DNA of 64,000 nt from a phage. Below the pieces are notes generated by a model, which worked only from the letters and a program-made list of their open reading frames with translations, was not told the DNA's origin and did not search any database. The number at the start of each line of letters is the position of its first letter. Position 1 is the first letter of the stretch. The translations under genes were made by a program, and so were the position numbers. The stretch is taken from sequence record PX068455.1; one strand, written 5' to 3'. Below are positions 1 to 64,000 of this stretch, in pieces.

Positions 1-128
1 GGCGGACGAAATGGGAATACTTCTCATTCTTATAACAATTCTCAAATATCAAGGCAGTGAGGCAAATTAATAGGTGAGGCCGTTCACACAGTGGCACAAC
101 ATTTGCAACCTATCTTGTGTGGAGGAAT

Positions 129-162
129 GAGAATACCTATCATTGTGAGAACCATTATCATT
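129..162. repeat. Two tandem copies of 16-bp motif GAGAAnnnnTATCATT
   Basis: gagaatacctatcatt and gagaaccattatcatt read directly; same motif recurs near 12357 and 12493. Confidence 0.5.
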
Positions 163-434
163 ACGGGCAATTTAACATAATACCCATTATGCGCACCACT
201 GGCGATACATACAGGGATTGATAACATGAGTTACTGTTTACGCATATAACAATTATATTTCTTACTATTTGTGTGGGATATAGTTAGCAACCAATAGATT
301 AGATATTGACCTGCAGACTTCTGACCGTCCAGACGTCTAAACGCCCACACACCAAGGGTTATACATACATTCCTGAATGTAAACAGGGCCGCAAAAATGC
401 TACCATACCAGTTTGTAAATTTTTCATGCAGCAC

Positions 435-546
435 TTGACAAAGAGGAGAAAAACTTGTCTGACACTTTTGCCACTTTTGACACTTTTACCTTTGACACAA
501 TGTCACACAATATGCCATAATCTGACACCTTATACACTTTCGACAC
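435..546. repeat. Cluster of imperfect direct repeats (T)TTGACAC / TGACAC
   Basis: About six copies (ttgacaa, ctgacac, tttgccac, tttgacac x2, tctgacac, ttcgacac) spaced 10-20 bp in a gene-free region. Confidence 0.5.
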
Positions 547-585
547 AATAACGACTGTTATTATTTCATGTTTCATTGTTCACGT

Positions 586-645
586 ATAGACTATTCCCGC
601 ATAGACTGTTTACGCCTGGATAGTTTACACCTTGACAGTTTACAC
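586..645. repeat. Direct repeats GTTTAC(A/G)C with TAGACT repeats
   Basis: gtttacgc, gtttacac x2 at ~15-bp spacing; two further copies near 1047 and 1090. Confidence 0.45.
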
Positions 646-663
646 AAAGATGATAAGCCATGA

Positions 664-889
664 CATTCGTTTGCATGATAACAATTAACAAGTTAATAAT
701 ATATGACATAATATAAAAGCAGGGCAACTATTAGCAGATCTATAGTTGCCTTGCTTGTTATGTCATGATTAACTAAATACAAGGCAACTATGATCTGATT
801 AATAGATTGCAGACAAACTATCACGGGGGTGATTGTTACTGCTTTTATATTATGTCGCGACTCCGTCGCGCCATGCCATTCGTTTGCAT
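664..889. repeat. Nested direct and inverted repeats (palindromic structure)
   Basis: 13-mer cattcgtttgcat at ~664 and ~877; 18-bp inverted arms gacataatataaaagcag (~705) / ctgcttttatattatgtc (~839); inner 9-bp inverted repeat ggcaactat..atagttgcc (~723-750). Confidence 0.5.
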
Positions 890-1504
890 AGTTGCCTTAT
901 TGTTACAGGTAAAACAATTACATTGTTAACTATTTCTTATCTTTCTCTTAGTCATCTAATGATTCCAGTCAGTATAGTTATGTGCAGTAAACATTAGACG
1001 ACTAAAGATTTCTCTGATTATAGTAACCTATCGTGACAATTTAGGACTGTTTACGAAAAATGTTGACACTTGAGCTGATTTATGTTATGCAGTTTACACG
1101 AATAATTATTTTATGCAGGTATTGACTATTCCGTTATTCTGTGGTTGGAATAAATACTTTGCAGGCTATAGAATGATGTGCGTACGTGAATTCTGAGATC
1201 TGGCGGCTATAGTTACACCCGATTTTTCACGTAGGACACGCTTTTGTGGTTGTGTAAGTGTATGACTTATAAGGGTTTTTAATTGTTGACAGTATACTGA
1301 AGATGTGTATCAGGTTAAATTTTGTGCAATAGTTGCATTACGTGCATTTTTGGAAGGAAAAACGTGTAAAAATGGCCCTGCTACCACACAATGAAAGATT
1401 ATGCAATAGTTATTTTCCATGTATATTTGTACAGTATGTGGGATTGATGGCTAGTCAATTATTCCACTTGCCAGGTAGGGCCGTTTATGGTAGGAGAAGA
1501 GCAG

Positions 1505-1532
1505 ACAAAAAGAAAGGGGCCTTTAAGCCCCT
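1505..1532 (-). terminator. Rho-independent terminator closing the minus-strand early array
   Basis: Hairpin aggggc-ctttaa-gcccct followed on minus strand by TTCTTTTTG; lies just 3' of the 1552 stop. Confidence 0.55.
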
Positions 1533-1551
1533 TGATAATTCAGTTAAGAAA

Positions 1552-1971
1552 TTATAATGATTCGTATATTTCAAAAATCCGATTTGCCAGGTCGTTACGG
1601 TAGCGGAATTTTTCCTCACGTTTGATCATAAGATCTTTATAGCCGTACTCTTTAAGCACTTCATTAACTTTATGGCGGCATACTTTCATATTATCCTGCG
1701 CGTCACCAATAAATCTGTTGCTATGGTGCATGGCTTTAATTTCTTCTTCCAGGACCAGGGCAACTATGCGGACCGGATCAAGCTGATAGGCGGTAACATC
1801 CATGCGGCATTGTAAACGGCTTTTTACGTCTGCCACCGGATATACTGCAACCTCTTCCCCGTCAACATTGACAATAATTAGTTTACCATCGATTTCGAAT
1901 CCTTTCGCCGCCGGACCGTGACAAAAAGCGTTATCAAAGCTATATGCCGGATTATTAGATTTAATGTTCAT
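1552..1971 (-). CDS. hypothetical protein (139 aa)
   Basis: ORF track; last gene of co-directional minus array, followed by terminator. Confidence 0.5.
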   Translation of the reverse strand: MNIKSNNPAYSFDNAFCHGPAAKGFEIDGKLIIVNVDGEEVAVYPVADVKSRLQCRMDVTAYQLDPVRIVALVLEEEIKAMHHSNRFIGDAQDNMKVCRHKVNEVLKEYGYKDLMIKREEKFRYRNDLANRIFEIYESL

Positions 1972-2115
1972 GGTGTTTTTACCTCTTAGTTAATTTTCTT
2001 ACAACTTCCCTTCAAAAAAGAATATAGCAAAACTGCCGATCCCTGTCAACCAGGGATAGCATAATTTTTATGTGATCAAGGGGCTTTATTGCCCCTGACC
2101 ATGTAACTTGTTGTA

Positions 2116-2379
2116 TTATTTGTTGCTCATCCAGTTTTCCCAAGCTGCCTGATAATCTGCCTCACTACGGCGGATCTCTTCTTGCTCTTCAAGGCGGATC
2201 TCTTCTTCCAGGTACCCCAAGATGTCAGCCTTTTTAGTCTGGCGTAGCATCCAGTCATCTTTTTTGCGAGTGAAGATCTTATAAGCTTTCTCGCAAACCT
2301 CTTTTTTGCTACCTTTCTGGACTTCAAGAACACGATAAGCCATATATTGAACTAATTTGAGCTGATCAAGACGTTTCAT
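2116..2379 (-). CDS. hypothetical protein (87 aa)
   Basis: ORF track; upstream TTGAAT-N17-TAAGAT promoter, GGGCC-aaaa-GGCCC leader hairpin, SD AAAGAGG. Confidence 0.5.
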   Translation of the reverse strand: MKRLDQLKLVQYMAYRVLEVQKGSKKEVCEKAYKIFTRKKDDWMLRQTKKADILGYLEEEIRLEEQEEIRRSEADYQAAWENWMSNK

Positions 2380-2439
2380 GATGTTTACCTCTTTGTGCGG
2401 TTCTGATTAGTGGGCCTTTTGGCCCGTGTCATTATCTTA

Positions 2440-2712
2440 TTACTTATGGCGGCAGAATTCAAGCGTTTTTAATTGATAATCTTCCTCAGCCTGGAGTACG
2501 ACCGCCTCGATCATTTCGTTGGCATTGTTAAAGCCATAACCTTTAGCGAACTCATCCGCGCCACCTTCGTGATCATGTTCTGCGTTCATCGCTTCCACAA
2601 AATGGAATTCCAAATTGTTGAGGTAGGGGCTTGATGTTCCGTCCTCTTTTTCGATGAGATCCCAAATAGCATTAAAACGTGATTCGACTTCTTGATTAAT
2701 CCAGCTTGACAT
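2440..2712 (-). CDS. hypothetical acidic protein (90 aa)
   Basis: ORF track; preceded by promoter, hairpin and SD AGGAGAGAGG. Confidence 0.5.
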   Translation of the reverse strand: MSSWINQEVESRFNAIWDLIEKEDGTSSPYLNNLEFHFVEAMNAEHDHEGGADEFAKGYGFNNANEMIEAVVLQAEEDYQLKTLEFCRHK

Positions 2713-2766
2713 AGTGTTTTCCTCTCTCCTGGTTGTTGTGTGGGCACTTTTGCCCCTTCAAGATAA

Positions 2767-2795
2767 ATGTTACCTCACCCCATGGCAGATGTCAA
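2767..2795 (-). promoter_or_regulatory. sigma70-like promoter TTGACA-N17-TAACAT
   Basis: Hexamers read on minus strand upstream of the 2712 start; coordinates approximate. Confidence 0.45.
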
Positions 2796-2826
2796 CGGTT
2801 TTTATAGTTCTTATATGACAGGCAGG

Positions 2827-2843
2827 CCCGGTGATTGTCTCCC
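2827..2843 (-). repeat. Third copy of core motif GGGAGACAAyCACCGGG (minus orientation)
   Basis: Plus strand reads cccggtgattgtctccc, the reverse complement of cores at 12321 and 12455; intergenic. Confidence 0.5.
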
Positions 2844-2929
2844 CCTGTTCCCAAGTGCCGCCCGTTTAATAAGAATAGCAAAAGGGGCCGAACAAGTCAA
2901 CCCCAAAATCAGTACCAAAACACTTTTAT

Positions 2930-3241
2930 TTATACGGTCCGATCATTGGCCTTTGTCCAGGACCTGGCGATCCGTTTCCCGGTCACCTGGAACGGAGGCT
3001 GCATTGTGTGTAATGAGTCCAGAGTAAGGGAGGACCGTTTACGGCGTATCTTCAGGATCGCTAACGTATTGTCCATCTCACGGCCAGGTCCTGGGCGGTA
3101 TGGTGTGCCTCCAGCGTTAAGGTTGATGATCTCATGTATTGAGATCCGGCGTTGTTTTGCTTCCGCATCTTTGAAGATAGCCAGCGGAGGCGCTATGCGT
3201 TGCCGATACCAATCTAAAACGGTTGGCGTAATAGCGATCAT
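2930..3241 (-). CDS. hypothetical protein (103 aa)
   Basis: ORF track; start overlaps upstream stop (ATGA coupling). Confidence 0.4.
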   Translation of the reverse strand: MIAITPTVLDWYRQRIAPPLAIFKDAEAKQRRISIHEIINLNAGGTPYRPGPGREMDNTLAILKIRRKRSSLTLDSLHTMQPPFQVTGKRIARSWTKANDRTV

Positions 3242-3429
3242 ATTTTACCCCCTATGTAGTCCGGTCGGTTTTTCTCTGTCATACGCTTAAGCAATTCTTG
3301 CATGTTGCTTATGGCTTGTAGTGTATCCTCTTCAAGGGATGAATCAAGATAATCAGGATCATTCTTCACCTTGCAATGATTATGATAACGCAGTACCGCC
3401 AGTACTTTTTTAACTTCTTCCGCTGTCAT
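3238..3429 (-). CDS. hypothetical protein (63 aa)
   Basis: ORF track; co-directional, coupled to downstream ORF. Confidence 0.45.
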   Translation of the reverse strand: MTAEEVKKVLAVLRYHNHCKVKNDPDYLDSSLEEDTLQAISNMQELLKRMTEKNRPDYIGGKI

Positions 3430-3437
3430 TATCGCGC

Positions 3438-3572
3438 CTAAAACAATGAGTTAATATATAACACCAGATCGCTGACTACCAGGACAACATTAATCAGCAC
3501 ATACCTAACCATAAAGGGAAAGATCGCCAACATTGCCGCCACGATCCCCATGGTAATAATTATCTTTCTCAT
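3438..3572 (-). CDS. small hydrophobic protein (44 aa), not in ORF track
   Basis: ATG 2 nt after upstream stop; translation MRKIIITMGIVAAMLAIFPFMVRYVLINVVLVVSDLVLYINSLF read manually; no clear SD. Confidence 0.3.
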   Translation of the reverse strand: MRKIIITMGIVAAMLAIFPFMVRYVLINVVLVVSDLVLYINSLF

Positions 3573-3574
3573 GG

Positions 3575-3859
3575 TTAACGGTTCACGTAAGTTTTCCCGT
3601 TCACGGTTATGGGCAGATCCTCCAGGTCTGGATCTTCCTTAAGGTCGCGAGCAAGCTCACCGCACCGGATACCCTCGAATCCGTAGTACTCTGTTGTGCC
3701 GTCCTTAAAAGTTTTAGCGGCAAGGCATAAGCGATAAGTAACCCCGATTTGATTGACGGCATGAATATCCGTTAGATTAACCTCTTTTGCCAGCTCTTTA
3801 GCCATTACAGGCGCATTAAGTCCAACAACCAGGGTAACCACTGCGATCATCTTTTTCAT
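3575..3859 (-). CDS. secreted protein with N-terminal signal peptide (94 aa)
   Basis: MKKMIAVVTLVVGLNAPVMA signal-peptide-like N-terminus. Confidence 0.5.
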   Translation of the reverse strand: MKKMIAVVTLVVGLNAPVMAKELAKEVNLTDIHAVNQIGVTYRLCLAAKTFKDGTTEYYGFEGIRCGELARDLKEDPDLEDLPITVNGKTYVNR

Positions 3860-3950
3860 TGTGTCTATCCTCTTTCTGCTACGTTTAAGGCGGCGGTAAC
3901 CGCCTGTTTATGCTTTGTTGGTTAATTTTCAGGTATCTGTATAAATTAAA

Positions 3951-4166
3951 CTATGCTGTACGCTCAACTATAACAACGGTTTGGGGGATCTCCCCTTCCA
4001 CCACTAGTAAGGCCTTTTTCTGCGTGATAGATATCTTTACCCGTTGCAGCGTGGCGGTGAAGTCTTTCATTTCGTCACGCGGTGTTTTAGTGCAGTACCA
4101 GATCTCAGGCTTGCCGATCTGTAAGTTGCGTAAAAATTCCGTTTTGCCTGTTTTGTTAGTGATCAT
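3951..4166 (-). CDS. hypothetical protein (71 aa)
   Basis: ORF track; consistent with minus array; antisense ORF 3910..4302 rejected. Confidence 0.45.
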   Translation of the reverse strand: MITNKTGKTEFLRNLQIGKPEIWYCTKTPRDEMKDFTATLQRVKISITQKKALLVVEGEIPQTVVIVERTA

Positions 4167-4175
4167 TTGCCAACC

Positions 4176-4280
4176 TCACCCGATACCGTTGGAAGACAAG
4201 ATCATATTAGACATGGTTGCAATCAGGCCAATACCCAGGGCAATAACCAAGATCACTGCATCGATTAATTTCTGTTTCAT
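4176..4280 (-). CDS. small membrane peptide (34 aa), not in ORF track
   Basis: MKQKLIDAVILVIALGIGLIATMSNMILSSNGIG read manually; stop 9 nt before next ATG. Confidence 0.3.
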   Translation of the reverse strand: MKQKLIDAVILVIALGIGLIATMSNMILSSNGIG

Positions 4281-4357
4281 GGTGTTTATTCTCTTCTGTT
4301 AGTAACCTTATTCATGGGGCCGCTACCACAGCCCCAGGGTAAGGCAGCTATGTGCTT

Positions 4358-4603
4358 TTAGTGTTTCATTCCAACCATCGCGGCACGGATCGCCGTAGTG
4401 CTGTACTTGAAGCCGTCCGGGGTCTTATCTTGTCCGGTTAGCTCCAGAAAAAGCATCATATCCCGCGCCGCATCATTACGATTAGCATTGGCGTTAATAA
4501 AGCCTTGGGCCAACCGGTACAATGACTCATCGTTATTAATCCAAAGGCTTACATTCCAATGAGTTTTGTTTTTGTAACCGTTATAACCTTTATTGCTTTT
4601 CAT
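4358..4603 (-). CDS. hypothetical protein (81 aa)
   Basis: ORF 4358..4684 trimmed to internal ATG (residue 28) preceded by SD AAGAGG; TTGACA-N17-CATAAT promoter and GC hairpin lie inside the longer ORF. Confidence 0.5.
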   Translation of the reverse strand: MKSNKGYNGYKNKTHWNVSLWINNDESLYRLAQGFINANANRNDAARDMMLFLELTGQDKTPDGFKYSTTAIRAAMVGMKH

Positions 4604-4690
4604 GGTGTTTACCTCTTCTTTGTTCCAGGTGGCGGACCATTCCACCGCCTTATGTATTATGCTTTGTAAGATGGCTGTTGTCAAACTATT

Positions 4691-4870
4691 TTAACGATAA
4701 TCATCGTACGCTTTATTAACCTGGCGGATATAACATTCAAAAGCCAGATCAATAGATTTATATTCACGGATATACTCACCATAGGAAACCACATACATTT
4801 CTATAGCTTCCTCATATGCGAGGAGAATAGAATCTAAGCCTACGATCTCAGTCTTTGCAATAATAGCCAT
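4691..4870 (-). CDS. hypothetical protein (59 aa), below ORF-track threshold
   Basis: ATG preceded by SD AGAGGAT; MAIIAKTEIVGLDSILLAYEEAIEMYVVSY... read manually. Confidence 0.4.
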   Translation of the reverse strand: MAIIAKTEIVGLDSILLAYEEAIEMYVVSYGEYIREYKSIDLAFECYIRQVNKAYDDYR

Positions 4871-4945
4871 GATTTTTATCCTCTTTGTAGTTGGTGGGGT
4901 TCGTTGCCCCCTTTGATTTATATATTACAGTCTTATATGGTCATG

Positions 4946-5179
4946 TCAACTATTTTCAAAAAATTTTTCTGCTGTGATATTCTTCCCGGTAGGGTTCGCT
5001 ACTTTCAAAATTTTATCATGCACTGGACGCCCAAAAGAATAAGCGCCGTACACAGTAAACCAATAATCGCCGTCAGGTTGTACTATTACTGCCGCATATG
5101 GTACGCCTTTTTCGTTTTTGCTGACAAAATAGATCACGTTGCCATTAATAGCCTCGGCGCGTTTAATTTGTTCCATCAT
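4946..5179 (-). CDS. hypothetical protein (77 aa)
   Basis: ORF track; SD AGAGAGG upstream; antisense 4904..5245 rejected. Confidence 0.5.
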   Translation of the reverse strand: MMEQIKRAEAINGNVIYFVSKNEKGVPYAAVIVQPDGDYWFTVYGAYSFGRPVHDKILKVANPTGKNITAEKFFENS

Positions 5180-5234
5180 GATGATTTGCCTCTCTTTATT
5201 TTCATAATTGGGGGCCTTTTCGGCCCCGCCAGGT

Positions 5235-5519
5235 TTATTTATTGATAGCGTGCAGCGGGAAAGCTACGCCAGGTTGATAAATAACCTTTACAACCTCATC
5301 AGGACAAAAGAAGTTGCAGAACTCACCGCAATAGGCCTCATCCTCTTTCAACTCTTCATCAACATACTCAAAAAAGTAGTCGATGCTTGGATAATCCTGG
5401 CCGTGATTATAGTCAACCATCGTTAATAATAACTCTTGATCATTCCGTAGGATGTGCATACCCGCTTTTAAGTATTTTGCTTCCATTTCTACTACATTGC
5501 CAGCGGTAACAATAGCCAT
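5235..5519 (-). CDS. hypothetical acidic protein (94 aa)
   Basis: ORF track; co-directional. Confidence 0.5.
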   Translation of the reverse strand: MAIVTAGNVVEMEAKYLKAGMHILRNDQELLLTMVDYNHGQDYPSIDYFFEYVDEELKEDEAYCGEFCNFFCPDEVVKVIYQPGVAFPLHAINK

Positions 5520-5721
5520 GATTTTAACTCCTATCTATCTGGTCAACGATTGGGGGCCTCCCCCTCGACAACTCTTATTATCCATATTGTCGGGAATGAT
5601 GCAAGTACTTCTTTAAAAATTTTTTAAGCGCCCCGTATGCCGTTGTAACGCCAAAATAATAAAGGCCATGCAACCGCATGGCCTTTATGTGATTATATTG
5701 CTGTAGGCCCTGCCTGGGGCC

Positions 5722-6072
5722 TTATTTTGCATTCTTGCCTGTATTGCCGCCACGGTACCAGCGTTTGCGGTGAAAATGGTAATAATCACCCTCGGCATTA
5801 AACATCAGATGATTTTCAATAACCAGCTTACGAAGGTGGGCCGGATCTTGTTCCATTCTTGCCAGATTCCGGCGGCTGTTACGTAAGCGTATAAATTCCA
5901 TATTCAGGCCGTTGATTGCAGCATGGATGTCAAAGTAACCACCTTTGAGACGTTCACGCATGGCGTTAAGCTCAACACAATATACAGATTTCTCACAAAT
6001 CAAGGTATTAGCTAGGGCGCGGACCTGGGCAAGGGGGTTAAGCTCATTAAGGTAATATAGTTTGACTTTCAT
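5722..6072 (-). CDS. hypothetical protein (116 aa)
   Basis: ORF track. Confidence 0.5.
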   Translation of the reverse strand: MKVKLYYLNELNPLAQVRALANTLICEKSVYCVELNAMRERLKGGYFDIHAAINGLNMEFIRLRNSRRNLARMEQDPAHLRKLVIENHLMFNAEGDYYHFHRKRWYRGGNTGKNAK

Positions 6073-6089
6073 AAAATCGCCTGCTGAAA

Positions 6090-6410
6090 TTAGTTTGAGA
6101 AAACATCGTTCACAATAGCGATCACAATGCCGCCCACCTTGTCACGGTCAGCAATGCACAAATCACCATGGATCATGCGGTAGTCTGGATGATCTTTCAC
6201 AGAATAGTCAATAAGTGTTTTCTTGTCGTCCAGCTTCGTAACTTCCATTCTCATAACGATATGAGAATCATCAAAGGCATTATTCCGAAAAGTCATAGCC
6301 TGACCGCCAGGGCACCCGGTGATCTCAACTTCCACGCCGTCTACGATCTGACCATCAAAGAAATAGAGATTATTGGCGGGTATAAACATGATCATTGCTC
6401 CTTTTTGCAC
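6090..6410 (-). CDS. hypothetical protein (106 aa)
   Basis: ORF track; preceded by SD AAAGGAG and conserved 45-bp module. Confidence 0.5.
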   Translation of the reverse strand: MQKGAMIMFIPANNLYFFDGQIVDGVEVEITGCPGGQAMTFRNNAFDDSHIVMRMEVTKLDDKKTLIDYSVKDHPDYRMIHGDLCIADRDKVGGIVIAIVNDVFSN

Positions 6411-6433
6411 TGATTATTTTAACAGGGTTTAAA

Positions 6434-6478
6434 TTTACTTTATTGATGGCCCTGGAGTCAAGGCCATCTAAAAATAAA
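6434..6478 (-). promoter_or_regulatory. Conserved 45-bp promoter/operator module, copy 1
   Basis: Identical 45-mer in 3 copies; minus strand reads TTGACT within inverted repeat GATGGCC..GGCCATC, then TAAATT 18 bp downstream. Confidence 0.5.
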
Positions 6479-6480
6479 TT

Positions 6481-6681
6481 TTACAGATCTACAATCTCTT
6501 TAATTCGTTTTACTGCTGCCTCAGCGCCTTGAGGGTAGAAATTATGATAACCAATCACGCGGGTAATACTGATCGCCGCTTGGTGGTCCTCGTAGTCGCC
6601 TTTGAATATTTCTTGACCATCAACCAGCACAGCAATTTTTTCTTCTTTTTTGAAGTTAATAACGCGGATATTGTTGCTCAT
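6481..6681 (-). CDS. hypothetical protein (66 aa)
   Basis: ORF track. Confidence 0.45.
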   Translation of the reverse strand: MSNNIRVINFKKEEKIAVLVDGQEIFKGDYEDHQAAISITRVIGYHNFYPQGAEAAVKRIKEIVDL

Positions 6682-6780
6682 TTTGTTTCTCCTTTTGGAA
6701 CTTTGTCTGTGTGGTGGGGAGTGTCTCCCCGTTGATTGTTATTATCCATATTCTGGACCGGATTGCAACACTCAGGAAGA

Positions 6781-6826
6781 AAAATTTTTTGAAAAAAGTT
6801 AGGCCCCCAGGGATCGGGGGCCGTTA
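6781..6826 (-). terminator. Rho-independent terminator
   Basis: GGCCCCC-gatccct-GGGGGCC hairpin followed on minus strand by TAACTTTTTTCAAAAAATTTTT. Confidence 0.55.
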
Positions 6827-6946
6827 TCAGTTGCTTACAGCGATAAAATACATCCCTACGCCTAACAATATTTCAAGGGCGATGATCTCAAGCCATACCA
6901 TAACACGGCGCGCCTTATCGGTGCGGGGCTTATCCTTGGTTGTCAT
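6827..6946 (-). CDS. small membrane peptide (39 aa), not in ORF track
   Basis: ATG preceded by GGGGGAG; MTTKDKPRTDKARRVMVWLEIIALEILLGVGMYFIAVSN read manually. Confidence 0.3.
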   Translation of the reverse strand: MTTKDKPRTDKARRVMVWLEIIALEILLGVGMYFIAVSN

Positions 6947-7055
6947 CGTCTCCCCCTTCCCTCCTGCTAGCAGTTACGTGGTTTGCAATGGCCCCCAGTA
7001 GTCCGATCACGACACACATCGCAAGAAAAATTATCTCTCCCGTTGTTCGATCCAT
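6930..7055 (-). CDS. small membrane peptide (41 aa), internal start of ORF 6930..7115
   Basis: Internal ATG with SD GAGAGG; hydrophobic IIFLAMCVVIGLLGAI; longer form would start at GTG without SD. Confidence 0.25.
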   Translation of the reverse strand: MDRTTGEIIFLAMCVVIGLLGAIANHVTASRREGGDDDNQG

Positions 7056-7165
7056 TGTTATAAAACCTCTCAAGATCAGGCCTAAAAGTAAATCTTTCGT
7101 TATTGAATCCGTCACGCCAGGCGGCTGGCTTCAAATCTTCACTAAATGGATTAATTAACGTGGCA

Positions 7166-7537
7166 TTATTTAAACGGTTGGCCCACATATTTTCTATTCC
7201 TCTCAAATAAGCGATCCGCCTCAGTTAAACAAATCTCATGGGCGTGATCTCTGGTTTTAGCTTCATCGAAAACCTGTTGTGCAAGGCTGCAACGTAGGGA
7301 GACTGGGAGATCACTATAATAGGCGTTGACAAACGTTTGAGCGTCGTACAGGTCTGAAAATACTTTACCCTTTCTATTATTCCCCTTGTCAACAATTGCA
7401 AGGATAACCAATACAATAGTTGCAACCACCCCCAGGAAAATAGATATAATAAACCATAAAAAGGCGGATCTCCCCATCTTGCCAGCGATCCAGGCGTTAA
7501 ACAAGGCAACCAATATAGCCAAAATAATAAATTCCAT
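7166..7537 (-). CDS. membrane protein (123 aa)
   Basis: ORF 7166..7570 trimmed to ATG (residue 12) with SD AAGAGG; two hydrophobic helices (MEFIILAILVALFNAWIAG, FLWFIISIFLGVVATIVLVILAIV). Confidence 0.5.
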   Translation of the reverse strand: MEFIILAILVALFNAWIAGKMGRSAFLWFIISIFLGVVATIVLVILAIVDKGNNRKGKVFSDLYDAQTFVNAYYSDLPVSLRCSLAQQVFDEAKTRDHAHEICLTEADRLFERNRKYVGQPFK

Positions 7538-7601
7538 TCTATGTACCTCTTTTACAGTTCTGATCAACAATAAGGCGGCAAATATGCCGCCTGTTACCTG
7601 A

Positions 7602-7982
7602 TTAAAAATTATCGCCGTAAATCTTTCCGCTTTCTACCCATACCACCACGCGAGGCATACTATCCCACACGTCTTGTTTTAGATTGAGCGCGTGCAATTC
7701 TTCGGTGGTGCTCATACCGGGCACGGGCTGATTGTATACTGCAAAACGACCACCCGCATAATCATAGGCCAGGGTTAAATCACACTGGATCATCTTTTTG
7801 ATCATGGCATTAAGCATGGCGTTAGCCGCATACTGATCACGTTTTAAAGGCAACTCTTTGATTAGTTTGCGATAGTTTTCGATATGGTCGCACACTGTTT
7901 CACGCGGAAGATCTTTCATATCTTCACGGAATGTAACCAGGTTAAACATAACGGTGTCAATAGCCTTGGTAGTGGTTTTCAT
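7602..7982 (-). CDS. hypothetical protein (126 aa)
   Basis: ORF track; own promoter and leader hairpin. Confidence 0.5.
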   Translation of the reverse strand: MKTTTKAIDTVMFNLVTFREDMKDLPRETVCDHIENYRKLIKELPLKRDQYAANAMLNAMIKKMIQCDLTLAYDYAGGRFAVYNQPVPGMSTTEELHALNLKQDVWDSMPRVVVWVESGKIYGDNF

Positions 7983-8035
7983 GATTTTATCCTCTTTGTT
8001 TTGTGTGGGGCAAGACGTTTGCCCCTTGAGTTTTT

Positions 8036-8063
8036 AATATAGCAGGTTTTTAGATTATTGCAA
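8036..8063 (-). promoter_or_regulatory. sigma70-like promoter TTGCAA-N16-TATATT
   Basis: Read on minus strand; followed by leader hairpin GGGGCAAACGTCTTGCCCC, SD AAGAGGA and the 7982 start. Confidence 0.5.
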
Positions 8064-8071
8064 CACTTTAT

Positions 8072-8695
8072 TTATGAAAAACTCATCTCCCCATATTCAT
8101 CCACATCAAACCGCCAATCATTGGCCTCGATAAGGCCGATCAAGTATTCTGCGGTGAACTGTTCTAGATAGGCCTCCTCCAGGTCTACGTAAACCTTGCG
8201 GGATAGCTCCCGTACCGTCTCGGTGATCAGTTCTTCCAGGTCTTCCACTTTGTTTTCTTGTTTGGCGGTCAGATCTAGCCAAGTGGTATCAATGTACCCG
8301 CTTACAGTGTTTTCATGGCTGTAATGGCTGTACTTGTCGCGTTCAACACTGGCTGATAACTCGCCATCGTGCATTGTGCCGAACAAGTGACGAATTGATC
8401 TGAACTTGGTCAGGGCCTTGACTTTACGCAAAAATTTTTCTAAATCCACGTTTTCAGCACTGATTGACGCGCCGTCACCCTGGCACCAAAAGCCGGACCA
8501 ATGTACTTCGGTATCTTCAAGGCCGTACTCTGGAAAAACTTGTTCTTTATAGTATTCAATTACATTTTCTGCGAAAAAATCATCCCCGCTGCGTTCTTCT
8601 CTTTCGCGGACCATTTCAATGGCTTTTTCTTTTTGTTCGTCGGTTAGCACGTCGAAAGATAAATTGTAACCTGTGGTAATGTTAACGGTGGTCAT
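8072..8695 (-). CDS. hypothetical acidic protein (207 aa)
   Basis: ORF track; high Asp/Glu content; function unknown. Confidence 0.55.
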   Translation of the reverse strand: MTTVNITTGYNLSFDVLTDEQKEKAIEMVREREERSGDDFFAENVIEYYKEQVFPEYGLEDTEVHWSGFWCQGDGASISAENVDLEKFLRKVKALTKFRSIRHLFGTMHDGELSASVERDKYSHYSHENTVSGYIDTTWLDLTAKQENKVEDLEELITETVRELSRKVYVDLEEAYLEQFTAEYLIGLIEANDWRFDVDEYGEMSFS

Positions 8696-8752
8696 GATAT
8701 TTTCTCCTGTTTTCTTTGTTAGTGGCGGGAAGTTTTCCCGCCTGTGTGTTTA

Positions 8753-8780
8753 ATTATACTTATTGAGATTTACTTGTCAA
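8753..8780 (-). promoter_or_regulatory. Consensus sigma70 promoter TTGACA-N16-TATAAT
   Basis: Perfect consensus hexamers on minus strand; -35 overlaps last codons of upstream gene; followed by hairpin GGCGGGAAAACTTCCCGCC and SD AGGAG. Confidence 0.6.
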
Positions 8781-9030
8781 CACTATTTTTTAAATTATTG
8801 TGGCGCAAAATGTTTAAAATCTCCTCAACGTCATCAACACGGCGGCAATTTTTAAACGCTACCAATTGCCCCATGATTTTAATCACTGGGCGGCCTTGCC
8901 AGTGACCCTGGAGAAAGCGCGCCTTGACTTTATCGGTGGAACTATCACGCCACCAAATAGCCTTGTTGTTGCAGTAGTAAAAATTATTCAGGATAACATC
9001 AACTTTATCAAAATTTTTTAATTTACGCAT
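8770..9030 (-). CDS. hypothetical protein (86 aa)
   Basis: ORF track; own promoter upstream. Confidence 0.5.
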   Translation of the reverse strand: MRKLKNFDKVDVILNNFYYCNNKAIWWRDSSTDKVKARFLQGHWQGRPVIKIMGQLVAFKNCRRVDDVEEILNILRHNNLKNSVDK

Positions 9031-9062
9031 GGCGTTTACTCCTTTCTCTCTTTGATGTGGTT

Positions 9063-9090
9063 AGTATAGCTAACCTGTTGACGATGTCAA
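9063..9090 (-). promoter_or_regulatory. sigma70-like promoter TTGACA-N16-TATACT
   Basis: Read on minus strand upstream of the 9030 start. Confidence 0.55.
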
Positions 9091-9210
9091 TGATATTTTT
9101 AACGCCATAAAACGGCCCTGGGCGATGTTTTCAGGTTAAGGGGGGCGATTGCATAGGTGGGGGCCTTTTTGGCGCTTACAGGGCCAACCAGGGGCGCTAT
9201 TAGTAGGATA

Positions 9211-9240
9211 GAAATAAAAAGCCCCGCACAATGGCGGGGC
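9211..9240 (-). terminator. Rho-independent terminator
   Basis: Perfect 7-bp stem GCCCCGC/GCGGGGC followed on minus strand by TTTTTATTT, directly after the 9249 stop. Confidence 0.6.
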
Positions 9241-9248
9241 GTTGGTTG

Positions 9249-9446
9249 TTATTTGTCTTTATGGCGATATCGTTCTGCCTGTCGTTCACGTTCCAAAAGT
9301 AGGCCGGGCAATTTACGATCATAATGATTGCGCCAGATCTTCCCAAACCTTTTTGGCTTATTCAGTTTATTGTTACGCTGGCGGCGTTCTGGCAGCTCTT
9401 CGGAATCATGAGGGCGCTTTACAATTTTCTCGAAATTAATTTTCAT
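9249..9446 (-). CDS. small highly basic protein (65 aa), possible nucleic-acid binder
   Basis: ORF 9249..9470 trimmed to internal ATG (residue 9); Arg/Lys-rich. Confidence 0.4.
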   Translation of the reverse strand: MKINFEKIVKRPHDSEELPERRQRNNKLNKPKRFGKIWRNHYDRKLPGLLLERERQAERYRHKDK

Positions 9447-9789
9447 ATCTTCCCCCCTTGCTAACTTCAATATTGGCCTGAATAGCCCGGATGCGGCGCT
9501 TTATAACTTCCTGATCTGTGTGGTCGTATCCCCAAAAGTCTACAATTTTTGCGCCACCCGCTTCCAGGCGGTATAGTGTTTCCTGCATTTTGTAAGCCGG
9601 GATCGGTCGCGGTGTTACTTGGTCGCCTTCTTTATTTTTATACTTTATAATATAATCTTCGTTATCGTTGAATGCCCAAAATGGATATTCTGCAAGGGCG
9701 GTACTTCCTCTTTCCTTTTTATCCTGGATCTTATTTACAATTAAAGCCGTAGCAATAGCGCCAATAATAAAACTAGCCCCGCTAATCAT
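9436..9789 (-). CDS. membrane-anchored protein (117 aa)
   Basis: N-terminal hydrophobic helix ISGASFIIGAIATALIV. Confidence 0.5.
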   Translation of the reverse strand: MISGASFIIGAIATALIVNKIQDKKERGSTALAEYPFWAFNDNEDYIIKYKNKEGDQVTPRPIPAYKMQETLYRLEAGGAKIVDFWGYDHTDQEVIKRRIRAIQANIEVSKGGRYEN

Positions 9790-9865
9790 GTGTACTTTCT
9801 CCTTTCATGGTGTTAATAAATTATCTTTATAGATGGCCCTGCAACCAGGACCACCGAAAAAATAA

Positions 9866-10111
9866 CTATTTCACAATGCCTACAAAACAGATCCCGCCTT
9901 CACCTATGTAAGCAATATCGGTAACTTTATAATTTGTCAAGATCTGTTTATTTAGTTCATTAATAAAATCGGTCATTGCGTTGGTGTAGTTGTCTTCCAT
10001 ATCTAAGGCATAATCCCAGGCGTAAGCCTTTTTACGTCCGAAGCCTTTTACCATGATACGGGCGCTTTTGGTGTTGGTGGGCGCATAATATTTGGTGATT
10101 AGTGCTGCCAT
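9866..10111 (-). CDS. hypothetical protein (81 aa)
   Basis: ORF track; preceded by 45-bp module copy 2 and SD GAGGAG. Confidence 0.5.
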   Translation of the reverse strand: MAALITKYYAPTNTKSARIMVKGFGRKKAYAWDYALDMEDNYTNAMTDFINELNKQILTNYKVTDIAYIGEGGICFVGIVK

Positions 10112-10151
10112 GGTTTTAACTCCTCATTAGTTCAGTGTTAACAGTGTAAAG

Positions 10152-10196
10152 TTTACTTTATTGATGGCCCTGGAGTCAAGGCCATCTAAAAATAAA
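10152..10196 (-). promoter_or_regulatory. Conserved 45-bp promoter/operator module, copy 2
   Basis: Identical to copies at 6434 and 10773; TTGACT-N18-TAAACT on minus strand. Confidence 0.5.
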
Positions 10197-10197
10197 T

Positions 10198-10539
10198 TTA
10201 CTCGTTTTCTTCCAGCTCTGAAAGCTCTTCTTTCACTTCTTCGAGCTCTGTCTGCAATTCTTGGTACTCTTCATCGTCCTCAATATCCAGGCTGTCGATG
10301 TAGTCGCTAAATCCGCAGCGGTAAGCGATAGGATCTAGCTCCTTGAGGATACGCGACGGAAGAAAAGAAATGTTTCCGATCATAATTTCGCCGTAGATCT
10401 CGTCTAACCATTCATCATAGTTTTCGTCGTACTTGTCCTCGTCGATTTCAAAGTTATCGATCTTGTTCTCAAGGTCTGCGATCTGTTTTTTCAGCGCGGC
10501 GATCTGCATAGCTTTTTCTGCGGCGGTCATAGTAGTCAT
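10198..10539 (-). CDS. highly acidic coiled-coil protein (113 aa), possible DNA mimic
   Basis: Very high Asp/Glu content (EEVKEELSELEENE tail); own promoter and leader hairpin. Confidence 0.5.
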   Translation of the reverse strand: MTTMTAAEKAMQIAALKKQIADLENKIDNFEIDEDKYDENYDEWLDEIYGEIMIGNISFLPSRILKELDPIAYRCGFSDYIDSLDIEDDEEYQELQTELEEVKEELSELEENE

Positions 10540-10590
10540 GGTGTTTTCTCCTTTTGTGTGTTCTGGGAAGTTTTCCCGTTTACGTGTTTA

Positions 10591-10618
10591 AGTATACCGA
10601 TTTGGGTTAGCTTGTCAA
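10591..10618 (-). promoter_or_regulatory. sigma70-like promoter TTGACA-N16-TATACT
   Basis: Read on minus strand; followed by hairpin GGGAAAACTTCCC and SD AAAGGAGA. Confidence 0.55.
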
Positions 10619-10738
10619 TTAAAAATTTAAGAAAAATTTTGCAAAACTGTTGGCGCTACTCATTAACATTTGCGCCAGGATGTAACCGACAACGCAAACG
10701 ATAATAGTTACCTTTGTGTATTGGCGTGTAGTGCTCAT
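10619..10738 (-). CDS. small membrane peptide (39 aa), not in ORF track
   Basis: ATG preceded by AAAGGGGG, just downstream of module copy 3; MSTTRQYTKVTIIVCVVGYILAQMLMSS... read manually. Confidence 0.35.
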   Translation of the reverse strand: MSTTRQYTKVTIIVCVVGYILAQMLMSSANSFAKFFLNF

Positions 10739-10772
10739 CTTAAAGCCCCCTTTTTCGCTTAGTTGAGACTAG

Positions 10773-10817
10773 TTTACTTTATTGATGGCCCTGGAGTCAA
10801 GGCCATCTAAAAATAAA
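10773..10817 (-). promoter_or_regulatory. Conserved 45-bp promoter/operator module, copy 3
   Basis: Identical 45-mer; TTGACT within inverted repeat GATGGCC/GGCCATC. Confidence 0.5.
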
Positions 10818-10818
10818 C

Positions 10819-11223
10819 TTAGTAAGTTTTCAGTACTTTACCGTCCAACCTGTCAAGCTGGATCTCGATAGCTGCAGAAAACCTATTGTACACCACGTCG
10901 CCCATAGAATCCAACCAATCTATGACGTTATACACCTGCTCTTTGTTCTTACAGGTCCGGATCCGTTTCATGATGTAAGCCGGATCAATATTGGTACTCT
11001 CGTCGGTGTTCCCCTGTACCTGGTTTGCCGTATTAGTTACATCTTTAATGGCCTTTACCACCACCTGGAAGGGCTTTAAGGTACCTTTTGCGTTCATCTC
11101 ACGCGCTTTTGCGGCGCGGTTGTTATATGTTACACAACGGCGGCAAATGTTGATCAAATGCATGTCAATAATTTTTTCATCGTTTGCCAGTTCATTCATG
11201 ATGCGGCGTACGTTCTTATTCAT
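10819..11223 (-). CDS. hypothetical protein (134 aa)
   Basis: ORF 10819..11322 trimmed to ATG at residue 34; the in-frame upstream part contains promoter and leader hairpin. Confidence 0.5.
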   Translation of the reverse strand: MNKNVRRIMNELANDEKIIDMHLINICRRCVTYNNRAAKAREMNAKGTLKPFQVVVKAIKDVTNTANQVQGNTDESTNIDPAYIMKRIRTCKNKEQVYNVIDWLDSMGDVVYNRFSAAIEIQLDRLDGKVLKTY

Positions 11224-11272
11224 GATCTTTTTTCCTTTGTGTTGGCGGGAAACATTCCCGCCTTTTGTGCCC

Positions 11273-11300
11273 AGTTTACTTGAATTTTGCAGCGTGTCAA
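11273..11300 (-). promoter_or_regulatory. sigma70-like promoter TTGACA-N16-TAAACT
   Basis: Read on minus strand; followed by hairpin GGCGGGAATGTTTCCCGCC and SD AGGAAAAAAG. Confidence 0.5.
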
Positions 11301-11306
11301 CAATTT

Positions 11307-11705
11307 TTATTCGTGGGCGCATGTTACAATGTGCTTTTTATAGCCCAGGCGGTCAGCAAGTGCCGACAAAAACTCTTCTTCGTAGATCCAGCCGTCGGCA
11401 GTGATCCCCATAGCATTTAATGCGCTCTCAAGTGCTGCGTTGGCTTTATCATAACCGTGACCGCTCGCCTTGCCTCCAGTATAGCCGTACTTATTGTTCT
11501 TGTTGTCGTGTATCCAAAAAACGCAGTAGTGAGTGTTCCCGCTGGCGGCGGCATAATACCGGATCTCAGCTACTTCGTGCAAATTATTGTCATCGTCCAG
11601 GCCCACCAGATTATAAGCCTTGTAAAATCCACGATCACGGCGGCAGTTCTTGACATCAGAAAAAGAAAAGTCCGCATTATCAAAATTAAAGGTAGTGGTT
11701 TTCAT
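11307..11705 (-). CDS. hypothetical protein (132 aa)
   Basis: ORF track. Confidence 0.5.
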   Translation of the reverse strand: MKTTTFNFDNADFSFSDVKNCRRDRGFYKAYNLVGLDDDNNLHEVAEIRYYAAASGNTHYCVFWIHDNKNNKYGYTGGKASGHGYDKANAALESALNAMGITADGWIYEEEFLSALADRLGYKKHIVTCAHE

Positions 11706-11769
11706 GATTTTATCCTCTTAGTGTCTTTTGTGCTTTTAGTGTATTTGGTGTCGGACTGTATGTCAATAC

Positions 11770-11967
11770 TTATTTTTTATTAAACCAGTGGTTGATCTGG
11801 CCTTTTGTCAGGGCGCAACGATTAAGCTGTTGCCGAGTATAGCTCTGACCGCGACGGAATTTATAAAGGCCTTGCCCGTTGTTGATGGTTACATCCACCC
11901 GGCAAACCATTTGATCGGTGACCACCTGGCGAGTGTTGCGACGTACTTTGATTCCGTAGGCGTTCAT
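11770..11967 (-). CDS. small basic protein (65 aa)
   Basis: ORF track; SD AGAGAGGAT upstream; weak TTGACA-N17-TATTCT promoter. Confidence 0.45.
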   Translation of the reverse strand: MNAYGIKVRRNTRQVVTDQMVCRVDVTINNGQGLYKFRRGQSYTRQQLNRCALTKGQINHWFNKK

Positions 11968-12320
11968 GATTTTTTATCCTCTCTGTTAATTGGTGTGGTG
12001 TTGTTCACCTTGCGAGGATAAGAATAACAATAACTGTACGAGCTGTCAACCATTAGTTAGAATTATTTTTTTTGGGCAGAATTCTCCAGCCGCCGCCCCT
12101 ACCAGGTTAACCATCGTTTTTTCGTACTCTTCTTTATGTTCCAACGCTCCCGCCATAGCCTTTTCAACCAGGGCGATAGCCTCAGCGTCATTAATCGCTA
12201 CATTTCCAGGGGATCAAATTACCTTTCATTTTTGTACCTCCTCTTCAATTGTTACCTGCCCTATAGCATAGGCCTACCAGGTTTGCAAGCTTTCACTCTC
12301 ACGGCAGGCACCGGTGACGG

Positions 12321-12372
12321 GGGAGACAACCACCGGGGATGGGCGCTGCATAAAATGAGAACGGTTATCATT
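12321..12372 (+). repeat. Bipartite repeat unit A: core GGGAGACAACCACCGGG plus GAGAACGGTTATCATT
   Basis: Read directly; core sits inside palindrome CCGGTG..CACCGG; gene-free region. Confidence 0.5.
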
Positions 12373-12454
12373 ATCATTTAAAAATTTATGCAAAAAATCC
12401 TTGCTTTCTTTGTCCTGTGTGATACTATAATAACAAGCCGGGGCAACAGGGGCC

Positions 12455-12508
12455 GGGAGACAATCACCGGGGGTGCCCGTTATTCTGCAAACGAGAATGA
12501 TTATCATT
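12455..12508 (+). repeat. Bipartite repeat unit B: core GGGAGACAATCACCGGG plus GAGAATGATTATCATT
   Basis: Second copy ~134 bp after unit A with the same ~20-bp core-to-module spacing. Confidence 0.5.
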
Positions 12509-12638
12509 CAAAATTCTAAATGAGAACTTTTCGCATTTCATAAATTTAGTTAGCATGCTAATTACCTACCGTGACAATTCTATATAAAATAATACCTCCT
12601 TAAATATTTCCATATACAAATTTTAAAAATCCATTTCC

Positions 12639-12802
12639 GAAAACGAAAAATCGATTTCGTCCCCAAAAATTTCAGGTCGAGCTCCGGAACGATTTCCAGA
12701 AAATCTGATTCAGAAAACGAAAAACAGATCGAGTACTAAGAAATTTATCGAGAAAAATTTTCAGAAAATTCAATCTTTGAAACGAAAAACAGATCGAGTA
12801 CT
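12639..12802. repeat. Iteron-like direct repeats ACGAAAAACAGATCGAGTACT
   Basis: Two exact 21-bp copies (~12717 and ~12782) plus a partial copy (~12639), in AT-rich non-coding DNA. Confidence 0.55.
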
Positions 12803-13040
12803 GAGAGAGATGTATCAAAACCTACTGAGAATAATGGGCTTATTGTTATAAAAGGTCAAAGGTAAGCTGGGAAAGTTCTGGTAGAAGGGTGAGGGTATGT
12901 GCGGAAAATCTGGAATAGTAACTTAAAGTACGGTGCGAACGATAGAATGAGCAGCACATCTTATCGCGCCTGTCTTGAAAAATCCATTTTAGTTTTCGAT
13001 CCATTTTCTGATTTTCTAAGAATTTTAAAATATCCGGCCA

Positions 13041-13082
13041 GGTAAAATATCAAAAGGAGGAAATCCATTTTAGAAATCCTCC
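13041..13082 (-). terminator. Rho-independent terminator
   Basis: GGAGGA..TCCTCC hairpin followed on minus strand by TTTTGATATTTT, ~30 nt after the 13114 stop. Confidence 0.45.
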
Positions 13083-13113
13083 TTATACTTGATGTGCCAG
13101 GGATTTTCAAGTA

Positions 13114-13443
13114 TCAACTGTCTTTGTTTTTAGGCTTGTGCATACGTAGAGGTATGGTCTTTATAACATTCCATCTACCCAACCCCTCCCAGTTCCAATT
13201 GTGAGCGTGATACCCGGTTATGCATGCACTGCTGGCGTGATCATAAGCATAAGAGAACGCTATGCGAACCAAGTGGGGCCAGTCCCTCCACGGCTGTGGA
13301 CCGTAAGCCTTCCTCCAACACCGACACAAACTAATTGTCTCAAGAATAGGTAGAATAACAAATCCATATACCGCCACCAAAATGGTCAGAGCAATGATTG
13401 TCAGGAATACATACCCTGCAGTTGAAATAATGATCTCTGTCAT
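13114..13443 (-). CDS. membrane protein (109 aa)
   Basis: Hydrophobic N-terminal segments (FLTIIALTILVAVYGFVILPIL). Confidence 0.5.
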   Translation of the reverse strand: MTEIIISTAGYVFLTIIALTILVAVYGFVILPILETISLCRCWRKAYGPQPWRDWPHLVRIAFSYAYDHASSACITGYHAHNWNWEGLGRWNVIKTIPLRMHKPKNKDS

Positions 13444-13643
13444 TTGTCATCCCCTTTCTTACGGATATAGATGTGAGAGCCTGCTTGTACATAAATTTCC
13501 AGACCATCTTCTGCAAAGATGTGGAATACACGGTCGCCTTCGTATTCAATACGGGATATCTTCATAACGGTCTTCCCACCCGGAATGCGGATCTCATCAC
13601 CCACAGCAATGTTCCATGCAGATTTAAGCTTAAACATCTGCAC
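13440..13643 (-). CDS. hypothetical protein (67 aa)
   Basis: ORF track; ATGA overlap with downstream gene. Confidence 0.45.
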   Translation of the reverse strand: MQMFKLKSAWNIAVGDEIRIPGGKTVMKISRIEYEGDRVFHIFAEDGLEIYVQAGSHIYIRKKGDDK

Positions 13644-13875
13644 CCTCCTTTGGGAGCTCTAACTCTGGCATAGCCATATACGCCACAACAGGGTTGTAAT
13701 CAAAGTAGAAATGACCGTTAATTATCCCAGTTTTGTGGGCATAGTCACCAGATCCTGCAAGAACAATCTCGCAAACTCCGAAATCCACCTTGCCATTCTC
13801 ATCTGCCATGGCTACAATATACTTTCCTAGAGGCATGTTTTTAACGCCGTCTACAAATGTCCACCCTTTGTTCAT
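13630..13875 (-). CDS. hypothetical protein (81 aa)
   Basis: ORF track. Confidence 0.45.
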   Translation of the reverse strand: MNKGWTFVDGVKNMPLGKYIVAMADENGKVDFGVCEIVLAGSGDYAHKTGIINGHFYFDYNPVVAYMAMPELELPKEGADV

Positions 13876-13895
13876 ACTTTATCTCCTGCACTTTC

Positions 13896-14228
13896 TTAAG
13901 GTAACCAGTAAACAATTTCGCCTTTCAGTTCCATGTCGTTACCGACATAGATTTTCCAGCCATCCATTTTAGCCACTGCAGGAGTGAAGTCCGTAGAACC
14001 ACTAACCTCTTTCCAAGTCCCGTAGTCAGGTTGCCAGATATAGAATCCACCTTCCTTGTCCCATGCTCCATATACCACATCGAGCAGGTTGCCCATTGCA
14101 ACAATAGTAGGCCGTGGGAATAATACATCTACAGATGCGCCACAATTTCGGGTAGATTTTAAATTACAATCCCAAAAGATGTCTGCCAGTGTGGCGGCGA
14201 TAGCTTTACGTCTTTCTAATGTTACCAT
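13896..14228 (-). CDS. hypothetical protein (110 aa)
   Basis: ORF track. Confidence 0.5.
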   Translation of the reverse strand: MVTLERRKAIAATLADIFWDCNLKSTRNCGASVDVLFPRPTIVAMGNLLDVVYGAWDKEGGFYIWQPDYGTWKEVSGSTDFTPAVAKMDGWKIYVGNDMELKGEIVYWLP

Positions 14229-14238
14229 GGTACGATAC

Positions 14239-14430
14239 TCACTTGTTGTTAAGAAGTTCTAAAACTTTCTGTTTTACTTTATCAAGGTCTGTTGATTCAA
14301 AAACTGTGCGATATCCCCAACTTTGCCCATAGGAATGACTGCAATCCCCGTAACACCATTGCTCAACTTGATAGTATTCAAGGAATGGGTGCTGTCTAAC
14401 TATGATGCCGTCTCGATTAAAAATTACCAT
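14239..14430 (-). CDS. hypothetical protein (63 aa)
   Basis: ORF track. Confidence 0.4.
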   Translation of the reverse strand: MVIFNRDGIIVRQHPFLEYYQVEQWCYGDCSHSYGQSWGYRTVFESTDLDKVKQKVLELLNNK

Positions 14431-14493
14431 AATTTATCCCTCTCTGCTAGTCTATGTTTGTATTATATACTGCAGTTTTCAGATGTCAACCTT

Positions 14494-14688
14494 TTACAGG
14501 TTACTCCAGTATAATCGGCATTTGCATTTTGGGCAATGAGGTTCTTTTATGTAGTAACCATCAGTCTTTGGAACACTTTTTGGTGCAGTTTTAAGATTGT
14601 ACCGAGTAAAGCACCGGAAGCAGGTTACCTCTCCTACCTGTTGATCGTTTATCCACTCACCAGAGTAAAGCTCTTTCTTGTTTCTCAT
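14494..14688 (-). CDS. zinc-ribbon-like small protein (64 aa)
   Basis: ORF 14494..14745 trimmed to ATG with SD GGGAGA; CxxC..(27)..CxxC pattern. Confidence 0.45.
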   Translation of the reverse strand: MRNKKELYSGEWINDQQVGEVTCFRCFTRYNLKTAPKSVPKTDGYYIKEPHCPKCKCRLYWSNL

Positions 14689-14690
14689 AA

Positions 14691-14885
14691 TTATCTCCCT
14701 AGTCCTCTGCAATCTTCTACCAGAATCTCCAGCCAGAAAGCACACGGGAACACTTTGAGGATTGAATCTTTACTCGGCTCGGAAGTTCTTTTTCCATAGG
14801 GCAGGTAGAAATACCCTCCTGCAGATTCAAACATGGCTCCTTCTGTTGTATCTATCACAGCTAGAATTAGGATTTTAGTCTCCAT
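14691..14885 (-). CDS. hypothetical protein (64 aa)
   Basis: ORF track; abuts downstream gene. Confidence 0.4.
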   Translation of the reverse strand: METKILILAVIDTTEGAMFESAGGYFYLPYGKRTSEPSKDSILKVFPCAFWLEILVEDCRGLGR

Positions 14886-14939
14886 AGTGCTCCCCTGTCT
14901 TAATCGTTGTGGTGACTATACCACCTTAAAATATAGCTG

Positions 14940-15398
14940 TCAACACCCTTTGTACTCCACCACGATAATATCTATATCAAAAGTGGCAAGGTTAATAATG
15001 TCCTCTACATGTTCCCACTTCAAACCGCCTATGCCGCACCCGATCTTAGGGATGTAGAATGGTAAAATCGACCCCTCAAATACTTCATTGACTCGCTCAA
15101 ATCCTTTCAGTATTGAGAAATATTCAGCATTAGGTCCTGGATAGAACTGAGTATACAGATTTATTCCGTAGACAATACCTCTCGGAGATAAGTGCTCCCA
15201 ACGGGAGAACGCGCCCAGTTTACTTAGGCAACCGTGCATAGTCATTTTATCAGCTTCCAATGCTTGAGGGAATTCACGAGCAATCTGCTTTGCTACACCC
15301 TTCCCCATTGTGTGGAAGCAGTTACAACCGTGGATCAGGTGACCAGCACCGCTCTTAAAAAGGGAGATTAAATCTCCCTCTACAGTATCAATAATCAC
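14940..15398 (-). CDS. macro-domain (ADP-ribose-binding/processing) protein
   Basis: VEGDLISL..GAGHLIHGCNCFHTMGKGVAKQIAREFP resembles macro-domain signature; GTG start with SD AGGAG chosen, 11-nt overlap with upstream gene. Confidence 0.55.
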   Translation of the reverse strand: MIIDTVEGDLISLFKSGAGHLIHGCNCFHTMGKGVAKQIAREFPQALEADKMTMHGCLSKLGAFSRWEHLSPRGIVYGINLYTQFYPGPNAEYFSILKGFERVNEVFEGSILPFYIPKIGCGIGGLKWEHVEDIINLATFDIDIIVVEYKGC

Positions 15399-15813
15399 GA
15401 TATTCCAGCTCCTCTTCCACAATTTCAAAAAACTCAGTCCAGCACTGCGGCATATTGGAGTTACCGAAGTGGCTTTCATAGTAAAGGTTTTTACCGCTCG
15501 GAAGATAGAAATCTGTTACCTCATAAAATCCACAATCGTCGCACTCTCCCTCTTCAAACTTGGCCTTAATCTTAATACCAAGGAAGGTGAAAAGTTTATG
15601 GATATCTTCGGTCTCGAACTCCCAACTAATGTTGTTTTCCGCATCGGTGTAAAACTGGATCAGTAGGCCATCATCCATTTTTCCAAAATATTCTGTGAAG
15701 TAGCTCCCTTCCCAGAAGTCTTTGTGACAAATAATATCCATGCGCTTGCCCATAATAAAGGTGTGGGCGTTTCGTGCATCGTCACGAATCAGTTTTGGCA
15801 TTTCATAAATCAT
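15388..15813 (-). CDS. hypothetical protein (141 aa)
   Basis: ORF track. Confidence 0.5.
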   Translation of the reverse strand: MIYEMPKLIRDDARNAHTFIMGKRMDIICHKDFWEGSYFTEYFGKMDDGLLIQFYTDAENNISWEFETEDIHKLFTFLGIKIKAKFEEGECDDCGFYEVTDFYLPSGKNLYYESHFGNSNMPQCWTEFFEIVEEELEYRDY

Positions 15814-15878
15814 CGTAGTTCTCCAGGATCAATAGGTGGTGCTACAGGAAGATCATAAAACATGGCGATCACATTCTC

Positions 15879-16076
15879 TTACGCAGGAATTGCTTCAAAC
15901 AGGCCGTTATCGATACCATCTTTCAAGTAAAGATTATACTCTATGTCGGTATCTGTGTAAAGGGCAGCATCCAGCATTCTATCTGTGAGTCCATCCATTG
16001 GGTGGAGAAACCACCACCCACGCCAGTCAAAGTAACAACCTGGTGCATCTTCTCTCACACGGATTCGATAAATCAT
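15879..16076 (-). CDS. hypothetical protein (65 aa)
   Basis: ORF track. Confidence 0.4.
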   Translation of the reverse strand: MIYRIRVREDAPGCYFDWRGWWFLHPMDGLTDRMLDAALYTDTDIEYNLYLKDGIDNGLFEAIPA

Positions 16077-16172
16077 GGGCAGTGGCCTCCTGTTAGTTAC
16101 ACATCCCAGTTTTCTTCGTTCATCACATCCTCCAGCTCTACAAGGTTATAATTGCACACCTTACAACCTGTG

Positions 16173-16589
16173 TCAACAGAAAACTTCAACAAATTCTTCC
16201 ACAGTTTTAATGTCGTGGGAAAAAGGTTTACGGCTATAACGAGCAATAGCACTGTCAACCACCGCCCGGTACTCCAAATCTTCAGAATATTTCATGAAGC
16301 ATTGCAATGTCTCTGGACAGATAGCCAGATAGCTCCACCACCCCTCTTCAGATTGGTAGTCAAATCCCATACTCTCTAGCCACGAAGCGTATACACCTGC
16401 ACCTTCCAGCCAGTGAGTATTTTCATCAAGGAACTTGTTCACAGTCATGTGAGCTTCTAAGCATTTATCCAACTCTTTTCCGTTAACCAGCCACGCACTG
16501 ACAGTGGCGCATCCAAGGTCCACAGATTGGGTTGATAGATTGTATTGGTCATAGTTCTCAGGTTTAACAATGATATCTTCTAATGTCAT
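16173..16589 (-). CDS. hypothetical protein (138 aa)
   Basis: ORF track; follows GAAA-tetraloop terminator; SD AGAGAGGA. Confidence 0.5.
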   Translation of the reverse strand: MTLEDIIVKPENYDQYNLSTQSVDLGCATVSAWLVNGKELDKCLEAHMTVNKFLDENTHWLEGAGVYASWLESMGFDYQSEEGWWSYLAICPETLQCFMKYSEDLEYRAVVDSAIARYSRKPFSHDIKTVEEFVEVFC

Positions 16590-16604
16590 TTTTCAGTCCT
16601 CTCT

Positions 16605-16636
16605 ATACAAAAATGCCCCACCCTTTCGGGTAGGGC
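16605..16636 (-). terminator. Rho-independent terminator with GAAA tetraloop
   Basis: GCCCTACCC-GAAA-GGGTGGGGC followed by ATTTTTG on minus strand; near-identical element near 26774. Confidence 0.55.
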
Positions 16637-16651
16637 TATGTTAACTAGATG

Positions 16652-17878
16652 TTAAAAAGGTATGTCATCATCAAAGGCGTACTGTGCCGGATTCTGATCC
16701 ATCGGGTCGTCTTCCGCATCATCTACAGGAGGAGCGTCTACAGTGTTTTGCTGTGGGGCGGCTTCCTGTTTGGCAGCTTGAGGCTCTTGATGGTCAGTGG
16801 CTCCAGCACCGTTCTTGATCCAATCATACAACGGTTCAGCAAGATTAGTCAAGACATCTTTTGCCTCTGCAGTAATTGCTACTGCAAAATCATCAACTTT
16901 CGTTTTCTTGTCAATACGGCGACAAGCGTTCAATACCGCATTACCAACACTGGCACCTACTTCATCTTCAGTTCGGTTAGTGGCTTGAGCGTACTCTTTC
17001 TTAAGCTCGATGGTGACCACGTGCAGTGTTTTAGCCACATCTAAAGGGCTGTCAATCTTAAACCCGCGATCCAGGATGATCTGCAATGCATTGATACTGT
17101 GCCCTGTCTCTACACCGATGGGGTCGTAAGAGGATTTACGCTTACCACCAGAACCTTGTGTACCGTTCTCTGCTTTAGGCGGGTAGGCCTTGAAGCCGCT
17201 GATAATATTCCCGGTGTCTTTGTCAACAATAGCTGCAACACGACCGCCAACCACCAGGTCTTTAAGCTGCTCATCAGAGACAACCATAGCACCTTCACCA
17301 ATCTTGTGATCATTGACAGTAACCACGTTGCCAACAATCTGAGTCACATCACCATAGATGCGTAAAACGTCCTGATTGGCATTCTGCTGAGGTTTCTGCT
17401 TCTGGCCTTGTGATTGTGTGCCTTGTTGCTGTTTTTGTTGCTGTGGAGCTGCTGGAGCCTCTCCTGCCCCCAACTTAACCATTTTAGCCAGTGAGCCTTT
17501 GTAGTAGGTCTTGCCGTTATGCTCGTTTGCCTTCAAAGGGATATTTACGATCCATCCTGGCGTTACGGTTTCCCACTTGTCGTCAATTTTAACAGAGACG
17601 GAGTCTTGATGACCAGGCTTAAGCAGCTTATCACCCATACTGATCCAAACTTCTTCACCACCTTGGAGCAGGTTATCAGAGGAGTCCAGTTCAGAAATCA
17701 GTAAAGAGATGGTGTGGCTGGATTCAATTTTCTTACCTTGCCACACAGTGGTTTTAATACCTGTTGTAGGATCAGCACCTTTAATGGGCTTGATGCTGAC
17801 ACGTTTAATCATACCGTGAGCCAGTAAAACAGTTTCACGCGGATTCATCGGGTTGGCAAATTGTTGAATAACGCTCAT
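16652..17878 (-). CDS. ssDNA-binding-like protein with SSB-type acidic C-terminal tail (408 aa)
   Basis: C-terminus ...AFDDDIPF; Gln-rich linker QQQKQQQGTQSQGQKQKPQQ; ATG after SD AAGGAGA overlapping upstream stop (TAATG). Confidence 0.5.
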   Translation of the reverse strand: MSVIQQFANPMNPRETVLLAHGMIKRVSIKPIKGADPTTGIKTTVWQGKKIESSHTISLLISELDSSDNLLQGGEEVWISMGDKLLKPGHQDSVSVKIDDKWETVTPGWIVNIPLKANEHNGKTYYKGSLAKMVKLGAGEAPAAPQQQKQQQGTQSQGQKQKPQQNANQDVLRIYGDVTQIVGNVVTVNDHKIGEGAMVVSDEQLKDLVVGGRVAAIVDKDTGNIISGFKAYPPKAENGTQGSGGKRKSSYDPIGVETGHSINALQIILDRGFKIDSPLDVAKTLHVVTIELKKEYAQATNRTEDEVGASVGNAVLNACRRIDKKTKVDDFAVAITAEAKDVLTNLAEPLYDWIKNGAGATDHQEPQAAKQEAAPQQNTVDAPPVDDAEDDPMDQNPAQYAFDDDIPF

Positions 17879-18288
17879 TATTTGTCTCCTTGTTCTTCGT
17901 TGGTGTTTGCTGTGTGTGCAAACCCTGCTTGAATTAATTTGTCCTGCACTTGAGCCAACAGGCCCATTGCAAAACTTGTCGTCCCAGAAAGGGCCATTAG
18001 CATATCTCGTTGCTGAGCTACCCAACCTAAGGCATAATCTAAACGACGATATTTTTCTTCTTCGCGCAGAGCCTGAAATAACTGTTCAGCCTCTGGTTGT
18101 TGTGTGAGCTCCTGAAGTCTTCCCATAAAAGAAGAAAGTACCAGCAGAAGAGACACTTGATCTTTGCTTAACCCTAAGAAAAATTCTTGAGGTTGTTCTT
18201 GCTCGTTCATCGCAACCGACGCTTGATCGTTCATTTGTTCCATTGTGGAATCTCCGATTTTATTTGAACAACATAAAGGAGACACCAT
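17878..18288 (-). CDS. hypothetical protein (136 aa)
   Basis: ORF track; SD AGGAGA before ATG. Confidence 0.5.
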   Translation of the reverse strand: MVSPLCCSNKIGDSTMEQMNDQASVAMNEQEQPQEFFLGLSKDQVSLLLVLSSFMGRLQELTQQPEAEQLFQALREEEKYRRLDYALGWVAQQRDMLMALSGTTSFAMGLLAQVQDKLIQAGFAHTANTNEEQGDK

Positions 18289-18325
18289 TTTAGCATCTCC
18301 TTCTGTAAATTACAACAGCTATTTA

Positions 18326-18571
18326 TTAGCCAATTACTTCGAAAGTGCCCCAACTCCCGTTCAGCAGGCAGGTGATCGGATCACCATCATCGTCAATTAT
18401 TTCAAAGTTTTCAACATCCAGAATATGGTCATCGAACACAATACTTTCGTCACCACCACCAGAAACAACAGTGTATTCCTTACCTTGAGTCAAGTTTTGA
18501 CACCCTTTGCCACCAAAACCTACTTCAACACAACGTACTTTCTGTCCTGCGCGAGCAACTACTTCAGCCAT
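18326..18571 (-). CDS. small DDxGD-motif protein, paralogue family member 1
   Basis: Contains IDDDGDPITC; see tandem family finding. Confidence 0.5.
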   Translation of the reverse strand: MAEVVARAGQKVRCVEVGFGGKGCQNLTQGKEYTVVSGGGDESIVFDDHILDVENFEIIDDDGDPITCLLNGSWGTFEVIG

Positions 18572-18588
18572 CTTAAGGTCTCCTGATA

Positions 18589-18909
18589 TTAATCGTCAAG
18601 TTCAAAATAGATTTTAACAGCTTCATCAAAGATTGGAATCCCGATGTTGTTGATAAGCTGCCAAACTACCATATCTTTTCCTGGATCTGGGAGAATGTCA
18701 ACCTTTCTCCATGCGCTGTATATCCAGTTCGGACCGCCTTCTGCACTAACTGGTAGATTTTCACCAGCTTCCTGTAGATACTTATACAGCAAAAGGTATT
18801 CTGGATACTCTAGAACACTGTCCTCTGTAGTATACAGCAGTTCACGGTATACTTTCAAGAATCCTGTTGGGTTGATGTTTTCAGTCTTCATTTGCTGCTT
18901 CTCCTGCAT
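18589..18909 (-). CDS. hypothetical protein (106 aa)
   Basis: ORF track. Confidence 0.5.
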   Translation of the reverse strand: MQEKQQMKTENINPTGFLKVYRELLYTTEDSVLEYPEYLLLYKYLQEAGENLPVSAEGGPNWIYSAWRKVDILPDPGKDMVVWQLINNIGIPIFDEAVKIYFELDD

Positions 18910-19285
18910 TCATCAGATCTGCCATAGCGTCACCAACGAAGAGGACAACCACGTCGTTGACAGCGTCAGCATCATCTTTATTGATGTTGCTGAATTTGGG
19001 GCACACTGCAATGACCATATAGACCCCGTTGCCCAACTGAACAGTGCGTGTAGTGCACATCAGTGTGGTGCTTGTGCCTTCTTTAAAGGCAAATCCTTGC
19101 AGACGTTCTTCCAGAGAGCCACCTGTGGATTTCAACAAGGCAAGATCTCCCAGTGCGTAGGTAGTGTCCTCATAGGTCAGTCCAGAGGTCAATGTTGCCT
19201 TTCCATCAGAGACTATAATAACTCCATCGGCACCGTCAAGCTCAGAGGCTTCAAAGATATTAATATCCCAAATGTTTTTCATCAC
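18881..19285 (-). CDS. hypothetical protein (134 aa)
   Basis: ORF track; antisense 18644..19306 rejected. Confidence 0.5.
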   Translation of the reverse strand: MMKNIWDINIFEASELDGADGVIIVSDGKATLTSGLTYEDTTYALGDLALLKSTGGSLEERLQGFAFKEGTSTTLMCTTRTVQLGNGVYMVIAVCPKFSNINKDDADAVNDVVVLFVGDAMADLMNAGEAANED

Positions 19286-19554
19286 GCTTCCTCGTCATCT
19301 AAGTAATCATCAAGAGAGGTGAAGATTTCACCGAAGTATTCTAATACCTCCAGCTCTCTGGTGGTGCAACAAACATAATCTCCCTGGTCATCCTTGATAG
19401 TAGCCTCCTTACCTAGCACATCCACTTCAAATTCATCGTTTAGCAGGACGGCCCCTGTGTAAATTTTGTCTGCTGTGCAGTCCCGAAAAGCAGAGTCCTT
19501 CTCCAGATAGTCTGGCTTAACCTTGGCTTTAATTCGTTGATATTGTTTGGTCAT
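19282..19554 (-). CDS. small DDxGD-motif protein, family member 2
   Basis: ORF 19282..19614 trimmed to ATG with SD AAGGAG; KPDYLEKDSAFRDCT..IKDDQGDYVCCT parallels next gene. Confidence 0.5.
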   Translation of the reverse strand: MTKQYQRIKAKVKPDYLEKDSAFRDCTADKIYTGAVLLNDEFEVDVLGKEATIKDDQGDYVCCTTRELEVLEYFGEIFTSLDDYLDDEEA

Positions 19555-19617
19555 TGCTGTGGTCTCCTTTCGTTTTGATAGGGCCATTATATTAGACCCC
19601 ATCTCTATTGTCAAGTA

Positions 19618-19872
19618 TTAATGCTCAGGTTTTACAAAAACTACTTCGTTAACAGTGCACCAGACAGAATCCCCTTCATCATCTTTAAAGGTAAGACACT
19701 GGGCCGAGTTTTCCAACTCATCAAGTTCTTCTTGTGATAAACAGGTTCCTTCTTCCAGAAGGGCTTTTACCAAAGGGTTCTCACAAAACTCTGCTTCATA
19801 AATTGCACCGAGTGTGCAATCTTTAAAAGCTCGGTCATTTGCAACGCATTCTGGCTTCAAAGTGATTTGCAT
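19618..19872 (-). CDS. small DDxGD-motif protein, family member 3
   Basis: KPECVANDRAFKDCT..FKDDEGDSVWCT. Confidence 0.5.
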   Translation of the reverse strand: MQITLKPECVANDRAFKDCTLGAIYEAEFCENPLVKALLEEGTCLSQEELDELENSAQCLTFKDDEGDSVWCTVNEVVFVKPEH

Positions 19873-19948
19873 CTTAGCAGTCTCCTCAATTATTTAAAAA
19901 TCAAATCTCTGTTTGTGTGAAGTATCTTATATCCAATCTTACTTCTTG

Positions 19949-20347
19949 TCAATGGCTATTTTCAATCATCCACACAGGGTCGAGGTAAATTTGTTGGCGT
20001 TTTGCCCAATGACAAACTTCATTGTACATCTGAATCTCTTTGTCTGTCAATTCACGAATAGGCTCATCTATACCCTCATTTTTGTGGTAATCCCAGTCGG
20101 CATCGATTTCCCACAACCATGACTTACGATCTTCACGCTTACGCACACAGAAGTCCCCAGGACGGCCTGCCAGTGCATTTAAGAACTCGTTCTCCGCTCG
20201 CTCCTGAAGAATACTAAGGAGCAAAACGTTGGAGCATGACCGTAAAATATGCTTCAGCTCACAATCATCAATCTCAACTTCAATACGTTGCTTGACTGTG
20301 TGGGTACCTTTTACTAACATTCTACCTCCTCTATACAAACTCTGCAA
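19949..20347 (-). CDS. hypothetical protein (132 aa)
   Basis: ORF track. Confidence 0.5.
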   Translation of the reverse strand: MQSLYRGGRMLVKGTHTVKQRIEVEIDDCELKHILRSCSNVLLLSILQERAENEFLNALAGRPGDFCVRKREDRKSWLWEIDADWDYHKNEGIDEPIRELTDKEIQMYNEVCHWAKRQQIYLDPVWMIENSH

Positions 20348-20525
20348 GGGTTGTGTTGTTCACCGCACCGCAGTAGATGGAATATCCCAACCCATTAGGG
20401 TGCAGAAACCACGGCACACCTTGGTCATCCTTCACGTATACATCTCCATTTTTCGTGAAGGGCCAATACTCTTCCCCAAGGGTAAAATACCTACTCATAC
20501 CTTCAGCCAGATACTTTACTTTCAT
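20331..20525 (-). CDS. small DDxG-motif protein, family member 4
   Basis: VKDDQGVPWFLHPNG. Confidence 0.5.
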   Translation of the reverse strand: MKVKYLAEGMSRYFTLGEEYWPFTKNGDVYVKDDQGVPWFLHPNGLGYSIYCGAVNNTTLAEFV

Positions 20526-20749
20526 AGATCCTCTTCAACAGCTACAAACTTGGCAAGTAGGGTGGTTCCATAGATATGATACTCACCGTTTGCCAGATGG
20601 GAGATATACCAGGAGATACCGTCCTCGTCTTCGATCATATTGTTTCTGCGATCCTTATCGTAATAAACCTTGTAGACCTTACCTTCTTCAAAGAATGATA
20701 AATCTGTCATCTTCTCTTCTACAAACGTCGCTTTAACCAAAGTTGTCAT
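20522..20749 (-). CDS. small DDxG-motif protein, family member 5
   Basis: FFEEGKVYKVYY..IEDEDGISWYI. Confidence 0.5.
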   Translation of the reverse strand: MTTLVKATFVEEKMTDLSFFEEGKVYKVYYDKDRRNNMIEDEDGISWYISHLANGEYHIYGTTLLAKFVAVEEDL

Positions 20750-21030
20750 TGATCTGCCTCCTTCTTGTTAAGCCGGAACACTGCAATAATAGCATTTCCA
20801 AGATGCAGTGTCAAATCATTTCCCAGATACCACAGCATTCCACGGTCATCTTTAATGAAAGGGTAACAGTCTGGTGCCTTCCAGACATTATACACTTTGC
20901 CGACCTGAAAGAAATCAGGCCCTGTTGGAATTTTAGTACCGGGCCACACTTGAGACACCTGAACGCACTCTACCTGCATAATAACAGGAATAGTCATGGA
21001 GGTAAATGTTTTTGTCGGTTCTACTACCAT
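20746..21030 (-). CDS. small DDxG-motif protein, family member 6
   Basis: FFQVGKVYNVW..IKDDRGMLWYL. Confidence 0.5.
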   Translation of the reverse strand: MVVEPTKTFTSMTIPVIMQVECVQVSQVWPGTKIPTGPDFFQVGKVYNVWKAPDCYPFIKDDRGMLWYLGNDLTLHLGNAIIAVFRLNKKEADQ

Positions 21031-21081
21031 AAAAGTCTCCTCTCTTTGTCTAGCAACACTTCCGTGTGTTGATAGTTTACA

Positions 21082-23859
21082 TTAGTGACAATCGCCCCAG
21101 TTACGACCGCACAAGTATTCACCTGTGATCTGGAACGGAACGCCCATCATTTTAGAAGCCTGCCAGAAGCAATGCACCACCATTTCGCCCACAGGGCTCC
21201 AGATAAGTTCAAGCTTTCCGTCATCGTTCAAGATAGGATCGTATACCGTATTTCCGTCCTTGTCAACCATTTCGTTTCCATCCTCATCTTTGCGTGCCTT
21301 TTTGTACTTATGACCGTCGAACACATGAAGTTTAGCCTCCTGCTTGGCCTTAAATGTTTCCAGCTCTTCAATTGTGTCGAAGGTGTATACGGTTTTATAC
21401 TTAGGTGTGTCAGGCACTTGAAGCTGATATTCGTCATGGTAATAAATAATACGACGAACACCTTCATCATACCATCCACGCTTCACCATTTGGTGGTGCA
21501 TGAGGATTCCGACCAAGTCGCACAACGATGCACCGCCATTTTGCTGATATGCATTAAGCAAAGAGTGTTTAGAGCGGGTCCAAATGGCATGCCCGTCAAA
21601 AGAGTAGATAAATTTCTTACCTGTTGCTTCCCAGAATTTCTCCAGATCCTCTTTACGCCCCTTAAGGCCTGGGTTGGCATCCCAGAGAGCATCAATTACT
21701 CTCTGTCCAAGTTCTGGAGAGATATCTAGCATATCTGCAACTTTATCTTTTTGTGCCCCGTACATAACCCCATATGTGACAGGCTTACCATCGTTACGAG
21801 ACACCTCTCTACCTGCTACTTTTGTATATGCCTCAGCATTGTTTTGGTGCGCGTCCCCGTTACTTACAACATCATAATACAGACCGTTGTCAAACTCAAA
21901 GGCACCCCAGGCCCCGATGAGCTGCTCTAAGTTGGACCCGTCAATACCGATCTCAAAGTATCCCGGAGGAACACCCCACAGACTACGCATCTCTTTACCC
22001 ATAACCACTTTAGGAGATGGTTTAGGCATGTTTGCACAAATACTATGTTTCTGTCTGGAAGTGTTTGTTAATCCAGAACTTTTAGCAGGAAGCTTGTGGT
22101 CAATCTTCAAACGTGGATGATTAAGAAGACCAGTATCAACCTTATCTTCCTTGATTGGATCAAGGACCGATCTGCGGTTTCGCAATGATAACCACAAAAC
22201 GATATCTTTAGCCATCTCTCCGTTCAATTTTTCAAGATTCGGGCACAGGTGTCCAAACGTATCTTTCAGTTGCGGAGAAGTAATAAGCGCTCTGGCTTTT
22301 CTACGTATCTTCCCAAACACTTCCTTTTTAATCCTTTCTGAGTTAGGGAAGCTTCGGAACTTATGCACAGTTGTCTGGAACTTGGCATCAGTTTTGTTCC
22401 AGAAGTTGATAATTAGATCACAATACTCTGACTCTAAAAGCTCGTCCATATATGCATATACTCGTGCATCAACATCTGCATCAGGTAAAGCTTTCTTCTT
22501 ACTATCCTTAGTTACATCCTTAGTTCTCCACATTGTTGGGAGCCAACCAGCACTGATCAGGTATCGCTTGATGTCGTCCTGATTGCTGATTTTCATAGGT
22601 ATCTTGCAGTCAGGCATTCGCTTCTGCTGTAGGTCACTTATCGCCTGATCCATCAGCTCTTTAGGTAAAGGGTGTGGTGTAGAAGTTCCTTTGATATACC
22701 CCCTCAAGAAATCAGCCATCTTATCGGGGTCTTTACAGCCCATCTCTTCACACCATTTTATCCCCATCTTACTTACATCCCCTGTGGAGGTAAATGCTCG
22801 CTTAGGAGGGGCTTTAAATTCTAAAGCACTCATGTCTACAGGATAGCCAAGCTTGTCTTTTAACCATTTCCAACCATTATTGGAGATTGTCCCATCTTGG
22901 TTAAACGGCTTTTCAGGGAACTTAGGCCGTTGAGACATTGATAGCTCTTTTAAAGGAAGTTGTGGTTCAACACGATCAGCGATCTCTTTCATCCACGCAT
23001 CGCAGCGGTCACGTAAAGCAATAGCCCCATCTATGTCGAAATACACCCCCTGTCGAGCCTGCAGCTCCATCAGGAAGTGCTGTAACATGCCTCGGCGTAA
23101 TGCGTTCTTCCAGGTGATCTTCTTGAAGCCTTTCGGCTTCTCTTTGGCAGGATCGTACATAAAGTTCTGCATGTCAGATTTGCCGTAGAATACACCTTTT
23201 GATTCAGCTACCAACTCCTTCCAGAGCAACTCCTGAATGATAACGTCCTCGAACACACGATCCACATACTTCCACAGCGGAAGCTCACGCCAGTCATCGA
23301 TTTGAACTTTCTGGTTACCAAGGGCATAGCCCCATGCCATAAGGCCATGAGGCCCAACAGGCTGCATTTTCTTGGTAACTGGATTGAATACTGCGTCCGG
23401 ACAACCTTTTGGCAAAGGGCGGTCAGGCCACAAGATTCGACTCATCGCTAACGTATCAAACAGATTAACCTGGTGGTCGTTGATAGTTCCCATGCATTTA
23501 GGATCACGGAACATATCAAAATGAATACCGGATAATCTTTCCATCAGCATAAAGTCGTAACTGTAGCAGTTATGGCAGTTCAAAGCCGTAGGTGACCAGT
23601 CTGAATTGCCTGTAAGCCAGCCTTCCAACTCTGAAAAATCTGCTATGCGAGCCTCAAAATCTGTATAAAGGGTCTTCTTTGCCAGAATGAAGTTCTTAGC
23701 TTTCTCCACATCCTCTTCAGAGTAGTGTGTGCGGTCATTTAGGGGAAGGAACAGCATAAAACGGTTCTTATTCAGCTCTTTAAACAAACCGCAGTGATAA
23801 TAAAGATCTGGGTCTTCCAGCAAGCCAGAGGCCTCAAAATCGAACGACCACATGCTCAT
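21082..23859 (-). CDS. DNA polymerase, family A (Pol I-like) with 3'-5' exonuclease domain (925 aa)
   Basis: N-terminal exo motif SFDFEASG; Pol A motif B KPVTYGVMYGAQ; motif C YHDE; ATG with SD AAGGAGA. Confidence 0.85.
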   Translation of the reverse strand: MSMWSFDFEASGLLEDPDLYYHCGLFKELNKNRFMLFLPLNDRTHYSEEDVEKAKNFILAKKTLYTDFEARIADFSELEGWLTGNSDWSPTALNCHNCYSYDFMLMERLSGIHFDMFRDPKCMGTINDHQVNLFDTLAMSRILWPDRPLPKGCPDAVFNPVTKKMQPVGPHGLMAWGYALGNQKVQIDDWRELPLWKYVDRVFEDVIIQELLWKELVAESKGVFYGKSDMQNFMYDPAKEKPKGFKKITWKNALRRGMLQHFLMELQARQGVYFDIDGAIALRDRCDAWMKEIADRVEPQLPLKELSMSQRPKFPEKPFNQDGTISNNGWKWLKDKLGYPVDMSALEFKAPPKRAFTSTGDVSKMGIKWCEEMGCKDPDKMADFLRGYIKGTSTPHPLPKELMDQAISDLQQKRMPDCKIPMKISNQDDIKRYLISAGWLPTMWRTKDVTKDSKKKALPDADVDARVYAYMDELLESEYCDLIINFWNKTDAKFQTTVHKFRSFPNSERIKKEVFGKIRRKARALITSPQLKDTFGHLCPNLEKLNGEMAKDIVLWLSLRNRRSVLDPIKEDKVDTGLLNHPRLKIDHKLPAKSSGLTNTSRQKHSICANMPKPSPKVVMGKEMRSLWGVPPGYFEIGIDGSNLEQLIGAWGAFEFDNGLYYDVVSNGDAHQNNAEAYTKVAGREVSRNDGKPVTYGVMYGAQKDKVADMLDISPELGQRVIDALWDANPGLKGRKEDLEKFWEATGKKFIYSFDGHAIWTRSKHSLLNAYQQNGGASLCDLVGILMHHQMVKRGWYDEGVRRIIYYHDEYQLQVPDTPKYKTVYTFDTIEELETFKAKQEAKLHVFDGHKYKKARKDEDGNEMVDKDGNTVYDPILNDDGKLELIWSPVGEMVVHCFWQASKMMGVPFQITGEYLCGRNWGDCH

Positions 23860-23917
23860 ATACAGTTCTCCTTAAAGGGGAGGCGGTTGTACTACCCCTC
23901 CCACTCTTGGTTAAACA

Positions 23918-25996
23918 TTAAAAAGGTGTTTCGTCGTCTTCAAAACCAGGAACGTGGTTAGAGGACGGATCATCATACTGAAGATCTTCCTGTGTGTCAA
24001 CAGGGTTAACAGCAGGAGTTATAACCTTATCAGCCACAACCTTGCCCACAGGTGTTTCTACAACTGCATGCTCCTGATCCTCAAACATAGCTTGAGGTCT
24101 CCAAACAACCTCTCCACCTTCCCCGTCTGTAAACATCTGCATCTCTTTATCCCAATACCAATTGCTGGCATCGTGGAACTTGCCTGTGTGGGGATCCATA
24201 ACTAGGGTGTCCGCAATACCTAAGGTTTTTGCTGGGCGGTTTTTAAGACCTACCAGCCGGACACGTCCACGGGAACGATCCACCATCTCCTCTGCCTCTA
24301 CCCCGACAACCACCCAGCTAAGTTGCTCCAATCCGGCACTACCGCGAAGGTTCTCTTTTCGCACAGGGTACCAGAAAGGTAACGGATTTCCATCCTTATC
24401 CTTCGGAGGTACAATCTCTGTGCGCTTCAGGTGAGCAATCACCAAGATAAACACATTAAACTGCTTACAGAACGCGGCTAGTTGAGTCATAGCCATGTCA
24501 AGCTCTTTACGCTCATCCTTAACATTAAGCCCTGAAATCACCATAGACAAGTGATCCAGCACAATGTAACGGCAGTGATACAGGCACACCATTTGTTTAA
24601 GCTTAGTGATCAGCTCATCTACAGGGATGGAGCCGAAATGCTTGAACACTTTGATTTTTCCGGCCTTGGCCCAAGATTGATGAATCTCAGCGTGCTCCTG
24701 ATCGGTCAGGAACTGACTGGGGTCTTCAACAAACTCTTTAACATCAAACCCCAGCTGGTTAGCGTACAGAGAGTTGATTGCTTCCTCAGGATCCTCTTCA
24801 AGGTGAATCAGGCACAGGCGATCATCCTCTTCATAATCATCAGCTTTAGGGCATGTTGGGTCCATCAAGTATCTTGCAATGCAATGTTCCAGCTTCTTGG
24901 CTACAGTTGTTTTACCACCGCCAGACGGGCCTGTCAGCATCATCAAGGTGCCTTTGTGGAGTCCTTTCAGCATCTTCTGCAGTTTAGGGAACTCTGCACT
25001 AATATCCACGCCATTGGAAGTCTTCTTACGAAGAGATTCAATGGAGAAGTCTTCTAAATCAGATACAGCATCAGGCACATATTTGACTGGGTGACGGAAC
25101 ATGTTGACAATATCTTCCAGCTTTTTAGCCTTCAGCATGTCACGAATATCTTTTACACCATCAGGGTCGTTTACCTCACCTGGGTATTCCACGTGGTAAA
25201 CGTTGTCAGCCATCAAAAATGCTGCGATATTATGCGTAGCTTCAACACCTTTGATAACGTGTTTTTGCTTCTCTACCTCGTTAGCTGCATCGTTGTCCAT
25301 TGCAAGGACTACTGTTCCGTAGCTACGGATAAATTTCTCATTGTTCGCAAAAGTGTCTACGGCGTTTGCACACCCGCAGTTAATTCCGACAAAAGGCAGG
25401 CATGGTTTTCCTGCCAGATCACCGCCGTTGATAACTGCATCAATCCCATCCTGGACTTCTTTAGCCCACTGCTTCACCTTCGCTGGGGCTTTAGCATTGG
25501 TGAGAATACCTTTTACTTGTACCTGATATGCAGCCTGCCACGCTGCAATAACATCTCCTTCCCCCTCACAAACGTTAATCTGCTTGCGGTTGTTGGAGGA
25601 TGCACACAGCTTTTGACCAAACATCTGGGAGTTGGCCTTTACTATGCCGACAACCGAGAAATGGCCCCTTTGCTCTTTAGGGATTGTCCAGTCACGCTTT
25701 TTAAAGCCAGATAGATTACCGTAGCGGTCATAATACGGAAAGTAGGTGGCAGTAACAGTTACGCCATCCTCTTGGGATAGCGATGATCGTACACCAAAAT
25801 ATTGTGCAGCCATCAGTCCAATATTTTGTTGTGGAACAGGGACAATTTTAGTATTTTCTAAAACAGTCTCTACAGTTTCAACTTCTTTTTCATCACGATA
25901 GTCTCGTTTCACACTTCCCCCACTTTTATACTTAGTTGCTTTCGGGTTTGGCTCACCGAAACGGTTGTATGCAGATGCCATGAATTTACTGCCCAT
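23918..25996 (-). CDS. primase-helicase fusion (TOPRIM primase plus DnaB-like helicase; 692 aa)
   Basis: TOPRIM-like EGEGDV; Walker A GPSGGGKTT; Walker B-like ILVIAH. Confidence 0.8.
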   Translation of the reverse strand: MGSKFMASAYNRFGEPNPKATKYKSGGSVKRDYRDEKEVETVETVLENTKIVPVPQQNIGLMAAQYFGVRSSLSQEDGVTVTATYFPYYDRYGNLSGFKKRDWTIPKEQRGHFSVVGIVKANSQMFGQKLCASSNNRKQINVCEGEGDVIAAWQAAYQVQVKGILTNAKAPAKVKQWAKEVQDGIDAVINGGDLAGKPCLPFVGINCGCANAVDTFANNEKFIRSYGTVVLAMDNDAANEVEKQKHVIKGVEATHNIAAFLMADNVYHVEYPGEVNDPDGVKDIRDMLKAKKLEDIVNMFRHPVKYVPDAVSDLEDFSIESLRKKTSNGVDISAEFPKLQKMLKGLHKGTLMMLTGPSGGGKTTVAKKLEHCIARYLMDPTCPKADDYEEDDRLCLIHLEEDPEEAINSLYANQLGFDVKEFVEDPSQFLTDQEHAEIHQSWAKAGKIKVFKHFGSIPVDELITKLKQMVCLYHCRYIVLDHLSMVISGLNVKDERKELDMAMTQLAAFCKQFNVFILVIAHLKRTEIVPPKDKDGNPLPFWYPVRKENLRGSAGLEQLSWVVVGVEAEEMVDRSRGRVRLVGLKNRPAKTLGIADTLVMDPHTGKFHDASNWYWDKEMQMFTDGEGGEVVWRPQAMFEDQEHAVVETPVGKVVADKVITPAVNPVDTQEDLQYDDPSSNHVPGFEDDETPF

Positions 25997-26750
25997 TAAT
26001 TCTTCTCCTTACTGCAGGCTCGTTTGCTAAGAATACAGCTCTTGCCCAGCCACGTGGTGTAAGGCTTCGAATCATCTTCGTCCTTGCACTCTTTCCACCT
26101 AGCTTAGCGTGTTGCATGGAATAACCACTAACCACATCAACTATTTGCGGGACAGGTTTTGTGGCGGGGATTATAAATCCATTGCCTATCCAACCGCAAG
26201 TTATTTTTGGGTAGGCATCACGTGGAGCTATAAATTCAGGAAACCATGGGTTTACATCATCCTCTGGTAGATACCCACCATAATCCGAAGGATGAAAACG
26301 GTAATCAGGTTTTCGCCACAGTGTTGACATAACTCCTACAGGGTTCTCTACATGCCACGGGCAATCGTAAATCTCTCCCAACTCTTCTGCAACCCGAGCA
26401 TCTTTCACAGCATCAATTTGGATCAGAGGATCCTTAGCCAGCTTTTTCTTAAAGTGTGCAGCTCCGGATACTGCTAAATGCGTGCACGGAGGAAATGCAA
26501 GAATAAAGTCTGGAGCTGGGTACATGCAAAAAGTTTCTTGAGGGAACCACGGGTCAATCCAATAATCCACGTAGTGAATGTTGGAATGATCGGTTATCAC
26601 CTCTGCATAACTGCCATGGTCAGCACCTTCTGCGTTAAAGCACAGGCACAGATATCCAGCTTTTGCCCAGTCAATAACTGCACCACCAGACCCGTCAAAT
26701 AGACTCCACACAACACCTTTGTGGTAGTGTTCTTTGTAGATAAATTTCAA
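25986..26750 (-). CDS. C5-cytosine methyltransferase-like protein, short and divergent (254 aa)
   Basis: Motif I-like LFDGSGG, motif IV-like FPPCTHLAVSGA (PCT not PCQ), motif VI-like HVENPVG; TTG start after SD AGGAGG chosen because the ORF-track GTG lies inside a terminator hairpin. Confidence 0.5.
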   Translation of the reverse strand: MKFIYKEHYHKGVVWSLFDGSGGAVIDWAKAGYLCLCFNAEGADHGSYAEVITDHSNIHYVDYWIDPWFPQETFCMYPAPDFILAFPPCTHLAVSGAAHFKKKLAKDPLIQIDAVKDARVAEELGEIYDCPWHVENPVGVMSTLWRKPDYRFHPSDYGGYLPEDDVNPWFPEFIAPRDAYPKITCGWIGNGFIIPATKPVPQIVDVVSGYSMQHAKLGGKSARTKMIRSLTPRGWARAVFLANEPAVRRRINGQ

Positions 26751-26765
26751 TTTGCTGCCTCCTAA

Positions 26766-26795
26766 TGCAAAAAGCCCCACCCTTTCGGGCAGGGC
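26766..26795 (-). terminator. Rho-independent terminator with GAAA tetraloop
   Basis: GCCCTGCCC-GAAA-GGGTGGGGC followed by TTTTTG on minus strand; twin of element at 16615. Confidence 0.55.
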
Positions 26796-26801
26796 CTAGT
26801 G

Positions 26802-27284
26802 TTAAACCCGGATACCTATTGTATACTCGGTGGATACCAATGTCAAATCTAAATTTAAAATTTCTTGCATCTCATAGTATGCATCCAGAGTGAGATACAT
26901 TTCCCCATCCTCTTCTACATACTTGTCGAGATGTTTGAGGCACTTTGGATAACTATCAAGGGCAGCTTTTAAGCACTCAAACTCCGTGCTGTTGATGAAT
27001 CCTTCCATCTTGGCTACCCGTTCTGGAGTAACAATAGCACTGTAGTGAGATTTAGCTTCCTGAATGCAATGGGTCCAAGCATCAACTTTCTCTTCAAAAA
27101 GCCCGAAGAATTTCTTTTTGGTAAGTTTCAGATTTTTTAAGTGCTTAAGCACTCGGTTGCCGATTACAGCCACATCACGAAACTTAAAGATAACTTTGTC
27201 GATATCCTCGCGGCCTATTTTCACAAAGCAGGCCTTGCACATCTCGGGAGCAGCGTAGCCTACCTTCCACATAAAATCTGACAT
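26802..27284 (-). CDS. hypothetical protein (160 aa)
   Basis: ORF track. Confidence 0.5.
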   Translation of the reverse strand: MSDFMWKVGYAAPEMCKACFVKIGREDIDKVIFKFRDVAVIGNRVLKHLKNLKLTKKKFFGLFEEKVDAWTHCIQEAKSHYSAIVTPERVAKMEGFINSTEFECLKAALDSYPKCLKHLDKYVEEDGEMYLTLDAYYEMQEILNLDLTLVSTEYTIGIRV

Positions 27285-27296
27285 AACACTCCCTCC

Positions 27297-27695
27297 TTAT
27301 TCTTGAAAAGCAACGATATCGTATGAGCTTGCAGACGAGCCGGGTGAAGAGTGGCTCCAGTCTAGATCATCAGAATAGTCAGCATACTGTGCACCACTCC
27401 GCAGTTTATATTTTACCCACTTACCTGGTGCAGGGTTTTCACCACCTTCCCATACTTCCCAACCTTCTGGCAATCCGTCGTCCTGAGAGTTGTCGTCCAC
27501 CTCACTAATAATCTTAGGGTTTGGAACCAAGATCCATGCAGGCTCTTCCTTCTTAGCAAGTGTCCACACAATGTATGTGTCTGAGCAGGAGCATGTCAGT
27601 AAAGTATACCCACTGTTCAGAGCTTCTGCAAGCTCTTTTTCAGCATCTTCTAATTTGGTTAGGTGGTATTGGATAATCTTCACATCTGTAATCAT
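27297..27695 (-). CDS. hypothetical protein (132 aa)
   Basis: ORF track. Confidence 0.5.
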   Translation of the reverse strand: MITDVKIIQYHLTKLEDAEKELAEALNSGYTLLTCSCSDTYIVWTLAKKEEPAWILVPNPKIISEVDDNSQDDGLPEGWEVWEGGENPAPGKWVKYKLRSGAQYADYSDDLDWSHSSPGSSASSYDIVAFQE

Positions 27696-28000
27696 CAGAA
27701 ACCTCCTGTCTCTTCAGCAAATGCAGCCGCTGTTGTTGCTGCATCCAGATAGGACTCTAGTTCACGTGCTGCCCGTTTGTAAATCGAGTGGCGCATATCG
27801 TTCGGCAGTTGGTGAAAATCCACCTCTTCTCCGTTGTGGTAAACATGCACATCAGTAATCTGTCTAAATCCATAATAATCAACATCAGAATCACGGCACT
27901 CTGGATCTGGCAACTGGACAACTGCCTGAGCCTCTACAGTGAGCATATTGTCAAGTTCGAAATCGATTTCAAAAGTATATGGTTTATAACGCTTCATCAT
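27695..28000 (-). CDS. hypothetical protein (101 aa)
   Basis: ORF track. Confidence 0.5.
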   Translation of the reverse strand: MMKRYKPYTFEIDFELDNMLTVEAQAVVQLPDPECRDSDVDYYGFRQITDVHVYHNGEEVDFHQLPNDMRHSIYKRAARELESYLDAATTAAAFAEETGGF

Positions 28001-28056
28001 TCGGTGTTCTCCTTGTCTTGTGTGAAGAGTAGACCTCTCCTTCGATATTTTAAATA

Positions 28057-29400
28057 TTACTCTAAATCTTCTTCTGAGTCAAGCCTATCTTTCACAACTA
28101 AGTTCTGGGCAAGTTTGTAATAACGAAAGCCCCCACCACCTTGCCAGTTTACAGATTTAGAAATACCACTTTGATCTTCACCATCGATCACTTTTTGCAA
28201 GCGTGGAATAATATGGGTATGACAATGATCTCCTAGCTCAACCGAGATCCAACGTCTTTTCATCTTGTGAGCTACAGCAGCAGTAGTTCCCGAACCGCCG
28301 AATGAATCCAATACTAAATCTCCTTCTCGCGTACACATTTCTAAAATCCGCTTCAAAAGCGCTTCAGGTTTTTTTCCATTTTTGAAACTAACGCCCCCTT
28401 CATTTGCTATTCCATTCCAACTAATGTCAGTCCAAACATCAGTTATTAGTTCAGCAGGCTGCATCTCACCGTCAATTTCCAAAAGCCTATTGGAATAAAA
28501 GACCATTTGCCTACCATTTGCGATATAAAAGCCTTCGACATCCTCATTTGGATGTACATAAACCTTATCCCTATCTTTCTTTGACTTCTCGATAGTTTCT
28601 TTTCTCTTTATTTTGGCACCACCGCCAATTGCAACGGATTGAAATACACGTTCTGCATTATCAATTGCAAATTGTGCTAATTCATAATCAAATGTATCAG
28701 GCAGTTTTTTCTTGGCTTCTTTTGTATCTTTATAGCCATTGGCCTTTGCAAACGCATCGGCAATACCGCACCACGTCCAACTTTTATAATGGTCATCTGG
28801 GTTTAATAGATATTTGTTATATCCCGTATCATACTCTTTAGGTATATAGATTTTGTTAAGTGGTTTCTTGGTACGATCTTTTGCATATACAAGCAAAAAG
28901 TTTGCTGTGGAGAAAACTGTAGTTCCTGTTGCTTTAAAGCCTGAAGGGCAATTTGTAGTCATCGATATGGTATTTAACTGATTTGCACGACCAAAAATCT
29001 CGTCCATCAAGACTTTTAAATAAGCCATTTCGCAGTCATCTAAGTGAACGAATATCACTCCATCATCGCTTAGCAGATTACGAATTATTTCTAATCTGTC
29101 CCGCATTAAGCCCAGCCAAATGGAGTGCTCCAGGCTATCATCGTAGTGCTCAAAATCCCTTCCGGTATTGAATGGCGGGTCTATGTAAACACACTTCACT
29201 TTGCCTGCATACTCTTGCTCTAGTGCCTTCAATGCCAGTAAGTTATCTCCAAAAATCAGTTTATTATCAAAAATATCGTTTTCGGTCACCTTTTTACTGG
29301 CGTGATAAGACTTGCTCGAATCTTCTAACAAAATGTGAGGCTCTAGCTTTTTGCGCTCGTTCTTACCTATCCAGGTAAGTTCTAATTTGGTTTTACTCAT
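28057..29400 (-). CDS. DNA methyltransferase, N6-adenine/N4-cytosine class (beta motif order; 447 aa)
   Basis: Catalytic motif DPPF (IDPPFNTGRDF) near N-terminus; SAM motif FGGSGTT near C-terminus. Confidence 0.8.
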   Translation of the reverse strand: MSKTKLELTWIGKNERKKLEPHILLEDSSKSYHASKKVTENDIFDNKLIFGDNLLALKALEQEYAGKVKCVYIDPPFNTGRDFEHYDDSLEHSIWLGLMRDRLEIIRNLLSDDGVIFVHLDDCEMAYLKVLMDEIFGRANQLNTISMTTNCPSGFKATGTTVFSTANFLLVYAKDRTKKPLNKIYIPKEYDTGYNKYLLNPDDHYKSWTWCGIADAFAKANGYKDTKEAKKKLPDTFDYELAQFAIDNAERVFQSVAIGGGAKIKRKETIEKSKKDRDKVYVHPNEDVEGFYIANGRQMVFYSNRLLEIDGEMQPAELITDVWTDISWNGIANEGGVSFKNGKKPEALLKRILEMCTREGDLVLDSFGGSGTTAAVAHKMKRRWISVELGDHCHTHIIPRLQKVIDGEDQSGISKSVNWQGGGGFRYYKLAQNLVVKDRLDSEEDLE

Positions 29401-29461
29401 CGTTTGGTGCTCTCCTTAATTTTTGTGGGGAGGAGTGCCTCCCCTTTATACTCACATCTTA

Positions 29462-29803
29462 CTACTCAAGGTCTTCAGAGTCAAGCTCAAAAAGAATCAA
29501 ACTGTGCATGCCTGCAGAGAGATCAACACACCCTGCAACAATAAGGGTTTGATAGTAAGGTTCAGCACCCTCAATATCTTCGTTAAAATCCACAACAAGG
29601 TAGTCACCTTTGTTAAAGGTGTATTTGTCCGATGTAAACGCAAAACCTGCCCAGTCACCTACTGCAGGATCTTTATCAGTCACCTTTGTTAGCAGTAGAT
29701 CTTTTTCACGAGATCTTTTAGTAAAATCGTGAATCACAACATCCTTCTCTTCAGGAGTCGGATTGCCACACACGTAGTTAACGATATTTCTCCACAAACT
29801 CAT
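29462..29803 (-). CDS. hypothetical protein (113 aa)
   Basis: ORF track; coupled to helicase gene. Confidence 0.5.
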   Translation of the reverse strand: MSLWRNIVNYVCGNPTPEEKDVVIHDFTKRSREKDLLLTKVTDKDPAVGDWAGFAFTSDKYTFNKGDYLVVDFNEDIEGAEPYYQTLIVAGCVDLSAGMHSLILFELDSEDLE

Positions 29804-31170
29804 ACGTCCCCCTTTTCTGCTCTAGTTTCAAAATCTTTCCTGACTTTCTCGTCTAAGCCAGGAAAAGTTGTATTATAAAACTCTACGACTCTCGGGTCAA
29901 CAATAATATCCACCTCTCTTAATGGACGCAACAAGTTTATTCCTTGTATCGTCTTAACCCGACTCAAGGCAACATACGTCATTCCGGGAGAGAAAGCTCC
30001 GTTCTTTCCGAGGTCCAGGTTGTAACAATCTAGCGTAAGTCCTTGACTTTTATGTGATGTTACTGCGTACCCTGATTTCAAAGGGAGTTGCTCATAAGAC
30101 CCGATCACAACCCTCTCTATGAACTTCTCCATCTTCCTTTCGGCAATATTGTACCTCTGGGAAGGTTTGTACTCGTTATTCTCCCACAATCTCGGCTCAA
30201 TTTCAACCTGTGCCCCGTCTTCCAGCTCAACTACTACAGATTTGGTCTTGAATTTTACCACTGTGGCGCGTGTCCCGTTGACATAGTACGGAACTTTGTG
30301 GGTAGGGTCAACATCGTTTGAGGTTATCATAACCTTCATCCCTATCTTCAGCCTCATTTCCTGCTCCACAGGCAGTGTGGAAGGGAACTTACCTTTCATT
30401 TTACCAATGTAGGTCTTCTCTGGGGCCTTGATGGCATCATAGAAACGTCTGTTCACCTCCTCTGCTTGCTTATTGGTGGCACAGATGGTCAAGGCATCTG
30501 TTGGGACACCACCATGATAGCAACGAGTGTTAAGCTCTGCTACAACCTCTTTTATGCGACGACCTTCACGAACACAGTTCAACATTGTGGCGAAGCGAAC
30601 AGATTCCTGACGGAACTGGTCTACTAAGGCTATATTGTGAAGATTAAGATCCTCCCAAGATTTTGTATAGCAACACAGATCTGTGTGGTAGAAGTTGAAG
30701 TAGGCCTCCTTCTCCATAGAAGAGACAACTGGAGGTGCTTGGTAGAAGTCTCCAAACAATAACACCTGAATGCCTCCGAAAGGCTTGTCATTTTTCCGAA
30801 GAAAGCGGAGTTTTCTATCCATCTCTATGAACTTGTCAGCACGGATCATGGAGATTTCATCGATAATTAGGATGGTAAATGCCTTGCTTTTCAGAGGCTT
30901 TGCTGTTTTTGCCCTTATTGCTGTCCAGTCTGACTCCATGCTCACACCTGCGGCAAGATCGAAAGTTCGGTGAGCTGTTGCTCCATTAACGTTTAAAGCG
31001 GCTACCCCTGTCGGGGCAACCGTTATGCAAGAGTCTCCATACATGGACTGGATTATGTTGATAAGATATGTCTTCCCTGTTCCACCAGGTCCACTTACGA
31101 AGACATTCTCACCGCTCATGATTGCAACAAGGGCAGCATCTGTGCCTACATCGTACTGCCCTTTTTCCAT
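29800..31170 (-). CDS. SF1 DNA helicase, Dda/PIF1/RecD-like (456 aa)
   Basis: Walker A GPGGTGKTY; Walker B ILIIDEISM. Confidence 0.75.
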   Translation of the reverse strand: MEKGQYDVGTDAALVAIMSGENVFVSGPGGTGKTYLINIIQSMYGDSCITVAPTGVAALNVNGATAHRTFDLAAGVSMESDWTAIRAKTAKPLKSKAFTILIIDEISMIRADKFIEMDRKLRFLRKNDKPFGGIQVLLFGDFYQAPPVVSSMEKEAYFNFYHTDLCCYTKSWEDLNLHNIALVDQFRQESVRFATMLNCVREGRRIKEVVAELNTRCYHGGVPTDALTICATNKQAEEVNRRFYDAIKAPEKTYIGKMKGKFPSTLPVEQEMRLKIGMKVMITSNDVDPTHKVPYYVNGTRATVVKFKTKSVVVELEDGAQVEIEPRLWENNEYKPSQRYNIAERKMEKFIERVVIGSYEQLPLKSGYAVTSHKSQGLTLDCYNLDLGKNGAFSPGMTYVALSRVKTIQGINLLRPLREVDIIVDPRVVEFYNTTFPGLDEKVRKDFETRAEKGDV

Positions 31171-32375
31171 TACGCCTCCTCGTAGATAATGTCGATAGTG
31201 TTACCGTCGCGGTCAACCACGTACTCAATTGGGTCGCCATCTTTGCGTGATTCTGGAGCTACTACGATTTCGTAGCGGCATGCACGGCACTTGGCACTGT
31301 TGTGTTGGTAAGGCACACTAACTACATCAGCAGGGTCAACCATAACCGTCATCACAGTTCCATAGCTCTTTGCATACTCTTTGCTGGCACAGTGCAGGCC
31401 ATAAGAGCATGCAGCTTCCGGATCATCCTCTACAAAGTTACGGGGCATGGATACAAAAGCCCCCTGGTATTGTGGGACTTTACCACTGTGCCAATCCACC
31501 CACTTGTCGCCGTTAAACTGAACCCCTTTGTAGCAAATGATTCGACCATCTTCTGCAATCTGAATGTCGTTTGCCTGCATAAAATCGTAGAGCATGTTTA
31601 CAGATTTTGCAGAAGGATTGCGTAGCAGGCGAACGAGGAATTTCACATAGCGGTCATCCAGTGTTCCGTCTGCATAATCTTTCTCAATTTTCTTTGCAAT
31701 GGTGGATCGCATCTCTACACCGTAGTAGTAGAGCTTACCATCTTTCATGATCAGGTTGTCTGCAAGTGTGGTGAACTCATTCTTGCGTTCCAGCCAGACA
31801 AGGATTTCACCAATTGCCTCGTCATATTCCTGAACAGAGATATGTTCGAAGACTTTCTGGTAAACTTCCTCGCTTTCACTGCGGCGAATTTCAAAAATAC
31901 CTTCGTTGCAGGTGATCTGGAGGAGTTCCCCGCAAATAACCACCAAAGGCTCGATGCTTCGGGTCTGTTGCTGAGACACACTGCTCACCACCTCCAGCAC
32001 CGGGTCTTTGACTTCTACTAAAGGTTCTTCTGACTTGATTGCTACCCCAGTGAACCCTACACCGTGAACAACACACAGCGGATATACCACGCCCCAACGT
32101 TTAACGGAACCTTCTCCTAAATCTAAGATCATGGCGTACTTACCGTTATCTTCCAGCCCATATCGAAATAAACGGGCCTCTTCACGGGTTTCAAAATCCT
32201 CACGGGTGTAGCAGACGCTGTCACGGTCAGGATCGAACAACTCTGGGGCACCTACTGCCAGTGTCCAGGTTGTGTTACCTTTCTCAATAGCGCATGTGAA
32301 ACCCTTCTTCTCAAGCTCTGCACGGCGGTCACGTGCTTCTTTACGAGTTTTGAAATGTTCGTAGATGAAAATCAT
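31170..32375 (-). CDS. rIIB-like protein (401 aa; tentative)
   Basis: Directly downstream of the rIIA-like GHKL gene; ATG with SD AAGGAGA; no catalytic motif; named from gene order and size only. Confidence 0.4.
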   Translation of the reverse strand: MIFIYEHFKTRKEARDRRAELEKKGFTCAIEKGNTTWTLAVGAPELFDPDRDSVCYTREDFETREEARLFRYGLEDNGKYAMILDLGEGSVKRWGVVYPLCVVHGVGFTGVAIKSEEPLVEVKDPVLEVVSSVSQQQTRSIEPLVVICGELLQITCNEGIFEIRRSESEEVYQKVFEHISVQEYDEAIGEILVWLERKNEFTTLADNLIMKDGKLYYYGVEMRSTIAKKIEKDYADGTLDDRYVKFLVRLLRNPSAKSVNMLYDFMQANDIQIAEDGRIICYKGVQFNGDKWVDWHSGKVPQYQGAFVSMPRNFVEDDPEAACSYGLHCASKEYAKSYGTVMTVMVDPADVVSVPYQHNSAKCRACRYEIVVAPESRKDGDPIEYVVDRDGNTIDIIYEEA

Positions 32376-32385
32376 CTTGGTCTCC

Positions 32386-34368
32386 TTATTTGATGTTATT
32401 CTTTGTATCAATCAGTTCACGGTATTCAATCATAGCAGGAGTGTCCCAATATTTCAAGCCTACATGCTTCAAAAGTGGATATTTCTTTTCCAATCTTGCA
32501 ATATAGGCCTTCCCGCACTTAACCCGGTTGGCGATTAAGATTTTGGCACGATGATTTAGCTCACCGTACTTCCACGTGGTGCTACCTTCCCACTTGTGAA
32601 AATGTGGCCGATAACTTCCAAAATCCTGCATGGGGATAATTTTACCTAACTGTCTGTACAGGCTGTCATATGAAGTTTCATTTGCTGCGCGAGTTAGTAA
32701 GAATTTCCAAGCATCCTCTTTCAACAAATGTTCCACATTCTTCTCTGTAACATATTGGCAATCAGGATCAGTCCAAAGCAGACGAGATTCCGACACCAGG
32801 TACAGATCTTCCCCTTCAGGAATCTGGAGTGCCGCACGCACACGGTCATAATCTTGCTGGTAGATGTTGCTCATCTGCCCTAGCCAACAACTTCCGCGTT
32901 GGATATCCCCCTCATACGGTATGCAGTGCTTAATCTTCCTGAACTCTGCCTTAGTAATACGCTCACGCCGGAAGTAACCATCCTTCTCAAGTTTTTTAAC
33001 CCAATAGCCTGGTTCGTAACGGGTTTTGGTTTCACCTTTCTTCGTAGGTCGGCGTGGAAGCTCCGATAACAATTTGACCGTATCTGCAAAAAACGGATGG
33101 TGTGCCGCCTCTTTAAACTCTTTCACCAGATCCGTGTTACGGCAATAGAAAACGTTGCGTCCGGTAATCTCGCTTAAGTAGTTACACTTATTCCGGTTAT
33201 ATTTGCCGTCTCCGTCGTTAAATACTAAATAAACTCCCCGTAAGAATTCTACCTTTCCGTAGCAGGCGTAACCTATGCGGCCTTTATTTAAGCCGCCAGC
33301 GAAGATCTCGCAGTCCCCCAAATTTCCTAGCCCTGTTTCTTCCCAGCGGTCATACATAAAATTCTTACCGAAGATGTGCCCGAACACTCCACTGTTCTTC
33401 ATCATCTCGCGTGCTTCTGAGGATGTTTTTGCTGTCTCCAGTTCTGCAACAACTTCTGCTCCACGAAGGCGAATGCCTTCTTTGACAAAAGCTTCCAAAC
33501 GCTCTTGGAATCCACCATCGTCGTGACCTTCTATGGTCCATTCACGCCCTGGGTTAATATTGCAATCTCCGATAGGGATCTCTACACAAATTGCAGGATA
33601 ATCTATTAGTGTCTCCAGGAACTTAGAACGGTAAGGTTGGTGACCCATTACCACACGACTCTCGTCAGAGCTGGTATAACCCTTCAGGATGGTCATTTTC
33701 CAACCATCCTTCTCGTAGTGATACTGCGCCTCAACCTTGTCACCTTCCAGCATCTTACTGGTCATAGGGTCGGTAACGGTAAACGGAAACTTTGCATAGC
33801 GTAGGCATGACGCAATAGCAGTGCGATATTTCAGGACATGCTCTTTCTTAACATGGAACTGAACTTTTACCCCGTTGTGCTCTTCAGTCTTCCGCTCGCG
33901 GATCTTGGTAACGTTTGGGATACCCTGATCCAAGAACAATAGATATGTGCTTTCAACACCATTGTGCACACTGATAACATCGAAAGTGTCCACCATGCTG
34001 AACGGAGCCTTTGAACCAACACCTTTATTACCTACCAGAGCGTTGCTGTTGCGCTTGGTTGACTCCCCGAGGTTCATGAAAGTGTTGCGGACCATCTCTT
34101 CTGACATGCCCAATCCAACGTCCTGCACAAAGAAGTATGGTTCAAGGTCTGTAGGGGAGTGAATGATGATCGGTACATCACCCCGTCCAGACTCAACATG
34201 AGAGTCCACAGCATTGAAGATTGGTTCACGGCAGCTTGCCAGCACCTTATCTTCGTAAATCCCTTTAATGATTAGCCCAAAAGTCTCTTTGTTCAGAGAA
34301 ATTGAGCCCCTGGTGACCTCCATATTTCCGGTTAGTACTGCTTTAGTTTCATTACTGTTTACAATCAT
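32386..34368 (-). CDS. rIIA: GHKL-family ATPase, rIIA-like (660 aa)
   Basis: Bergerat-fold motifs EPIFNAVD (N box), DVGLGM (G1), GNKGVGSKAPFS (G2); no TOPRIM seen; recalled rIIA similarity. Confidence 0.55.
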   Translation of the reverse strand: MIVNSNETKAVLTGNMEVTRGSISLNKETFGLIIKGIYEDKVLASCREPIFNAVDSHVESGRGDVPIIIHSPTDLEPYFFVQDVGLGMSEEMVRNTFMNLGESTKRNSNALVGNKGVGSKAPFSMVDTFDVISVHNGVESTYLLFLDQGIPNVTKIRERKTEEHNGVKVQFHVKKEHVLKYRTAIASCLRYAKFPFTVTDPMTSKMLEGDKVEAQYHYEKDGWKMTILKGYTSSDESRVVMGHQPYRSKFLETLIDYPAICVEIPIGDCNINPGREWTIEGHDDGGFQERLEAFVKEGIRLRGAEVVAELETAKTSSEAREMMKNSGVFGHIFGKNFMYDRWEETGLGNLGDCEIFAGGLNKGRIGYACYGKVEFLRGVYLVFNDGDGKYNRNKCNYLSEITGRNVFYCRNTDLVKEFKEAAHHPFFADTVKLLSELPRRPTKKGETKTRYEPGYWVKKLEKDGYFRRERITKAEFRKIKHCIPYEGDIQRGSCWLGQMSNIYQQDYDRVRAALQIPEGEDLYLVSESRLLWTDPDCQYVTEKNVEHLLKEDAWKFLLTRAANETSYDSLYRQLGKIIPMQDFGSYRPHFHKWEGSTTWKYGELNHRAKILIANRVKCGKAYIARLEKKYPLLKHVGLKYWDTPAMIEYRELIDTKNNIK

Positions 34369-34865
34369 TTATTGCGCTCCTTGTAGTAGATATGACTCCC
34401 GAACTGAGCTGTCCTCTGCATCTTTTTTGCCCATTTCGGTCGTACTTTGGTTGTATGGTAGTGTGTTGCTCCACCTGTTATGTCCATAGCCATGTATGCA
34501 ACATGGTTGTTATTATAGACCTTTAGAAGCATCTTTGCAAGACTTTTAGCGTGATCCCATGAATCTTTTTCTGTCACCTTAAAAGTTTTGCCGTGGTTTG
34601 TCCACGAAAACTGGTTAGGTTGGTAGACAATCTTTCTTATGGTGTCTGGGTATTTGGGGTGAGATTTCCTGTTTAGGGTGGCAAACCCAGATGCCAGCAT
34701 ACCCATCGTGCCATCCCCTCTAGCTTCCCTGTAGATATTGCATGCTAGAATGTTTTCCTTAGTATCTGATGGCTTGCAAGTATGGTATACTTTTTGTTTT
34801 GGTGCTGCAACAACAGGCAGCGATAAAAATGCGCTCAAAATAATAGCAAAGATCTTAATTTTCAC
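34365..34865 (-). CDS. secreted cell-wall hydrolase, SleB/Hydrolase_2-like (166 aa)
   Basis: Signal peptide MKIKIFAIILSAFLSLPVVAAP; NIYREARGDG..ATLNRKSHPKYPDTIRKIVYQPNQFSW matches SleB-family pattern. Confidence 0.6.
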   Translation of the reverse strand: MKIKIFAIILSAFLSLPVVAAPKQKVYHTCKPSDTKENILACNIYREARGDGTMGMLASGFATLNRKSHPKYPDTIRKIVYQPNQFSWTNHGKTFKVTEKDSWDHAKSLAKMLLKVYNNNHVAYMAMDITGGATHYHTTKVRPKWAKKMQRTAQFGSHIYYKERNK

Positions 34866-34914
34866 AATAACTCCAAATAGAAAATCCCCGCCGAAGCGGG
34901 GGAGGTCTTAGAAA

Positions 34915-35295
34915 TTAATCGTAGTGTGCCAAAATCTCTCCATCGTTGCAAGTTCCCTCTACAAAGTTATGAAGATTCATGCACTCATCTTGATAGAAGA
35001 ATTTACCGCTTTTCAGCCGTAAGCCAAACAACTCCGCATCTCCACGATGGCAAGCCTCTACAAGTTCATAGATTTCATACGGCAACTCTCCGTCGTCATG
35101 GAAGAACCCAGCCTTATCGTTGACATAGATGAAGAAATAATCACTGCTGTCGCAAGCGTCCAATATTTTAAACCAGATTTCATCTACATCTTTTTCTCGG
35201 ATATCGATCACGCAAGTGGAGCTGCATTCGTACTCCTTCTCCGGCTCCTCGGTCAATACCACCAGGTAGTTTCCCCGCTTACCTACTTTAGCCAT
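34915..35295 (-). CDS. hypothetical protein (126 aa)
   Basis: ORF track. Confidence 0.5.
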   Translation of the reverse strand: MAKVGKRGNYLVVLTEEPEKEYECSSTCVIDIREKDVDEIWFKILDACDSSDYFFIYVNDKAGFFHDDGELPYEIYELVEACHRGDAELFGLRLKSGKFFYQDECMNLHNFVEGTCNDGEILAHYD

Positions 35296-35304
35296 ACAAC
35301 CTCC

Positions 35305-36489
35305 TTAAGCTTTAGCCAAAATGGCGCTAAACTCTTCACCAAACTCTTTTACAATCTTCATCAGGTTTGGGTATGCTTTGATCAGCTGAGCAACGATCTT
35401 GTCACGACCTTTACCGATAAGCAAGGCATTTCCTAAGGCATTAGGTTTCATCATCGCCATAAAGACTGAAAATACAAAATCTCGGTTCTCGTCCTTGAAG
35501 TTTTCCCAAAGGAAATCGAGAAAGTTTGCCACACAGCTAACAAGATCTTCGTCGGAGATACTTGCATTTTCCATCATATTACGAATAGCGATGCAACCTT
35601 CAGATCCAAGAATCCACAAGATGTCTGGCTGTTTAGGACCTACGTATTCTTTGCAACCTCCTGCCATAATCCGACCGATTTCCGGTAAGTTGCGTTTCTT
35701 GGTGTGGTAAGTCCAGATCTCTACCGCTGCAGTGTGACCAATAGCACCTTGCAGAAGAACACGGGCCATAGCGTCAGAAATAATACCGCTGTCAAAATCG
35801 TGCAAGATATCAGATGCAGCAACCCAAGATCGCGGTGTGGCAAAAGATGGACAATTAATCTCAGCCATGGCCTCATAATTATCGATAGCTGATGGAACTC
35901 TTTTCAGATATCCAATTACAGAGGAGTGCACCCCATTAAGGAATGCGTAGTCCTCAATAAACACCTCTGCATTGCTTGTAACCTCTACAATGATAAAACG
36001 GTTAGCCAGAGGGGCTTCGAGCGCCGAAAGAACCGCACCATCTGTAGAACGGTTACCAGCAGCCACAAAAACAGACCCCTTAGGGAATGCATAAGTACCG
36101 CACTTGTGGTCAAGCATAATTTGCATTGCAACCTTTTGTAGGTAGTTATCTGCATGAGTGAGCTCATCCAGAAAGATAATTCCGCTCCAGTCAGGATCCG
36201 CAGGCCAAAATTCTGGAATTGCAAACACTGTACGTGTAGTTCCATCCGCTTCTACAGGGATAGGTAGCCCAGATAAGTCGGCAGGATCTTTATCTGACAG
36301 CCGCACGTCAACAAGGTTGTCATCTCGCTCACCGAACATATTATCAGCGATCTGCTTCATCACCTGGCTTTTACCTACACCCATTGGTCCCAAAATTAGG
36401 ACAGATCGGCTATGACGTTGGGCAAACTGAATAATAGCTGGCAACTCACGGACAGTGATTTGACCACTTTCGAATACGTTTCTTGACAT
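35305..36489 (-). CDS. AAA+ ATPase, MoxR-like (394 aa)
   Basis: Walker A GPMGVGKS; Walker B IIFLDELTHA; sensor-like AAGNRS. Confidence 0.75.
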   Translation of the reverse strand: MSRNVFESGQITVRELPAIIQFAQRHSRSVLILGPMGVGKSQVMKQIADNMFGERDDNLVDVRLSDKDPADLSGLPIPVEADGTTRTVFAIPEFWPADPDWSGIIFLDELTHADNYLQKVAMQIMLDHKCGTYAFPKGSVFVAAGNRSTDGAVLSALEAPLANRFIIVEVTSNAEVFIEDYAFLNGVHSSVIGYLKRVPSAIDNYEAMAEINCPSFATPRSWVAASDILHDFDSGIISDAMARVLLQGAIGHTAAVEIWTYHTKKRNLPEIGRIMAGGCKEYVGPKQPDILWILGSEGCIAIRNMMENASISDEDLVSCVANFLDFLWENFKDENRDFVFSVFMAMMKPNALGNALLIGKGRDKIVAQLIKAYPNLMKIVKEFGEEFSAILAKA

Positions 36490-36758
36490 TAGTAAAAGTC
36501 CTCTACTTGTGTGTAAGTGTTTTCAAAGTTTTCCAAAACAGATATCACATCGGATCTGTCAATATCATACGTGACTCTCCAGTTGTACGCAACCCTTTCT
36601 GCTGTTGCCTCTTCTGGCGCTAGTCGTCTGCTGGCATAAAAGAGTGTTGGAGTACACTTTCTTGCTTGCCCTCTAACTTTCCCATAATAATATCTGTGAA
36701 TATCTTTGTCAAAATTTAACTCTTTTTCTGCACGAAGTTCATATTGCTGGTATAACAT
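36489..36758 (-). CDS. hypothetical protein (89 aa)
   Basis: ORF track. Confidence 0.5.
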   Translation of the reverse strand: MLYQQYELRAEKELNFDKDIHRYYYGKVRGQARKCTPTLFYASRRLAPEEATAERVAYNWRVTYDIDRSDVISVLENFENTYTQVEDFY

Positions 36759-36802
36759 CTCTACTACTCCTTAAGCAGCATCCTTGCCGCCATTCCTGCC
36801 CA

Positions 36803-37183
36803 CTAAAATGCAGTCCGAATCCAGACAAGGTTCTTATCTGCCCAATCATAGAGGCAAGTCATTGCACTATTGAATTGCTCACACGGAGGATAATCTTCTT
36901 CCATCTGACGCATAGCAGAGCCTTGTGGGTAAAGCTCCCGTGCTGCAAACCACGCGTCGTAGTCATCAACGGTGTCGAAGTAGTATACAACATCCTCCAA
37001 CTCAGGATCGAACTTTGAACTATCAGGATCCAGTTGTTCAGGGAACTTGGAGCGTAACTTGCCAGCCACAATACTTGCCAACTCGCTAACATGCTTATTG
37101 TCCCACTCCATTAGCTTCCCGTCTTCAGTGATGCGTCCTAACCACTGATCATGAAGGTCAACTGTTGTCTTCCACCGGGCCAT
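36803..37183 (-). CDS. hypothetical protein (126 aa)
   Basis: ORF track. Confidence 0.5.
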   Translation of the reverse strand: MARWKTTVDLHDQWLGRITEDGKLMEWDNKHVSELASIVAGKLRSKFPEQLDPDSSKFDPELEDVVYYFDTVDDYDAWFAARELYPQGSAMRQMEEDYPPCEQFNSAMTCLYDWADKNLVWIRTAF

Positions 37184-37185
37184 TA

Positions 37186-37443
37186 TCAGTCCACCTCTTC
37201 TTCTCGTTGTAGTTCAAGATACCCGTAGGTCTGGACATCTTCAAGGGTGTGGAACTCCCCATCTGCCGCTAATGCACGAACAACTTGGCACAAAACCTTA
37301 TGAGGAACTTCATCCAGACCAAGATTCAGTGCAGGGAACACCTTATCTAAGTCAACAAAATAAATGAACTGTAGCTCACCAGCTTCAAAAGGTGTATCTT
37401 CAATAAACATCTTCTCGGCATTAGTCAAGATCTGCACTTTCAT
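37186..37443 (-). CDS. hypothetical protein (85 aa)
   Basis: ORF track. Confidence 0.5.
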   Translation of the reverse strand: MKVQILTNAEKMFIEDTPFEAGELQFIYFVDLDKVFPALNLGLDEVPHKVLCQVVRALAADGEFHTLEDVQTYGYLELQREEEVD

Positions 37444-37799
37444 TATTCTACCTCCTCTTCTTTTTCTTCGGCATTAGTTTCATGGCTACCCCACTCTGGA
37501 GTTTCCACCTCGATAGTAAACTCACGCACTACACGGTAATTGCCCATGAAGCGCTCCACTTCGTCAAGGCTTATGGAGAGGCCATTGGCAACCAGGTCTG
37601 CAGCACCCTCTTCTACCAGGTAGTCCAGATTGGCTTCCAGAGCTTCAGGTTCAAACCCTGTCAATGCAATCAGATAACCTTTCCCTTCATCAGGGAGGAC
37701 AATACATCCCAACTGATTTTCTTTAAAAAGGCAGTGACCATCATTATTGATTGGGTGTTCATTGCAGTAAATAGCTGCACGATAAGTAACTTTAGACAT
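37443..37799 (-). CDS. hypothetical protein (118 aa)
   Basis: ORF 37443..37820 trimmed to ATG with SD AGGAGA. Confidence 0.5.
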   Translation of the reverse strand: MSKVTYRAAIYCNEHPINNDGHCLFKENQLGCIVLPDEGKGYLIALTGFEPEALEANLDYLVEEGAADLVANGLSISLDEVERFMGNYRVVREFTIEVETPEWGSHETNAEEKEEEVE

Positions 37800-37812
37800 C
37801 GGCAAGGTCTCC

Positions 37813-38091
37813 TTAGGCAATTGTCATTTTACATTCTTGAAATTTTAACACAAGACGGTGATTGTGTCTAGTGTCTAAAAAGATTTTTTCAACCATCAGG
37901 CACACGGTATAACCGTCCATCTTGTTGACAACAAAATCTCCAGGGTAAGGGAGAGTGTCCCCTGGGCTGGGAAAGCATAACCCGCTCAGAAAGGCATCAT
38001 CGGTGGTGGACTTAATGGATTTCCACACACTATCTGCCTGAACATTCTCACCAACATAATATACACTACCACATGACTTCATCATAGTCAA
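37813..38091 (-). CDS. hypothetical protein (92 aa)
   Basis: ORF track. Confidence 0.5.
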   Translation of the reverse strand: MTMMKSCGSVYYVGENVQADSVWKSIKSTTDDAFLSGLCFPSPGDTLPYPGDFVVNKMDGYTVCLMVEKIFLDTRHNHRLVLKFQECKMTIA

Positions 38092-38987
38092 ATCTCCGCG
38101 TAAATTAAACTGGAATCAGTATACTTCTTTAATGGGTAAATATCCTGTCCATAGATGCAATCATTAAACACCTCATCTACCCAAAGGCTACGCTTATATC
38201 CCATCATTTCTAAAACACTCATCTCTTCTTCGGTAAACTTATCACCACTCTTGCAAGATGTCAATACCTCATTTTGAACTCTTGCTACCTCGAATCGGTT
38301 ATTGGCAATATCGCTATTGGCGATCAAATACTCACCTAGAGGGTGTGCGGCATTAAAGATGCACAGTGGACGGCTGACGTAATAGTCTCCGGGTGTATAA
38401 AAATTGTTGAGGTCTTTCACTAGAACATTCTTATCAGTCACTTCATTTATAACATCATGCATATCGCACATCTTTATATGTTTGAGGATTCCATCTCCCA
38501 TCACAAAATAAAAACTTGCTGAGACACTTTCGGCATAGATCTTACTAGATCCGTTGTAGTTGTATTTTACTCGGATGCTAACGGGGGTTTTTCCTGTCGC
38601 GTTAGCCATCATCCAAAGAAATGGCAGCTCATACTTCTCCTCTGAGGAAACAAAAGGTGAGGTAGCCAGAGATCGAAAACCTCCAGAGAAGTTGAAAGTT
38701 ACAGAACCGCTCCGGCGGTATGATACCGCGTATTCTACTTTTATATCGACGTACCCATTGGAATAGGTGTGTCCTTCATTATCTAAATATGTCCACTTAT
38801 CAGACCCAGATACCAATCTACGCTCAATAACCTTCATCACTACAGGAATTAGTGGGTTGGTACAAACCGCTTTTGAAGTAGCTTTATCATCTAAAGCCTC
38901 GTAAATTGCAGAAAGGATGTCCCCAGCTGAAAGATTGGTTGTTATGTCCTGTTTCCACCGCGTACTAAAACTGTTAAGATTTGCCAT
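38088..38987 (-). CDS. hypothetical protein (299 aa); first gene of minus operon at divergent junction
   Basis: ORF track; TTGACT-N17-TATAGT promoter upstream. Confidence 0.55.
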   Translation of the reverse strand: MANLNSFSTRWKQDITTNLSAGDILSAIYEALDDKATSKAVCTNPLIPVVMKVIERRLVSGSDKWTYLDNEGHTYSNGYVDIKVEYAVSYRRSGSVTFNFSGGFRSLATSPFVSSEEKYELPFLWMMANATGKTPVSIRVKYNYNGSSKIYAESVSASFYFVMGDGILKHIKMCDMHDVINEVTDKNVLVKDLNNFYTPGDYYVSRPLCIFNAAHPLGEYLIANSDIANNRFEVARVQNEVLTSCKSGDKFTEEEMSVLEMMGYKRSLWVDEVFNDCIYGQDIYPLKKYTDSSLIYAEI

Positions 38988-39027
38988 AAGTAAGTGCTCC
39001 TATGTTAGTTTTCTTTCGAATGGGTGC

Positions 39028-39056
39028 ACTATATTGTGGAGTTAGAGTAAAGTCAA
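39028..39056 (-). promoter_or_regulatory. sigma70-like promoter TTGACT-N17-TATAGT (divergent, minus)
   Basis: Read on minus strand upstream of the 38987 start. Confidence 0.5.
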
Positions 39057-39069
39057 CACGTTTTTGATG

Positions 39070-39098
39070 TTGACATCTGTTGAGACAATTGATACGAT
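39070..39098 (+). promoter_or_regulatory. sigma70-like promoter TTGACA-N17-TACGAT (divergent, plus)
   Basis: Read on plus strand upstream of the HNH gene. Confidence 0.45.
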
Positions 39099-39129
39099 TT
39101 CTTCACTTACAGAGCACGAGAGACGACGC

Positions 39130-39609
39130 ATGAATCTTGAAAAATATTATACACCAGAAGAGTTAGAGCGCTTGCTCAAAAAATATAGACGCAAACAGAA
39201 TAACGCACGGAAACGAGATATAGAGTTCGACCTGTCATGGGAAGAATACCTCCTATTTGGTAAAAAACTTTTAGGAGATGGAGTATGCGACTATACCCTT
39301 ATACCTTTTGACATGCACACAGATGAAAACGGGCTGGGGAATCCTTTCTACCCATCTTTGGAGCGTATAGATGATGAAGGTCCTTACGCAATTGACAATT
39401 GTTGTGTGGTAGGGTTGAGGTGCAATGCTCTGAAAGACTGTCTGGTAGATAAAAAGACTGCAATCCTGATTAAAGACAAAACTGATCGAAAAATTGTCCA
39501 GCAGATGATGCTCCACCTGAGTGAAGAGCGTATGGAGAAGTTGAAAGGTGATTATACTTTTGAAGATTTCATCTTGCAATACGGGACAGAAGAAGACAGA
39601 AGAAATTGA
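39130..39609 (+). CDS. HNH-family endonuclease-like protein (homing-endonuclease-like; 159 aa)
   Basis: ERIDDEGPYAIDNCCVVGLRCNALK resembles HNH_3-type motif; ORF 39064..39609 trimmed to first ATG downstream of promoter. Confidence 0.45.
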   Translation: MNLEKYYTPEELERLLKKYRRKQNNARKRDIEFDLSWEEYLLFGKKLLGDGVCDYTLIPFDMHTDENGLGNPFYPSLERIDDEGPYAIDNCCVVGLRCNALKDCLVDKKTAILIKDKTDRKIVQQMMLHLSEERMEKLKGDYTFEDFILQYGTEEDRRN

Positions 39610-39988
39610 AGAACAGACATCTGAAGAGGAAAAAGAGCCTCAGGTGGTTGAAGAGGAGATTGCAGAAGAGGTTCCTGCACTGCCTGATGATGTTGAGATT
39701 GCTAAGGCTTACACTTTCTATTGTCAAACGTTCTACGATGCAGGTATGAAAGTTGACCTGTCGTTCAGCCAATTTAAGAGTTCGTATATTCGCAAATGCT
39801 GTGCTTTAACTGGTGAACGTCTCGGAGCTGGACTTAAACCACTGTTGGTGACCGACTGGAATAAAGGTTTCACTAAAGGAAACTTTATGGTAGTATCTCC
39901 AATTATGGAGAAAGCTATGACAGATCTTATGAAGACCACCCGCATGACAATGACCGAGTTGGCAGGTATTTTCAAACACGTTAAATAA
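39548..39988 (+). CDS. hypothetical protein, acidic N-terminus; start uncertain
   Basis: ORF-track coordinates overlap HNH gene by 60 nt; true start probably downstream (GTG ~39653 or ATG ~39746). Confidence 0.35.
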   Translation: MIILLKISSCNTGQKKTEEIEEQTSEEEKEPQVVEEEIAEEVPALPDDVEIAKAYTFYCQTFYDAGMKVDLSFSQFKSSYIRKCCALTGERLGAGLKPLLVTDWNKGFTKGNFMVVSPIMEKAMTDLMKTTRMTMTELAGIFKHVK

Positions 39989-40021
39989 TGACAGGGGCCA
40001 TTGGCCCCTTCTGGAGTTTTA

Positions 40022-41482
40022 ATGGATAGCAGAAGTTCAGAAATCATTGCCTCACAGAAAGATGATGCCCTGAGAATGTTGCAGGCTGCACGTATGTATC
40101 TCCTTGAAAAGCTGCCGTTTTATGGCACACTGCTGTCAGGATTGCAGTTCGTAGAAAACCACACATGGTGCTCCACCATGGCAACCGACCATAAACGCAT
40201 CTATTACAGCCCTGAGTTCATTATGGGATTGGCTGATGAACGCAAGGTTATTCTTAAGGCTTCTCTAACTGACGAACAGTTTGAGATGGCTGAGGTTTTC
40301 TATTCCCTCAAATCTGTGAAAGAGGTGGCTTTTCTTCTGTCACACGAGGTGGGGCATATTATCTGTGATCACCTGGTCCGTGGTAAAAGCTTCGAGCCGG
40401 AACTGTTTAATATTGCTTGTGATCATGTTATCAACACAGGTCTTGTGGTTGACTTTAGCAAGCCTCCCTGTGTTTTCTTCCCGAAGGGGAAAAGCACTAC
40501 GTTCGTGAAAGGTAAGCCTTTTGGTTTCTTAGCCAGCTGCTACTGCGACATGAGGTTTCATGGATGGATTGCTGAGAACGTCTATGCGGTTCTTGATAAG
40601 CAAAGAGATCAGAATAACGGTAAAAGTAAGAGCGGTAAAGGTGAGAACTCTCAAGGGGATAAGCGACAAACCGATGATCACATGAGTGGGAACGGTGGCA
40701 CCAGCGATGATCTTGGAAAGGCTATGGGGTATGATCAGCCACAACCTGTAATCAGCCAATCTGATAAAGATCAGGCCATGCAAGACTCTGGTGACATGCT
40801 GGAAGCAGCAATGCAAGCTTCCGGAGGTCGTTGCCCCGAGGCGGTGCGTGAGTTTGTCAAGAACAGAGGTAAGCCTGTAATCAACTATATAGACATCATT
40901 AAGCAACGCATGTTGTCTAAACGAAAGGCCGAACTGACCTACAGAAAACCTGGTCGCCGATCTGGGTCTTTGACCAGCACAATGCGAAAAGTTGGGGCTA
41001 TAAACAAGAACCAGCACGTTATTGTTCCTGGTCGTAATCCGGAAAACACCATAGATATTGTGGTAGCTTTAGACGTTTCTGGCTCGATATCTCAAAGAAC
41101 TTTAAAGAAAATGTTCAATGAAATCACCGGATTGTGCAATCTGTATAAAGAGTTTAAGGTTACAATGTTCTGTTGGTCAACTGAAGTCGGAGAGGTTAAA
41201 GTATATACTCGCGGCAACATAGACGAAATGATCAACTATGAGGTCCACTCAACATGGGGCACAACAGCTGCTTGCGTGTTCGAGTATCTGGATGCCAACA
41301 TACCAAATGCAAAAGATGTCATCGTCCTGACCGACCTATACTTTGAGCATAACTTTGAACAAAAGGCTGTTGACAACAAGTGGAAAAAGTACGATACTTT
41401 ATGGGTTCTCACCGAAGGGTATAATAAAAATTATATCCCTAGCTTTGGTAAAACTGTGGAATTAATCGAGTACGCTAAGTAA
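40022..41482 (+). CDS. metallopeptidase-like plus VWA domain protein (DUF2201-like; 486 aa)
   Basis: HExxH motif LSHEVGHIICDH; MIDAS motif VVALDVSGSIS; ATG at residue 8 of ORF 40001..41482. Confidence 0.7.
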   Translation: MDSRSSEIIASQKDDALRMLQAARMYLLEKLPFYGTLLSGLQFVENHTWCSTMATDHKRIYYSPEFIMGLADERKVILKASLTDEQFEMAEVFYSLKSVKEVAFLLSHEVGHIICDHLVRGKSFEPELFNIACDHVINTGLVVDFSKPPCVFFPKGKSTTFVKGKPFGFLASCYCDMRFHGWIAENVYAVLDKQRDQNNGKSKSGKGENSQGDKRQTDDHMSGNGGTSDDLGKAMGYDQPQPVISQSDKDQAMQDSGDMLEAAMQASGGRCPEAVREFVKNRGKPVINYIDIIKQRMLSKRKAELTYRKPGRRSGSLTSTMRKVGAINKNQHVIVPGRNPENTIDIVVALDVSGSISQRTLKKMFNEITGLCNLYKEFKVTMFCWSTEVGEVKVYTRGNIDEMINYEVHSTWGTTAACVFEYLDANIPNAKDVIVLTDLYFEHNFEQKAVDNKWKKYDTLWVLTEGYNKNYIPSFGKTVELIEYAK

Positions 41483-41497
41483 GAGAGGATGTTATTT

Positions 41498-41755
41498 ATG
41501 GCAACAGAGGTAGTAATTAAAGCTGAACGCCCAGTTAAAAAAGCTATCAACACGTTCCCTGTGGGGACCATTGTGAGCATGATCACAGAGTCAGGTCGTG
41601 TATCTACGCTGCTGATTGTGAAATCTGCATGTTCTTCTTGTGTGTGGGCTTACGATCTGGACGAGAAAGAACTAAAAGATTTTGTTGGGGAGCTGAAAGC
41701 AACCGAGCTCGATGCTCGTATCGAAGTATTTGGTGAAACTATGGAGGAAGAGTAA
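41498..41755 (+). CDS. hypothetical protein (85 aa)
   Basis: ATG with SD GAGAGGA. Confidence 0.5.
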   Translation: MATEVVIKAERPVKKAINTFPVGTIVSMITESGRVSTLLIVKSACSSCVWAYDLDEKELKDFVGELKATELDARIEVFGETMEEE

Positions 41756-42018
41756 TGACCACGAAAATCACTATTGCAGAACCGAAAGCTAACACGCAAC
41801 CTATCGAAAAGTTTAAATGCGGCGAGGTGGTAACATTCACACCAGATAATGAAGATGCTAAGATTTTCGCAATGGTCACAGCTGAGTGGATGTGTGACAA
41901 CACCACACAGGTTCTGCGTTTTGACACCTATCTTACCGATGAAATCAGGAACGACAAGATTGTGACTGGTGTGGATACTGAGATTGTTTTCTACAAGAGC
42001 TTTTTAGAGGGTTTCTGA
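41755..42018 (+). CDS. hypothetical protein (87 aa)
   Basis: ORF track; coupled start. Confidence 0.5.
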   Translation: MTTKITIAEPKANTQPIEKFKCGEVVTFTPDNEDAKIFAMVTAEWMCDNTTQVLRFDTYLTDEIRNDKIVTGVDTEIVFYKSFLEGF

Positions 42019-42019
42019 T

Positions 42020-42253
42020 ATGGCAAAAATTCGAAAATTATCTAGCAATCAGGTTGTGAAAGACTTCGAATCTGGAGAGATTCTTTATGTTCGTGATGCA
42101 GATGACGAAGGTGAAGATCTCGTTATGTTGGTGGGGCACGCTGAGGACGGATGCATCCAAGCTGTTTTTCTTGAAACAGCTATGGTGCACTGGATAGAGC
42201 TGGACTTGAAAGCACGAAAACCTAAAGCAGAAATCCTGATTTACGAAGATTAA
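42020..42253 (+). CDS. hypothetical protein (77 aa)
   Basis: ORF track. Confidence 0.5.
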   Translation: MAKIRKLSSNQVVKDFESGEILYVRDADDEGEDLVMLVGHAEDGCIQAVFLETAMVHWIELDLKARKPKAEILIYED

Positions 42254-42269
42254 CAAAAAGGAGATAGCC

Positions 42270-42719
42270 GTGTTGAGCAAGCGTGAATGCGACAGCATTA
42301 GCCTGAATTCTTATAAGAAACAATGGTTTGGGGTAGAAGTTTGCCGACTGCGGCTAGGCTCCTACCTGAACTTCGTTTATTATGAGAGCGATAGTCGTAT
42401 CGTTTCTTATGAAGTGTTCTACACTAAGAACACCTTCGAACTGCGCCGTAAAGTGGATGGCGGGAGAACTACCGCTCAGAATAATTGGGAAACTATCCTA
42501 CCTACAGATGTTATAGGAAGTCCCCTGAATGTATCTGAAGATGAAAATCTTATGGTTCATGCTATGATGGGACTTGACAGCTTAGAGCTGGCAATCTATG
42601 ATATGTCCATCGAAGCAGTTAAGCTGGACTACATCGAAAACACTTTAGAGGAAGGTATCAAGAAGTTTCTCAGTGAGAAATTAAAAGACCACTTTCATAA
42701 GGAGCTATACCTGTTATGA
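42270..42719 (+). CDS. hypothetical protein (149 aa)
   Basis: GTG start 5 nt after SD AAGGAGA. Confidence 0.5.
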   Translation: MLSKRECDSISLNSYKKQWFGVEVCRLRLGSYLNFVYYESDSRIVSYEVFYTKNTFELRRKVDGGRTTAQNNWETILPTDVIGSPLNVSEDENLMVHAMMGLDSLELAIYDMSIEAVKLDYIENTLEEGIKKFLSEKLKDHFHKELYLL

Positions 42720-42961
42720 AGACCCGTAAAGAACGTAACAAAATTTTACCTGGAGCTCTCGAACACCTGATGAAGTGCAGATCTATTTGGCACTCTGCCA
42801 AGGAAGGGCAGAAGGTGGTTGTGGTTAGTGACAATACCAACCCGTTTGGAGATTATACCACTATGATGGCCCCGTATGTCCGTGATGGTGTTGTGGAAGT
42901 GGTCCCTTACAACGGTCTGCATGAACGGCACTTTGAAAGCACTTTGCTAGTGGAGCTATAG
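42716..42961 (+). CDS. hypothetical protein (81 aa)
   Basis: ORF track. Confidence 0.5.
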   Translation: MKTRKERNKILPGALEHLMKCRSIWHSAKEGQKVVVVSDNTNPFGDYTTMMAPYVRDGVVEVVPYNGLHERHFESTLLVEL

Positions 42962-42963
42962 TC

Positions 42964-43530
42964 ATGGCGGTCAATGTGGCTTACAACACAGGAAAGCTTG
43001 ACAGAGACATTGGGTGTCTTGTCCTTTCAGATACAGAAGAGTATTGGGGTTATGGGTTGCTGTCAGACCCACACCCGAGCAACCTTGTATCAACAGTGCT
43101 ATACCGCTACGACCCTGTGCCAACGGTACACGACAAAGACATTCACGACCTTCGGATCAAGTGTCTGGAAGATCTGCTGAACAATGGTTGCAATGATCTG
43201 AGGGTAGCCAAAGAGAAGCTTACAAACATTCACAAAGAGGAAGTGATGAGCACCCTCAGTAAGAGATCAGTGCACAAAAAGATGATGCTGAACTTTGCAA
43301 TGGGTATCTACATGGACGGGTATAAGGGAGGTGATCCGATTCTCAAGCTTCGCTGCCCAACACTGTGGGAAAGGGTGGTTGACAGTAAGGACGGCACTGC
43401 CCTGCTTGAGCTTCACACTGCAGGTTGGATATGGCGGTATGTTGATGGATACCCTCTATGGGCATGTGGGCCTGGGGAATTTGTTGACAGGCCTAGTGCG
43501 GTGGTGGACCTGCTATTGCAGTTTGAATAA
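42964..43530 (+). CDS. hypothetical protein (188 aa)
   Basis: ORF track. Confidence 0.5.
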   Translation: MAVNVAYNTGKLDRDIGCLVLSDTEEYWGYGLLSDPHPSNLVSTVLYRYDPVPTVHDKDIHDLRIKCLEDLLNNGCNDLRVAKEKLTNIHKEEVMSTLSKRSVHKKMMLNFAMGIYMDGYKGGDPILKLRCPTLWERVVDSKDGTALLELHTAGWIWRYVDGYPLWACGPGEFVDRPSAVVDLLLQFE

Positions 43531-43585
43531 AAGTGAGATATAAGGTGTTCATGCACCTACTAACAATACAACAAGAGAGACTGAG

Positions 43586-43861
43586 ATGACGAAAGAAGAA
43601 GCTGACGTATTAGACTTTGCACTGGAGGCTACGCAAGAGGCTCTGGTGTTAGCTTGGAAAATGAACCAGCGTGCTGCAGAATGCAACCGCCGAATCAATG
43701 AGATCCTGGGCATGTCTATGTATGATTTCACCATGCATGCTGGAGAGATTCCTGAATTAACTGCTGAGATGAATGATCTTGACGATAAAATTAATATCAT
43801 TCTGAAGACAGCAGAAACAACTCACCAAACCGCCCGTAAATTTATCAACGAGAAGGTGTGA
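43586..43861 (+). CDS. hypothetical protein (91 aa)
   Basis: ORF track. Confidence 0.5.
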   Translation: MTKEEADVLDFALEATQEALVLAWKMNQRAAECNRRINEILGMSMYDFTMHAGEIPELTAEMNDLDDKINIILKTAETTHQTARKFINEKV

Positions 43862-44328
43862 ATATGGACTACAGCTACTGCGGGGAAGAGGTCCCTTTTA
43901 ACTACAGCAATCTTACCACAAGCAATCCATATGAGACACGCCACGGCACACACATCATTGCCATTGACTTTGATGGAACATTTAATGCGAGTCCTTTCAT
44001 CTTCTCCCGCCTGATCAGGGACCTGAAGAAGGAGAGGTGGACAGTATACCTTGTGACTTTCCGATTCATTACTCAAGACAATGTGGACATTGAGTATTGG
44101 CGCAAGGAGCTTGATGTTGGTGTGTTTTATACTGGAGGTATTCAGAAGGCAGCCTATCTGGCGCAGTTTGATATCTACCCAGATATTTGGATTGATGATT
44201 CTCCGGCATGTATTCCGGCTAAAAATCAGTTAGAGTTTGCAATGAAGGAGATCGAGTATAAGTCTGAGGCTAAGCGGAACGGATGGCCTTTTATTATTGA
44301 AGATTACCCAGATCCTGAACCGGAGTAA
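43858..44328 (+). CDS. HAD-superfamily phosphatase-like protein (156 aa)
   Basis: HAD motif I IAIDFDGT; later IWIDDSP. Confidence 0.55.
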   Translation: MNMDYSYCGEEVPFNYSNLTTSNPYETRHGTHIIAIDFDGTFNASPFIFSRLIRDLKKERWTVYLVTFRFITQDNVDIEYWRKELDVGVFYTGGIQKAAYLAQFDIYPDIWIDDSPACIPAKNQLEFAMKEIEYKSEAKRNGWPFIIEDYPDPEPE

Positions 44329-44333
44329 GAGCC

Positions 44334-44504
44334 ATGAGGCGAAGATATCATTACCTGATGTGGAAGTTATATCATGGTGCTGCTAAAGCTTACCGCACCG
44401 TGTTTAGTAATGACAATCACTGCATTATGTTACGCCTTGCCGCCATTGGACATCACAATGAGTGGATTCGTGCAATCGTAATAGGTGACAAAGATTTTAA
44501 GTAA
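44334..44504 (+). CDS. small protein (56 aa), not in ORF track
   Basis: ATG after GGAG; MRRRYHYLMWKLYHGAAKAYRTVF... read manually. Confidence 0.35.
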   Translation: MRRRYHYLMWKLYHGAAKAYRTVFSNDNHCIMLRLAAIGHHNEWIRAIVIGDKDFK

Positions 44505-44534
44505 AGTATTGCTTTCTAGATGGAGACTGATTAA

Positions 44535-44915
44535 ATGTGCAAGTGTAAATCCTATAATTGGAAAGTGAAAGGTGCCAAGCATCAAAATGTTATCGTTGAT
44601 GTGCCTAAAAAGCTCCGTGACGGCAAAAAACGTGTGTGCCTTGATAAGTGCATGGCTAAGCCTATCATGAGTCTATGGGCGGCAGGATTGAAAACTCTAA
44701 ACTGCTGCTGTGGTCATAACAAAGATGTTCCAAGTATCATTATCCCAGAAGATGCAGACCCTAAAGCTTATGCAAAAATACTGACCCGCTACCCCAGCAC
44801 CTTCCTGATCGGAAAATGGTGTCACGATGAACTTCAATGGTGGGTAGCATACGGTAGTATAGGTACTGCTTTTGGCTTTCCAGCCCTGTCAGAGCGCTAC
44901 GTAAAAGTGTCATAA
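44535..44915 (+). CDS. cysteine-rich protein (126 aa)
   Basis: ORF track; CKCK..C..C..CCC pattern. Confidence 0.5.
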   Translation: MCKCKSYNWKVKGAKHQNVIVDVPKKLRDGKKRVCLDKCMAKPIMSLWAAGLKTLNCCCGHNKDVPSIIIPEDADPKAYAKILTRYPSTFLIGKWCHDELQWWVAYGSIGTAFGFPALSERYVKVS

Positions 44916-45080
44916 TCGATTTTAAGGCCTCAAACGAGGCCTGTGCCTTCATAAATTGTCCTACCCTATGTGATTACCCACCCTGAACAAAATACCTCTC
45001 CAAAATCGTTTAAAATTAAGCTTGACCCCAACATCAGATCTATGTATGATTACCTCACCAACCAAACAGAGGAGATCGTC

Positions 45081-45488
45081 ATGAACAATCTTGCAGATGT
45101 AAATGTCGAAATTGTTAAACTAAAGTTCTTGGGCTTTCGAGACCCTTATTCTTTAACAGCTATACTAATGGACACTCACTTCACACCAGGTAAAGAGTAC
45201 ACAGCCTTCCGTTATATTTGTGGAGATCACGAATCAGCTTATAGTGTGAATACAAACCTCGGCGAGGGATATTTCATCAGAGATATCACAGATCACTTAT
45301 GGGGAATGTGGGAGTTGGTGGAAGAAGAGAATAAATCCCTTCCTAAAGAGATTTGGGTGCACACCTTCCACACAGGTAAGTTTGGAGGTACGGAACATAA
45401 GTCTATCCACTATGATGAAGAAAGTGCCATCAAACAACAAGCTGTGCTTGGTGGATCTGTAGAAAAATTTTTTAAATGCGAGGACTGA
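45081..45488 (+). CDS. hypothetical protein (135 aa)
   Basis: ORF 44970..45488 trimmed to ATG with SD GAGGAG. Confidence 0.5.
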   Translation: MNNLADVNVEIVKLKFLGFRDPYSLTAILMDTHFTPGKEYTAFRYICGDHESAYSVNTNLGEGYFIRDITDHLWGMWELVEEENKSLPKEIWVHTFHTGKFGGTEHKSIHYDEESAIKQQAVLGGSVEKFFKCED

Positions 45489-45491
45489 GAA

Positions 45492-45692
45492 ATGGCTGAT
45501 TTTTGTAAAGATTGCTCTGAAGAGTTGTTTGGCTTTGACTGCAAAGATTTGGAAGGTCTGATCACTGAGGATCAGTGGAAGGAAGGCTATGCAGCACCTG
45601 TTATTTGTGAAGGTTGTGGCTATACCTATGTTGACCATAAAGGTAAGCGCGTCAAGCCGTCTGAAGATGGGGCATGTTGGGAGTATTACTAA
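45492..45692 (+). CDS. zinc-ribbon-like small protein (66 aa)
   Basis: CxxC..CxxC..C pattern; SD GAGGA. Confidence 0.5.
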   Translation: MADFCKDCSEELFGFDCKDLEGLITEDQWKEGYAAPVICEGCGYTYVDHKGKRVKPSEDGACWEYY

Positions 45693-45696
45693 CTAT

Positions 45697-45730
45697 AAAA
45701 AGAAAGGGGCCGTTTGGCCCCTTTTTATTT
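45697..45730. terminator. Bidirectional rho-independent terminator between convergent modules
   Basis: GGGGCC-gttt-GGCCCC flanked by AAAAAGAAA and TTTTTATTT. Confidence 0.7.
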
Positions 45731-45738
45731 ACCCCTTG

Positions 45739-48700
45739 TTAACGAGAAAAGGTTGCGTAGGCTTCTAGACGATACTGCTGGTCACCAGGGAACATAACAC
45801 CTATAGAGGCTGTCCCTAGAATCCTGCCTTCCCTTCCAGACTCCATTCTGAACCCTACCCATCCTGAACTCCTTGCAGCCTCGATGTTGTCGCTATACCC
45901 GAAAGTGGCAAGATCGTCAACACCAGCCCCAAACAGCAACTGAAGCTGACTTCTCGGAAGCCCTATAATTTCAGGAATATACGCACCAAAGTACACCATC
46001 TGCCCTACCTTAGGACCGCTGCCGTACTCCATCGGTTTGCTTGTAGAGAAAGTCTTCATACCAGAAGTACCTGCCGGATTAGGGTATGCCCCGTTTGTTG
46101 CTGTACCTATCCACATTCTCCACTGTGGTGCCATCTGTTTAACAGTAAAAGATGTTGAGGACGTTTTGCGGCCTGCATCATCTGTAACTACAAACTTTAT
46201 GGTGACATTCCCAGTAGCTTTAAATGTTACCAGTCCTGTGGTAGCATCCACTGTTGCAATGTTGGTATTGCTACTTTCCCAAGTCTTTCTAATCCCAGAT
46301 ACGTTGGAAGGGGTAATAGAAGGTTCCTGCATCTGCAGTTTACCGCCCACAATCCCTATGCCGTTGCCAGGATTATACAGTGCACCAACCTCGTCTATAA
46401 TGTTCCCTGCTTTGAGACTATACTTCCTTGAGAAATTGTAGGTTCCGTTATAAGTGTGTGTCCCTGAGAAGGTGACATCTGCCTTCCCGTAAGAGATGCA
46501 AACCAACGCATACTTCCTGTCAGGCAACGTTTCTCCAGTCTCTGGGTGAGTTTTACCTACCTGGAACACACTCGGGTCAGTAGAGTCGTGACTATCACTA
46601 ACGGAGCTTGGACCGCCCATCAACTGTGACAAACAATTCCTTACCCATGTCCAGTTATTATCGCTGGAGAAGTCCACAGTCAAATCAAACACAACCCACT
46701 CATTTGGCTTCCACACAGGTGTTGTAATGGACTTGCCTACACCACCTCCTTGGAGTGTTGCCGACTGTTCAGTGATCAGGGCCGCATAGGCCAGAGTTCC
46801 TAAACTCAGAGTCTGGCTTGCTGTCCTCACTACCTTAGAATCAGCATCTGTGAAGTTGTTGATGATTTGGAATGTGCCATAAGTGTTTTTACAGGTAATT
46901 CTGGCGTTCAGTGTGTCAATCTTCCTCACATCTGCCATAGCAGTGTTAGACACAGAGAAGTCAGAAGCTTTAGCTGAGTTTGCCGCAACAGCAGGATCAA
47001 CGTTAAGAGTTGCGTTGAACTGACAAGCAGGAGTAACCAGTAGCTTGTTATCACCTATTTGCTTCCATGAAACACTTTGAACAGGGAGATTCCATTTAAT
47101 ACCTGAGAAAACCTTAGCAACCCTTGGCCCCAAAGCTCCAGTCCTGTTGTCTTTACAGCACATAGACATGGTGATCGTTGACGGAGTGGCCTGACCAAAT
47201 AATTGCTGTGCTTTTGCAGAGGACATAGTGTAGAAATTGTCCTTAACAAACTCATCAGCAGCTAAAGATCCATCAGCTCTCCACCACTGAACCTGATACC
47301 CTGTTTTGTCCCAACCACCGACCTGCTTCAAGTCCTCCCAGGAGATTTCCAGATCCCCGGTGGTAGGATTGATTGCAGCAGTTCCTGGTGTTCCAGATGA
47401 CCATATTGGAATATCGAACCACGCTGGTTTAACCGACTGCACTGCGCTGGGACCTATTGCGGCAGCAAGTTGCTGGCCCATCAATACGCGAGCATCTTTC
47501 ACCAGACCCCACTCAATCATAGACCCAGAGTAACCTTCTTTCTTGTAGGCTGAGGATCCGTTCAAATGGATGAGTCGGCTTGTGCCAAAGTTATGTGCTC
47601 CACCACCGTTGTCGTCTGCAAAATTGGTTATGATTCTGTCCCTGATATTTTTCCATGCCCTGCCTCCAATCTCGTAGTCATGGTCATAACATCTTTGCAG
47701 TGTTGTCCAGCAAATGATCGCCATCCTTCTACCATTGCTGAAGCCAAAGGCCTGATCGTTAAGCTCTCTCCACAAGTAGCAGTTGGTGGTCCACATGGCC
47801 CTATGAATGTTAAACCAGTTTATAGATTTGGCTGAGTTGTTCCACTGAGTCCCAGGTAATTCAGGCCATACTGCATTAACCAGCATGTCTTCTGTTCCTG
47901 CATCAACCAAGAACCCTCTCACCTTCTTACCCATGCCTACCCTATCTTTTGCAATCCAACTGCCAAACAATCTCAGTTTTGGACCGTAGACAACATCTTC
48001 CGGATGCTCAAAAGAAATATATTTTAGGTATATTGTAGGGTCACCATAGGTGCCATCACAAACAGCTTTGTGCATGTTCTCACCAAGGTCTAGACGAAGT
48101 CCTGTTACAACTCTAGACGTGTCGGTGAATTTGTCTGTTAAATCAAACTCATACCACCACCAACCTGCACCCAACAATACTTTCTTACAACGCTGTGCAT
48201 CTGTATCAGATATTCTCTTATCGCCTGCAAAAGGTGAGTCAGCAAACTGATAGTGCAGAGCAACCTCAAAAGGATGTGTGGATGTCCCGTTTTCTGCAAG
48301 AACTTGTTTACCTATCAGGTCGCACTTAATGATCATCACAACACGTTTGTATCCGTTTGTTACCGGAATTTGCATGGACATGGATGTCCCATCCATGTTT
48401 GATCTCAGTGCAGTCATGATGATATAAGGGTCAACGGCATTGCCCAAAGTCTCAGGACCGGGGATTATCTTATACTTCTTGACCTGCCCCATGATGTAGT
48501 CACTTGCGTAAGTTGCCTCATTCAAGCAAGATCCTCCACCAGGTAACTCACCAGGTCCCCAGAAAAATGCGCCGTAACAGTTGTAGAACCACTTGTTAGG
48601 ATCGTATTTATTCTTGAAGGTCTGAACCTCGTTGGCCTGTTTTGTCAAGAAAACCTGCGTGTCTGTGAAGATTGCAGGGTTTACTCTCGCCTGTCTTGGA

Positions 48701-51375
48701 GGGTAACCTGTAGTTTGGTTAAACCACAAATTACAAGAGTAATCCCTCATATAGTCATAATCAGAGTATTTGTTTACATCTTCGTTCCAACACATGTTTA
48801 GGTTGGTACCGCCCATGCATACAATATATTCTGCGACATACTTATCACTTCTGGTAGGAATACCTATGAACCATCTGTTAACAGGCTCATCCCAAGCTGT
48901 GCGCTCATCTTTAACGCAGATAGCAATCCAGTCATGTGTTCCTGTTTTCTTGCACACATCTCGCTTCATACCATAGTAGAACTCTTTAGTATTCGGCTCA
49001 GGTGCATTTATCAGGTAACTCCATGCCTGATTTGCATAAGTTCCATTGGTGCGTGGATCATGATCAAAGGCATACATGATGATCCTTTCCCCACCAAGAT
49101 GTTCGCCAAGAGTAACTTTGACATTCACATCGCCGTAACCATTGCGAACAACATCCATATTGTCAATAGAGATGCCTCTGGGAGTGTAGGCAATCTTCAG
49201 CGAGTTATCCTCACTAGTGCCACCAAGTGTAATCCCTATGTTGTTTGTTGTCCCGTCGGCATATCTTACTGTGGCTTCCCAGCGTATTCCGAAATATCCT
49301 GCATCATGGCTAACAATTTTCAGTGTACGAGCACCAGAGTTAGGTTTTCCAGGATCAGGCCAAGGATTTGGATGTTCATGGACAGTCAACGATGTCCCGT
49401 TTTGCTCGTTGACCTGCAACATTTTACCGCCTCTGCCGTTAGGGTTGAACTCCCACAAGGCTTGTGTTTTCACAATATTGTCATACGTGGTACGTCTCTG
49501 ATCGTAGATCTCCTGAGTCACATCGTAGGTTACAGACCCGGCATCCATTCTATGGAGTCGTACTATATACGATGTATCGCCTTCTACAGCAGGTTGAGCT
49601 GCGTTAAGCCCGAAGTATACAGTATCGTTGACATGGAACTGTTTGTTTCTACCGACAGTATGCCACTTGCCGTTGGACGGGTACGCTGGGACGATAGTGT
49701 TCCAGTTCAAAGTCCTTGTTGTGTGGGTTCTGCCTGTGCCATGTTTGTCATGATAGGTTATTTTTACAGAGTACAGTCCACGTCTGTTAACATTTCTGTT
49801 ATATTGGGTAACAACAACTTCGTTGGCCCCGCCGTGGTTCCAGTTGGTGGAGAATTGGTAATTTGCATCTGTAACAACCGTGCCTGCAGCATTTACCAGT
49901 TCAATCTTGTCAATAATGAACGTAGCCCCCTCTGGCTGAGGCTTCAATTTCATCTTGACCGTGTCACCAATGTAAATATTGCTAACGCTGCTAACACCGT
50001 TAACTTCGAAAATATCATCAACACCCCAACTGTCTACTGGGACATTTTTATACCAATTCTCAGGAACCTCTGTGAACCCCTGGCTATTAAGTCTGCCGCC
50101 AAACAGGTTGTTAGATCCTGCAAAACTTCCCCTTGGGATGCCTGACCACCAAAGTTTACCATTAACAACAGTAAAGGTTCCTAAGAAACCTTCTCTGTGG
50201 ATGCCTTGGAAATAAACACTCTCTGTCCAGCTAACTGGCAGGCGTTGCTCAACATATTTAGCTGTAGCAAGAGCTTGATAGTGGATAAAATTAGCCCTAG
50301 GGCTATTGTTTGCAGATTGTGCACCAATATCATTACACAAGTTGCGAGAGAATCCACGATACTGTTTAGTGCCATTATTGAAGAAAATGCCACTTGTGCC
50401 ATATCCACGAGCCATTATCACCTCATGGGTGTAGGTGATATTTAAGGAACGCCATGTGTCATCTCCCCAGACGTCTTGCCCGTAGAATACGTTAACAAGC
50501 TGCTGGTCATTGGGTTTGTGCATCCTCTGTGTGGCAATTATTGCCCCGTTAGGGCCACACATAAACCCTTTCCACTCCTCATCTGCAGGAATGCCCCTCA
50601 AATCGTTACGAGTAATCTGCACAGGGGGCCAAACAAGGTCGTTTCTACTGTTATTTCTCAGAAAGTCGTATCCAGCAATCCAGAAACCCCTAGGACCACC
50701 GAAAATAACAGAATTGTCATGCACCTCGCAGTTGATGCTTGGGTTTTTCCAAGGTCCTGTTTCAGGATTTTCCGATGTCTCACCAATCTTCACAGGGGTT
50801 GCATGCTGATTTTTATCTACATGTAAAGATCCGTAGGTGTTGTTACCAGATCCATACAGGTTAAGTATGCCAGTACCTTCTGCCTCTGCAATAACCCAGA
50901 CAGTGTTGTTAATACCGCCCATCACCTCAATAAGGCGTTCTGGGTGGGTGTCAAGGTGCAATCCTTTAACAATCTGCTCTGGGAGTGGTGTCCACTCGTT
51001 TACGCAAACATCATTACCGCCTGCAGCAGTGGATCCGATAAGACCTGCAGTGCAGCCGATGTAGAAAAACTGGTTATCAAAAGTCCGGATCACAAACGCG
51101 CGGTCTGCTCTCCACACATGATCAACATTCCAGGCTGTTTCGCTCGGATAGTTTATAGGGCTACGATCCCCAGTGCGGCACTCTCCGAACTTGTTATAGC
51201 CGGTAATATTAAGCTGACCATCATCAAAAAGTATAGCTAAGCTATTTACATAGGATACTGTGTTGCTTGTACCATCACTGTTGTCTATTGGGTATGACAG
51301 AACAGCAAGTTCCTTAATTCCACCCCTCTTATCGAGGAAATGACGACCAAGTTTTAGCAAAGGGATTGGAAGCAT
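45739..51375 (-). CDS. large virion structural protein, putative tail fibre/tailspike with Ig-like (Big_2-type) domain (1878 aa)
   Basis: Location in tail module; Big_2-like segment NIATVDATTGLVTFKATGNVTIKFVVTDDAG near C-terminus. Confidence 0.6.
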   Translation of the reverse strand: MLPIPLLKLGRHFLDKRGGIKELAVLSYPIDNSDGTSNTVSYVNSLAILFDDGQLNITGYNKFGECRTGDRSPINYPSETAWNVDHVWRADRAFVIRTFDNQFFYIGCTAGLIGSTAAGGNDVCVNEWTPLPEQIVKGLHLDTHPERLIEVMGGINNTVWVIAEAEGTGILNLYGSGNNTYGSLHVDKNQHATPVKIGETSENPETGPWKNPSINCEVHDNSVIFGGPRGFWIAGYDFLRNNSRNDLVWPPVQITRNDLRGIPADEEWKGFMCGPNGAIIATQRMHKPNDQQLVNVFYGQDVWGDDTWRSLNITYTHEVIMARGYGTSGIFFNNGTKQYRGFSRNLCNDIGAQSANNSPRANFIHYQALATAKYVEQRLPVSWTESVYFQGIHREGFLGTFTVVNGKLWWSGIPRGSFAGSNNLFGGRLNSQGFTEVPENWYKNVPVDSWGVDDIFEVNGVSSVSNIYIGDTVKMKLKPQPEGATFIIDKIELVNAAGTVVTDANYQFSTNWNHGGANEVVVTQYNRNVNRRGLYSVKITYHDKHGTGRTHTTRTLNWNTIVPAYPSNGKWHTVGRNKQFHVNDTVYFGLNAAQPAVEGDTSYIVRLHRMDAGSVTYDVTQEIYDQRRTTYDNIVKTQALWEFNPNGRGGKMLQVNEQNGTSLTVHEHPNPWPDPGKPNSGARTLKIVSHDAGYFGIRWEATVRYADGTTNNIGITLGGTSEDNSLKIAYTPRGISIDNMDVVRNGYGDVNVKVTLGEHLGGERIIMYAFDHDPRTNGTYANQAWSYLINAPEPNTKEFYYGMKRDVCKKTGTHDWIAICVKDERTAWDEPVNRWFIGIPTRSDKYVAEYIVCMGGTNLNMCWNEDVNKYSDYDYMRDYSCNLWFNQTTGYPPRQARVNPAIFTDTQVFLTKQANEVQTFKNKYDPNKWFYNCYGAFFWGPGELPGGGSCLNEATYASDYIMGQVKKYKIIPGPETLGNAVDPYIIMTALRSNMDGTSMSMQIPVTNGYKRVVMIIKCDLIGKQVLAENGTSTHPFEVALHYQFADSPFAGDKRISDTDAQRCKKVLLGAGWWWYEFDLTDKFTDTSRVVTGLRLDLGENMHKAVCDGTYGDPTIYLKYISFEHPEDVVYGPKLRLFGSWIAKDRVGMGKKVRGFLVDAGTEDMLVNAVWPELPGTQWNNSAKSINWFNIHRAMWTTNCYLWRELNDQAFGFSNGRRMAIICWTTLQRCYDHDYEIGGRAWKNIRDRIITNFADDNGGGAHNFGTSRLIHLNGSSAYKKEGYSGSMIEWGLVKDARVLMGQQLAAAIGPSAVQSVKPAWFDIPIWSSGTPGTAAINPTTGDLEISWEDLKQVGGWDKTGYQVQWWRADGSLAADEFVKDNFYTMSSAKAQQLFGQATPSTITMSMCCKDNRTGALGPRVAKVFSGIKWNLPVQSVSWKQIGDNKLLVTPACQFNATLNVDPAVAANSAKASDFSVSNTAMADVRKIDTLNARITCKNTYGTFQIINNFTDADSKVVRTASQTLSLGTLAYAALITEQSATLQGGGVGKSITTPVWKPNEWVVFDLTVDFSSDNNWTWVRNCLSQLMGGPSSVSDSHDSTDPSVFQVGKTHPETGETLPDRKYALVCISYGKADVTFSGTHTYNGTYNFSRKYSLKAGNIIDEVGALYNPGNGIGIVGGKLQMQEPSITPSNVSGIRKTWESSNTNIATVDATTGLVTFKATGNVTIKFVVTDDAGRKTSSTSFTVKQMAPQWRMWIGTATNGAYPNPAGTSGMKTFSTSKPMEYGSGPKVGQMVYFGAYIPEIIGLPRSQLQLLFGAGVDDLATFGYSDNIEAARSSGWVGFRMESGREGRILGTASIGVMFPGDQQYRLEAYATFSR

Positions 51376-51423
51376 TGTGTTCTCCAGATAAGAAAACCGC
51401 CCCGTCAGGAGCGGTTAGATATA

Positions 51424-53169
51424 TTAACGTTGTGCAATTACTACGTCTACGATATCACCAACACCACAATACGTTAATTGCAGCAAGGTAACACTGTTAG
51501 CCTTGTTGTTAATAACAGGTGTTGCCGACAGGATAGCATACTTATCGTGCAAAGTCACGTTGTGACCTACAGCATCCTGAATTACATAGATAACCGCAGT
51601 GAATGGATAAGGTTTATCTTCCGCTGATGTCCCAGGCCACTGTCCTATTGTAAAATCCCCTTTCGCGTGAACAACATACATACTGGCCTGCCCGTTAGGT
51701 GTCCATGTCCCACTGGACGCGTCAACCTCCTCTAAATCAAAATCTACCTTTCCTGCGTGGAAAGTAGGGGCAGTAATGGTTTTACCCGCCTCAATTTCTT
51801 GAGAGGTGGTTATCTTGCCACTGGAGTTAATGCCATTACAGACAAAGTTGACATTAGAGAAGTCAGGCAACCACCCAGTCACCGTGCCGGATATTTCAAG
51901 GTTGTGAACAGAGGTGGTGCCAGTCCCTGCTGCGTTTAAACTGACATCTCCATTTACCTGCAAGTTGCGGGTAACGTTGCAGTTTTCAGAGTTTGCAGTT
52001 GTTGCAGTTAAAGTGGTTGTTGTCAGCTCGGTAATTACACCTTTGTTGGCTGTAAGCCCTTCTCCTTCAAAAGTTGCACGCTCATTGACTCTTAAGGTAT
52101 TCAGAGCTATGTTTTGGATAGAGGCCGTACCTCGAATAACTACAGACCCGCCAATCTCCAAATCGCCATTTATCAATGCATCACCAGTGCTTTCAATATA
52201 GCTAGGATAGATCATGGTGCCATCGACAGAGTATGTTATCCCTGTAACGGTACCTGTCACCTCAAGGTTCTTAACCCTGGTGGTCCCATCGACCTGCAAT
52301 GTCGGTTCGGTTGCTGCCTTCATGGCATTACCACGAATGTACACGTAGTCAAAAAAGTTATTACCCAGACCATCAAAATGCACATCGTTATTATTAGCCA
52401 CTGGTTTCCCAGAAGTTATAGTGTCAGCTATAACCCTGTGGGTGGACACTTCATGAGGTTGCAGCTCTGTACTTCTCCAGTCTGCATGCTTAGGATCGCT
52501 CCACGCAAAAGTAAGTGTAGAAGTATTTGCCGTGAGGATTAGATTCCTAAAGCGTGCAGTAGAATCTGCCCCATTAACAGGTCCATGTAAGGTAAGGGTG
52601 CCACCAACTATAGTGTTAGCGAGTTCTGTAAGACCTTTTACCACCAAAGATCCTACAGTAACTTTCATCCCCTCCATGGCTTTAAATATGCTATCAACAT
52701 AGTCAACAACAAACTCTGTGTTTGCTATGGACTCTGACTTATCGTCCATTGGAGGTGTAGGTACTCGCGGGTCACCTTCGAACCTTGGGCTGTTAAGTTT
52801 TGCGTAGTATTTTGCCATTACTGCAGAGTCGGTGTATAATCTCCAGTTTGGAGATTGTGAAGGATCTGCTGGCATTCTAACCGGGTTAGATTTTGATGCT
52901 GCTGGGGCGTACCACCACTGAGTGCCTGTATCCCCTTTAAACTCATACAACTGGTTAAAAACTGTTGTGGATGCACCATACGCCCAAGGGATTGGTGGCG
53001 TTTTAAAATAAAGGGTGTCAAGCATGGCTTTTCGTACCGTAGGGATAGTGGTCCCATCCTCTACGACAACTTCATCCACAGCGTTACCGTTGACAATCAA
53101 GTGCAAACGTTCAGAATCAACAATTACTTGATCTACCGCCTGCTCGAAGCTTGTCATGTCTTGCGCCAT
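51424..53169 (-). CDS. tail fibre / tailspike protein with beta-helix-like repeats (581 aa)
   Basis: Gly/Thr/Asn-rich repetitive segments; tail-module context. Confidence 0.55.
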   Translation of the reverse strand: MAQDMTSFEQAVDQVIVDSERLHLIVNGNAVDEVVVEDGTTIPTVRKAMLDTLYFKTPPIPWAYGASTTVFNQLYEFKGDTGTQWWYAPAASKSNPVRMPADPSQSPNWRLYTDSAVMAKYYAKLNSPRFEGDPRVPTPPMDDKSESIANTEFVVDYVDSIFKAMEGMKVTVGSLVVKGLTELANTIVGGTLTLHGPVNGADSTARFRNLILTANTSTLTFAWSDPKHADWRSTELQPHEVSTHRVIADTITSGKPVANNNDVHFDGLGNNFFDYVYIRGNAMKAATEPTLQVDGTTRVKNLEVTGTVTGITYSVDGTMIYPSYIESTGDALINGDLEIGGSVVIRGTASIQNIALNTLRVNERATFEGEGLTANKGVITELTTTTLTATTANSENCNVTRNLQVNGDVSLNAAGTGTTSVHNLEISGTVTGWLPDFSNVNFVCNGINSSGKITTSQEIEAGKTITAPTFHAGKVDFDLEEVDASSGTWTPNGQASMYVVHAKGDFTIGQWPGTSAEDKPYPFTAVIYVIQDAVGHNVTLHDKYAILSATPVINNKANSVTLLQLTYCGVGDIVDVVIAQR

Positions 53170-53178
53170 GATTTCTCC

Positions 53179-53445
53179 TTAAGCTTTTTGCTCTTCGTTT
53201 TTAACGTGGTCAGGGTGCTGGCAACCCCACCGGAGCGAGATGAATTTGCTAATAAGCTGGGGGCAGGCTACTGAAGGTGCATATATCCACGCATACCATT
53301 CAGGAAGCGTATCATTATACCCCATATGAATAAACACCCCAGTCATCACCGCCATGCCTATGTTCGACCATAGCTTAGATTGGGATACTTTCGTAGGGTC
53401 ATCAGATGCCGCAACCAGTCCCCATAAAAACTGAGTTAGTTTCAT
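53179..53445 (-). CDS. small membrane protein, holin-like (88 aa)
   Basis: Two to three hydrophobic segments with charged C-terminus HVKNEEQKA; function tentative. Confidence 0.3.
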   Translation of the reverse strand: MKLTQFLWGLVAASDDPTKVSQSKLWSNIGMAVMTGVFIHMGYNDTLPEWYAWIYAPSVACPQLISKFISLRWGCQHPDHVKNEEQKA

Positions 53446-53456
53446 TTACCCTCTTT

Positions 53457-54503
53457 TTAAGCATAAGATATAGTGATCCATTGACCGTTTACAAGTTTTT
53501 GGATAGCACCTGTCCAGTAATCACCTTGATAAGGGTGTTTATAAGCGTAGTTACCAGAGCACATCACATGTCCAGGGTAGACTCTTGACTCTCTGTAGGT
53601 GGTTTTGAAACGGTTTGCTATCCTTACATCGTCAACCCCTCTACTGGGCATAGGGACAGTAAGGTTACCACTACCGTCTGCGCTGTTACCGTTTACCCTG
53701 CGGACCACGTTTCTTCCACCAACGGTTGCATATTGGCCTCTAACGGTTTCATCGTTACAATCAACTCTTCCACCTATTTGAGCGCTTCCGCAGGATTGTT
53801 GTCCGTTAACAGTGGCTCTTGGTATCGTGACCGCATTGGCATTTGCAGAGGAACTTTTTGCATCGTTGCATTCAAGATTTCCTTGGATAGCCAGTCTTGC
53901 ACGGTTGGCAGTTATAGCATTGAGCTTCATAGCCGAAAACACAGGCTGCCCACCAGAAGGTTGAAATCTCCAACGGAACCCGTCTATTTGGTGAGAAGGA
54001 TCATCAAGGTCTGTGCCGTCAGCACCACCGATGTTGTCCATAATCCAGAAATCCATCGTCGTCTTGTCTGGCGTTATGGTGGTATATATTGCCGCACTGT
54101 CTGTTGACGCAGATGCAAACTCGATTCTTTGGAGACCTAAAGTTTGAGTCTGAGTCATTATGTCTCCAGACTTGTCAACATATAGATCGTCCATTTCTTC
54201 AGGTGAGTATACATTGAGAACTTGACGTGCAGCAGCTTTGTCTGGAACGTCTGCTAGATTATTAGTGACCCTTAAGAATCTATTATCCCATCCTGGGACA
54301 ACATCTTCTGTTAAATGCTTCAACCACGCAGAAAGCATGTGAAGTTCAAAGTTAACAACTTCACATGCCATTCTTTGTGTCATATCCCAACCTTTCAATC
54401 TCTCTTCTTTTTTTGGTTGAGACTTATTCAACTCTCCCGTATTTTCAAGCACAACATCCTGATTGGCCCAAATATCAAGAGGGATAACTGGTTTAGTCAT
54501 CAC
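53457..54503 (-). CDS. tail fibre protein, paralogue 1 (348 aa)
   Basis: Shares N-terminal pattern (PLDIWANQD) and C-terminal KLVNGQWITISYA with 55515..56555. Confidence 0.6.
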   Translation of the reverse strand: MMTKPVIPLDIWANQDVVLENTGELNKSQPKKEERLKGWDMTQRMACEVVNFELHMLSAWLKHLTEDVVPGWDNRFLRVTNNLADVPDKAAARQVLNVYSPEEMDDLYVDKSGDIMTQTQTLGLQRIEFASASTDSAAIYTTITPDKTTMDFWIMDNIGGADGTDLDDPSHQIDGFRWRFQPSGGQPVFSAMKLNAITANRARLAIQGNLECNDAKSSSANANAVTIPRATVNGQQSCGSAQIGGRVDCNDETVRGQYATVGGRNVVRRVNGNSADGSGNLTVPMPSRGVDDVRIANRFKTTYRESRVYPGHVMCSGNYAYKHPYQGDYWTGAIQKLVNGQWITISYA

Positions 54504-54589
54504 GTTCTCCTGAGAAAATTCCTTAGGACTATTTTAACACTTTAGAGAACAAAATGCAAGAACGGAGTCCTTTCCGTTCTGACCTTTGT

Positions 54590-54904
54590 TTACCTTTTAC
54601 TATGCTCTACGAGCATGTGCAAAATCTTTTGTACATCAGCTCGGATGCCGGAGACATCTGTCCTGACATCCTGCTTAAGGTCGTTAATATCGGCCTCTAG
54701 CTTGCTTAACCGGGTCTCGATAACGGAATCAAGTCTATCTTTTGTAACCATACTGTTTTTCACTAAGATGAGGTCTTTCTCCAGTTCATCCAACCTCTGG
54801 GAAATGCCTTTCCATTTGGTGTGCCACTGGTTGAAAGCCCATACACAGATCGGGACAACGGTACCCATACAGATACCGTACAATGCCGCCAAATCCAACT
54901 CCAC
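54590..54904 (-). CDS. membrane protein with coiled-coil C-terminus (104 aa; spanin- or holin-like)
   Basis: N-terminal TM LAALYGICMGTVVPICVWAF then charged helix. Confidence 0.35.
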   Translation of the reverse strand: MELDLAALYGICMGTVVPICVWAFNQWHTKWKGISQRLDELEKDLILVKNSMVTKDRLDSVIETRLSKLEADINDLKQDVRTDVSGIRADVQKILHMLVEHSKR

Positions 54905-54915
54905 AACACCTCCTC

Positions 54916-55500
54916 TTAGAGGGTAGGTCGCTCCGGGAAGAAAATGTCAGGGGCTTTAGATGTATCTATTTCAAGAAGTTTTACCCTGTACATTTTCAAA
55001 TCTCTGATGTTACGTTTCTGGTCATCAGTAAGATCATATTCAAGGTCAATCATGTCTTGATAGGCACCAATTCTAGCAGTAGCCCAAGCAAGTTCTGTCT
55101 CTATGACACCCTCTGCCTGTTGAACAAAGAATTCATTGTCTGTGACAAATTCATCACCAACTAAACGCAAAGCGTCGTGGTGAAGCATAATGTTTTCTGG
55201 TACCTCTTCTTTTTTGGCGATAACCACACGAAGACCTGGAGCAGGCCATAAGGCATCAGGTTCTTCTGTAGATGTCTTAAGAATTCCCTTCTCGTCAACA
55301 AGTAGGAAGATACAACCTGGATTTTCTTGTCGCAATGTTCGTGACTGCACATACCAATCGCCATCATCATTACGTAAAAAATACCCAGTGTATGCGGTGT
55401 AATCCTCAACCTCTTGAGGGGTCAGCTCCTTGGTTTCCTTGTTGGCGTGGTATTCGCCAGATCCCGGTTGGTAAAGTTTAAACTCTTGAAGTATTTTCAT
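54916..55500 (-). CDS. tail fibre assembly chaperone (Caudo_TAP-like; 194 aa)
   Basis: C-terminal signature LKMYRVKLLEIDTSKAPDIFFPERP; directly downstream of a fibre gene. Confidence 0.7.
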   Translation of the reverse strand: MKILQEFKLYQPGSGEYHANKETKELTPQEVEDYTAYTGYFLRNDDGDWYVQSRTLRQENPGCIFLLVDEKGILKTSTEEPDALWPAPGLRVVIAKKEEVPENIMLHHDALRLVGDEFVTDNEFFVQQAEGVIETELAWATARIGAYQDMIDLEYDLTDDQKRNIRDLKMYRVKLLEIDTSKAPDIFFPERPTL

Positions 55501-55514
55501 GCTAGTCCTCCGAT

Positions 55515-56555
55515 CTATGCATAATTAACAGTGATCCATTGACCGTTTACAAGTTTTTGTAAAGGTCCTGCCCAGTAAGTTGAACCACGCATCTCTTTTT
55601 TGTCACCGAAATGCCAGCCTGTGACAACGTAGCCGTTGCGGATTGGAGATTCAGAAACGCCGTCCACAAGTCTTGCACCGATTCTGATGTCTTGCACACC
55701 TGTCTGCGGGATAGTGATCGTTACATCACCGTTACCGTTAGCCGTCACTCCGTTCACAGAGCGAACCACATTTCTGTTACCGACAACACAGTGCTGGCTT
55801 CTTACAACCATACTGTCACAACTTGCACCACCATTAACATATACTGACCCAGCCGTCAATTGACTAGCCACATTGCAGTTGGTGAATGTTGCTGTATTAC
55901 TGATAGTAAGGTTATTACACCTCATGTTATCGACAACTTCAACATTGCCTACCACTTTCAACAGCGCACGGTTAGCCGTGATCGCGTTAAGGTACATCAA
56001 AGTGAACTCTGGATTAATATCCGGCTGAGTTGGCTGGAATCTCCAACGAAACGCATCTACTGTAGATGTACCGCCATCATCAAACGACCCGGTATTATCA
56101 CTTAACCCAAAGTCGAGAGTTGTCTTATCTGGGCCAATAGTCGTCTCTATCCAAGCCTTATCTGTCTCGGCAGCTTTAAAGTTGATACGTTGCAAACCCA
56201 AGGGGCCTGTCATTGTATCACCTGTAACTTTTACATACCTGGCGTCTGCCTCTTCCTTGGTAATAATCCCAAGGTTTCTACGGGCAACAGGGATGTTCAA
56301 AAGATCACTCAAGTTATTATCACGTACCAGATAACGGCCTTCTTGAGCGGGGATCTGCTCGTCAGCAATATATTTTGCCCAAGTTCCGAGCATATTGAAA
56401 ATATAGTTAAGTTCTTCACATGAGGGCTTTTGACCAAGATCCCAACCTTTTCTCCACAAATCATCAATCGGGCGTAGCCTGTTCTGTCTGTGGGTGTTAG
56501 GCAGAACCTGATCCTCCTCTGCCCAAATCTCTAATGGAAAACTAGGTTTTGACAT
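55515..56555 (-). CDS. tail fibre protein, paralogue 2 (346 aa)
   Basis: N-terminal PLEIWAEED; C-terminal KLVNGQWITVNYA; followed by Tfa-like chaperone. Confidence 0.6.
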   Translation of the reverse strand: MSKPSFPLEIWAEEDQVLPNTHRQNRLRPIDDLWRKGWDLGQKPSCEELNYIFNMLGTWAKYIADEQIPAQEGRYLVRDNNLSDLLNIPVARRNLGIITKEEADARYVKVTGDTMTGPLGLQRINFKAAETDKAWIETTIGPDKTTLDFGLSDNTGSFDDGGTSTVDAFRWRFQPTQPDINPEFTLMYLNAITANRALLKVVGNVEVVDNMRCNNLTISNTATFTNCNVASQLTAGSVYVNGGASCDSMVVRSQHCVVGNRNVVRSVNGVTANGNGDVTITIPQTGVQDIRIGARLVDGVSESPIRNGYVVTGWHFGDKKEMRGSTYWAGPLQKLVNGQWITVNYA

Positions 56556-56567
56556 TTTATCTCCTGA

Positions 56568-58640
56568 TTATGAGAAGTCTGGCGGGACAACATCTTCTAC
56601 ATACCCTTTCAGAGCAACCTGCCCCATATGAAGCACGGTAGAATCTCTAGCGGTAACAGTGATGCTGTCAGACATTACTTGCGGGTATGCCCACACATAC
56701 TGTTTTACCTCAGGGTATCTATACTCTATAGTTGCCATGTTTCCGCAAATACATCTCCATAAAAATTCTTGGTAATTCCTAGTTGGGTCATAGCCATATA
56801 CCGGAGCAAGCTCTTTACTAGGAACGAACCCTGCAAGGTATTGTATTTCAGACGGTTGCCAACCTAACCTAACGATAGGTATGTTTACAGACTCTTTTGC
56901 CTTTTCAATACCTCCCTGCATCACCCAATCGTAGCACTCGGTGCAGAAGAAATCAAGAGCACCTGCTTCCTTTTTATATTGGTCAGCAAGGTTCAGCTTT
57001 TGTGTAAGCTCGGTTTCCATAATGGTTGGGAAAAACAGCAAAGCTGTCATCTGAGCTGATGCAGCGTGTGCCTTTACTGCCTTTGAAATAGCCGCAATAC
57101 GAGCGCCAAGCTTACCACGACAAAATGCCACATACTTGTCGTAAACACCGCCAGTTTTAGGATCGTCAATAGTCCCAATATCTAATGCATACTCACCTGT
57201 CTCATCATAAAACGCCTGCTTTGTAGGGTAATCATAAATACAAGGCCTACGAGTATCGGTATTGTACCACCACCACGGTTCACCAACCTGCATAATCACT
57301 GGCAGGTTGTTTCTCATAGCGGCTGATGCAAAATTCTTAAATACTGCAGTAAGGAAATTCATACCCTCTTCAATGGTTGGAGATAGGAGGTAGCTACAAG
57401 GTGTATACCCTGTTTTAGCGTAGTTATCGTTCCAGTCTCTTTGGGTCCATTCCAACGGGCAGGCATCGCTGAAAAGCTCAAAACTTACAGATTGCATAAC
57501 GTCGAAGTTATGTCGTTTGGCATTGTACATAAAATCATCATGCCATTTATAAGCTGCAGCGTTTAGCGCTCCTGTTCTGTTTATAGACCATTGGGTTCCG
57601 GACCATGTGTAGTCATAATAATGACTCATACCAACATAATGGTTTATGGTTCCGGTATATCCCAGACGCTTGATATTGTTCAACACCCTTAAAGGAGAGA
57701 CGTTCCACATATCGTCATATGCGGTGCAGATCCCAACGTCGTGCTCTCTCACCTGAATATTATTAAGTTGCATCATTTTCCAGCCTGTGTCTGGCTGAAG
57801 CAAATCTAGGCGCAACTCACACTCTACATTTTCCGTTCTCGGGTCTGTGCTATTACTTACCCAGTCTTTAGGCATGAGTGGTATTAAAATCCTTCTCACC
57901 TGCCGAGGATCAACACCCATCATGTTGTTGTTCTGGTCCATCCCGACGCAGTCCTCGAAATCAATATGAATTTCTGCAACATTCTTATCCTCTGAGATGC
58001 TGACAGCATATTGAGCTAAAGGAACATAGATGATTGTGCCATCAACAAGGTCTACAGTCATAATCATCTTTTCAGGAGTGGAGAAGTTGCTGGCGTTGGT
58101 TATTGACATTCTGAACCAAAGTTTGGTGTTTCTCATCTCATAGTGATCATCAAACCCAATACCGAAATGGTCATACTTGTCAACTGTTTCCCAAATGCAT
58201 CCAGCCATACCCCCATATGTTCTTGACACTAAACGGTTAATACAACAGTTGTTATCTGCAACAATACAGGTACTTTCAGTCTGCTGAGTAGTTGTAACCC
58301 AATATCTTGGGTGGAACATTCTCTCCTCGACAGTATCCCAAGATATCCTGTCAAGATTCTCATCTGAAACTATTGTACATTTCGCCCTTTGTGTCCCGAT
58401 CATCACCCCTTGAGATTTTGATGAAAACTCCATAAAGAAGCTTCTTGGCAACCTGTTGGGTAATTTGTCAACAATTTCCACCGGAATCTCAATACTGGTT
58501 GCCCCGACTGGGATAGTTACATCGCCCTCAACATGATCATAATCCCTACCAGGAACGGCAGTATCCTGAACTGTGCGGTAATGAAACTGCGCAGCCATTG
58601 TAGAGTAATCACGGTAAGGTTTAAAAACAGCTGTTGCCAT
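56568..58640 (-). CDS. tail/baseplate-associated protein (690 aa)
   Basis: ORF track; position between baseplate and fibre genes. Confidence 0.5.
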   Translation of the reverse strand: MATAVFKPYRDYSTMAAQFHYRTVQDTAVPGRDYDHVEGDVTIPVGATSIEIPVEIVDKLPNRLPRSFFMEFSSKSQGVMIGTQRAKCTIVSDENLDRISWDTVEERMFHPRYWVTTTQQTESTCIVADNNCCINRLVSRTYGGMAGCIWETVDKYDHFGIGFDDHYEMRNTKLWFRMSITNASNFSTPEKMIMTVDLVDGTIIYVPLAQYAVSISEDKNVAEIHIDFEDCVGMDQNNNMMGVDPRQVRRILIPLMPKDWVSNSTDPRTENVECELRLDLLQPDTGWKMMQLNNIQVREHDVGICTAYDDMWNVSPLRVLNNIKRLGYTGTINHYVGMSHYYDYTWSGTQWSINRTGALNAAAYKWHDDFMYNAKRHNFDVMQSVSFELFSDACPLEWTQRDWNDNYAKTGYTPCSYLLSPTIEEGMNFLTAVFKNFASAAMRNNLPVIMQVGEPWWWYNTDTRRPCIYDYPTKQAFYDETGEYALDIGTIDDPKTGGVYDKYVAFCRGKLGARIAAISKAVKAHAASAQMTALLFFPTIMETELTQKLNLADQYKKEAGALDFFCTECYDWVMQGGIEKAKESVNIPIVRLGWQPSEIQYLAGFVPSKELAPVYGYDPTRNYQEFLWRCICGNMATIEYRYPEVKQYVWAYPQVMSDSITVTARDSTVLHMGQVALKGYVEDVVPPDFS

Positions 58641-59326
58641 TAACCCTCCTGTCTAGTTGCGTTTACTGTAATACTTTCACAATAAATGGTTGTGGTGTCC
58701 CAATCAGGTCTTACGTCAGGAACATACAGCAAAGTAGCCAGCCCACCAACTCCGAATTGGTTTTCTTCCCACACTGATCCGAAGCCAAGAGCTGTATGGT
58801 CCCCTTCAAAACCAAAAGCTTGCCCTTGCGATTCTGTAAGACGCAAATGACAAGGCAATGGTAGCATGTCTAAGATCTGATCGATAGACTGCAATATGTC
58901 AAAGCAAGTTTTTCTAATATTTATGTCAAATCTGAAGTTGTCTCCTTTCCACGTATCGAAATTGTCCCTTCCGAACAATTGTCGCAAGGTGGAGATGACA
59001 TCTTCGCGAGTCCCACCCCTTGATGCTGCGGCCTGCTGAATAATCAGCGTGGCACGAAAATCAGCATCTGAAAGTCCATTCCTAAGAATACCAAGTTGAT
59101 TACCAACTTCGTCAAGGTATCTTCCGCTAGCATTGTTAAGCAATCTTCCTTCAGCCAAACCTACCAGCATCTTATCAACATCCTCCAACCTTTTAAGGTA
59201 CACGGTTAAGAATGTGACCAAATTAACCTTCTCAGCCAGAAAATCTCCAGGCAGGTAGTCAAGACCTCCCTGAACAAAATCTGGCAGAGTGTGGATGTGG
59301 TTAACATCCGACTTAATCTCTGCCAT
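58640..59326 (-). CDS. baseplate component (228 aa)
   Basis: ORF track; ATGA coupling to upstream gene. Confidence 0.45.
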   Translation of the reverse strand: MAEIKSDVNHIHTLPDFVQGGLDYLPGDFLAEKVNLVTFLTVYLKRLEDVDKMLVGLAEGRLLNNASGRYLDEVGNQLGILRNGLSDADFRATLIIQQAAASRGGTREDVISTLRQLFGRDNFDTWKGDNFRFDINIRKTCFDILQSIDQILDMLPLPCHLRLTESQGQAFGFEGDHTALGFGSVWEENQFGVGGLATLLYVPDVRPDWDTTTIYCESITVNATRQEG

Positions 59327-59337
59327 ATCTCGCCGCC

Positions 59338-60828
59338 TTAAATAGTTTGTTGGAAAGTTATATTACTTTCGTCGAGGTCAAACACCTCGGTCATGTTCGC
59401 AACAATATCGTTTGTAGTGTAAGCTTCATCAGAAGCTCCTACTGGTTTAACTTGAATTACCAGTCTATTAAATCTGCCTATTGACACAGCAGCAGATGCA
59501 GCACCGACCAATTGGATATTATACAACGTATCTGCAACATCCAGTCCGTTAACAACCTGTAAAAGAGCCTCTACAATGGCATCTTTTTCGGTTGTGGAAA
59601 GCGCAGCACCAGAGTAGGTAATTCTTACATCCAGGCGGTAGGTATTTGCCTTGGAGTAATAAATTCTTTCAGTTTGACCGTCAGATGTAGTGACATCGTA
59701 GAAAATATTACCATAAGTCCTGTTCGTACAGGCTATAGTTTGGTAAAGTGCTTGGCAAATGTCCTCCGTTGCACCACCAAACACAACCACTTGGAACTTG
59801 TAAGGAGGTATACCTTTAGCATCAGTTTTATCGGTGTTGTTGGAGAACACTCTCACTTTCTCAACACCTTTCACCTCGCTTACAGCGCTAAGGATTGCAG
59901 GACGGGTAGCCTTAGATGTTAACTGTTTTGTGCTGGAAGCTCTTAAGCGATACTCTGAGTCTTTCTCAACATCTCTGCCCTCATTGAATCTTTCTCGGTT
60001 GGTAAGTTTGATAAATCCACTAGGGGTAGGTGACATTGTTGTCACGGTTTCTGCCTCTCTTGACAGCTCACCAGCCTCGTTAGCGATAACATCCAGGGTG
60101 ATAGTTCTTTCTCCTACAATCGGGGATACTCTGAAATCTACCCTGCTATTAAGTCCAACTTGATCAAGATTCGAATTGTACCCTATCCACAACGTTCCTG
60201 TCAACATATCGATCTGAATCAAATCGTCGTTCAACAGGGTTGTATTATCGACAATGAACTGCTTAATCTCTCCGTAAAAGCTTGGCAGATCAGAGGAGTC
60301 CAGAGCCTTATCTGTTAAAACCAGACTTTTTGTTTTGATACTTCCGTCTGTCTGGTTGGTAATTTGAAAGTTGTATTTCCCAATTCTTAGGTCTGGAGCG
60401 TTTATTCTGTGAGCAATAAGATTTCCAGCCACCTGCACATCGTTGCTAAGAACAAAGTTGCCACTGTCCAGCGTATAAGTTTTGGAATCATAAATCATAT
60501 TGTACGGCACAGTTGTGTTGATTGTCAACTGGCAGGTACCTGATGATTTAGAACGGCCTCTTCGGTAAATACCCTGCCTTCCAAGAAGCTCATCCAGGTA
60601 AATACCTTCTGCCCCATACAGCGTCTGTGATGCGTATACAGATGCTGCCATAAGAATAAGTTGATATTCTCGCTCGTTGAAAATAGTGGTCAGCTTATCT
60701 GCAACTGAGTTACTCTGTACGTTGAAGTTTTCGCCAAAAGCACGGATCAGGCTTTGCTTAGTTTCAACGATTAGGTCATTTAGGGTTGGTATAACGAAAC
60801 CAGCCTCTGTCAATCCATACTTAGCCAC
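59338..60828 (-). CDS. baseplate J-like protein (496 aa)
   Basis: GTG start after SD GGAGGAG; N-terminus MAKYGLTEAGFVIPTLNDL recalled as baseplate-J-like. Confidence 0.5.
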   Translation of the reverse strand: MAKYGLTEAGFVIPTLNDLIVETKQSLIRAFGENFNVQSNSVADKLTTIFNEREYQLILMAASVYASQTLYGAEGIYLDELLGRQGIYRRGRSKSSGTCQLTINTTVPYNMIYDSKTYTLDSGNFVLSNDVQVAGNLIAHRINAPDLRIGKYNFQITNQTDGSIKTKSLVLTDKALDSSDLPSFYGEIKQFIVDNTTLLNDDLIQIDMLTGTLWIGYNSNLDQVGLNSRVDFRVSPIVGERTITLDVIANEAGELSREAETVTTMSPTPSGFIKLTNRERFNEGRDVEKDSEYRLRASSTKQLTSKATRPAILSAVSEVKGVEKVRVFSNNTDKTDAKGIPPYKFQVVVFGGATEDICQALYQTIACTNRTYGNIFYDVTTSDGQTERIYYSKANTYRLDVRITYSGAALSTTEKDAIVEALLQVVNGLDVADTLYNIQLVGAASAAVSIGRFNRLVIQVKPVGASDEAYTTNDIVANMTEVFDLDESNITFQQTI

Positions 60829-60861
60829 GTCACTCCTCCGGTATGAAAATCTCTACAAGGT

Positions 60862-60890
60862 ATTTTACCAAATTTTGTAACAATAGTCAA
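60862..60890 (-). promoter_or_regulatory. sigma70-like promoter TTGACT-N17-TAAAAT
   Basis: Read on minus strand between terminator at ~60909 and the 60828 start. Confidence 0.45.
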
Positions 60891-60894
60891 TCTG

Positions 60895-60924
60895 AGCATA
60901 AAAATAAACCCCGCCGAAGCGGGG
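60895..60924 (-). terminator. Rho-independent terminator
   Basis: CCCCGC-ttcg-GCGGGG hairpin followed on minus strand by TTTATTTTTATG, just after the 60934 stop. Confidence 0.55.
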
Positions 60925-60933
60925 CTTTAAAGG

Positions 60934-63900
60934 TTAGTCGTGAGACTCGTTCCAAGGTCCTTGGAAACTAGAGTTAGAACGGCTTACCACAACAGTAGGA
61001 CAGGATATTGCGACCCCTGTTACAGAAGACGTTGACCATGGTGTGTAGATTTCAACAACAATATCTATGGTTTGTTCACCAAGACCCGTTATCCCTACTG
61101 CACACATACCGTTGTTGTCGTTTCCGTACTTCTTACCTGCAAGGATTTGATGTCCGGCTATCCAAACGTTAAGCTGGGAGCCAGACAAGGTTCCGTTTAG
61201 TTTAAAGAAGAATGTTACGTTCTTACCTTGTCCTGAAACGTTGTCCACATATCTCCACCTCCAACGGCAAACCCTCTGCTGTGAGTTATATACTGGAGGA
61301 CAGTCACCGTAGGTTCTGTGTGCAACTATTGCACCTTCGAACTGGTTAGCACGGATAACAGAAGCTTCTACACGCCCACGAAAGGTACCTCCGGTTGCAT
61401 CTATGGTGCCCCTAAAGCTACCATTATTGGCATAAACATCCCCACGGAAGGTACCACTAGTGGCGTTAACTGCCCCTGTGAAGTTACCAGAACTGGCGTT
61501 GATGTTGCCTTTCACCCACACATCCATAAATTGGGCGTGCCCGTTCTTGTTAATATACCAACCGTATTTATGGTACCCGTTGCCATCGTAGTTGTTTGAC
61601 GAAATTTCTTGTGCGATCTTGGCAGATGAAATCGTCCCGTTCTCTATAAAAGCATCTTTCAAGAACGCTTGGTTGTTCTTGATTGCGAAAGCAAGGGTTG
61701 CTGTTCCATTTCCAGGGTTGTATACCGCAAAATTGTTTGCACTAACCATGAAGTAGGATTGAACTTGGCCTCCAGACCCTTCCATCCCCAACTGGATACC
61801 TGCAACATATTTATTCCCTGCGGAGTCTACCTGTATTTTTGTGCCCCATTGAGCATTTACTTTACCCTCTAAGTCGGTTACAGCCTTAGATGTTGTAGCT
61901 ACTGCAGCCCTGATCTCGGACACATCCCCAACATCATCAATGATCTCCTGCTTAGCAACAGCAAGTTCTTGACGAATAGCTGACGCTGTGCCGTTGATAA
62001 GGTCCACAGTAGCTTTGTTGGTATCGGAAATTGTAGCATCCAGCGCTGTTTTTGTGGAAGTCAGTTTTCCATCCAAAGCATCAATCGCCTGCTTGTTGGT
62101 AGAAATCTCCCCACGTGCAGAAGTTATCTGCTCTGACAGTGCAGATGTTTTCTGATTCAACAAGTCAGTGGTGGCCTTGTTGGTATTGGCAATCAAGGTG
62201 TTGAGGTCAGTTTTTGCGGTGGTTATCTTGCCATCCAGGGTGGTATAGTTTTTAGATACCGTCGCGTTTGTCTGACTGATCTTTTGATCCAGAGTTTCAG
62301 ATGTCCTGTTCAAAAGATCCACAGTTGCCTGGTTAGTGCTCAAGATGCTTGCGTCAAGTTCTGTTCTCTGAGTATTGATCTTACCATCCAGAGTTTTATC
62401 TCCGGCTAAATACCCGCTCTCAACTCCCTCTATCTGCTCTACCAGCTCACCTTTGGCGGCAACCAATTTCTCATCTAAAGCCTCTGTCTTTTTGTTCAGA
62501 AGATCAGTAGTTGCTTTATTGGTTGTCTCGATCAGAGATGCCAGTCTGCCACTTTCAGTGTTCAGATCGTTGGTGAATTTGTTCTGTGCAGCAACAAGTT
62601 TCCTATCCAGCGCTGTAATGTTACCATTGACATCTTCAAACTTCTGAGTTGTTTCTGTAACTACCGCACCTATTCTGTCCCCAAGTTGTTGGAACGCTTC
62701 ATCTACCCTACCATCCATGTACCTGTTAAGTTCTGTGACACGATTTTCAACCTCTTCAATAGAGGAATCCAAAGTGCTCATCAACTCTTTATAAGTTTCT
62801 GTCTTTTTGAATTCAGCATCTATCTGAGGCATCAAATCCTCAATAGAGGTATAGCAGCGTGCAGCGCATTCTACAAACTGAGAGCTACCAAAAGCGTTTG
62901 TGGTTCGAATATACCAATAATAAACCTTATCGTTCTGCAGACCTTCAGATGTCCAAGTCGAACCAACACCCATACGGGTGGCTTCTGAAGTAACGGTTGC
63001 ATCACTAGTGTCTGGCAACCTTGTCATACCAGATGTCCAAAAGTCATACTGGGTGCTTACACTTGCTAAATCCCTGCTGTGTGGAATCAAGGTGATAGCA
63101 AAGTATCCTTGCTTAACCTCTACAGAAACAGGAGCTTCAGGTGCCTGAATGTTAAACTCGCAGTACGCTTCTGGAGATACACCACCTTTATAAGATGTTG
63201 CAACCACGGTTGCTGTGTATGACCCTTTGGTCAAGCCTTCTACTCTGACAAACTGCTCAACTGTCTGTGCTGTCCAAACAATCTCTCCGTTCTTTCTTAC
63301 CTGCACAATATTTTGAGCGTAAGTTCCAACGTTGTCCCAAGCCAAAACACCGTGAGTTACTTCCCCAGCTTGGAGAACGGAGTATCTGAAGTTTTGCGGT
63401 TGAGCTACACCGGATGGGGATATCGGAATATCTACATCGCCGGAATCCGGAAGTTGCCCTGTGGCATCATTCCACTCTTTAGCATCTTGACGAAGTTTTA
63501 CCTTGACACCGCCCTTTTTGGTGAACTCCCATTCAAGAACCCTCATTTCTTGGCCCACTATACCAATACTTGGGAGATTCATTGTAACGTAACGGCCAGG
63601 TTTAAATTTAAAACCTCGCATATTGCAGGTGACTTCAATAATCCTGCCAGCTCTAGCACGTCTTAAAAATATTGCAGAAACACGCTGAGCTTGATAAGGG
63701 CTGGTAACAAAGCGGTAGTCTATATCGATTATCTTTCTTTCTCCATCCTTCTCTATCCACTCTGGGACAAACACTGATGGAAAATCTGTTTCAGAATACC
63801 CTTTGGTCGGACTGGTGAATCTGCCAGTTATTGTGTTGGATCTTTTGTCAAACGAGGCTTCCGGATAGATCTTAACCTCACCACAGACACAGTCCTCACT

Positions 63901-64000
63901 CAGTGTCATTGTTGCCGGACCATAATATGCACCTACCAGCAGTCCATACTTACCAGCTACATAGCTGAGATCTGCACCACAAGCTTTCAGCATTTCTGCC
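60934..64000 (-). CDS. tail tip/central fibre protein, J-like with coiled-coil repeats; 5'-truncated at window edge
   Basis: Over 1019 aa; GTKIQVDSAGNKYVAGIQLGMEG..SYFMVSANNFAVY resembles J-type tail-tip motif; ORF open to window end. Confidence 0.6.
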   Translation of the reverse strand, partial: AEMLKACGADLSYVAGKYGLLVGAYYGPATMTLSEDCVCGEVKIYPEASFDKRSNTITGRFTSPTKGYSETDFPSVFVPEWIEKDGERKIIDIDYRFVTSPYQAQRVSAIFLRRARAGRIIEVTCNMRGFKFKPGRYVTMNLPSIGIVGQEMRVLEWEFTKKGGVKVKLRQDAKEWNDATGQLPDSGDVDIPISPSGVAQPQNFRYSVLQAGEVTHGVLAWDNVGTYAQNIVQVRKNGEIVWTAQTVEQFVRVEGLTKGSYTATVVATSYKGGVSPEAYCEFNIQAPEAPVSVEVKQGYFAITLIPHSRDLASVSTQYDFWTSGMTRLPDTSDATVTSEATRMGVGSTWTSEGLQNDKVYYWYIRTTNAFGSSQFVECAARCYTSIEDLMPQIDAEFKKTETYKELMSTLDSSIEEVENRVTELNRYMDGRVDEAFQQLGDRIGAVVTETTQKFEDVNGNITALDRKLVAAQNKFTNDLNTESGRLASLIETTNKATTDLLNKKTEALDEKLVAAKGELVEQIEGVESGYLAGDKTLDGKINTQRTELDASILSTNQATVDLLNRTSETLDQKISQTNATVSKNYTTLDGKITTAKTDLNTLIANTNKATTDLLNQKTSALSEQITSARGEISTNKQAIDALDGKLTSTKTALDATISDTNKATVDLINGTASAIRQELAVAKQEIIDDVGDVSEIRAAVATTSKAVTDLEGKVNAQWGTKIQVDSAGNKYVAGIQLGMEGSGGQVQSYFMVSANNFAVYNPGNGTATLAFAIKNNQAFLKDAFIENGTISSAKIAQEISSNNYDGNGYHKYGWYINKNGHAQFMDVWVKGNINASSGNFTGAVNATSGTFRGDVYANNGSFRGTIDATGGTFRGRVEASVIRANQFEGAIVAHRTYGDCPPVYNSQQRVCRWRWRYVDNVSGQGKNVTFFFKLNGTLSGSQLNVWIAGHQILAGKKYGNDNNGMCAVGITGLGEQTIDIVVEIYTPWSTSSVTGVAISCPTVVVSRSNSSFQGPWNESHD

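What the first reader, a model, noticed from the sequence alone, without database searches (positions are those of the whole stretch)
16652..17878. Unusually long SSB-like protein with a canonical DDDIPF tail
The ORF ends in ...AFDDDIPF, the acidic tip bacterial SSBs use to recruit partners, and has a Gln-rich linker. At 408 aa it is more than twice the size of a standard SSB, with ~220 residues of unassigned sequence between linker and tail. It may be a fusion of an OB-fold module with a second domain, or a protein mimicking the SSB tail to hijack SSB-interacting host proteins.
Basis: partly seen in the sequence, partly recalled or inferred. Interest (0 to 1): 0.45.

Follow-up and report, generated by a model that had tools for sequence, protein, structure and literature searches.

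The report
Phage SSB-like protein with host-type tail
This gene of an rV5-like E. coli phage most likely encodes the phage's own single-stranded-DNA-binding protein, a non-standard multi-domain type ending in the same tail E. coli SSB uses to recruit partners; a 97%-identical ortholog was described in a 2026 preprint as the trigger of a bacterial defence system.

Summary
The ORF is real. It lies on the minus strand (16652-17878), encodes 408 aa, has a GGAG ribosome-binding site, overlaps the upstream gene's stop (TAATG), ends ...AFDDDIPF*, and is followed by a strong terminator.

It is not a sequence homolog of bacterial SSB (no Pfam or PDB sequence hit). AlphaFold models show:
- a Gln-rich linker
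- a second small OB-topology barrel (170-234)
- a 4-helix domain (251-357)
- a ~45-aa acidic disordered region and the tip

The N-domain family has 116 clusters at 50% identity (PHROG 4477, "unknown function"). Of 107 near-full-length members, 84 end in an acidic x-P-F tip. Members sit a few small ORFs downstream of a T7-type primase/helicase and family-A polymerase. A curated relative has no other annotated SSB.

The window protein is 97% identical to Bas52_0087. A 2026 bioRxiv preprint describes that protein as SSB-like with a FDDDIPF tip and as the trigger of the DRT10 defence. Its escape mutations (D252V, Y351C) fall in my helical domain.

ssDNA binding and tip partners remain untested. 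Side observation: an HNH homing-endonuclease cassette inserts at the tip codons in relatives and adds 15 residues.

The parts
16652..17878 (-). Complete CDS of the 408-aa SSB-like protein including the stop codon. Ortholog of rV5 ORF214 and Bas52_0087.
   Evidence: Full-length match to phrog_4477, E 1.5e-172. 396/408 identical to Bas52_0087.
17886..17889 (-). Shine-Dalgarno GGAG, 7 nt upstream of the ATG. The ATG overlaps the upstream gene's stop (TAATG), which suggests translational coupling.
   Evidence: sequence read directly.
17462..17878 (-). N-terminal OB-fold domain (aa 1-139); the proposed ssDNA-binding module.
17372..17461 (-). Gln-rich disordered linker 1 (aa 140-169; 13 Q of 30).
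   Evidence: pLDDT below 50 for 140-169; composition.
17177..17371 (-). Middle small beta-barrel (aa 170-234) with OB topology (b1-b2-b3-helix-b4-b5). Present only in the ~345-418-aa members of the family.
   Evidence: Secondary-structure order in the model. Foldseek hits of 65-72 columns to IF1 and proteasome Rpt OB domains, prob 0.96-1.0, but assigning these to the middle domain is my inference. Absent in P0056, P0057 and the phi92-type homolog. The preprint reports 'two OB-fold domains'.
17129..17176 (-). Short basic Gly/Ser-rich linker 2 (aa 235-250).
   Evidence: pLDDT below 50 for 237-249; net charge +3.
16808..17128 (-). Four-helix domain (aa 251-357) with the conserved motifs GVETGHxIN and VGASVGNAVLNAC. 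Carries D252 and Y351, the DRT10 escape positions in Bas52. Proposed self-association module.
16679..16807 (-). Acidic intrinsically disordered region (aa 358-400; net charge -9; rich in A, D, Q, P).
   Evidence: pLDDT below 50 for 359-403; composition.
16655..16678 (-). C-terminal tip AFDDDIPF (aa 401-408). The last six residues are identical to the E. coli SSB-Ct, and it sits at the true C-terminus in this genome.
16605..16636 (-). Intrinsic terminator: a 9-bp stem with 7 G-C pairs (GCCCTACCCGAAAGGGTGGGGC) followed by ATTTTTGTAT. It starts 16 nt after the stop codon and ends the transcription unit.
17878..18243 (-). Upstream, translationally coupled 121-aa gene (homolog of rV5 ORF215; phrog_7310, unknown function). 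Possible partner; function unknown.
21082..23859 (-). Family-A DNA polymerase on the same strand, about 3.2 kb upstream. Syntenic partner across the family. Annotated 'hypothetical protein' in ECP2309.
   Evidence: Same gene order in distant members L013, L014 and in BME3.
23918..25996 (-). T7-type DNA primase/helicase (DnaB_C domain), immediately upstream of the polymerase.

Best explanation
This is the phage's own single-stranded-DNA-binding protein. It belongs to a phage-specific multi-domain OB-fold family (PHROG 4477) that works with a T7-type replisome (primase/helicase plus family-A polymerase).

Proposed mechanism:
- The N-terminal OB fold binds ssDNA. This is inferred from the fold and from conserved aromatic and basic positions.
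- In the rV5 clade, a second small OB-like barrel adds a further nucleic-acid or spacing module (inferred).
- The 4-helix domain mediates self-association or cooperativity. This is inferred and is supported by the DRT10 escape substitutions D252V and Y351C of the 97%-identical Bas52_0087, which map there.
- The ~45-aa acidic disordered region presents the C-terminal DDDIPF tip. Like the E. coli SSB-Ct, the tip would dock into the pockets of partner proteins: host SSB-interacting proteins such as ExoI/SbcB, PriA, RecQ and chi, and/or the phage polymerase and helicase (inferred).

By coating phage ssDNA and competing with host SSB for these partners, the protein would perturb host ssDNA metabolism. 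That perturbation is what DRT10-carrying hosts sense, according to the preprint's genetics.

Shown here: the gene structure, the predicted domain architecture, the family-wide conservation of the tip, the synteny, and the orthology to Bas52_0087. Not shown anywhere: ssDNA binding, oligomeric state, or any tip-partner interaction.
For: - SSB-like layout: folded core, disordered acidic linker, and a DDDIPF tip at the true C-terminus.
- Tip conservation: 84 of 107 representatives end in x-P-F, with a mean of 4.8 acidic residues in the preceding nine. Several end in PPMDFDDDIPF, which equals the last 11 residues of E. coli SSB.
- Conserved synteny: primase/helicase, then PolA, then small ORFs, then this gene. 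Seen in the window, next to the polymerase in phi92-type BME3, and in two metagenomic members at 26-34% identity.
- No other SSB candidate: none is annotated in the curated BASEL relative DrSchubert, and none is listed in the rV5 genome paper (PMC3606486).
- DNA-binding-type residues: across 95 N-domains, position 102 is aromatic in 100%, Y126 in 80%, and K97 and K123 are conserved.
- Independent report: Phold and AlphaFold2 called Bas52_0087 SSB-like with two OB folds and a FDDDIPF C-tip; it is required for DRT10 activation, and SbcB dosage modulates the defence (bioRxiv 10.64898/2026.04.29.721553). The window protein is 97% identical to it.
- Expression context: strong sigma70-like promoters upstream and a terminator right after the gene fit an early or middle replication gene.
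Against: - No sequence-level homology to any characterised SSB: no Pfam hit for the query or for 40 other family members scanned (30 in A1, 10 distant representatives); no PDB sequence hit apart from the tail; hhalign against the E. coli SSB OB domain gives nothing; hhalign against a T1-like phage SSB gives only a local hairpin (probability 34%, or 7.5% with deep profiles).
- No biochemical data on ssDNA binding exist, including in the preprint.
- In rV5 and roughly a third of close relatives the tip is followed by 15 extra residues. Since SSB-Ct binding uses the free carboxylate of the terminal Phe (established knowledge), canonical tip docking may be dispensable for phage viability.
- Expressing Bas52_0087 alone is neither toxic nor sufficient to trigger DRT10, which argues against massive titration of essential host partners.
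Confidence: 0.7

Rival explanations
1. Tail decoy. The protein does not act as an SSB on DNA. It is chiefly a mimic that displays the host SSB-Ct on an oligomeric scaffold, to sequester or redirect host SSB-interacting proteins (ExoI/SbcB, RecQ, PriA, Ung and others) and so protect phage DNA ends or block host repair.
For: The tip is identical to the host's, and in many family members the last 11 residues are. There is a genetic link between Bas52_0087, SbcB/ExoI and DRT10 activation. The OB domain has no sequence similarity to known SSBs. The DRT10 escape mutations lie in the helical, putative oligomerization domain and not in the OB fold.
Against: The best structural matches of the N-domain are genuine SSBs. 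Aromatic and basic positions are conserved in the OB domain. The gene keeps its synteny with the replisome genes, and the genome has no other SSB candidate. Expression alone is not toxic to E. coli. Viable relatives carry a capped tip.
Confidence: 0.13
2. Recombination mediator or annealing protein. An OB fold plus a helical domain, as in RecO, or an SSB with annealase activity like T7 gp2.5, supplies the recombinase-accessory function that the genome otherwise lacks. The tail would recruit it to host-SSB partner sites.
Against: The RecO scores are no better than those of dozens of other OB folds. RecO binds the SSB tip; it does not carry one (established knowledge). The helical domain has no specific match to RecO's. 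The architecture of folded core, acidic disordered linker and tip is the hallmark of SSBs. This rival is also not exclusive, because T7 gp2.5 both binds ssDNA and anneals.
Confidence: 0.1
3. The C-terminal DDDIPF is coincidental or a recently captured fragment with no function, and the protein is an unrelated OB-fold protein.
For: In some relatives the tip is followed by extra residues and the phages are viable. rV5-type alleles read FCDDIPF in place of FDDDIPF.
Against: The chance probability is about 1.6e-8. P and F are invariant in 31 homologs. 84 of 107 divergent representatives end in an acidic x-P-F tip. The tip always follows a disordered acidic region.
Confidence: 0.02

Closest known systems
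Bas52_0087 (QXV84166.1) of Escherichia phage RudolfGeigy/Bas52, the 'SSB-like' trigger of the DRT10 (UG17) reverse-transcriptase defence (bioRxiv 10.64898/2026.04.29.721553)
   Same: Ortholog. It is 396/408 residues identical, has the same length and the same FDDDIPF-type tip, and D252 and Y351 are conserved. It sits at the same genomic position. The preprint's predicted architecture (two OB folds plus a disordered C-terminus) agrees with my model.
   Different: 12 substitutions (for example ...QYAFDDDIPF here against ...QYSFDDDIPF). The preprint does not describe the 4-helix domain as a separate module, the family-wide distribution, the synteny, or the homing-endonuclease-linked tail extension. 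Neither study has biochemistry.
E. coli SSB (bacterial SSB family, Pfam PF00436)
   Different: No detectable sequence homology in the OB domain. The protein is 2.3 times longer, has a second beta-barrel and a 4-helix domain between the OB fold and the tail, and the OB domain carries extra hairpins (141 aa against about 110). Its oligomeric state is unknown.
T7 gp2.5 (SSB of the T7 replisome) and DUF2815 phage SSBs
   Same: A phage-specific OB-fold SSB partnered with a primase-helicase and a family-A polymerase. It has an acidic C-terminal tail ending in Phe that, in T7, contacts the polymerase and helicase (established knowledge; Kong and Richardson 1998 as cited in PMC5928155). There is a weak Foldseek hit to DUF2815 4klk (E 0.069).
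   Different: No sequence match. The tail here is the bacterial DDDIPF type, not the T7 ...DGDF type. gp2.5 is a single-domain protein of 232 aa without a helical domain.
Phage HK620 SSB working with Sak4 (PMC5928155)
   Same: A phage-encoded, divergent SSB whose last six residues (NDYPPF, similar to DDDIPF) are needed to recruit a phage partner protein onto SSB-coated ssDNA. It is a precedent for a phage SSB tip serving phage partners as well as host ones.
   Different: HK620 SSB is a short tetrameric SSB (21 kDa monomer) adjacent to a recombinase. Here no recombinase is adjacent and the architecture has three domains.
RPA and Deinococcus-Thermus SSBs (several OB folds per polypeptide)
   Same: More than one OB fold in a single chain. 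RPA70, RPA32 and Thermus SSB are among the best structural hits.
   Different: The second barrel here is much smaller (about 65 aa, IF1-like), is separated by a 30-aa disordered linker, and is dispensable in most of the family.

Membership tests
Bacterial-type SSB (Pfam PF00436, E. coli SSB-like) | OB domain matches the PF00436 profile (sequence homology) | tested here: not met
   No SSB hit for the query at E up to 10, for 31 homologs, or for 10 distant members. hhalign of the N-domain profile against the E. coli SSB OB domain gives probability 0.09%. PDB sequence searches match only the tail.
Bacterial-type SSB (Pfam PF00436, E. coli SSB-like) | OB fold structurally superimposable on SSB cores | tested here: met
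Bacterial-type SSB (Pfam PF00436, E. coli SSB-like) | Intrinsically disordered linker followed by an acidic C-terminal tip D-D-D-I-P-F with a free terminal Phe | tested here: met
   pLDDT below 50 for 359-403. Net charge -9 over 358-400. The sequence ends AFDDDIPF followed by a stop.
Bacterial-type SSB (Pfam PF00436, E. coli SSB-like) | Homotetramer formed by the OB domains; cooperative ssDNA binding | not testable with these tools
   No multimer modelling or biochemistry was available. The preprint only infers an oligomerization interface.
PHROG 4477 / Bas52_0087-like phage SSB-like proteins | Full-length profile match and orthology to Bas52_0087, including D252 and Y351 | tested here: met
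   phrog_4477 E 1.5e-172, covering 1-408 of the query and 1-393 of 393 profile positions. 97% identity to QXV84166.1. D252 and Y351 present.
PHROG 4477 / Bas52_0087-like phage SSB-like proteins | Core architecture: N-terminal OB domain, 4-helix domain, acidic disordered tail ending in x-P-F | tested here: met
   Model. Alignment of 31 members. 116 representatives, of which 84 of 107 near-full-length ones carry the tip. The 2-domain members lack only the middle barrel.
PHROG 4477 / Bas52_0087-like phage SSB-like proteins | Located downstream of the primase/helicase and family-A DNA polymerase genes | tested here: met
   Window; BME3; L013 and L014.
PHROG 4477 / Bas52_0087-like phage SSB-like proteins | Triggers the DRT10 defence during infection | not testable with these tools
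   Genetic result reported only for Bas52. 97% identity makes it likely for this phage, but that is an inference.
T7 gp2.5-type / DUF2815 phage SSBs | Sequence or clear fold match to gp2.5 or DUF2815 | tested here: inconclusive
T7 gp2.5-type / DUF2815 phage SSBs | Acidic C-terminal tail ending in an aromatic residue, encoded together with a T7-type primase-helicase and PolA | tested here: met
   This shows a functional analogy, not membership.
RecO-like recombination mediators | N-terminal OB fold plus a helical domain (and a zinc finger) specifically matching RecO | tested here: inconclusive

The most novel reading that the evidence does not exclude
The host-identical tip makes this phage SSB a competing interaction hub that pulls ExoI/SbcB and other SSB-interacting proteins away from host SSB during infection. 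This is the perturbation that DRT10 senses.

In addition, a mobile HNH endonuclease cassette homes specifically into the tip-coding codons of unrelated phage ssb genes. I saw it in the rV5/phi92-type family, in T1-like SSBs, and in canonical PF00436 SSBs of lambdoid phages. It leaves a conserved 15-residue cap (AP[IV]GLQYGxxx[IL][HY]A[LI]) after the terminal Phe. The cap would mask or retune the tip, creating natural 'tip-on' and 'tip-off' alleles within one phage genus.
Probability: 0.2. Interest if true: 0.7.

Novelty: already known. Interest (0 to 1): 0.4.

Why it matters
rV5-like, phi92-like and related large myoviruses are used as therapeutic and biocontrol phages, yet their genomes list no SSB. 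Nearly all of the 278 phage records carrying this gene call it 'hypothetical'.

Assigning it as the replisome's SSB fills a gap in annotation. It also defines a phage SSB family that has no Pfam model but carries the bacterial partner-recruitment tip.

The ortholog has just been implicated as the sensor target of a reverse-transcriptase defence (DRT10) together with host ExoI. The domain map given here tells experimenters which pieces to test:
- the OB fold for DNA binding
- the 4-helix domain for self-association, since that is where the escape mutations lie
- the tip for partner binding

Natural alleles with a capped tip (rV5, DrSchubert) and an uncapped tip (this phage, Bas52) offer a ready-made comparison.

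Tried and rejected
- Pfam, single-sequence PDB and profile PDB searches found no domain. Only the tail matched E. coli SSB.
- hhalign of the N-domain profile against the E. coli SSB OB domain found no relation.
- The motif EYNGKTYY resembles ETREYNGKMY in a T1-like phage SSB (morffagbaw). I spent a homolog search on this. The similarity stayed local (25-27 columns) and non-significant, at probability 34% and then 7.5% with deeper profiles. Rejected as evidence of homology.
- Middle domain against IF1 by hhalign, and against PDB sequence profiles: nothing. Its OB assignment rests on topology, on short high-probability Foldseek hits whose query range is not reported, and on the preprint's statement.
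- I first considered that the 15-aa extension in homologs (APVGLQYGKSRIHAL) was stop-codon readthrough or a mis-called stop in the window. Rejected: in the window the TAA is followed by unrelated sequence and a terminator, and the difference from rV5 is a clean 640-nt insertion.
- I then considered the extension a pure by-product of the homing-endonuclease insertion. This holds only in part, because the extension also occurs without a downstream endonuclease in phi92-type phages, in L005 and in HK75.
- The alternative 457-aa ORF from the TTG at 18025 was rejected. It overlaps the upstream gene and no homolog supports it.
- There are no tRNA genes and no Rfam families in the window.

Full report
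**1. The observation**

The window is from an rV5-like E. coli myovirus (Vequintavirus). It is 100% identical over 7 kb to Escherichia phages ECP2303 and ECP2309.

The ORF at 16652-17878 is open only on the minus strand. It encodes 408 aa, MSVIQQF...AFDDDIPF*. Its ATG (17878-17876) follows a GGAG and overlaps the stop of the upstream gene as TAATG. All homologs begin at the same residues.

Sixteen bases after the TAA lies a strong intrinsic terminator, with a 9-bp stem, 7 G-C pairs and a T-run. Several strong sigma70-like promoters lie upstream on the same strand.

Residues 140-169 contain 13 Gln out of 30. Only the strand was unstated.

**2. The tail is not a chance match**

- A random C-terminal hexamer equals DDDIPF with probability of about 1.6e-8.
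- P407 and F408 are invariant in an alignment of 31 homologs down to 29% identity.
- A profile of the N-terminal domain alone, searched against 1.84 billion representative proteins, found 116 clusters. Of the 107 that are near full length, 84 end in [ILVMA]-P-F (60 in exactly IPF). Eleven more have the motif within 30 residues of the end. On average 4.8 of the nine preceding residues are acidic.
- Several members end in PPMDFDDDIPF, identical to the last 11 residues of E. coli SSB.

**3. What the protein is made of**

No Pfam family matches the query, the 30 other members of alignment A1, or 10 distant representatives. PDB sequence searches match only the tail. The only family hit is PHROG 4477, 'unknown function', over the full length.

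An AlphaFold2 model built from the 31-sequence alignment gives these modules:

| Residues | Module | Confidence |
|---|---|---|
| 1-138 | beta domain | pLDDT 80-92 |
| 140-169 | disordered Gln-rich linker | pLDDT below 50 |
| 170-233 | five-stranded barrel, order b1-b2-b3-short helix-b4-b5 (OB topology) | about 80 |
| 237-249 | short linker | pLDDT below 50 |
| 253-355 | four helices | about 90 |
| 359-403 | disordered acidic stretch (net charge -9) | pLDDT below 50 |
| 401-408 | tip (AFDDDIPF) | low (404-405 reach pLDDT 50; the rest below) |

Modelled alone, the N-domain reaches pLDDT 89.5 and pTM 0.81.

Across 95 family N-domains, position 102 is aromatic in every sequence, and K97, K123 and Y126 are conserved. 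This fits an ssDNA-binding OB surface, but it is an inference.

Profile-profile comparisons found no sequence homology to the E. coli SSB OB domain, nor to a T1-like phage SSB beyond a local hairpin. The link to SSBs is therefore at the fold level only.

The helical domain matches only generic helical bundles. Its conserved motifs (GVETGHxIN, VGASVGNAVLNAC) have no known counterpart.

**4. Family and context**

The family has two size classes.
- Members of about 196-315 aa, for example phi92-type phages, P0056 and P0057, consist of the OB domain, the helical domain and the tail.
- Members of about 345-418 aa (rV5-type, Klebsiella and Salmonella SSE121-type, CR3, PhiTE) carry the additional middle barrel.

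Synteny is conserved.
- In the window the gene lies on the same strand about 3.2 kb downstream of a family-A DNA polymerase (21082-23859) and a DnaB-type primase/helicase (23918-25996).
- In phi92-type BME3 it lies two genes (about 1.2 kb) downstream of the polymerase.
- In two metagenomic 2-domain members (26-34% identical) the order is again primase/helicase, PolA, three or four small ORFs, then this gene.

A manually curated relative (BASEL phage DrSchubert) has no SSB, clamp or recombinase annotated anywhere. The rV5 genome paper lists a polymerase, helicases and a ligase but no SSB (PMC3606486). This gene is thus the only SSB candidate for a T7-style replisome.

**5. What is already known**

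A bioRxiv preprint of 30 April 2026 (10.64898/2026.04.29.721553) isolated escape mutants of BASEL phage Bas52 (RudolfGeigy, MZ501102) from the DRT10/UG17 reverse-transcriptase defence. Both mutants carry substitutions in Bas52_0087 (D252V and Y351C).

[quoted passage not shown] The authors propose interference with host ExoI/SbcB, whose dosage modulates the defence. Expressing the protein alone neither harms cells nor triggers DRT10. No DNA-binding or interaction biochemistry is reported.

The window protein is the ortholog: same locus, same length, 396/408 identical, and D252 and Y351 conserved. In my model both escape positions lie in the 4-helix domain, at the N-cap of helix 1 and in helix 4. 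This supports reading that domain as the self-association module.

**6. Mechanism**

The best-supported reading is a phage replicative SSB of a non-canonical family.
- The OB fold binds ssDNA.
- The helical domain provides self-association or cooperativity.
- The acidic disordered linker presents the tip.
- The DDDIPF tip recruits partners: host SSB-interacting proteins and/or the phage polymerase and helicase. This parallels E. coli SSB and, functionally, T7 gp2.5. Phage HK620 SSB is a precedent, since its last six residues recruit the phage protein Sak4 (PMC5928155).

I give this 0.7. The rivals are:
- a pure tail decoy that does not bind DNA (0.13)
- a RecO- or gp2.5-like recombination mediator (0.10; not mutually exclusive with the main reading)
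- a functionless tail (0.02)

**7. A complication worth recording**

Relative to the window, rV5 has a clean 640-nt insertion at the last codons of the gene. It extends the protein by 15 residues (…DDIPF-APVGLQYGKSRIHAL) and brings an HNH 'endonuclease VII' gene (rV5 gp213) whose ATG lies inside the extension. About 39 of roughly 116 close relatives carry this allele. The window and Bas52 do not.

The same kind of extension follows the IPF tip in unrelated SSBs:
- a canonical PF00436 SSB of lambdoid phage HK75 (…PPMDFDDDIPF-APVTLPFPRHAIHAI), with no endonuclease downstream
- a T1-like SSB (…DDDIPF-ASVGLQYGKHRIYAL) with an overlapping endonuclease; the first 44 residues of that endonuclease, a CxxC…CxxC module, are 66% identical to rV5 gp213, while the two nuclease parts differ
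- Vibrio phage SSBs
- phi92-type phages and a metagenomic member, both without an endonuclease downstream

This suggests a homing-endonuclease lineage that targets the conserved tip-coding sequence of phage ssb genes. Because SSB-Ct docking uses the free carboxylate of the terminal Phe (established knowledge), capped alleles should be impaired in canonical tip interactions. Either the tip is dispensable in the laboratory or the cap has its own role. I did not resolve this.

**8. Verdict**

The protein is not a member of the bacterial SSB sequence family. It is a member of a distinct phage family that works like an SSB and shares the bacterial tip.

A near-identical ortholog has already been described with the same features and a defence-trigger phenotype, so I rate the finding as already known (at preprint and prediction level). 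Interest is moderate at 0.4.

What this analysis adds:
- the three-module domain map, with the escape mutations placed in the helical domain
- the family-wide conservation of the tip
- the conserved replisome synteny
- the absence of any other annotated SSB in a curated relative
- the endonuclease-linked tail cap

Noticed in passing
window 16655-16660 (insertion point); L002 2537-3176 (rV5): Relative to the window, rV5 and about a third of close relatives carry a 640-nt insertion exactly at the last codons of the gene. It adds 15 residues (APVGLQYGKSRIHAL) after ...DDIPF and an HNH 'endonuclease VII' gene (rV5 gp213) whose ATG lies inside the extension. The window has the endonuclease-free allele with a free tip.
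   Followed up: partly
L010 1066-1572 (HK75 SSB); L011 1081-1984 (phage morffagbaw SSB plus endonuclease); L003 2563-3510 (BME3); L005 4001-5230: The same 15-16-aa cap (AP[IV]GLQYGxxx[IL][HY]A[LI], or APVTLPFPRHAIHAI) follows the IPF tip in SSBs of unrelated OB families: canonical PF00436 lambdoid SSB, T1-like SSB and Vibrio phage SSBs. It occurs both with and without an adjacent endonuclease. The endonucleases of rV5 and morffagbaw share a 66%-identical 44-aa N-terminal CxxC...CxxC module but have different nuclease parts. This suggests a homing-endonuclease lineage targeting the tip-coding sequence of phage ssb genes.
   Followed up: partly
P0001 (rV5-type allele), residues ~400-408; L002 2520-2540: Endonuclease-carrying alleles read ...YDFCDDIPF (TGT) where endonuclease-free alleles read ...FDDDIPF (GAT). 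This may be a target-site change that protects against re-cleavage.
   Followed up: no
window 21082-23859 (-) and 23918-25996 (-): In the closest GenBank records (ECP2309) the family-A DNA polymerase is annotated 'hypothetical protein' and the primase/helicase 'AAA family ATPase'. PHROG and Pfam scans identify them clearly.
   Followed up: yes
window 18287-21266, minus strand: There is a dense run of sigma70-like promoters upstream of the gene: 24 in 8.5 kb against 12.8 +/- 3.1 expected. It includes a perfect TTGACA-17-TATAAT at 19614-19586. This fits host-polymerase-driven early transcription of many small ORFs.
   Followed up: no
L013 5837-6001: In a distant 2-domain family member, the gene immediately upstream of the SSB-like gene belongs to the T7 gp5.9 (RecBCD inhibitor) Pfam family PF25708. 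This reinforces the T7-like organisation of the module.
   Followed up: no
window 17878-18243 (-): The 121-aa upstream gene (phrog_7310, homolog of rV5 ORF215) is translationally coupled to the SSB-like gene through a TAATG overlap and has no detectable domain. A similarly sized gene abuts the start in L004 and L005. It could be a partner protein.
   Followed up: no
phage records MG0656xx (e.g. MG065658, MG065655): About 16-20 records labelled 'Campylobacter phage' with host Campylobacter jejuni are 92-96% identical to E. coli rV5-like phages across this region. This is probably mislabelling or co-isolated coliphages.
   Followed up: no
window 14940-15398 (-): A macro-domain protein (the RB49 Tk.4-like gene in rV5) lies 1.3 kb downstream in the next transcription unit.
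   Followed up: no

What the first reader, a model, noticed from the sequence alone, without database searches (positions are those of the whole stretch)
18326..21030. Tandem array of six small paralogous proteins with a shared (K/E)DDxG..W/C motif just upstream of the DNA polymerase
Six ORFs of 64-94 aa (18326..18571, 19282..19554, 19618..19872, 20331..20525, 20522..20749, 20746..21030) share a motif: IDDDGDPITC, IKDDQGDYVCC, FKDDEGDSVWC, VKDDQGVPWFL, IEDEDGISWYI, IKDDRGMLWYL. Two sub-pairs also share longer blocks (KP[ED]..AF[KR]DCT and FF..GKVY.V). Repeated duplication of a small early gene suggests diversifying selection, as seen for host-takeover or anti-defence factors. I do not recognise the motif as a named family.
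Basis: seen in the sequence. Interest (0 to 1): 0.6.

Follow-up and report, generated by a model that had tools for sequence, protein, structure and literature searches.

The report
Small beta-barrel paralogues in rV5-like phage
Six small acidic genes next to the DNA polymerase of an rV5-like E. coli phage are old, conserved copies of a widespread but uncharacterised phage beta-barrel module, whose one studied structural relative (Gp54 of phage Bas11) is sensed by a bacterial immune protein.

Summary
The window is a Vequintavirus (rV5/FV3-like) E. coli myophage. All six ORFs are real minus-strand genes. They are annotated as hypothetical proteins in identical genomes and conserved in more than 116 genomes, with dN/dS of 0 to 0.26.

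- **Layout:** they lie downstream of the DNA polymerase, not upstream. Three unrelated genes interrupt the array.
- **Motif:** h-x-D-[DE]-x-G is enriched above chance, in 7 of 73 small ORFs against about 1 expected.
- **Homology:** P2~P3 and P4~P5~P6 are clear paralogue groups. An independent profile, built from multi-repeat proteins found in a full database scan, joins P1, P4, P5 and P6 into one superfamily (hhalign 92-97%). P2/P3 join only suggestively (p about 0.001).
- **Family:** the module (h-[KR]-C-h … T-x-G-K-E-Y-x-V … h-x-D-D-x-G-D) has no Pfam model. It is spread over many unknown-function PHROGs and occurs in T1-like and Enterococcus phages, often in several copies per genome.

The function is not known. 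The most likely role is non-enzymatic early binding modules. The duplications are ancient, and diversifying selection is not supported. Interest is moderate.

The parts
20746..21030 (-). P6, 94 aa, module-family member (phrog_12922); first gene after the DNA polymerase
   Evidence: ORF. CDS in ECP2309. phrog_12922 at E 2.7e-67. Repeat HMM E 1.8e-6 and hhalign 91.9%. dN/dS 0-0.025.
20522..20749 (-). P5, 75 aa, module-family member (phrog_12623); predicted six-stranded beta-barrel
20331..20525 (-). P4, 64 aa, module-family member (phrog_12802)
   Evidence: Repeat HMM E 9.7e-9 and hhalign 95.8%. BLASTP to P5 and P6 at E about 1e-3. dN/dS 0.08-0.10.
19618..19872 (-). P3, 84 aa (phrog_12544); paralogue of P2 and probable but unproven module member, with a roughly 27-residue helical insertion between the G..Y and DDxG blocks
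   Evidence: P2~P3 hhalign 96.9%, E 1.9e-10. Superfamily profile against the P2/P3 family scores 22.2, with 0 of 200 column shuffles reaching it, probability 22%. P1-type profile gives 32%, E 4.8e-4. AF2 pLDDT 48.7, unusable.
19282..19554 (-). P2, 90 aa (phrog_11936); paralogue of P3 with an acidic C-terminal tail DDYLDDEEA
   Evidence: ORF. The ATG at 19554 has an AAAGGAG RBS and lies downstream of a perfect promoter. dN/dS 0.07-0.12.
18326..18571 (-). P1, 81 aa (phrog_4927); module-family member of a long-spacer type
   Evidence: phrog_4927 at E 1.6e-26. hhalign of the repeat profile against the P1 family gives 92.9%, E 3.8e-7. With P0094 and P0096 added it gives 96.7%, E 3e-10. P0082 and P0084 hit phrog_4927 as well as the P4-P6 PHROGs.
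19586..19614 (-). Perfect sigma70 consensus promoter (TTGACA-17-TATAAT) in front of P2
   Evidence: This is a consensus match only, with no expression data.
19924..19952 (-). Sigma70-like promoter in front of P3, equivalent to rV5 P220
   Evidence: 10 of 12 matches. Annotated in rV5.
20786..20814 (-). Sigma70-like promoter with an extended -10 inside P6, upstream of P5/P4, equivalent to rV5 P224
   Evidence: 11 of 12 matches, with TG. rV5 Table S4 lists P224.

Best explanation
**What is shown.** The six genes encode small, mostly acidic proteins (pI 4.1-5.1; P6 6.5). No signal-peptide or membrane-segment prediction was run. They are ancient paralogues of a widespread, uncurated phage module. 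The module has three blocks in fixed order:
- beta1: h-[KR]-C-h
- beta2: [FW]-T-x-G-K-E-Y-x-V

A variable-length connector lies between blocks 2 and 3. P1, P4, P5 and P6 are members. P2 and P3 are paralogues of each other and probably divergent members.

**Fold, predicted for P5 only.** A six-stranded beta-barrel with a long beta1-beta2 loop, the rare topology solved for Gp54 of phage Bas11.

**Mechanism, inferred.** The conserved residues are structural: glycines, a tyrosine, aromatic residues and a hairpin turn. They are not catalytic. The module also occurs as two to five tandem repeats in single polypeptides. I therefore take these proteins to be non-enzymatic binding modules. They would be made early from host-RNAP promoters, each binding a different host or phage protein. 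By analogy with Gp54 of Bas11 they would be accessory rather than essential, and possible targets of host immune sensors.
For: **Real genes under purifying selection.** dN/dS 0-0.26. Conserved in 116 or more genomes. Annotated as CDSs.

**Homology network.**
- BLASTP and hhalign within the two groups.
- A full HMMER scan of 1.84 billion representatives found only 14 hits. Among them were the multi-repeat proteins P0081, P0082, P0084 and P0086.
- An HMM of their 12 repeats picks P4, P5, P6 and P1 as the top four of 530 window ORFs, at 1e-8 to 3e-3 against noise at 0.095.
- hhalign gives 92-97%.
- P0082 and P0084 hit phrog_4927 (the P1 family) and also phrog_12802, 12623 and 12922.

**Gp54 of Bas11.** It is a rare six-stranded barrel, non-essential and of unknown function, and it binds CapRelSJ46 directly (PMC11578894).

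**Expression and location.** Sigma70-type promoters lie inside the array. The genes sit in rV5's non-late transcription unit.

**Not in the virion, acidic.** Searching the rV5 MS table for ORF numbers 216, 219, 220, 222, 223 and 224 returned only numeric values in three passages and no ORF entries. All are acidic in the rV5 gene table.

**Multi-copy elsewhere.** T1-like phages carry a member next to the Gp54 homologue, and Bas11 has further weak members. Enterococcus phages have up to three places per genome.
Against: - No experiment or expression data exists for these six genes.
- Only P5 has a usable model. The P3 model failed (pLDDT 48.7), and P1, P2, P4 and P6 were not modelled.
- P2/P3 membership rests on marginal profile scores (hhalign 22-32%, p about 0.001).
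- The Gp54 of Bas11 family shows no significant sequence similarity to any group here (hhalign at most 5%, E about 0.008-0.015). The relation may therefore be fold convergence.
- The function of Gp54 of Bas11 is itself unknown, so the binding-module mechanism is analogy plus absence of catalytic signatures.
- Strong purifying selection and universal presence in the genus fit a conserved housekeeping-type accessory role at least as well as an arms-race role.
Confidence: 0.55

Rival explanations
1. Replication accessory factors. Because they sit directly after the primase-helicase and the DNA polymerase, the small barrels could act as adaptors or modulators of the phage replisome or of nucleotide metabolism, rather than acting on host factors.
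For: Position immediately 3' of the polymerase, in a block that also holds a helicase, a methyltransferase and a candidate SSB-like protein with a T7-type acidic tail. Strong purifying selection and universal conservation within the genus. The P0095 homologue sits among RNA ligase, PNKP and NAMPT genes in another phage.
Against: Sister genera (Mydovirus, Seunavirus) and ICP1 have orthologous polymerase and primase-helicase but no detectable orthologues of the six. The interspersed genes X132, X106 and X136 are conserved there. In T1-like and Enterococcus phages the module is not linked to polymerase genes. No nucleic-acid-binding family matched.
Confidence: 0.15
2. Partly coincidental grouping. 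The DDxG motif is just a favourable beta-hairpin turn, so P2/P3 (and conceivably P1) are unrelated small proteins that share it by convergence. The true family would be only P4-P6.
For: Direct inter-group hhalign E is 0.02-0.3, over only 12-16 residues. P2/P3 against the repeat profile is no better than the best control ORF. The P3 model has low confidence and no Gp54-like match. None of the multi-repeat proteins hits phrog_11936, 12544 or 17459.
Against: P1 is linked at 92.9-96.7% through an independent profile and shared PHROG hits. For P2/P3 all three blocks align in register, with scores beyond 200 column shuffles. Long connectors between blocks 2 and 3 occur in bona fide members P1, P0094 and P0096. 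Six motif carriers within 2.7 kb against about 1 expected in 73 ORFs.
Confidence: 0.2
3. Minor virion or decoration proteins.
For: P0081, P0082 and P0084 weakly hit phrog_14592, labelled 'virion structural protein'. One BFVD fold match is labelled 'putative minor capsid protein' in the Vequintavirus isim.
Against: That isim protein is not encoded in this region. The genes lie in the non-late transcription unit with sigma70 promoters. A search of the rV5 virion MS table for ORF numbers 216-224 found no ORF entries. The labels are unverified annotations.
Confidence: 0.05

Closest known systems
Gp54 of Escherichia phage Bas11 (PDB 9AXB; phrog_7421), a trigger of the CapRelSJ46 fused toxin-antitoxin defence (Zhang et al., Nature 2024, PMC11578894)
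   Different: No significant sequence similarity (hhalign 3-5%; different PHROG). Gp54 lacks the T-x-G-K-E-Y and D-D-x-G-D signatures. Whether the Vequintavirus proteins bind CapRel or any other sensor is unknown. The physiological function of Gp54 is also unknown.
PHROG families 4927, 3523, 3249, 10169, 12802, 12623 and 12922 (all 'unknown function')
   Same: P1, P4, P5 and P6 are full-length members of 4927, 12802, 12623 and 12922. They cross-hit 3249, 10169 and 3523.
   Different: PHROG splits what is shown here to be one superfamily into many families, and it gives no function or fold.
SH3-like small beta-barrels (SH3, FeoA, PliC/PhiA, PH/PTB-like)
Pfam DUF7244 and DUF7127
   Same: They gave the only Pfam hits: P1 residues 55-80 and P2 residues 36-68.
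   Different: E 0.017 and 0.033, about 15-16 bits against cut-offs of 27-27.6. They do not recur in any other member.

Membership tests
T-x-G-K-E-Y / D-D-x-G-D phage beta-barrel module (uncurated; PHROGs 4927, 3523, 3249, 10169, 12802, 12623, 12922) | Significant profile match to independent members, namely the repeats of P0081, P0082, P0084 and P0086 | tested here: met
   P4, P5, P6 and P1: HMM E 1e-8 to 3e-3 as the top four of 530 ORFs, and hhalign 92-97%. This holds for four of the six.
T-x-G-K-E-Y / D-D-x-G-D phage beta-barrel module | The same profile test applied to P2 and P3 | tested here: inconclusive
   hhalign 7-32%, E 5e-4 to 5e-3. The score exceeds all 200 column shuffles, but it is comparable to the best control ORF.
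T-x-G-K-E-Y / D-D-x-G-D phage beta-barrel module | Three blocks in fixed order (h-[KR]-C-h; T.G..Y; h.DD.G) | tested here: met
   Visible in all six in alignment A4. P4 and P5 have a degenerate block 1.
T-x-G-K-E-Y / D-D-x-G-D phage beta-barrel module | All-beta six-stranded barrel | tested here: inconclusive
   Met for P5 (pLDDT 82.9). The P3 model is unusable.
Gp54 of Bas11-like proteins (PDB 9AXB, phrog_7421) | Six-stranded barrel with a prominent beta1-beta2 loop | tested here: met
Gp54 of Bas11-like proteins (PDB 9AXB, phrog_7421) | Sequence membership in the Gp54 family | tested here: not met
   Gp54 falls in phrog_7421 only. hhalign of an eight-member Gp54 profile against g456 gives 3-5%, and at most 0.4% against the other groups. 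The PDB sequence search with A2 does not find 9axb.
Gp54 of Bas11-like proteins (PDB 9AXB, phrog_7421) | Direct binding and activation of CapRelSJ46; dispensability for the phage | not testable with these tools
   Needs co-expression toxicity tests, ITC and phage deletion mutants (the methods of PMC11578894).
Pfam DUF7244 / DUF7127 | Score above the gathering threshold | tested here: not met
   15.6 and 14.9 bits against cut-offs of 27 and 27.6. No recurrence in 18 members.
Known defence-system proteins (PADLOC-DB) | Match to any model | tested here: not met
   No hits at E up to 1 for the six proteins plus three homologues.

The most novel reading that the evidence does not exclude
The module could be a general-purpose phage 'binder scaffold'. 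Each paralogue, and each repeat in the multi-repeat proteins, would have evolved to bind and neutralise a different host factor or immune sensor. Host sensors such as CapRel would in turn have learned to recognise this fold. The six Vequintavirus copies would then be a fixed battery of counter-defence or host-takeover binders.
Probability: 0.15. Interest if true: 0.7.

Novelty: new member of a known kind. Interest (0 to 1): 0.4.

Why it matters
Much of the gene content of large lytic phages is small hypothetical genes. This analysis shows three things:
- Several such genes in one well-used phage genus (rV5-like phages, including BASEL collection members such as RudolfGeigy/Bas52) belong to one superfamily.
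- The superfamily also populates T1-like and Enterococcus phages.
- It shares the rare barrel of the only studied example, a trigger of a bacterial immune sensor.

That gives a concrete handle for experiments: a defined module, a signature, six deletable genes and candidate sensors. It also gives grounds for merging many PHROG families. It does not by itself reveal a new mechanism.

Tried and rejected
- **Small in-window HMMs** of P4-6, P2-3 or all six did not cross-detect the other groups or any further paralogue.
- **Word-indexed protein searches** found only Vequintavirus orthologues of 83% identity or more. The superfamily alignment added just P0094 to P0097.
- **No orthologues of the six** downstream of the polymerase in Mydovirus, Seunavirus or ICP1.
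- **Pfam, PADLOC and PDB sequence searches** gave nothing significant.
- **The afdb50 fold library** was not available.
- **A sequence link between the Gp54 of Bas11 family and the module** was tested with an eight-member profile and is not significant.
- **Recent duplication** is rejected. No DNA repeats were found beyond a 14-nt K-D-D-Q-G codon match.
- **Diversifying selection** is rejected at the whole-gene level.
- **The longer antisense ORFs on the plus strand** are rejected as genes.
- **The isim 'putative minor capsid protein' fold match** is not encoded in this region.
- **Literature searches** found no functional study of these genes and no follow-up on the function of Gp54.
Full report
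**Identity of the window and gene layout.**
- The 8 kb around the finding is 100% identical to Escherichia phages ECP2303 and ECP2309. It is 92-97% identical to more than 100 rV5/FV3-like phages of the genus Vequintavirus.
- Everything from about 1 to 39 kb is one minus-strand block of roughly 75 mostly small genes.
- In the direction of transcription the order is: primase-helicase (23918-25996), DNA polymerase (21082-23859), P6 (20746-21030), P5 (20522-20749), P4 (20331-20525), X132 (19949-20320), P3 (19618-19872), P2 (19282-19554), X134 (18881-19285), X106 (18589-18909; Pfam DUF7238), P1 (18326-18571), X136.
- The array is therefore downstream of the polymerase, and three unrelated genes interrupt it.

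**Are they genes?**
- All six are annotated CDSs in ECP2309, FV3, rV5 and isim.
- The whole nine-gene block is present in 116 or more genomes at 88-100% nucleotide identity.
- Nei-Gojobori dN/dS in the minus-strand frame against FV3, rV5 and isim is 0-0.26 for each of the six. This is similar to the neighbours (0-0.20), and the polymerase gives 0.01-0.03.
- The longer plus-strand ORFs over the same DNA are therefore antisense artefacts.
- In the rV5 gene table the orthologues (ORFs 216, 219, 220, 222, 223, 224) are listed without homologues. All are acidic. A search of the virion MS table for these ORF numbers returned only numeric values, not ORF entries.
- My own calculation gives pI 4.1-5.1 for P1-P5 and 6.5 for P6.

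**Is the motif more than chance?** The pattern [ILVFM].D[DE].G is found in 7 of 73 small minus-strand ORFs, six of them in this 2.7 kb. Shuffled sequences give a mean of 0.96 and a maximum of 5 in 1000 trials.

**Homology inside the window.**
- BLASTP and family-profile hhalign show two solid groups:
  - P2~P3: E 1.4e-9; hhalign 96.9%.
  - P4~P5~P6: P5-P6 2e-5, P4-P6 1e-3, P4-P5 2e-3; hhalign 68% and 37%.
- Between the groups, and for P1, only the 12-16 residue DDxG stretch aligns (E 0.02-0.3).
- HMMs of the groups do not find each other, or any further paralogue, in the window.
- There is no DNA-level repeat, so the duplications are ancient.

**Bridging evidence.**
- Word-indexed searches returned only Vequintavirus orthologues.
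- An exhaustive HMMER scan of 1.84 billion representatives with the P4-6 profile returned just 14 hits. These included P0081 (346 aa), P0082 (571 aa), P0084 (181 aa) and P0086 (179 aa), which are built of two to five tandem copies of the same module.
- An HMM made only from those 12 repeats picks P4 (9.7e-9), P5 (3.1e-7), P6 (1.8e-6) and P1 (2.9e-3) as the top four of 530 window ORFs. The next hit is at 0.095.
- hhalign of the repeat profile gives 95.8, 93.0, 91.9 and 92.9% for the P4, P5, P6 and P1 families. Fifty-one other small window ORFs stay at 8.5% or below.
- P0082 and P0084 hit phrog_4927 (the P1 family; 2e-18 and 6e-10). They also hit phrog_3523, 12802, 12623, 12922, 3249 and 10169.
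- P1-type relatives P0094 and P0096 show that long connectors between the G-K-E-Y and D-D-E-G-D blocks are normal in the family. With them added, the P1-type profile matches the repeats at 96.7%.
hhalign spans it, although the repeat HMM alone aligned the upstream IVFDD instead.
- For P2/P3 all three blocks align in register, but the scores are marginal. The superfamily profile gives 22%, score 22.2, against shuffles with mean 8.8 and maximum 16.4 (0 of 200 reaching it). The P1-type profile gives 32%, E 4.8e-4. I treat P2/P3 as probable, not proven, members.

**Fold.**
- AlphaFold2 on the P4-6 alignment gives a P5 model with pLDDT 82.9. It has six strands and a long beta1-beta2 loop.
- No templates were used for the prediction. 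The 9axb entry was released in November 2024.
- BFVD Foldseek shows the fold in many small uncharacterised proteins of T1-like and other enterobacterial phages and of Enterococcus phages.
- At the sequence level, an eight-member Gp54 profile aligns to P4-6 in the expected register, but not significantly (3-5%, E about 0.01). Gp54 also sits in a different PHROG.
- In T1-like phages the gene next to the Gp54 homologue is a bona fide module member (HMM 1e-7; hhalign 94.8% to the repeats). Bas11 gp41, gp48 and gp61 are weak members.

**Distribution.**
- Orthologues of the six are confined to Vequintavirus. The syntenic regions of Mydovirus, Seunavirus and ICP1 lack them but keep X132, X106 and X136.
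- The module itself is broad. It occurs in T1-like phages, in a 65-kb phage contig among RNA-ligase, PNKP and NAMPT genes, and in Enterococcus phages with up to three places per genome.
- No Pfam model covers it.

**Expression signals.**
- Sigma70-type promoter matches are enriched in the region, 14 against 6.1 ± 2.3 expected. They include:
  - a perfect TTGACA-17-TATAAT in front of P2 (19614-19586). This fixes the P2 start at the ATG at 19554, which has an AAAGGAG RBS;
  - the equivalents of rV5's published P220, in front of P3, and P224, inside P6.
- The rV5 paper places these genes in the non-late transcription unit 10-1-238-164.
- These are consensus matches only. No transcript data were found.

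**Interpretation.**
- Shown: real, conserved genes. Two firm paralogue groups. A superfamily joining P1, P4, P5 and P6. A Gp54-like barrel for P5.
- Inferred:
  - All six share the fold.
  - They act as non-enzymatic binding modules. The conserved residues are structural, the module is used in tandem repeats, and no catalytic family matches.
  - They are made early.
  - Their targets are host or phage proteins.
- The anti-defence reading is possible but unsupported by selection data.
- The main rivals are a replisome-accessory role, convergence of P2/P3, and a virion role (least likely).

**Verdict.** This is a new set of members of an existing but uncharacterised kind of small phage protein, and it is of moderate interest.

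Noticed in passing
window 21082-23859 (-): The DNA polymerase gene is uninterrupted here (925 aa). In FV3, rV5 and several other vequintaviruses the same gene is split by an insertion carrying an HNH homing endonuclease and small ORFs.
   Followed up: partly
window 23918-25996 (-) and 16652-17878 (-): The primase-helicase ends in ...FEDDETPF, and the 408-aa protein of phrog_4477 ends in ...AFDDDIPF. Both resemble the acidic, Phe-terminated C-terminal tails by which T7 gp4 and gp2.5 bind T7 DNA polymerase (from my own knowledge). The 408-aa protein may be the phage SSB-like partner.
   Followed up: no
window 19586-19614 (-): A 12-of-12 sigma70 consensus promoter lies between P3 and P2. It overlaps the longer start codons that some annotators use for P2, which argues for the 90-aa form.
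   Followed up: yes
GenBank MG0656xx records (hits H25, H90, H95, H96, H113, H114): Sixteen records named 'Campylobacter phage', with host given as C. jejuni, are 88-99% identical to this E. coli Vequintavirus region. The host assignment looks doubtful.
   Followed up: no
P0043, P0038 (orthologues in other contigs): P0043 is an in-frame fusion of the N-terminal 70 or so residues of P2 with the C-terminal part of X134, so it is a deletion variant. P0038 is a P6 orthologue with an internal 11-residue duplication just before the DDxG block.
   Followed up: no
window 44970-45488 (+): A 172-aa protein (phrog_15992) on the other strand block weakly matches the module HMM (E 1.3e-3, 'HFTPGKEYTAF'). 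It could be a further, fused relative.
   Followed up: partly
window 18245-18586, 18644-19306, 20377-20736, 20743-21072 (+): Antisense ORFs of 109-220 aa overlap the array and are longer than the real genes. A naive longest-ORF caller would pick them. dN/dS supports the minus frame.
   Followed up: yes
L010, L011, L016, L017 (T1-like phages), gene 3' of the Gp54 homologue: The gene immediately after the Gp54 homologue (vojen_79, PHB17, YSP2_06, Stevie gp55) is a clear member of the T-x-G-K-E-Y / D-D-x-G module family. Bas11 itself has a non-member (gp53) at that position.
   Followed up: partly
window about 12000-13100: The window's coordinates are offset by 130 bases from ECP2309 downstream of this stretch but not upstream of it. 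It is offset by 329 bases from ECP2303 at window position 16000. The window is therefore not from exactly either record.
   Followed up: no

Follow-up and report, generated by a model that had tools for sequence, protein, structure and literature searches.

The rII locus and its gene neighbourhood

We analysed a stretch of 64,000 nucleotides from sequence record PX068455.1 (hereafter, the window), which belongs to a Vequintavirus (rV5-like) phage of Escherichia coli. Genes for a SleB-like cell-wall hydrolase, a rIIA homologue and a rIIB homologue were identified in this order, all three on the minus strand, in the same gene string as a helicase gene. The features discussed below are as follows.

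36489..35305, minus strand: upstream MoxR-like AAA ATPase (context 34915..36489)
35295..34915, minus strand: upstream conserved protein of 126 aa (same context, 34915..36489)
34886..34901, minus strand: terminator-like hairpin, CCCCGC-TTCG-GCGGGG then ATTTTCTATT, 20 nt upstream of the hydrolase start
34365..34865, minus strand: hydrolase gene, 166 aa, GTG start
34806..34865, minus strand: predicted Sec signal peptide of the hydrolase (aa 1-20), MKIKIFAIILSAFLSLPVVA followed after the cleavage site by AP, from hydropathy and the -3/-1 rule
34365..34368, minus strand: ATGA stop/start overlap of hydrolase and rIIA, 4 nt
32386..34368, minus strand: rIIA homologue, 660 aa, from PHROG 612 and BLASTP to T4 rIIA
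33799..34239, minus strand: GHKL (Bergerat-fold) ATP-binding domain of rIIA, approximately aa 44-190, from HATPase_c_3 and the N, G1 and G2 boxes
31170..32375, minus strand: rIIB homologue, 401 aa, ATG start, from PHROG 609 and a T4 rIIB match
32079..32375, minus strand: lineage-specific N-terminal extension of rIIB, with beta-alpha-beta-beta repeats at aa 3-42 and 56-99
31221..31952, minus strand: conserved rIIB core, approximately aa 142-385, common to T4 rIIB, from alignments
29800..31170, minus strand: PIF1/Dda-like helicase, from Pfam PIF1 (E 1.3e-33) and PHROG 325 (E 1.1e-110)

Positions 31000-35000 of the window are 100% identical to the Escherichia phages ECP2303 and ECP2309, and 121 related records matched this interval, many of them with genes labelled rIIA, rIIB and cell wall hydrolase or SleB. 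rIIA is already annotated in approximately 120 related GenBank records, and a curated relative, the BASEL phage MaxTheCat, is annotated with the same gene order (bas57_0064-0066). Gene order and junction layout are identical in other Vequintavirus phages (rV5, FV3, ECP26 and MaxTheCat), with 91-100% nucleotide identity and no material difference within positions 31170-34865; a 1.3-kb DNA methyltransferase insertion nearby in the window is absent from MaxTheCat. For rV5-like phages and their subfamily all of this is already on record, as annotation or as description: the genes, the order in which they lie, and the SleB-like hydrolase with its signal peptide. The new knowledge to be had from the locus is small, its useful result being mainly negative.

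The hairpin ahead of the hydrolase may be a transcript boundary or an attenuator. A Mydovirus-like locus (L008) has an equivalent hairpin ahead of its hydrolase, and in a clade without the hydrolase (L088) such a hairpin stands directly before rIIA. A scan for sigma-70 promoters returned 24 matches, against 21.7 ± 5.0 in shuffled sequence; as this is no excess, we draw no promoter conclusion from it.

Identity of the rIIA and rIIB homologues

The first-pass annotation had likened the GHKL protein to T4 rIIA, which was borne out by a full-length match to PHROG 612 'RIIA lysis inhibitor' (E 2.1e-123; residues 1-658, profile positions 1-724 of 725) and by direct BLASTP similarity to T4 rIIA (28% identity over 198 aa, aa 1-198, E 4e-21). 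The protein matches Pfam HATPase_c_3 (E 1.8e-8; 34.9 bits, with a cut-off of 25), and the three Bergerat motifs noted previously are real: the residues of the N box (E48/N52/D55), the G1 box (D83-x-G85-x-G87) and the G2 box (G113/G116-x-G118-S119-K120) are invariant in an alignment of the window rIIA with T4 rIIA and four other relatives.

Motifs of this kind are generic to GHKL ATP-binding proteins, and would also suit the ATPase subunit of a type II topoisomerase, which had been offered as the alternative identity of the 660-aa protein. We could not find any Pfam match to DNA_gyraseB or TOPRIM in it at E <= 0.01, HATPase_c_3 being the sole domain above its cut-off, nor any match to a topoisomerase IV profile, and an NCBIfam scan yielded generic GHKL matches only, all of them sub-threshold. 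The rIIA profile, by contrast, covers the full length of the protein, the T4 similarity is to rIIA, the next gene is rIIB, and in T4 itself the topoisomerase subunits gp39, gp52 and gp60 are encoded by genes separate from rIIA. The Pfam, NCBIfam and PHROG scans rule out a topoisomerase at the sequence level, and we reject this identity with near certainty.

The gene that follows had been proposed as rIIB from its size and position, and proved to be so by its matches to PHROG 609 'RIIB' (E 1.4e-61) and to T4 rIIB (37% identity over 204 aa, E 8e-39). We prefer the ATG start at 32375 (401 aa), with GGAG upstream, over a TTG at 32411. The core contains 35 columns that are invariant between the window, Mydovirus-like, L043 (an uncultured contig) and T4 sequences, and its AF2 model is mostly confident (pLDDT mostly 70-95); no significant solved structural relative of the core model was found. 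After the repeats of the N-terminal extension comes a disordered linker (aa 100-141). A peptidoglycan-binding SPOR domain at the rIIB N-terminus, which would have linked rIIB to the wall hydrolase, was considered and rejected, as the Pfam match was below cut-off and the structural matches were non-specific.

A SleB-like hydrolase with predicted export

The presence of a SleB-type cell-wall hydrolase upstream of rIIA, as first annotated, is upheld by a match to Pfam Hydrolase_2 (E 2.1e-19; 70.4 bits, with a cut-off of 27; profile positions 2-100 of 100) and by the predicted fold. The AF2 model (pLDDT 87.8) has the SleB catalytic domains 4f55 and 4fet as its only significant PDB matches in Foldseek (probability 1.0, TM 0.74-0.77 normalised to target). 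At the sequence level the protein matches PDB SleB 4f55 (E 2.5e-6). The catalytic Glu is shared: E47 of the hydrolase, which is invariant among homologues, aligns with the Glu of the Y-G-E-S-R-G motif in SleB. Against the SleB equivalog TIGR02869 it scored 48.3 bits, with a cut-off of 236.5, over profile positions 83-201, i.e. the catalytic part only, and no PG_binding domain was found in the Pfam and NCBIfam scans, indicating that the protein is SleB-like and not a SleB orthologue. These comparisons point to a single-domain enzyme of the SleB/Hydrolase_2 type, probably a lytic transglycosylase.

The GTG start of the hydrolase gene has GGAG 6 nt upstream, and the N-terminus of the protein, MKIK-IFAIILSAFLSLPVV-A/A (the slash marking the cleavage site), is signal-peptide-like, as had been claimed. 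In a heuristic evaluation, a positive n-region is followed by an h-region of 15 residues with a mean Kyte-Doolittle hydropathy of 2.6, with V at -3 and A at -1, and an N-terminal hydrophobic segment is present in all hydrolase homologues. A signal peptide has been reported for the Certrevirus homologue, which is toxic on expression in E. coli (PMC7344957), and a paper that covers one Vequintavirus reported no signal peptides among the phage proteins analysed there (PMC10698182).

The locus does lie far from the tail and lysis genes, as previously stated, the nearest tail-fibre gene being at 45748..51375, and we found no canonical endolysin or spanins within the 64,000-nt window. In MaxTheCat, a lambda-like lysozyme is annotated far from the rII locus and the spanins adjoin the terminase; LysECP26, a lambda-like lysozyme of 156 aa, has demonstrated lytic activity (PMC9728275). 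The SleB-like protein might itself be the principal endolysin, Sec-dependent and holin-independent, in which case the region would effectively be a lysis cassette. Records such as those of ECP2303 and Mydo label the gene 'endolysin', in keeping with its match to PHROG 938 'endolysin' (E 1.7e-27), and the hydrolase is conserved across Vequintavirinae genera, as has been reported for the CB7_83 type (PMC7344957), while the second lysin is a lambda-like lysozyme, a T5-like peptidase or an M15C peptidase, depending on the genus. The toxicity of a homologue in E. coli and the implication of the CR3 homologue in lysis (PMC7344957) point the same way. Yet the separate lysozyme of the rV5-like phages has demonstrated activity (PMC9728275), the spanins lie elsewhere, beside the terminase, and the hydrolase is absent from the sister-clade loci examined. 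Its gene, moreover, sits among early/replication genes; it follows closely on the terminator-like hairpin, and its GTG start is weak. We consider a role as principal endolysin unlikely. Several genome papers call the gene an amidase (PMC7344957, PMC11370258). Neither 'endolysin' nor 'amidase' is well founded as a plain label: the protein has a lytic-transglycosylase fold, and the characterised lysin is the separate lambda-like lysozyme.

Gene junctions and distribution of the linkage

The 4-nt overlap of hydrolase and rIIA is present as described, in the form of ATGA, and from it translational coupling of the two genes might be supposed. rIIA has a strong Shine-Dalgarno sequence of its own (AAGGAG, 8 nt ahead of the ATG); the spacer between the rIIA stop and the rIIB ATG is 10 nt and contains GGAG; and the end of rIIB (31170) overlaps the helicase start in TAATG. 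Of the 134 same-strand junctions in MaxTheCat, an annotated relative, 43 are overlapping; the overlap is 4 nt long in 12 cases, and either 1 or 4 nt long in 30. A small membrane ORF of the kind seen in Mydovirus and Certrevirus was looked for in the window, both in the space from hydrolase to rIIA and overlapping these genes, and none was found.

We compared the locus with 80 IMG/VR rIIB loci. rIIA was directly before rIIB, on the same strand, in all of these with upstream sequence, and a Hydrolase_2 gene was upstream in nine of the 80, all nine being Vequintavirinae-like; conversely, rII genes adjoin five of 80 viral Hydrolase_2 loci. These scans reject a hydrolase-rII linkage as a general rule, pinpointing it as a lineage-restricted synteny, the nine in one subfamily. 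The order hydrolase-rIIA-rIIB is kept across several Vequintavirinae genera (Vequintavirus, Mydovirus and the relatives L009 and L099); in Mydovirus, hydrolase and rIIA are separated by a hydrophobic ORF of 51-57 aa, in some cases accompanied by an HNH gene. The adjacency recurs once in the unrelated uncultured contig L043, where the hydrolase is set apart from the rII genes by a strong terminator and a promoter-like site. Conservation of order across genera and the recurrence in L043 would fit a selective advantage of the linkage.

The nearest sister clade (L088-L092) has MoxR, a 122-aa gene, the hairpin and then rIIA, without a hydrolase and otherwise syntenic; in L088, the MoxR-like and conserved-protein genes directly precede rIIA. 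No Hydrolase_2 gene was found in T4-like and more distant rII loci (L103-L165) within the available sequence, about a dozen of these loci ending just upstream of rIIB. Certrevirus has the hydrolase and a two-TM ORF, and lacks rIIA/B (PMC7344957). By these distributions, the hydrolase and the rII pair have been gained and lost independently among the relatives. With overlaps common in this genome and rIIA carrying its own Shine-Dalgarno sequence, the tight junction is therefore not evidence of a hydrolase-rII mechanism, and the coupling does not merit the attention that the first-pass annotation gave it.

The same observations bear on whether the three genes could form a functional envelope module. 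Sec-exported and SAR endolysins are kept inactive by the proton-motive force. The exported hydrolase could by analogy be latent in the periplasm while the membrane is energised, with rIIA and rIIB maintaining that state; the three genes would be co-expressed for this reason, and rII would replace, in Vequintavirus, the small membrane partner of Mydovirus and Certrevirus. The synteny across several Vequintavirinae genera, the ATGA overlap in the window, the holin-like small hydrophobic ORF that sits, in Mydovirus-like loci, at the very junction of hydrolase and rIIA, and the further adjacency in L043 would all be consistent with such a module, as would the small membrane ORF adjoining the hydrolase in Certrevirus (PMC7344957). 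rII proteins have also been tied to membrane integrity and, as anti-defence factors, to depolarisation-type defences (PMC10312443, PMC8594841, PMC11482910). Each part nevertheless occurs without the other, rIIA/B in the same context in the sister clade and the hydrolase in Certrevirus; T4-like rII loci have no such hydrolase within the available sequence; the genes in L043 are separated by the terminator and promoter-like site; and the overlap is of an ordinary kind. We regard the module as improbable, and as more doubtful still the specific proposal that secretion of the Vequintavirinae hydrolase is early and that the energised membrane keeps it latent, with rII safeguarding this state in substitution for the Mydovirus holin-like protein. 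Were the module real, it would give the rII proteins a concrete substrate in lysis timing, and were the hydrolase shown to be rII-dependent, the biochemical mechanism of rIIA/rIIB would become directly testable; from the sequence comparisons such a dependence appears unlikely.

Proposed role of the locus

We favour, with a probability of approximately 0.8, an explanation of the locus as ordinary rIIA and rIIB homologues and an accessory exported hydrolase in a compactly packed operon, with no dedicated mechanism connecting the hydrolase to rII. The region is part of a leftward gene string in the early/replication region of a Vequintavirus coliphage, in which the hairpin is followed by the weakly initiated (GTG) hydrolase, rIIA, rIIB and the Dda/PIF1-type helicase, the ATGA overlap presumably reflecting the compact operon layout typical of the genome. 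The hydrolase is predicted to be exported by Sec and cleaved by signal peptidase, and is most likely a periplasmic lytic transglycosylase that cleaves the glycan strands of peptidoglycan. It would be an accessory muralytic enzyme, distinct from the characterised cytoplasmic endolysin (the lambda-like lysozyme), that may accumulate in the periplasm without a holin and aid wall breakdown at lysis.

rIIA, with its intact GHKL ATP-binding site, and rIIB, with its clade-specific N-terminal extension, would by homology act like the T4 pair, presumably early and as cytoplasmic or membrane-associated proteins. By analogy with that pair, they may keep the membrane of the infected cell functional and thereby counter abortive infection by Rex-type and similar defences.

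Comparison with known systems

The rIIA and rIIB genes of T4 have the same order, rIIA directly followed by rIIB. T4 rIIA is identical to the window rIIA in the residues of the GHKL N, G1 and G2 boxes, the C-terminal core of T4 rIIB is 37% identical to that of the window, and in both phages the two proteins lack a transmembrane-grade hydrophobic segment. In contrast, the window rIIA is 65 aa shorter than that of T4, with a C-terminal two thirds that cannot be aligned by BLASTP, and the window rIIB is 89 aa longer, T4 rIIB lacking the clade-specific double beta-alpha-beta-beta module and the disordered linker. The neighbours of T4 rIIA are rIIA.1 and topoisomerase genes, with no wall hydrolase.

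The spore-cortex lytic transglycosylase SleB of Bacillus (PDB 4F55, 4FET) has the same catalytic-domain fold as the hydrolase, and its catalytic Glu, in a Y-x-E-x-R-G motif, is conserved in the window protein. The latter differs in lacking the N-terminal peptidoglycan-binding domain, being a single domain behind a predicted signal peptide. As the host of the phage is Gram-negative, the substrate of the window protein would be the ordinary sacculus and not the muramic-lactam cortex attacked by SleB.

Muralytic enzymes with an N-terminal export signal, such as Lys44 of Oenococcus phage fOg44, Lyz of P1 and R21 of phage 21, reach the wall without holin holes, and Sec-exported and SAR endolysins share with the predicted window hydrolase an export signal at the N-terminus. 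These three belong to a different catalytic family, and the lysis role of the window hydrolase is putative. A SAR anchor is Gly/Ala-rich and weakly hydrophobic, whereas the N-terminus of the window hydrolase is strongly hydrophobic, with a V-x-A site, and looks cleavable.

Further counterparts are CB7_83 of Certrevirus and CR3_087 of Cronobacter phage CR3, which are homologous signal-peptide-bearing SleB-like hydrolases (PMC7344957). In Certrevirus, a small two-TM ORF (a putative class II holin) overlaps the hydrolase and rIIA/B are absent (PMC7344957), the reverse of the arrangement in the window, and Mydovirus-like loci contain both the small membrane ORF and rIIA/B.

The rII locus and its relatives

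A database search gave 100% identity between region 31000-35000 of the window and Escherichia phages ECP2303 and ECP2309. Identity was 91-98% for roughly 120 further rV5-like (Vequintavirus) genomes, and in most of their records the genes already go by 'rIIA', 'rIIB' and 'cell wall hydrolase / SleB / endolysin'. The gene order matches that of MaxTheCat, a Vequintavirus of the curated BASEL collection (MoxR ATPase, hypothetical gene, putative cell wall hydrolase, rIIA, rIIB, helicase). What the first-pass annotation observed is confirmed, and it named the genes correctly; annotations and published discussion of this locus already exist, and the locus contains nothing new. We additionally identified 16 GenBank 'Campylobacter phage' records (host C. 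jejuni) with ~90-95% nucleotide identity to this E. coli Vequintavirus region, a sign that some publicly deposited genomes may be mislabelled or contaminants.

ORF calling placed three consecutive genes at window 31170-34865, all on the minus strand, with the following features:

34901..34886: terminator-like hairpin, CCCCGCTTCGGCGGGG plus T-rich tail, just upstream of the hydrolase gene
34865..34365, minus strand: hydrolase, 166 aa; GTG start, GGAG 6 nt upstream
34368..32386, minus strand: rIIA, 660 aa; ATG start, its own AAGGAG 8 nt upstream
32375..31170, minus strand: rIIB, 401 aa; ATG start at 32375, GGAG ahead
32079-32375, minus strand: rIIB N-terminal module (aa 1-99), two conserved beta-alpha-beta-beta repeats
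31953-32078, minus strand: rIIB disordered linker of ~40 aa, after the repeats

The hydrolase stop and the rIIA start share an ATGA, confirming the 4-nt overlap seen in the first pass, and rIIB in turn runs into the gene for a PIF1/Dda-type helicase, with stop and start overlapping as TAATG. The TTG at 32411, the ORF-finder start for rIIB, is less likely than the GGAG-preceded ATG, which lies 10 nt past the rIIA stop.

Near the locus, a gene for an N6/N4 DNA methyltransferase (29400..28057, minus strand; 447 aa; Pfam N6_N4_Mtase, E 1e-43) lies within a segment of ~1.3 kb (window 28085-29396) missing from MaxTheCat, within the neighbourhood's lowest-GC 2-kb bin (0.40) and close to a hairpin at 29427-29444. 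A 15-nt direct repeat, TCTTC[T/A]GAGTCAAGC, at 28070 and 29472 gives the methylase the same C-terminal peptide (...LDSE(E)DLE) as the 113-aa protein that precedes it.

Identity of the three proteins

The 660-aa protein matched the rIIA profile PHROG 612 over its full length (E 2e-123) and Pfam HATPase_c_3 above threshold, and its residues 1-198 are 28% identical to T4 rIIA (BLASTP, E 4e-21). When this protein was aligned with T4 rIIA and four further relatives, the Bergerat N (E48, N52, D55), G1 (D83, G85, G87) and G2 (G113, G116, G118, S119, K120) boxes were invariant, bearing out the three motifs and the T4 likeness first proposed. It had also been suggested that this GHKL protein might instead be the ATPase subunit of a type II topoisomerase. 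Pfam and NCBIfam scans of the protein gave no match to a topoisomerase profile, gyrase B and TOPRIM included, and the T4 topoisomerase subunits are encoded by genes separate from rIIA; we therefore rejected this alternative in favour of rIIA.

For rIIB, previously named from size and position, the assignment is upheld by matches of the 401-aa protein to PHROG 609 (E 1.4e-61) and T4 rIIB (37% identity over 204 aa, E 8e-39). T4 rIIB, however, lacks the N-terminal repeat module, which is specific to the clade of the window protein and shared within it, and carries invariant R/A/R/W and F/R/E/A/R/F/D/R/W positions. One orthologue is labelled 'SPOR domain-containing' by NCBI's pipeline. We rejected a SPOR domain at the rIIB N-terminus, as the Pfam score of the repeats was under the cut-off and a Foldseek comparison with the CwlC SPOR domain gave E 0.61, a structurally non-specific likeness. 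Structure searches found no solved relative of rIIA or rIIB, and hydropathy analysis found no conserved transmembrane-grade segment in either.

The SleB-type assignment of the hydrolase likewise stands: it matched Pfam Hydrolase_2 (70 bits, cut-off 27), aligned with the SleB catalytic domain 4F55, contained a catalytic glutamate (E47, within Y-R-E-A-R-G) invariant among homologues, and gave a confident AF2 model (pLDDT 87.8) whose only significant PDB matches were SleB catalytic domains. Unlike SleB, it lacks a peptidoglycan-binding domain and scores far under the equivalog cut-off, and was rejected as a SleB orthologue. The title of PDB entry 4FET describes SleB as a lytic transglycosylase, so the 'amidase' label used in several phage genome papers is doubtful. 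The N-terminus, MKIK-IFAIILSAFLSLPVV-A|A, resembles a cleavable Sec signal by hydropathy and cleavage-site heuristics; all homologues have a hydrophobic N-terminal segment, and for the Certrevirus homologue both a signal peptide and toxic effects in E. coli have been reported (PMC7344957). The hydrolase start codons checked were non-ATG (GTG at window 34865; TTG at 6001 of L008, a Mydovirus-like IMG/VR locus), with a terminator-like hairpin directly ahead in both. Such an arrangement would suit an exported, toxic enzyme whose expression is deliberately kept low; the start codon and the place behind the hairpin probably restrain its level.

Association of the hydrolase with the rII genes

The tight coupling of hydrolase and rIIA had been singled out as notable, a view that did not survive comparison. 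Several lines of evidence argue that the junction is not special: 43 of 134 same-strand junctions in MaxTheCat overlap (12 by 4 nt, 18 by 1 nt), rIIA has its own strong Shine-Dalgarno sequence, and hydrolase/rII adjacency is confined mostly to one subfamily. When IMG/VR was scanned with a hydrolase alignment, rIIA/B adjoined just 5 of the 80 top-ranking viral Hydrolase_2 loci; in a second scan, with an rIIB alignment, a Hydrolase_2 gene lay upstream in only 9 of 80 rII loci, all nine Vequintavirinae-like, and in none of the T4-like loci among them within the flanking DNA covered.

In the closest sister clade, uncultured phages of ~120-140 kb (L088-L092; rIIB 48% identical), the ~15 kb examined per contig contained MoxR, a 122-aa gene, a hairpin and rIIA, with no hydrolase between. 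These IMG/VR contigs (117-141 kb, sample 3300045988) have the MoxR / small gene / rIIA / rIIB synteny of Vequintavirus, and no close cultured relative was found in the phage collection (best match ~74% nucleotide identity over ~8% of the query). Two further layouts were identified:

L008 6536..6691 and L009 about 6536..6709 (Mydovirus-like): small ORF with two hydrophobic segments, one strong and one weaker
L043 893..4735 (uncultured IMG/VR contig 3300043467_000795): T4-like rIIA/rIIB with a 200-aa Hydrolase_2 protein ahead

In Mydovirus-like loci this ORF (51-57 aa), annotated just 'hypothetical protein', separates hydrolase from rIIA, joined in some phages by an HNH endonuclease; it looks holin-like from its two hydrophobic segments. 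The window, in contrast, lacks it, and there the stop codon of the hydrolase gene overlaps the start of rIIA. Certrevirus has the hydrolase and a putative two-TM holin without rIIA/B (PMC7344957). In L043, the sole case outside Vequintavirinae, the Hydrolase_2 protein has a membrane segment at its N-terminus, and a strong terminator and promoter-like site lie between the hydrolase and rII genes. A radical-SAM-like gene follows rIIA/rIIB there.

Together, the scans, the sister clade and these layouts argue that the hydrolase and the rII pair behave as units gained and lost independently, which happen to lie side by side in one subfamily. A dedicated hydrolase-rII mechanism, as the shared junction might imply, appears very unlikely from the same comparative data.

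Presumed functions

The hydrolase had been placed far from the lysis region, which agrees with the absence of lambda-like lysozyme and spanin genes from the 64,000-nt window: the lysozyme gene lies far off, and those for the spanins adjoin the terminase gene. Because rV5-like phages have another protein as their characterised endolysin, the 156-aa lambda-like lysozyme LysECP26, encoded elsewhere (PMC9728275), the SleB-like protein would be an accessory, holin-independent periplasmic muralytic enzyme, which may serve as a lysis helper or in wall remodelling. The rIIA/B pair is predicted, by homology, to be an early 'membrane integrity protector' pair. In T4 it is required against RexAB (PMC8594841), bacterial gasdermin systems sense rIIB (PMC10312443), and the rII homologues of Bas63, a non-T4 phage, have been implicated in countering QatABCD (PMC11482910).
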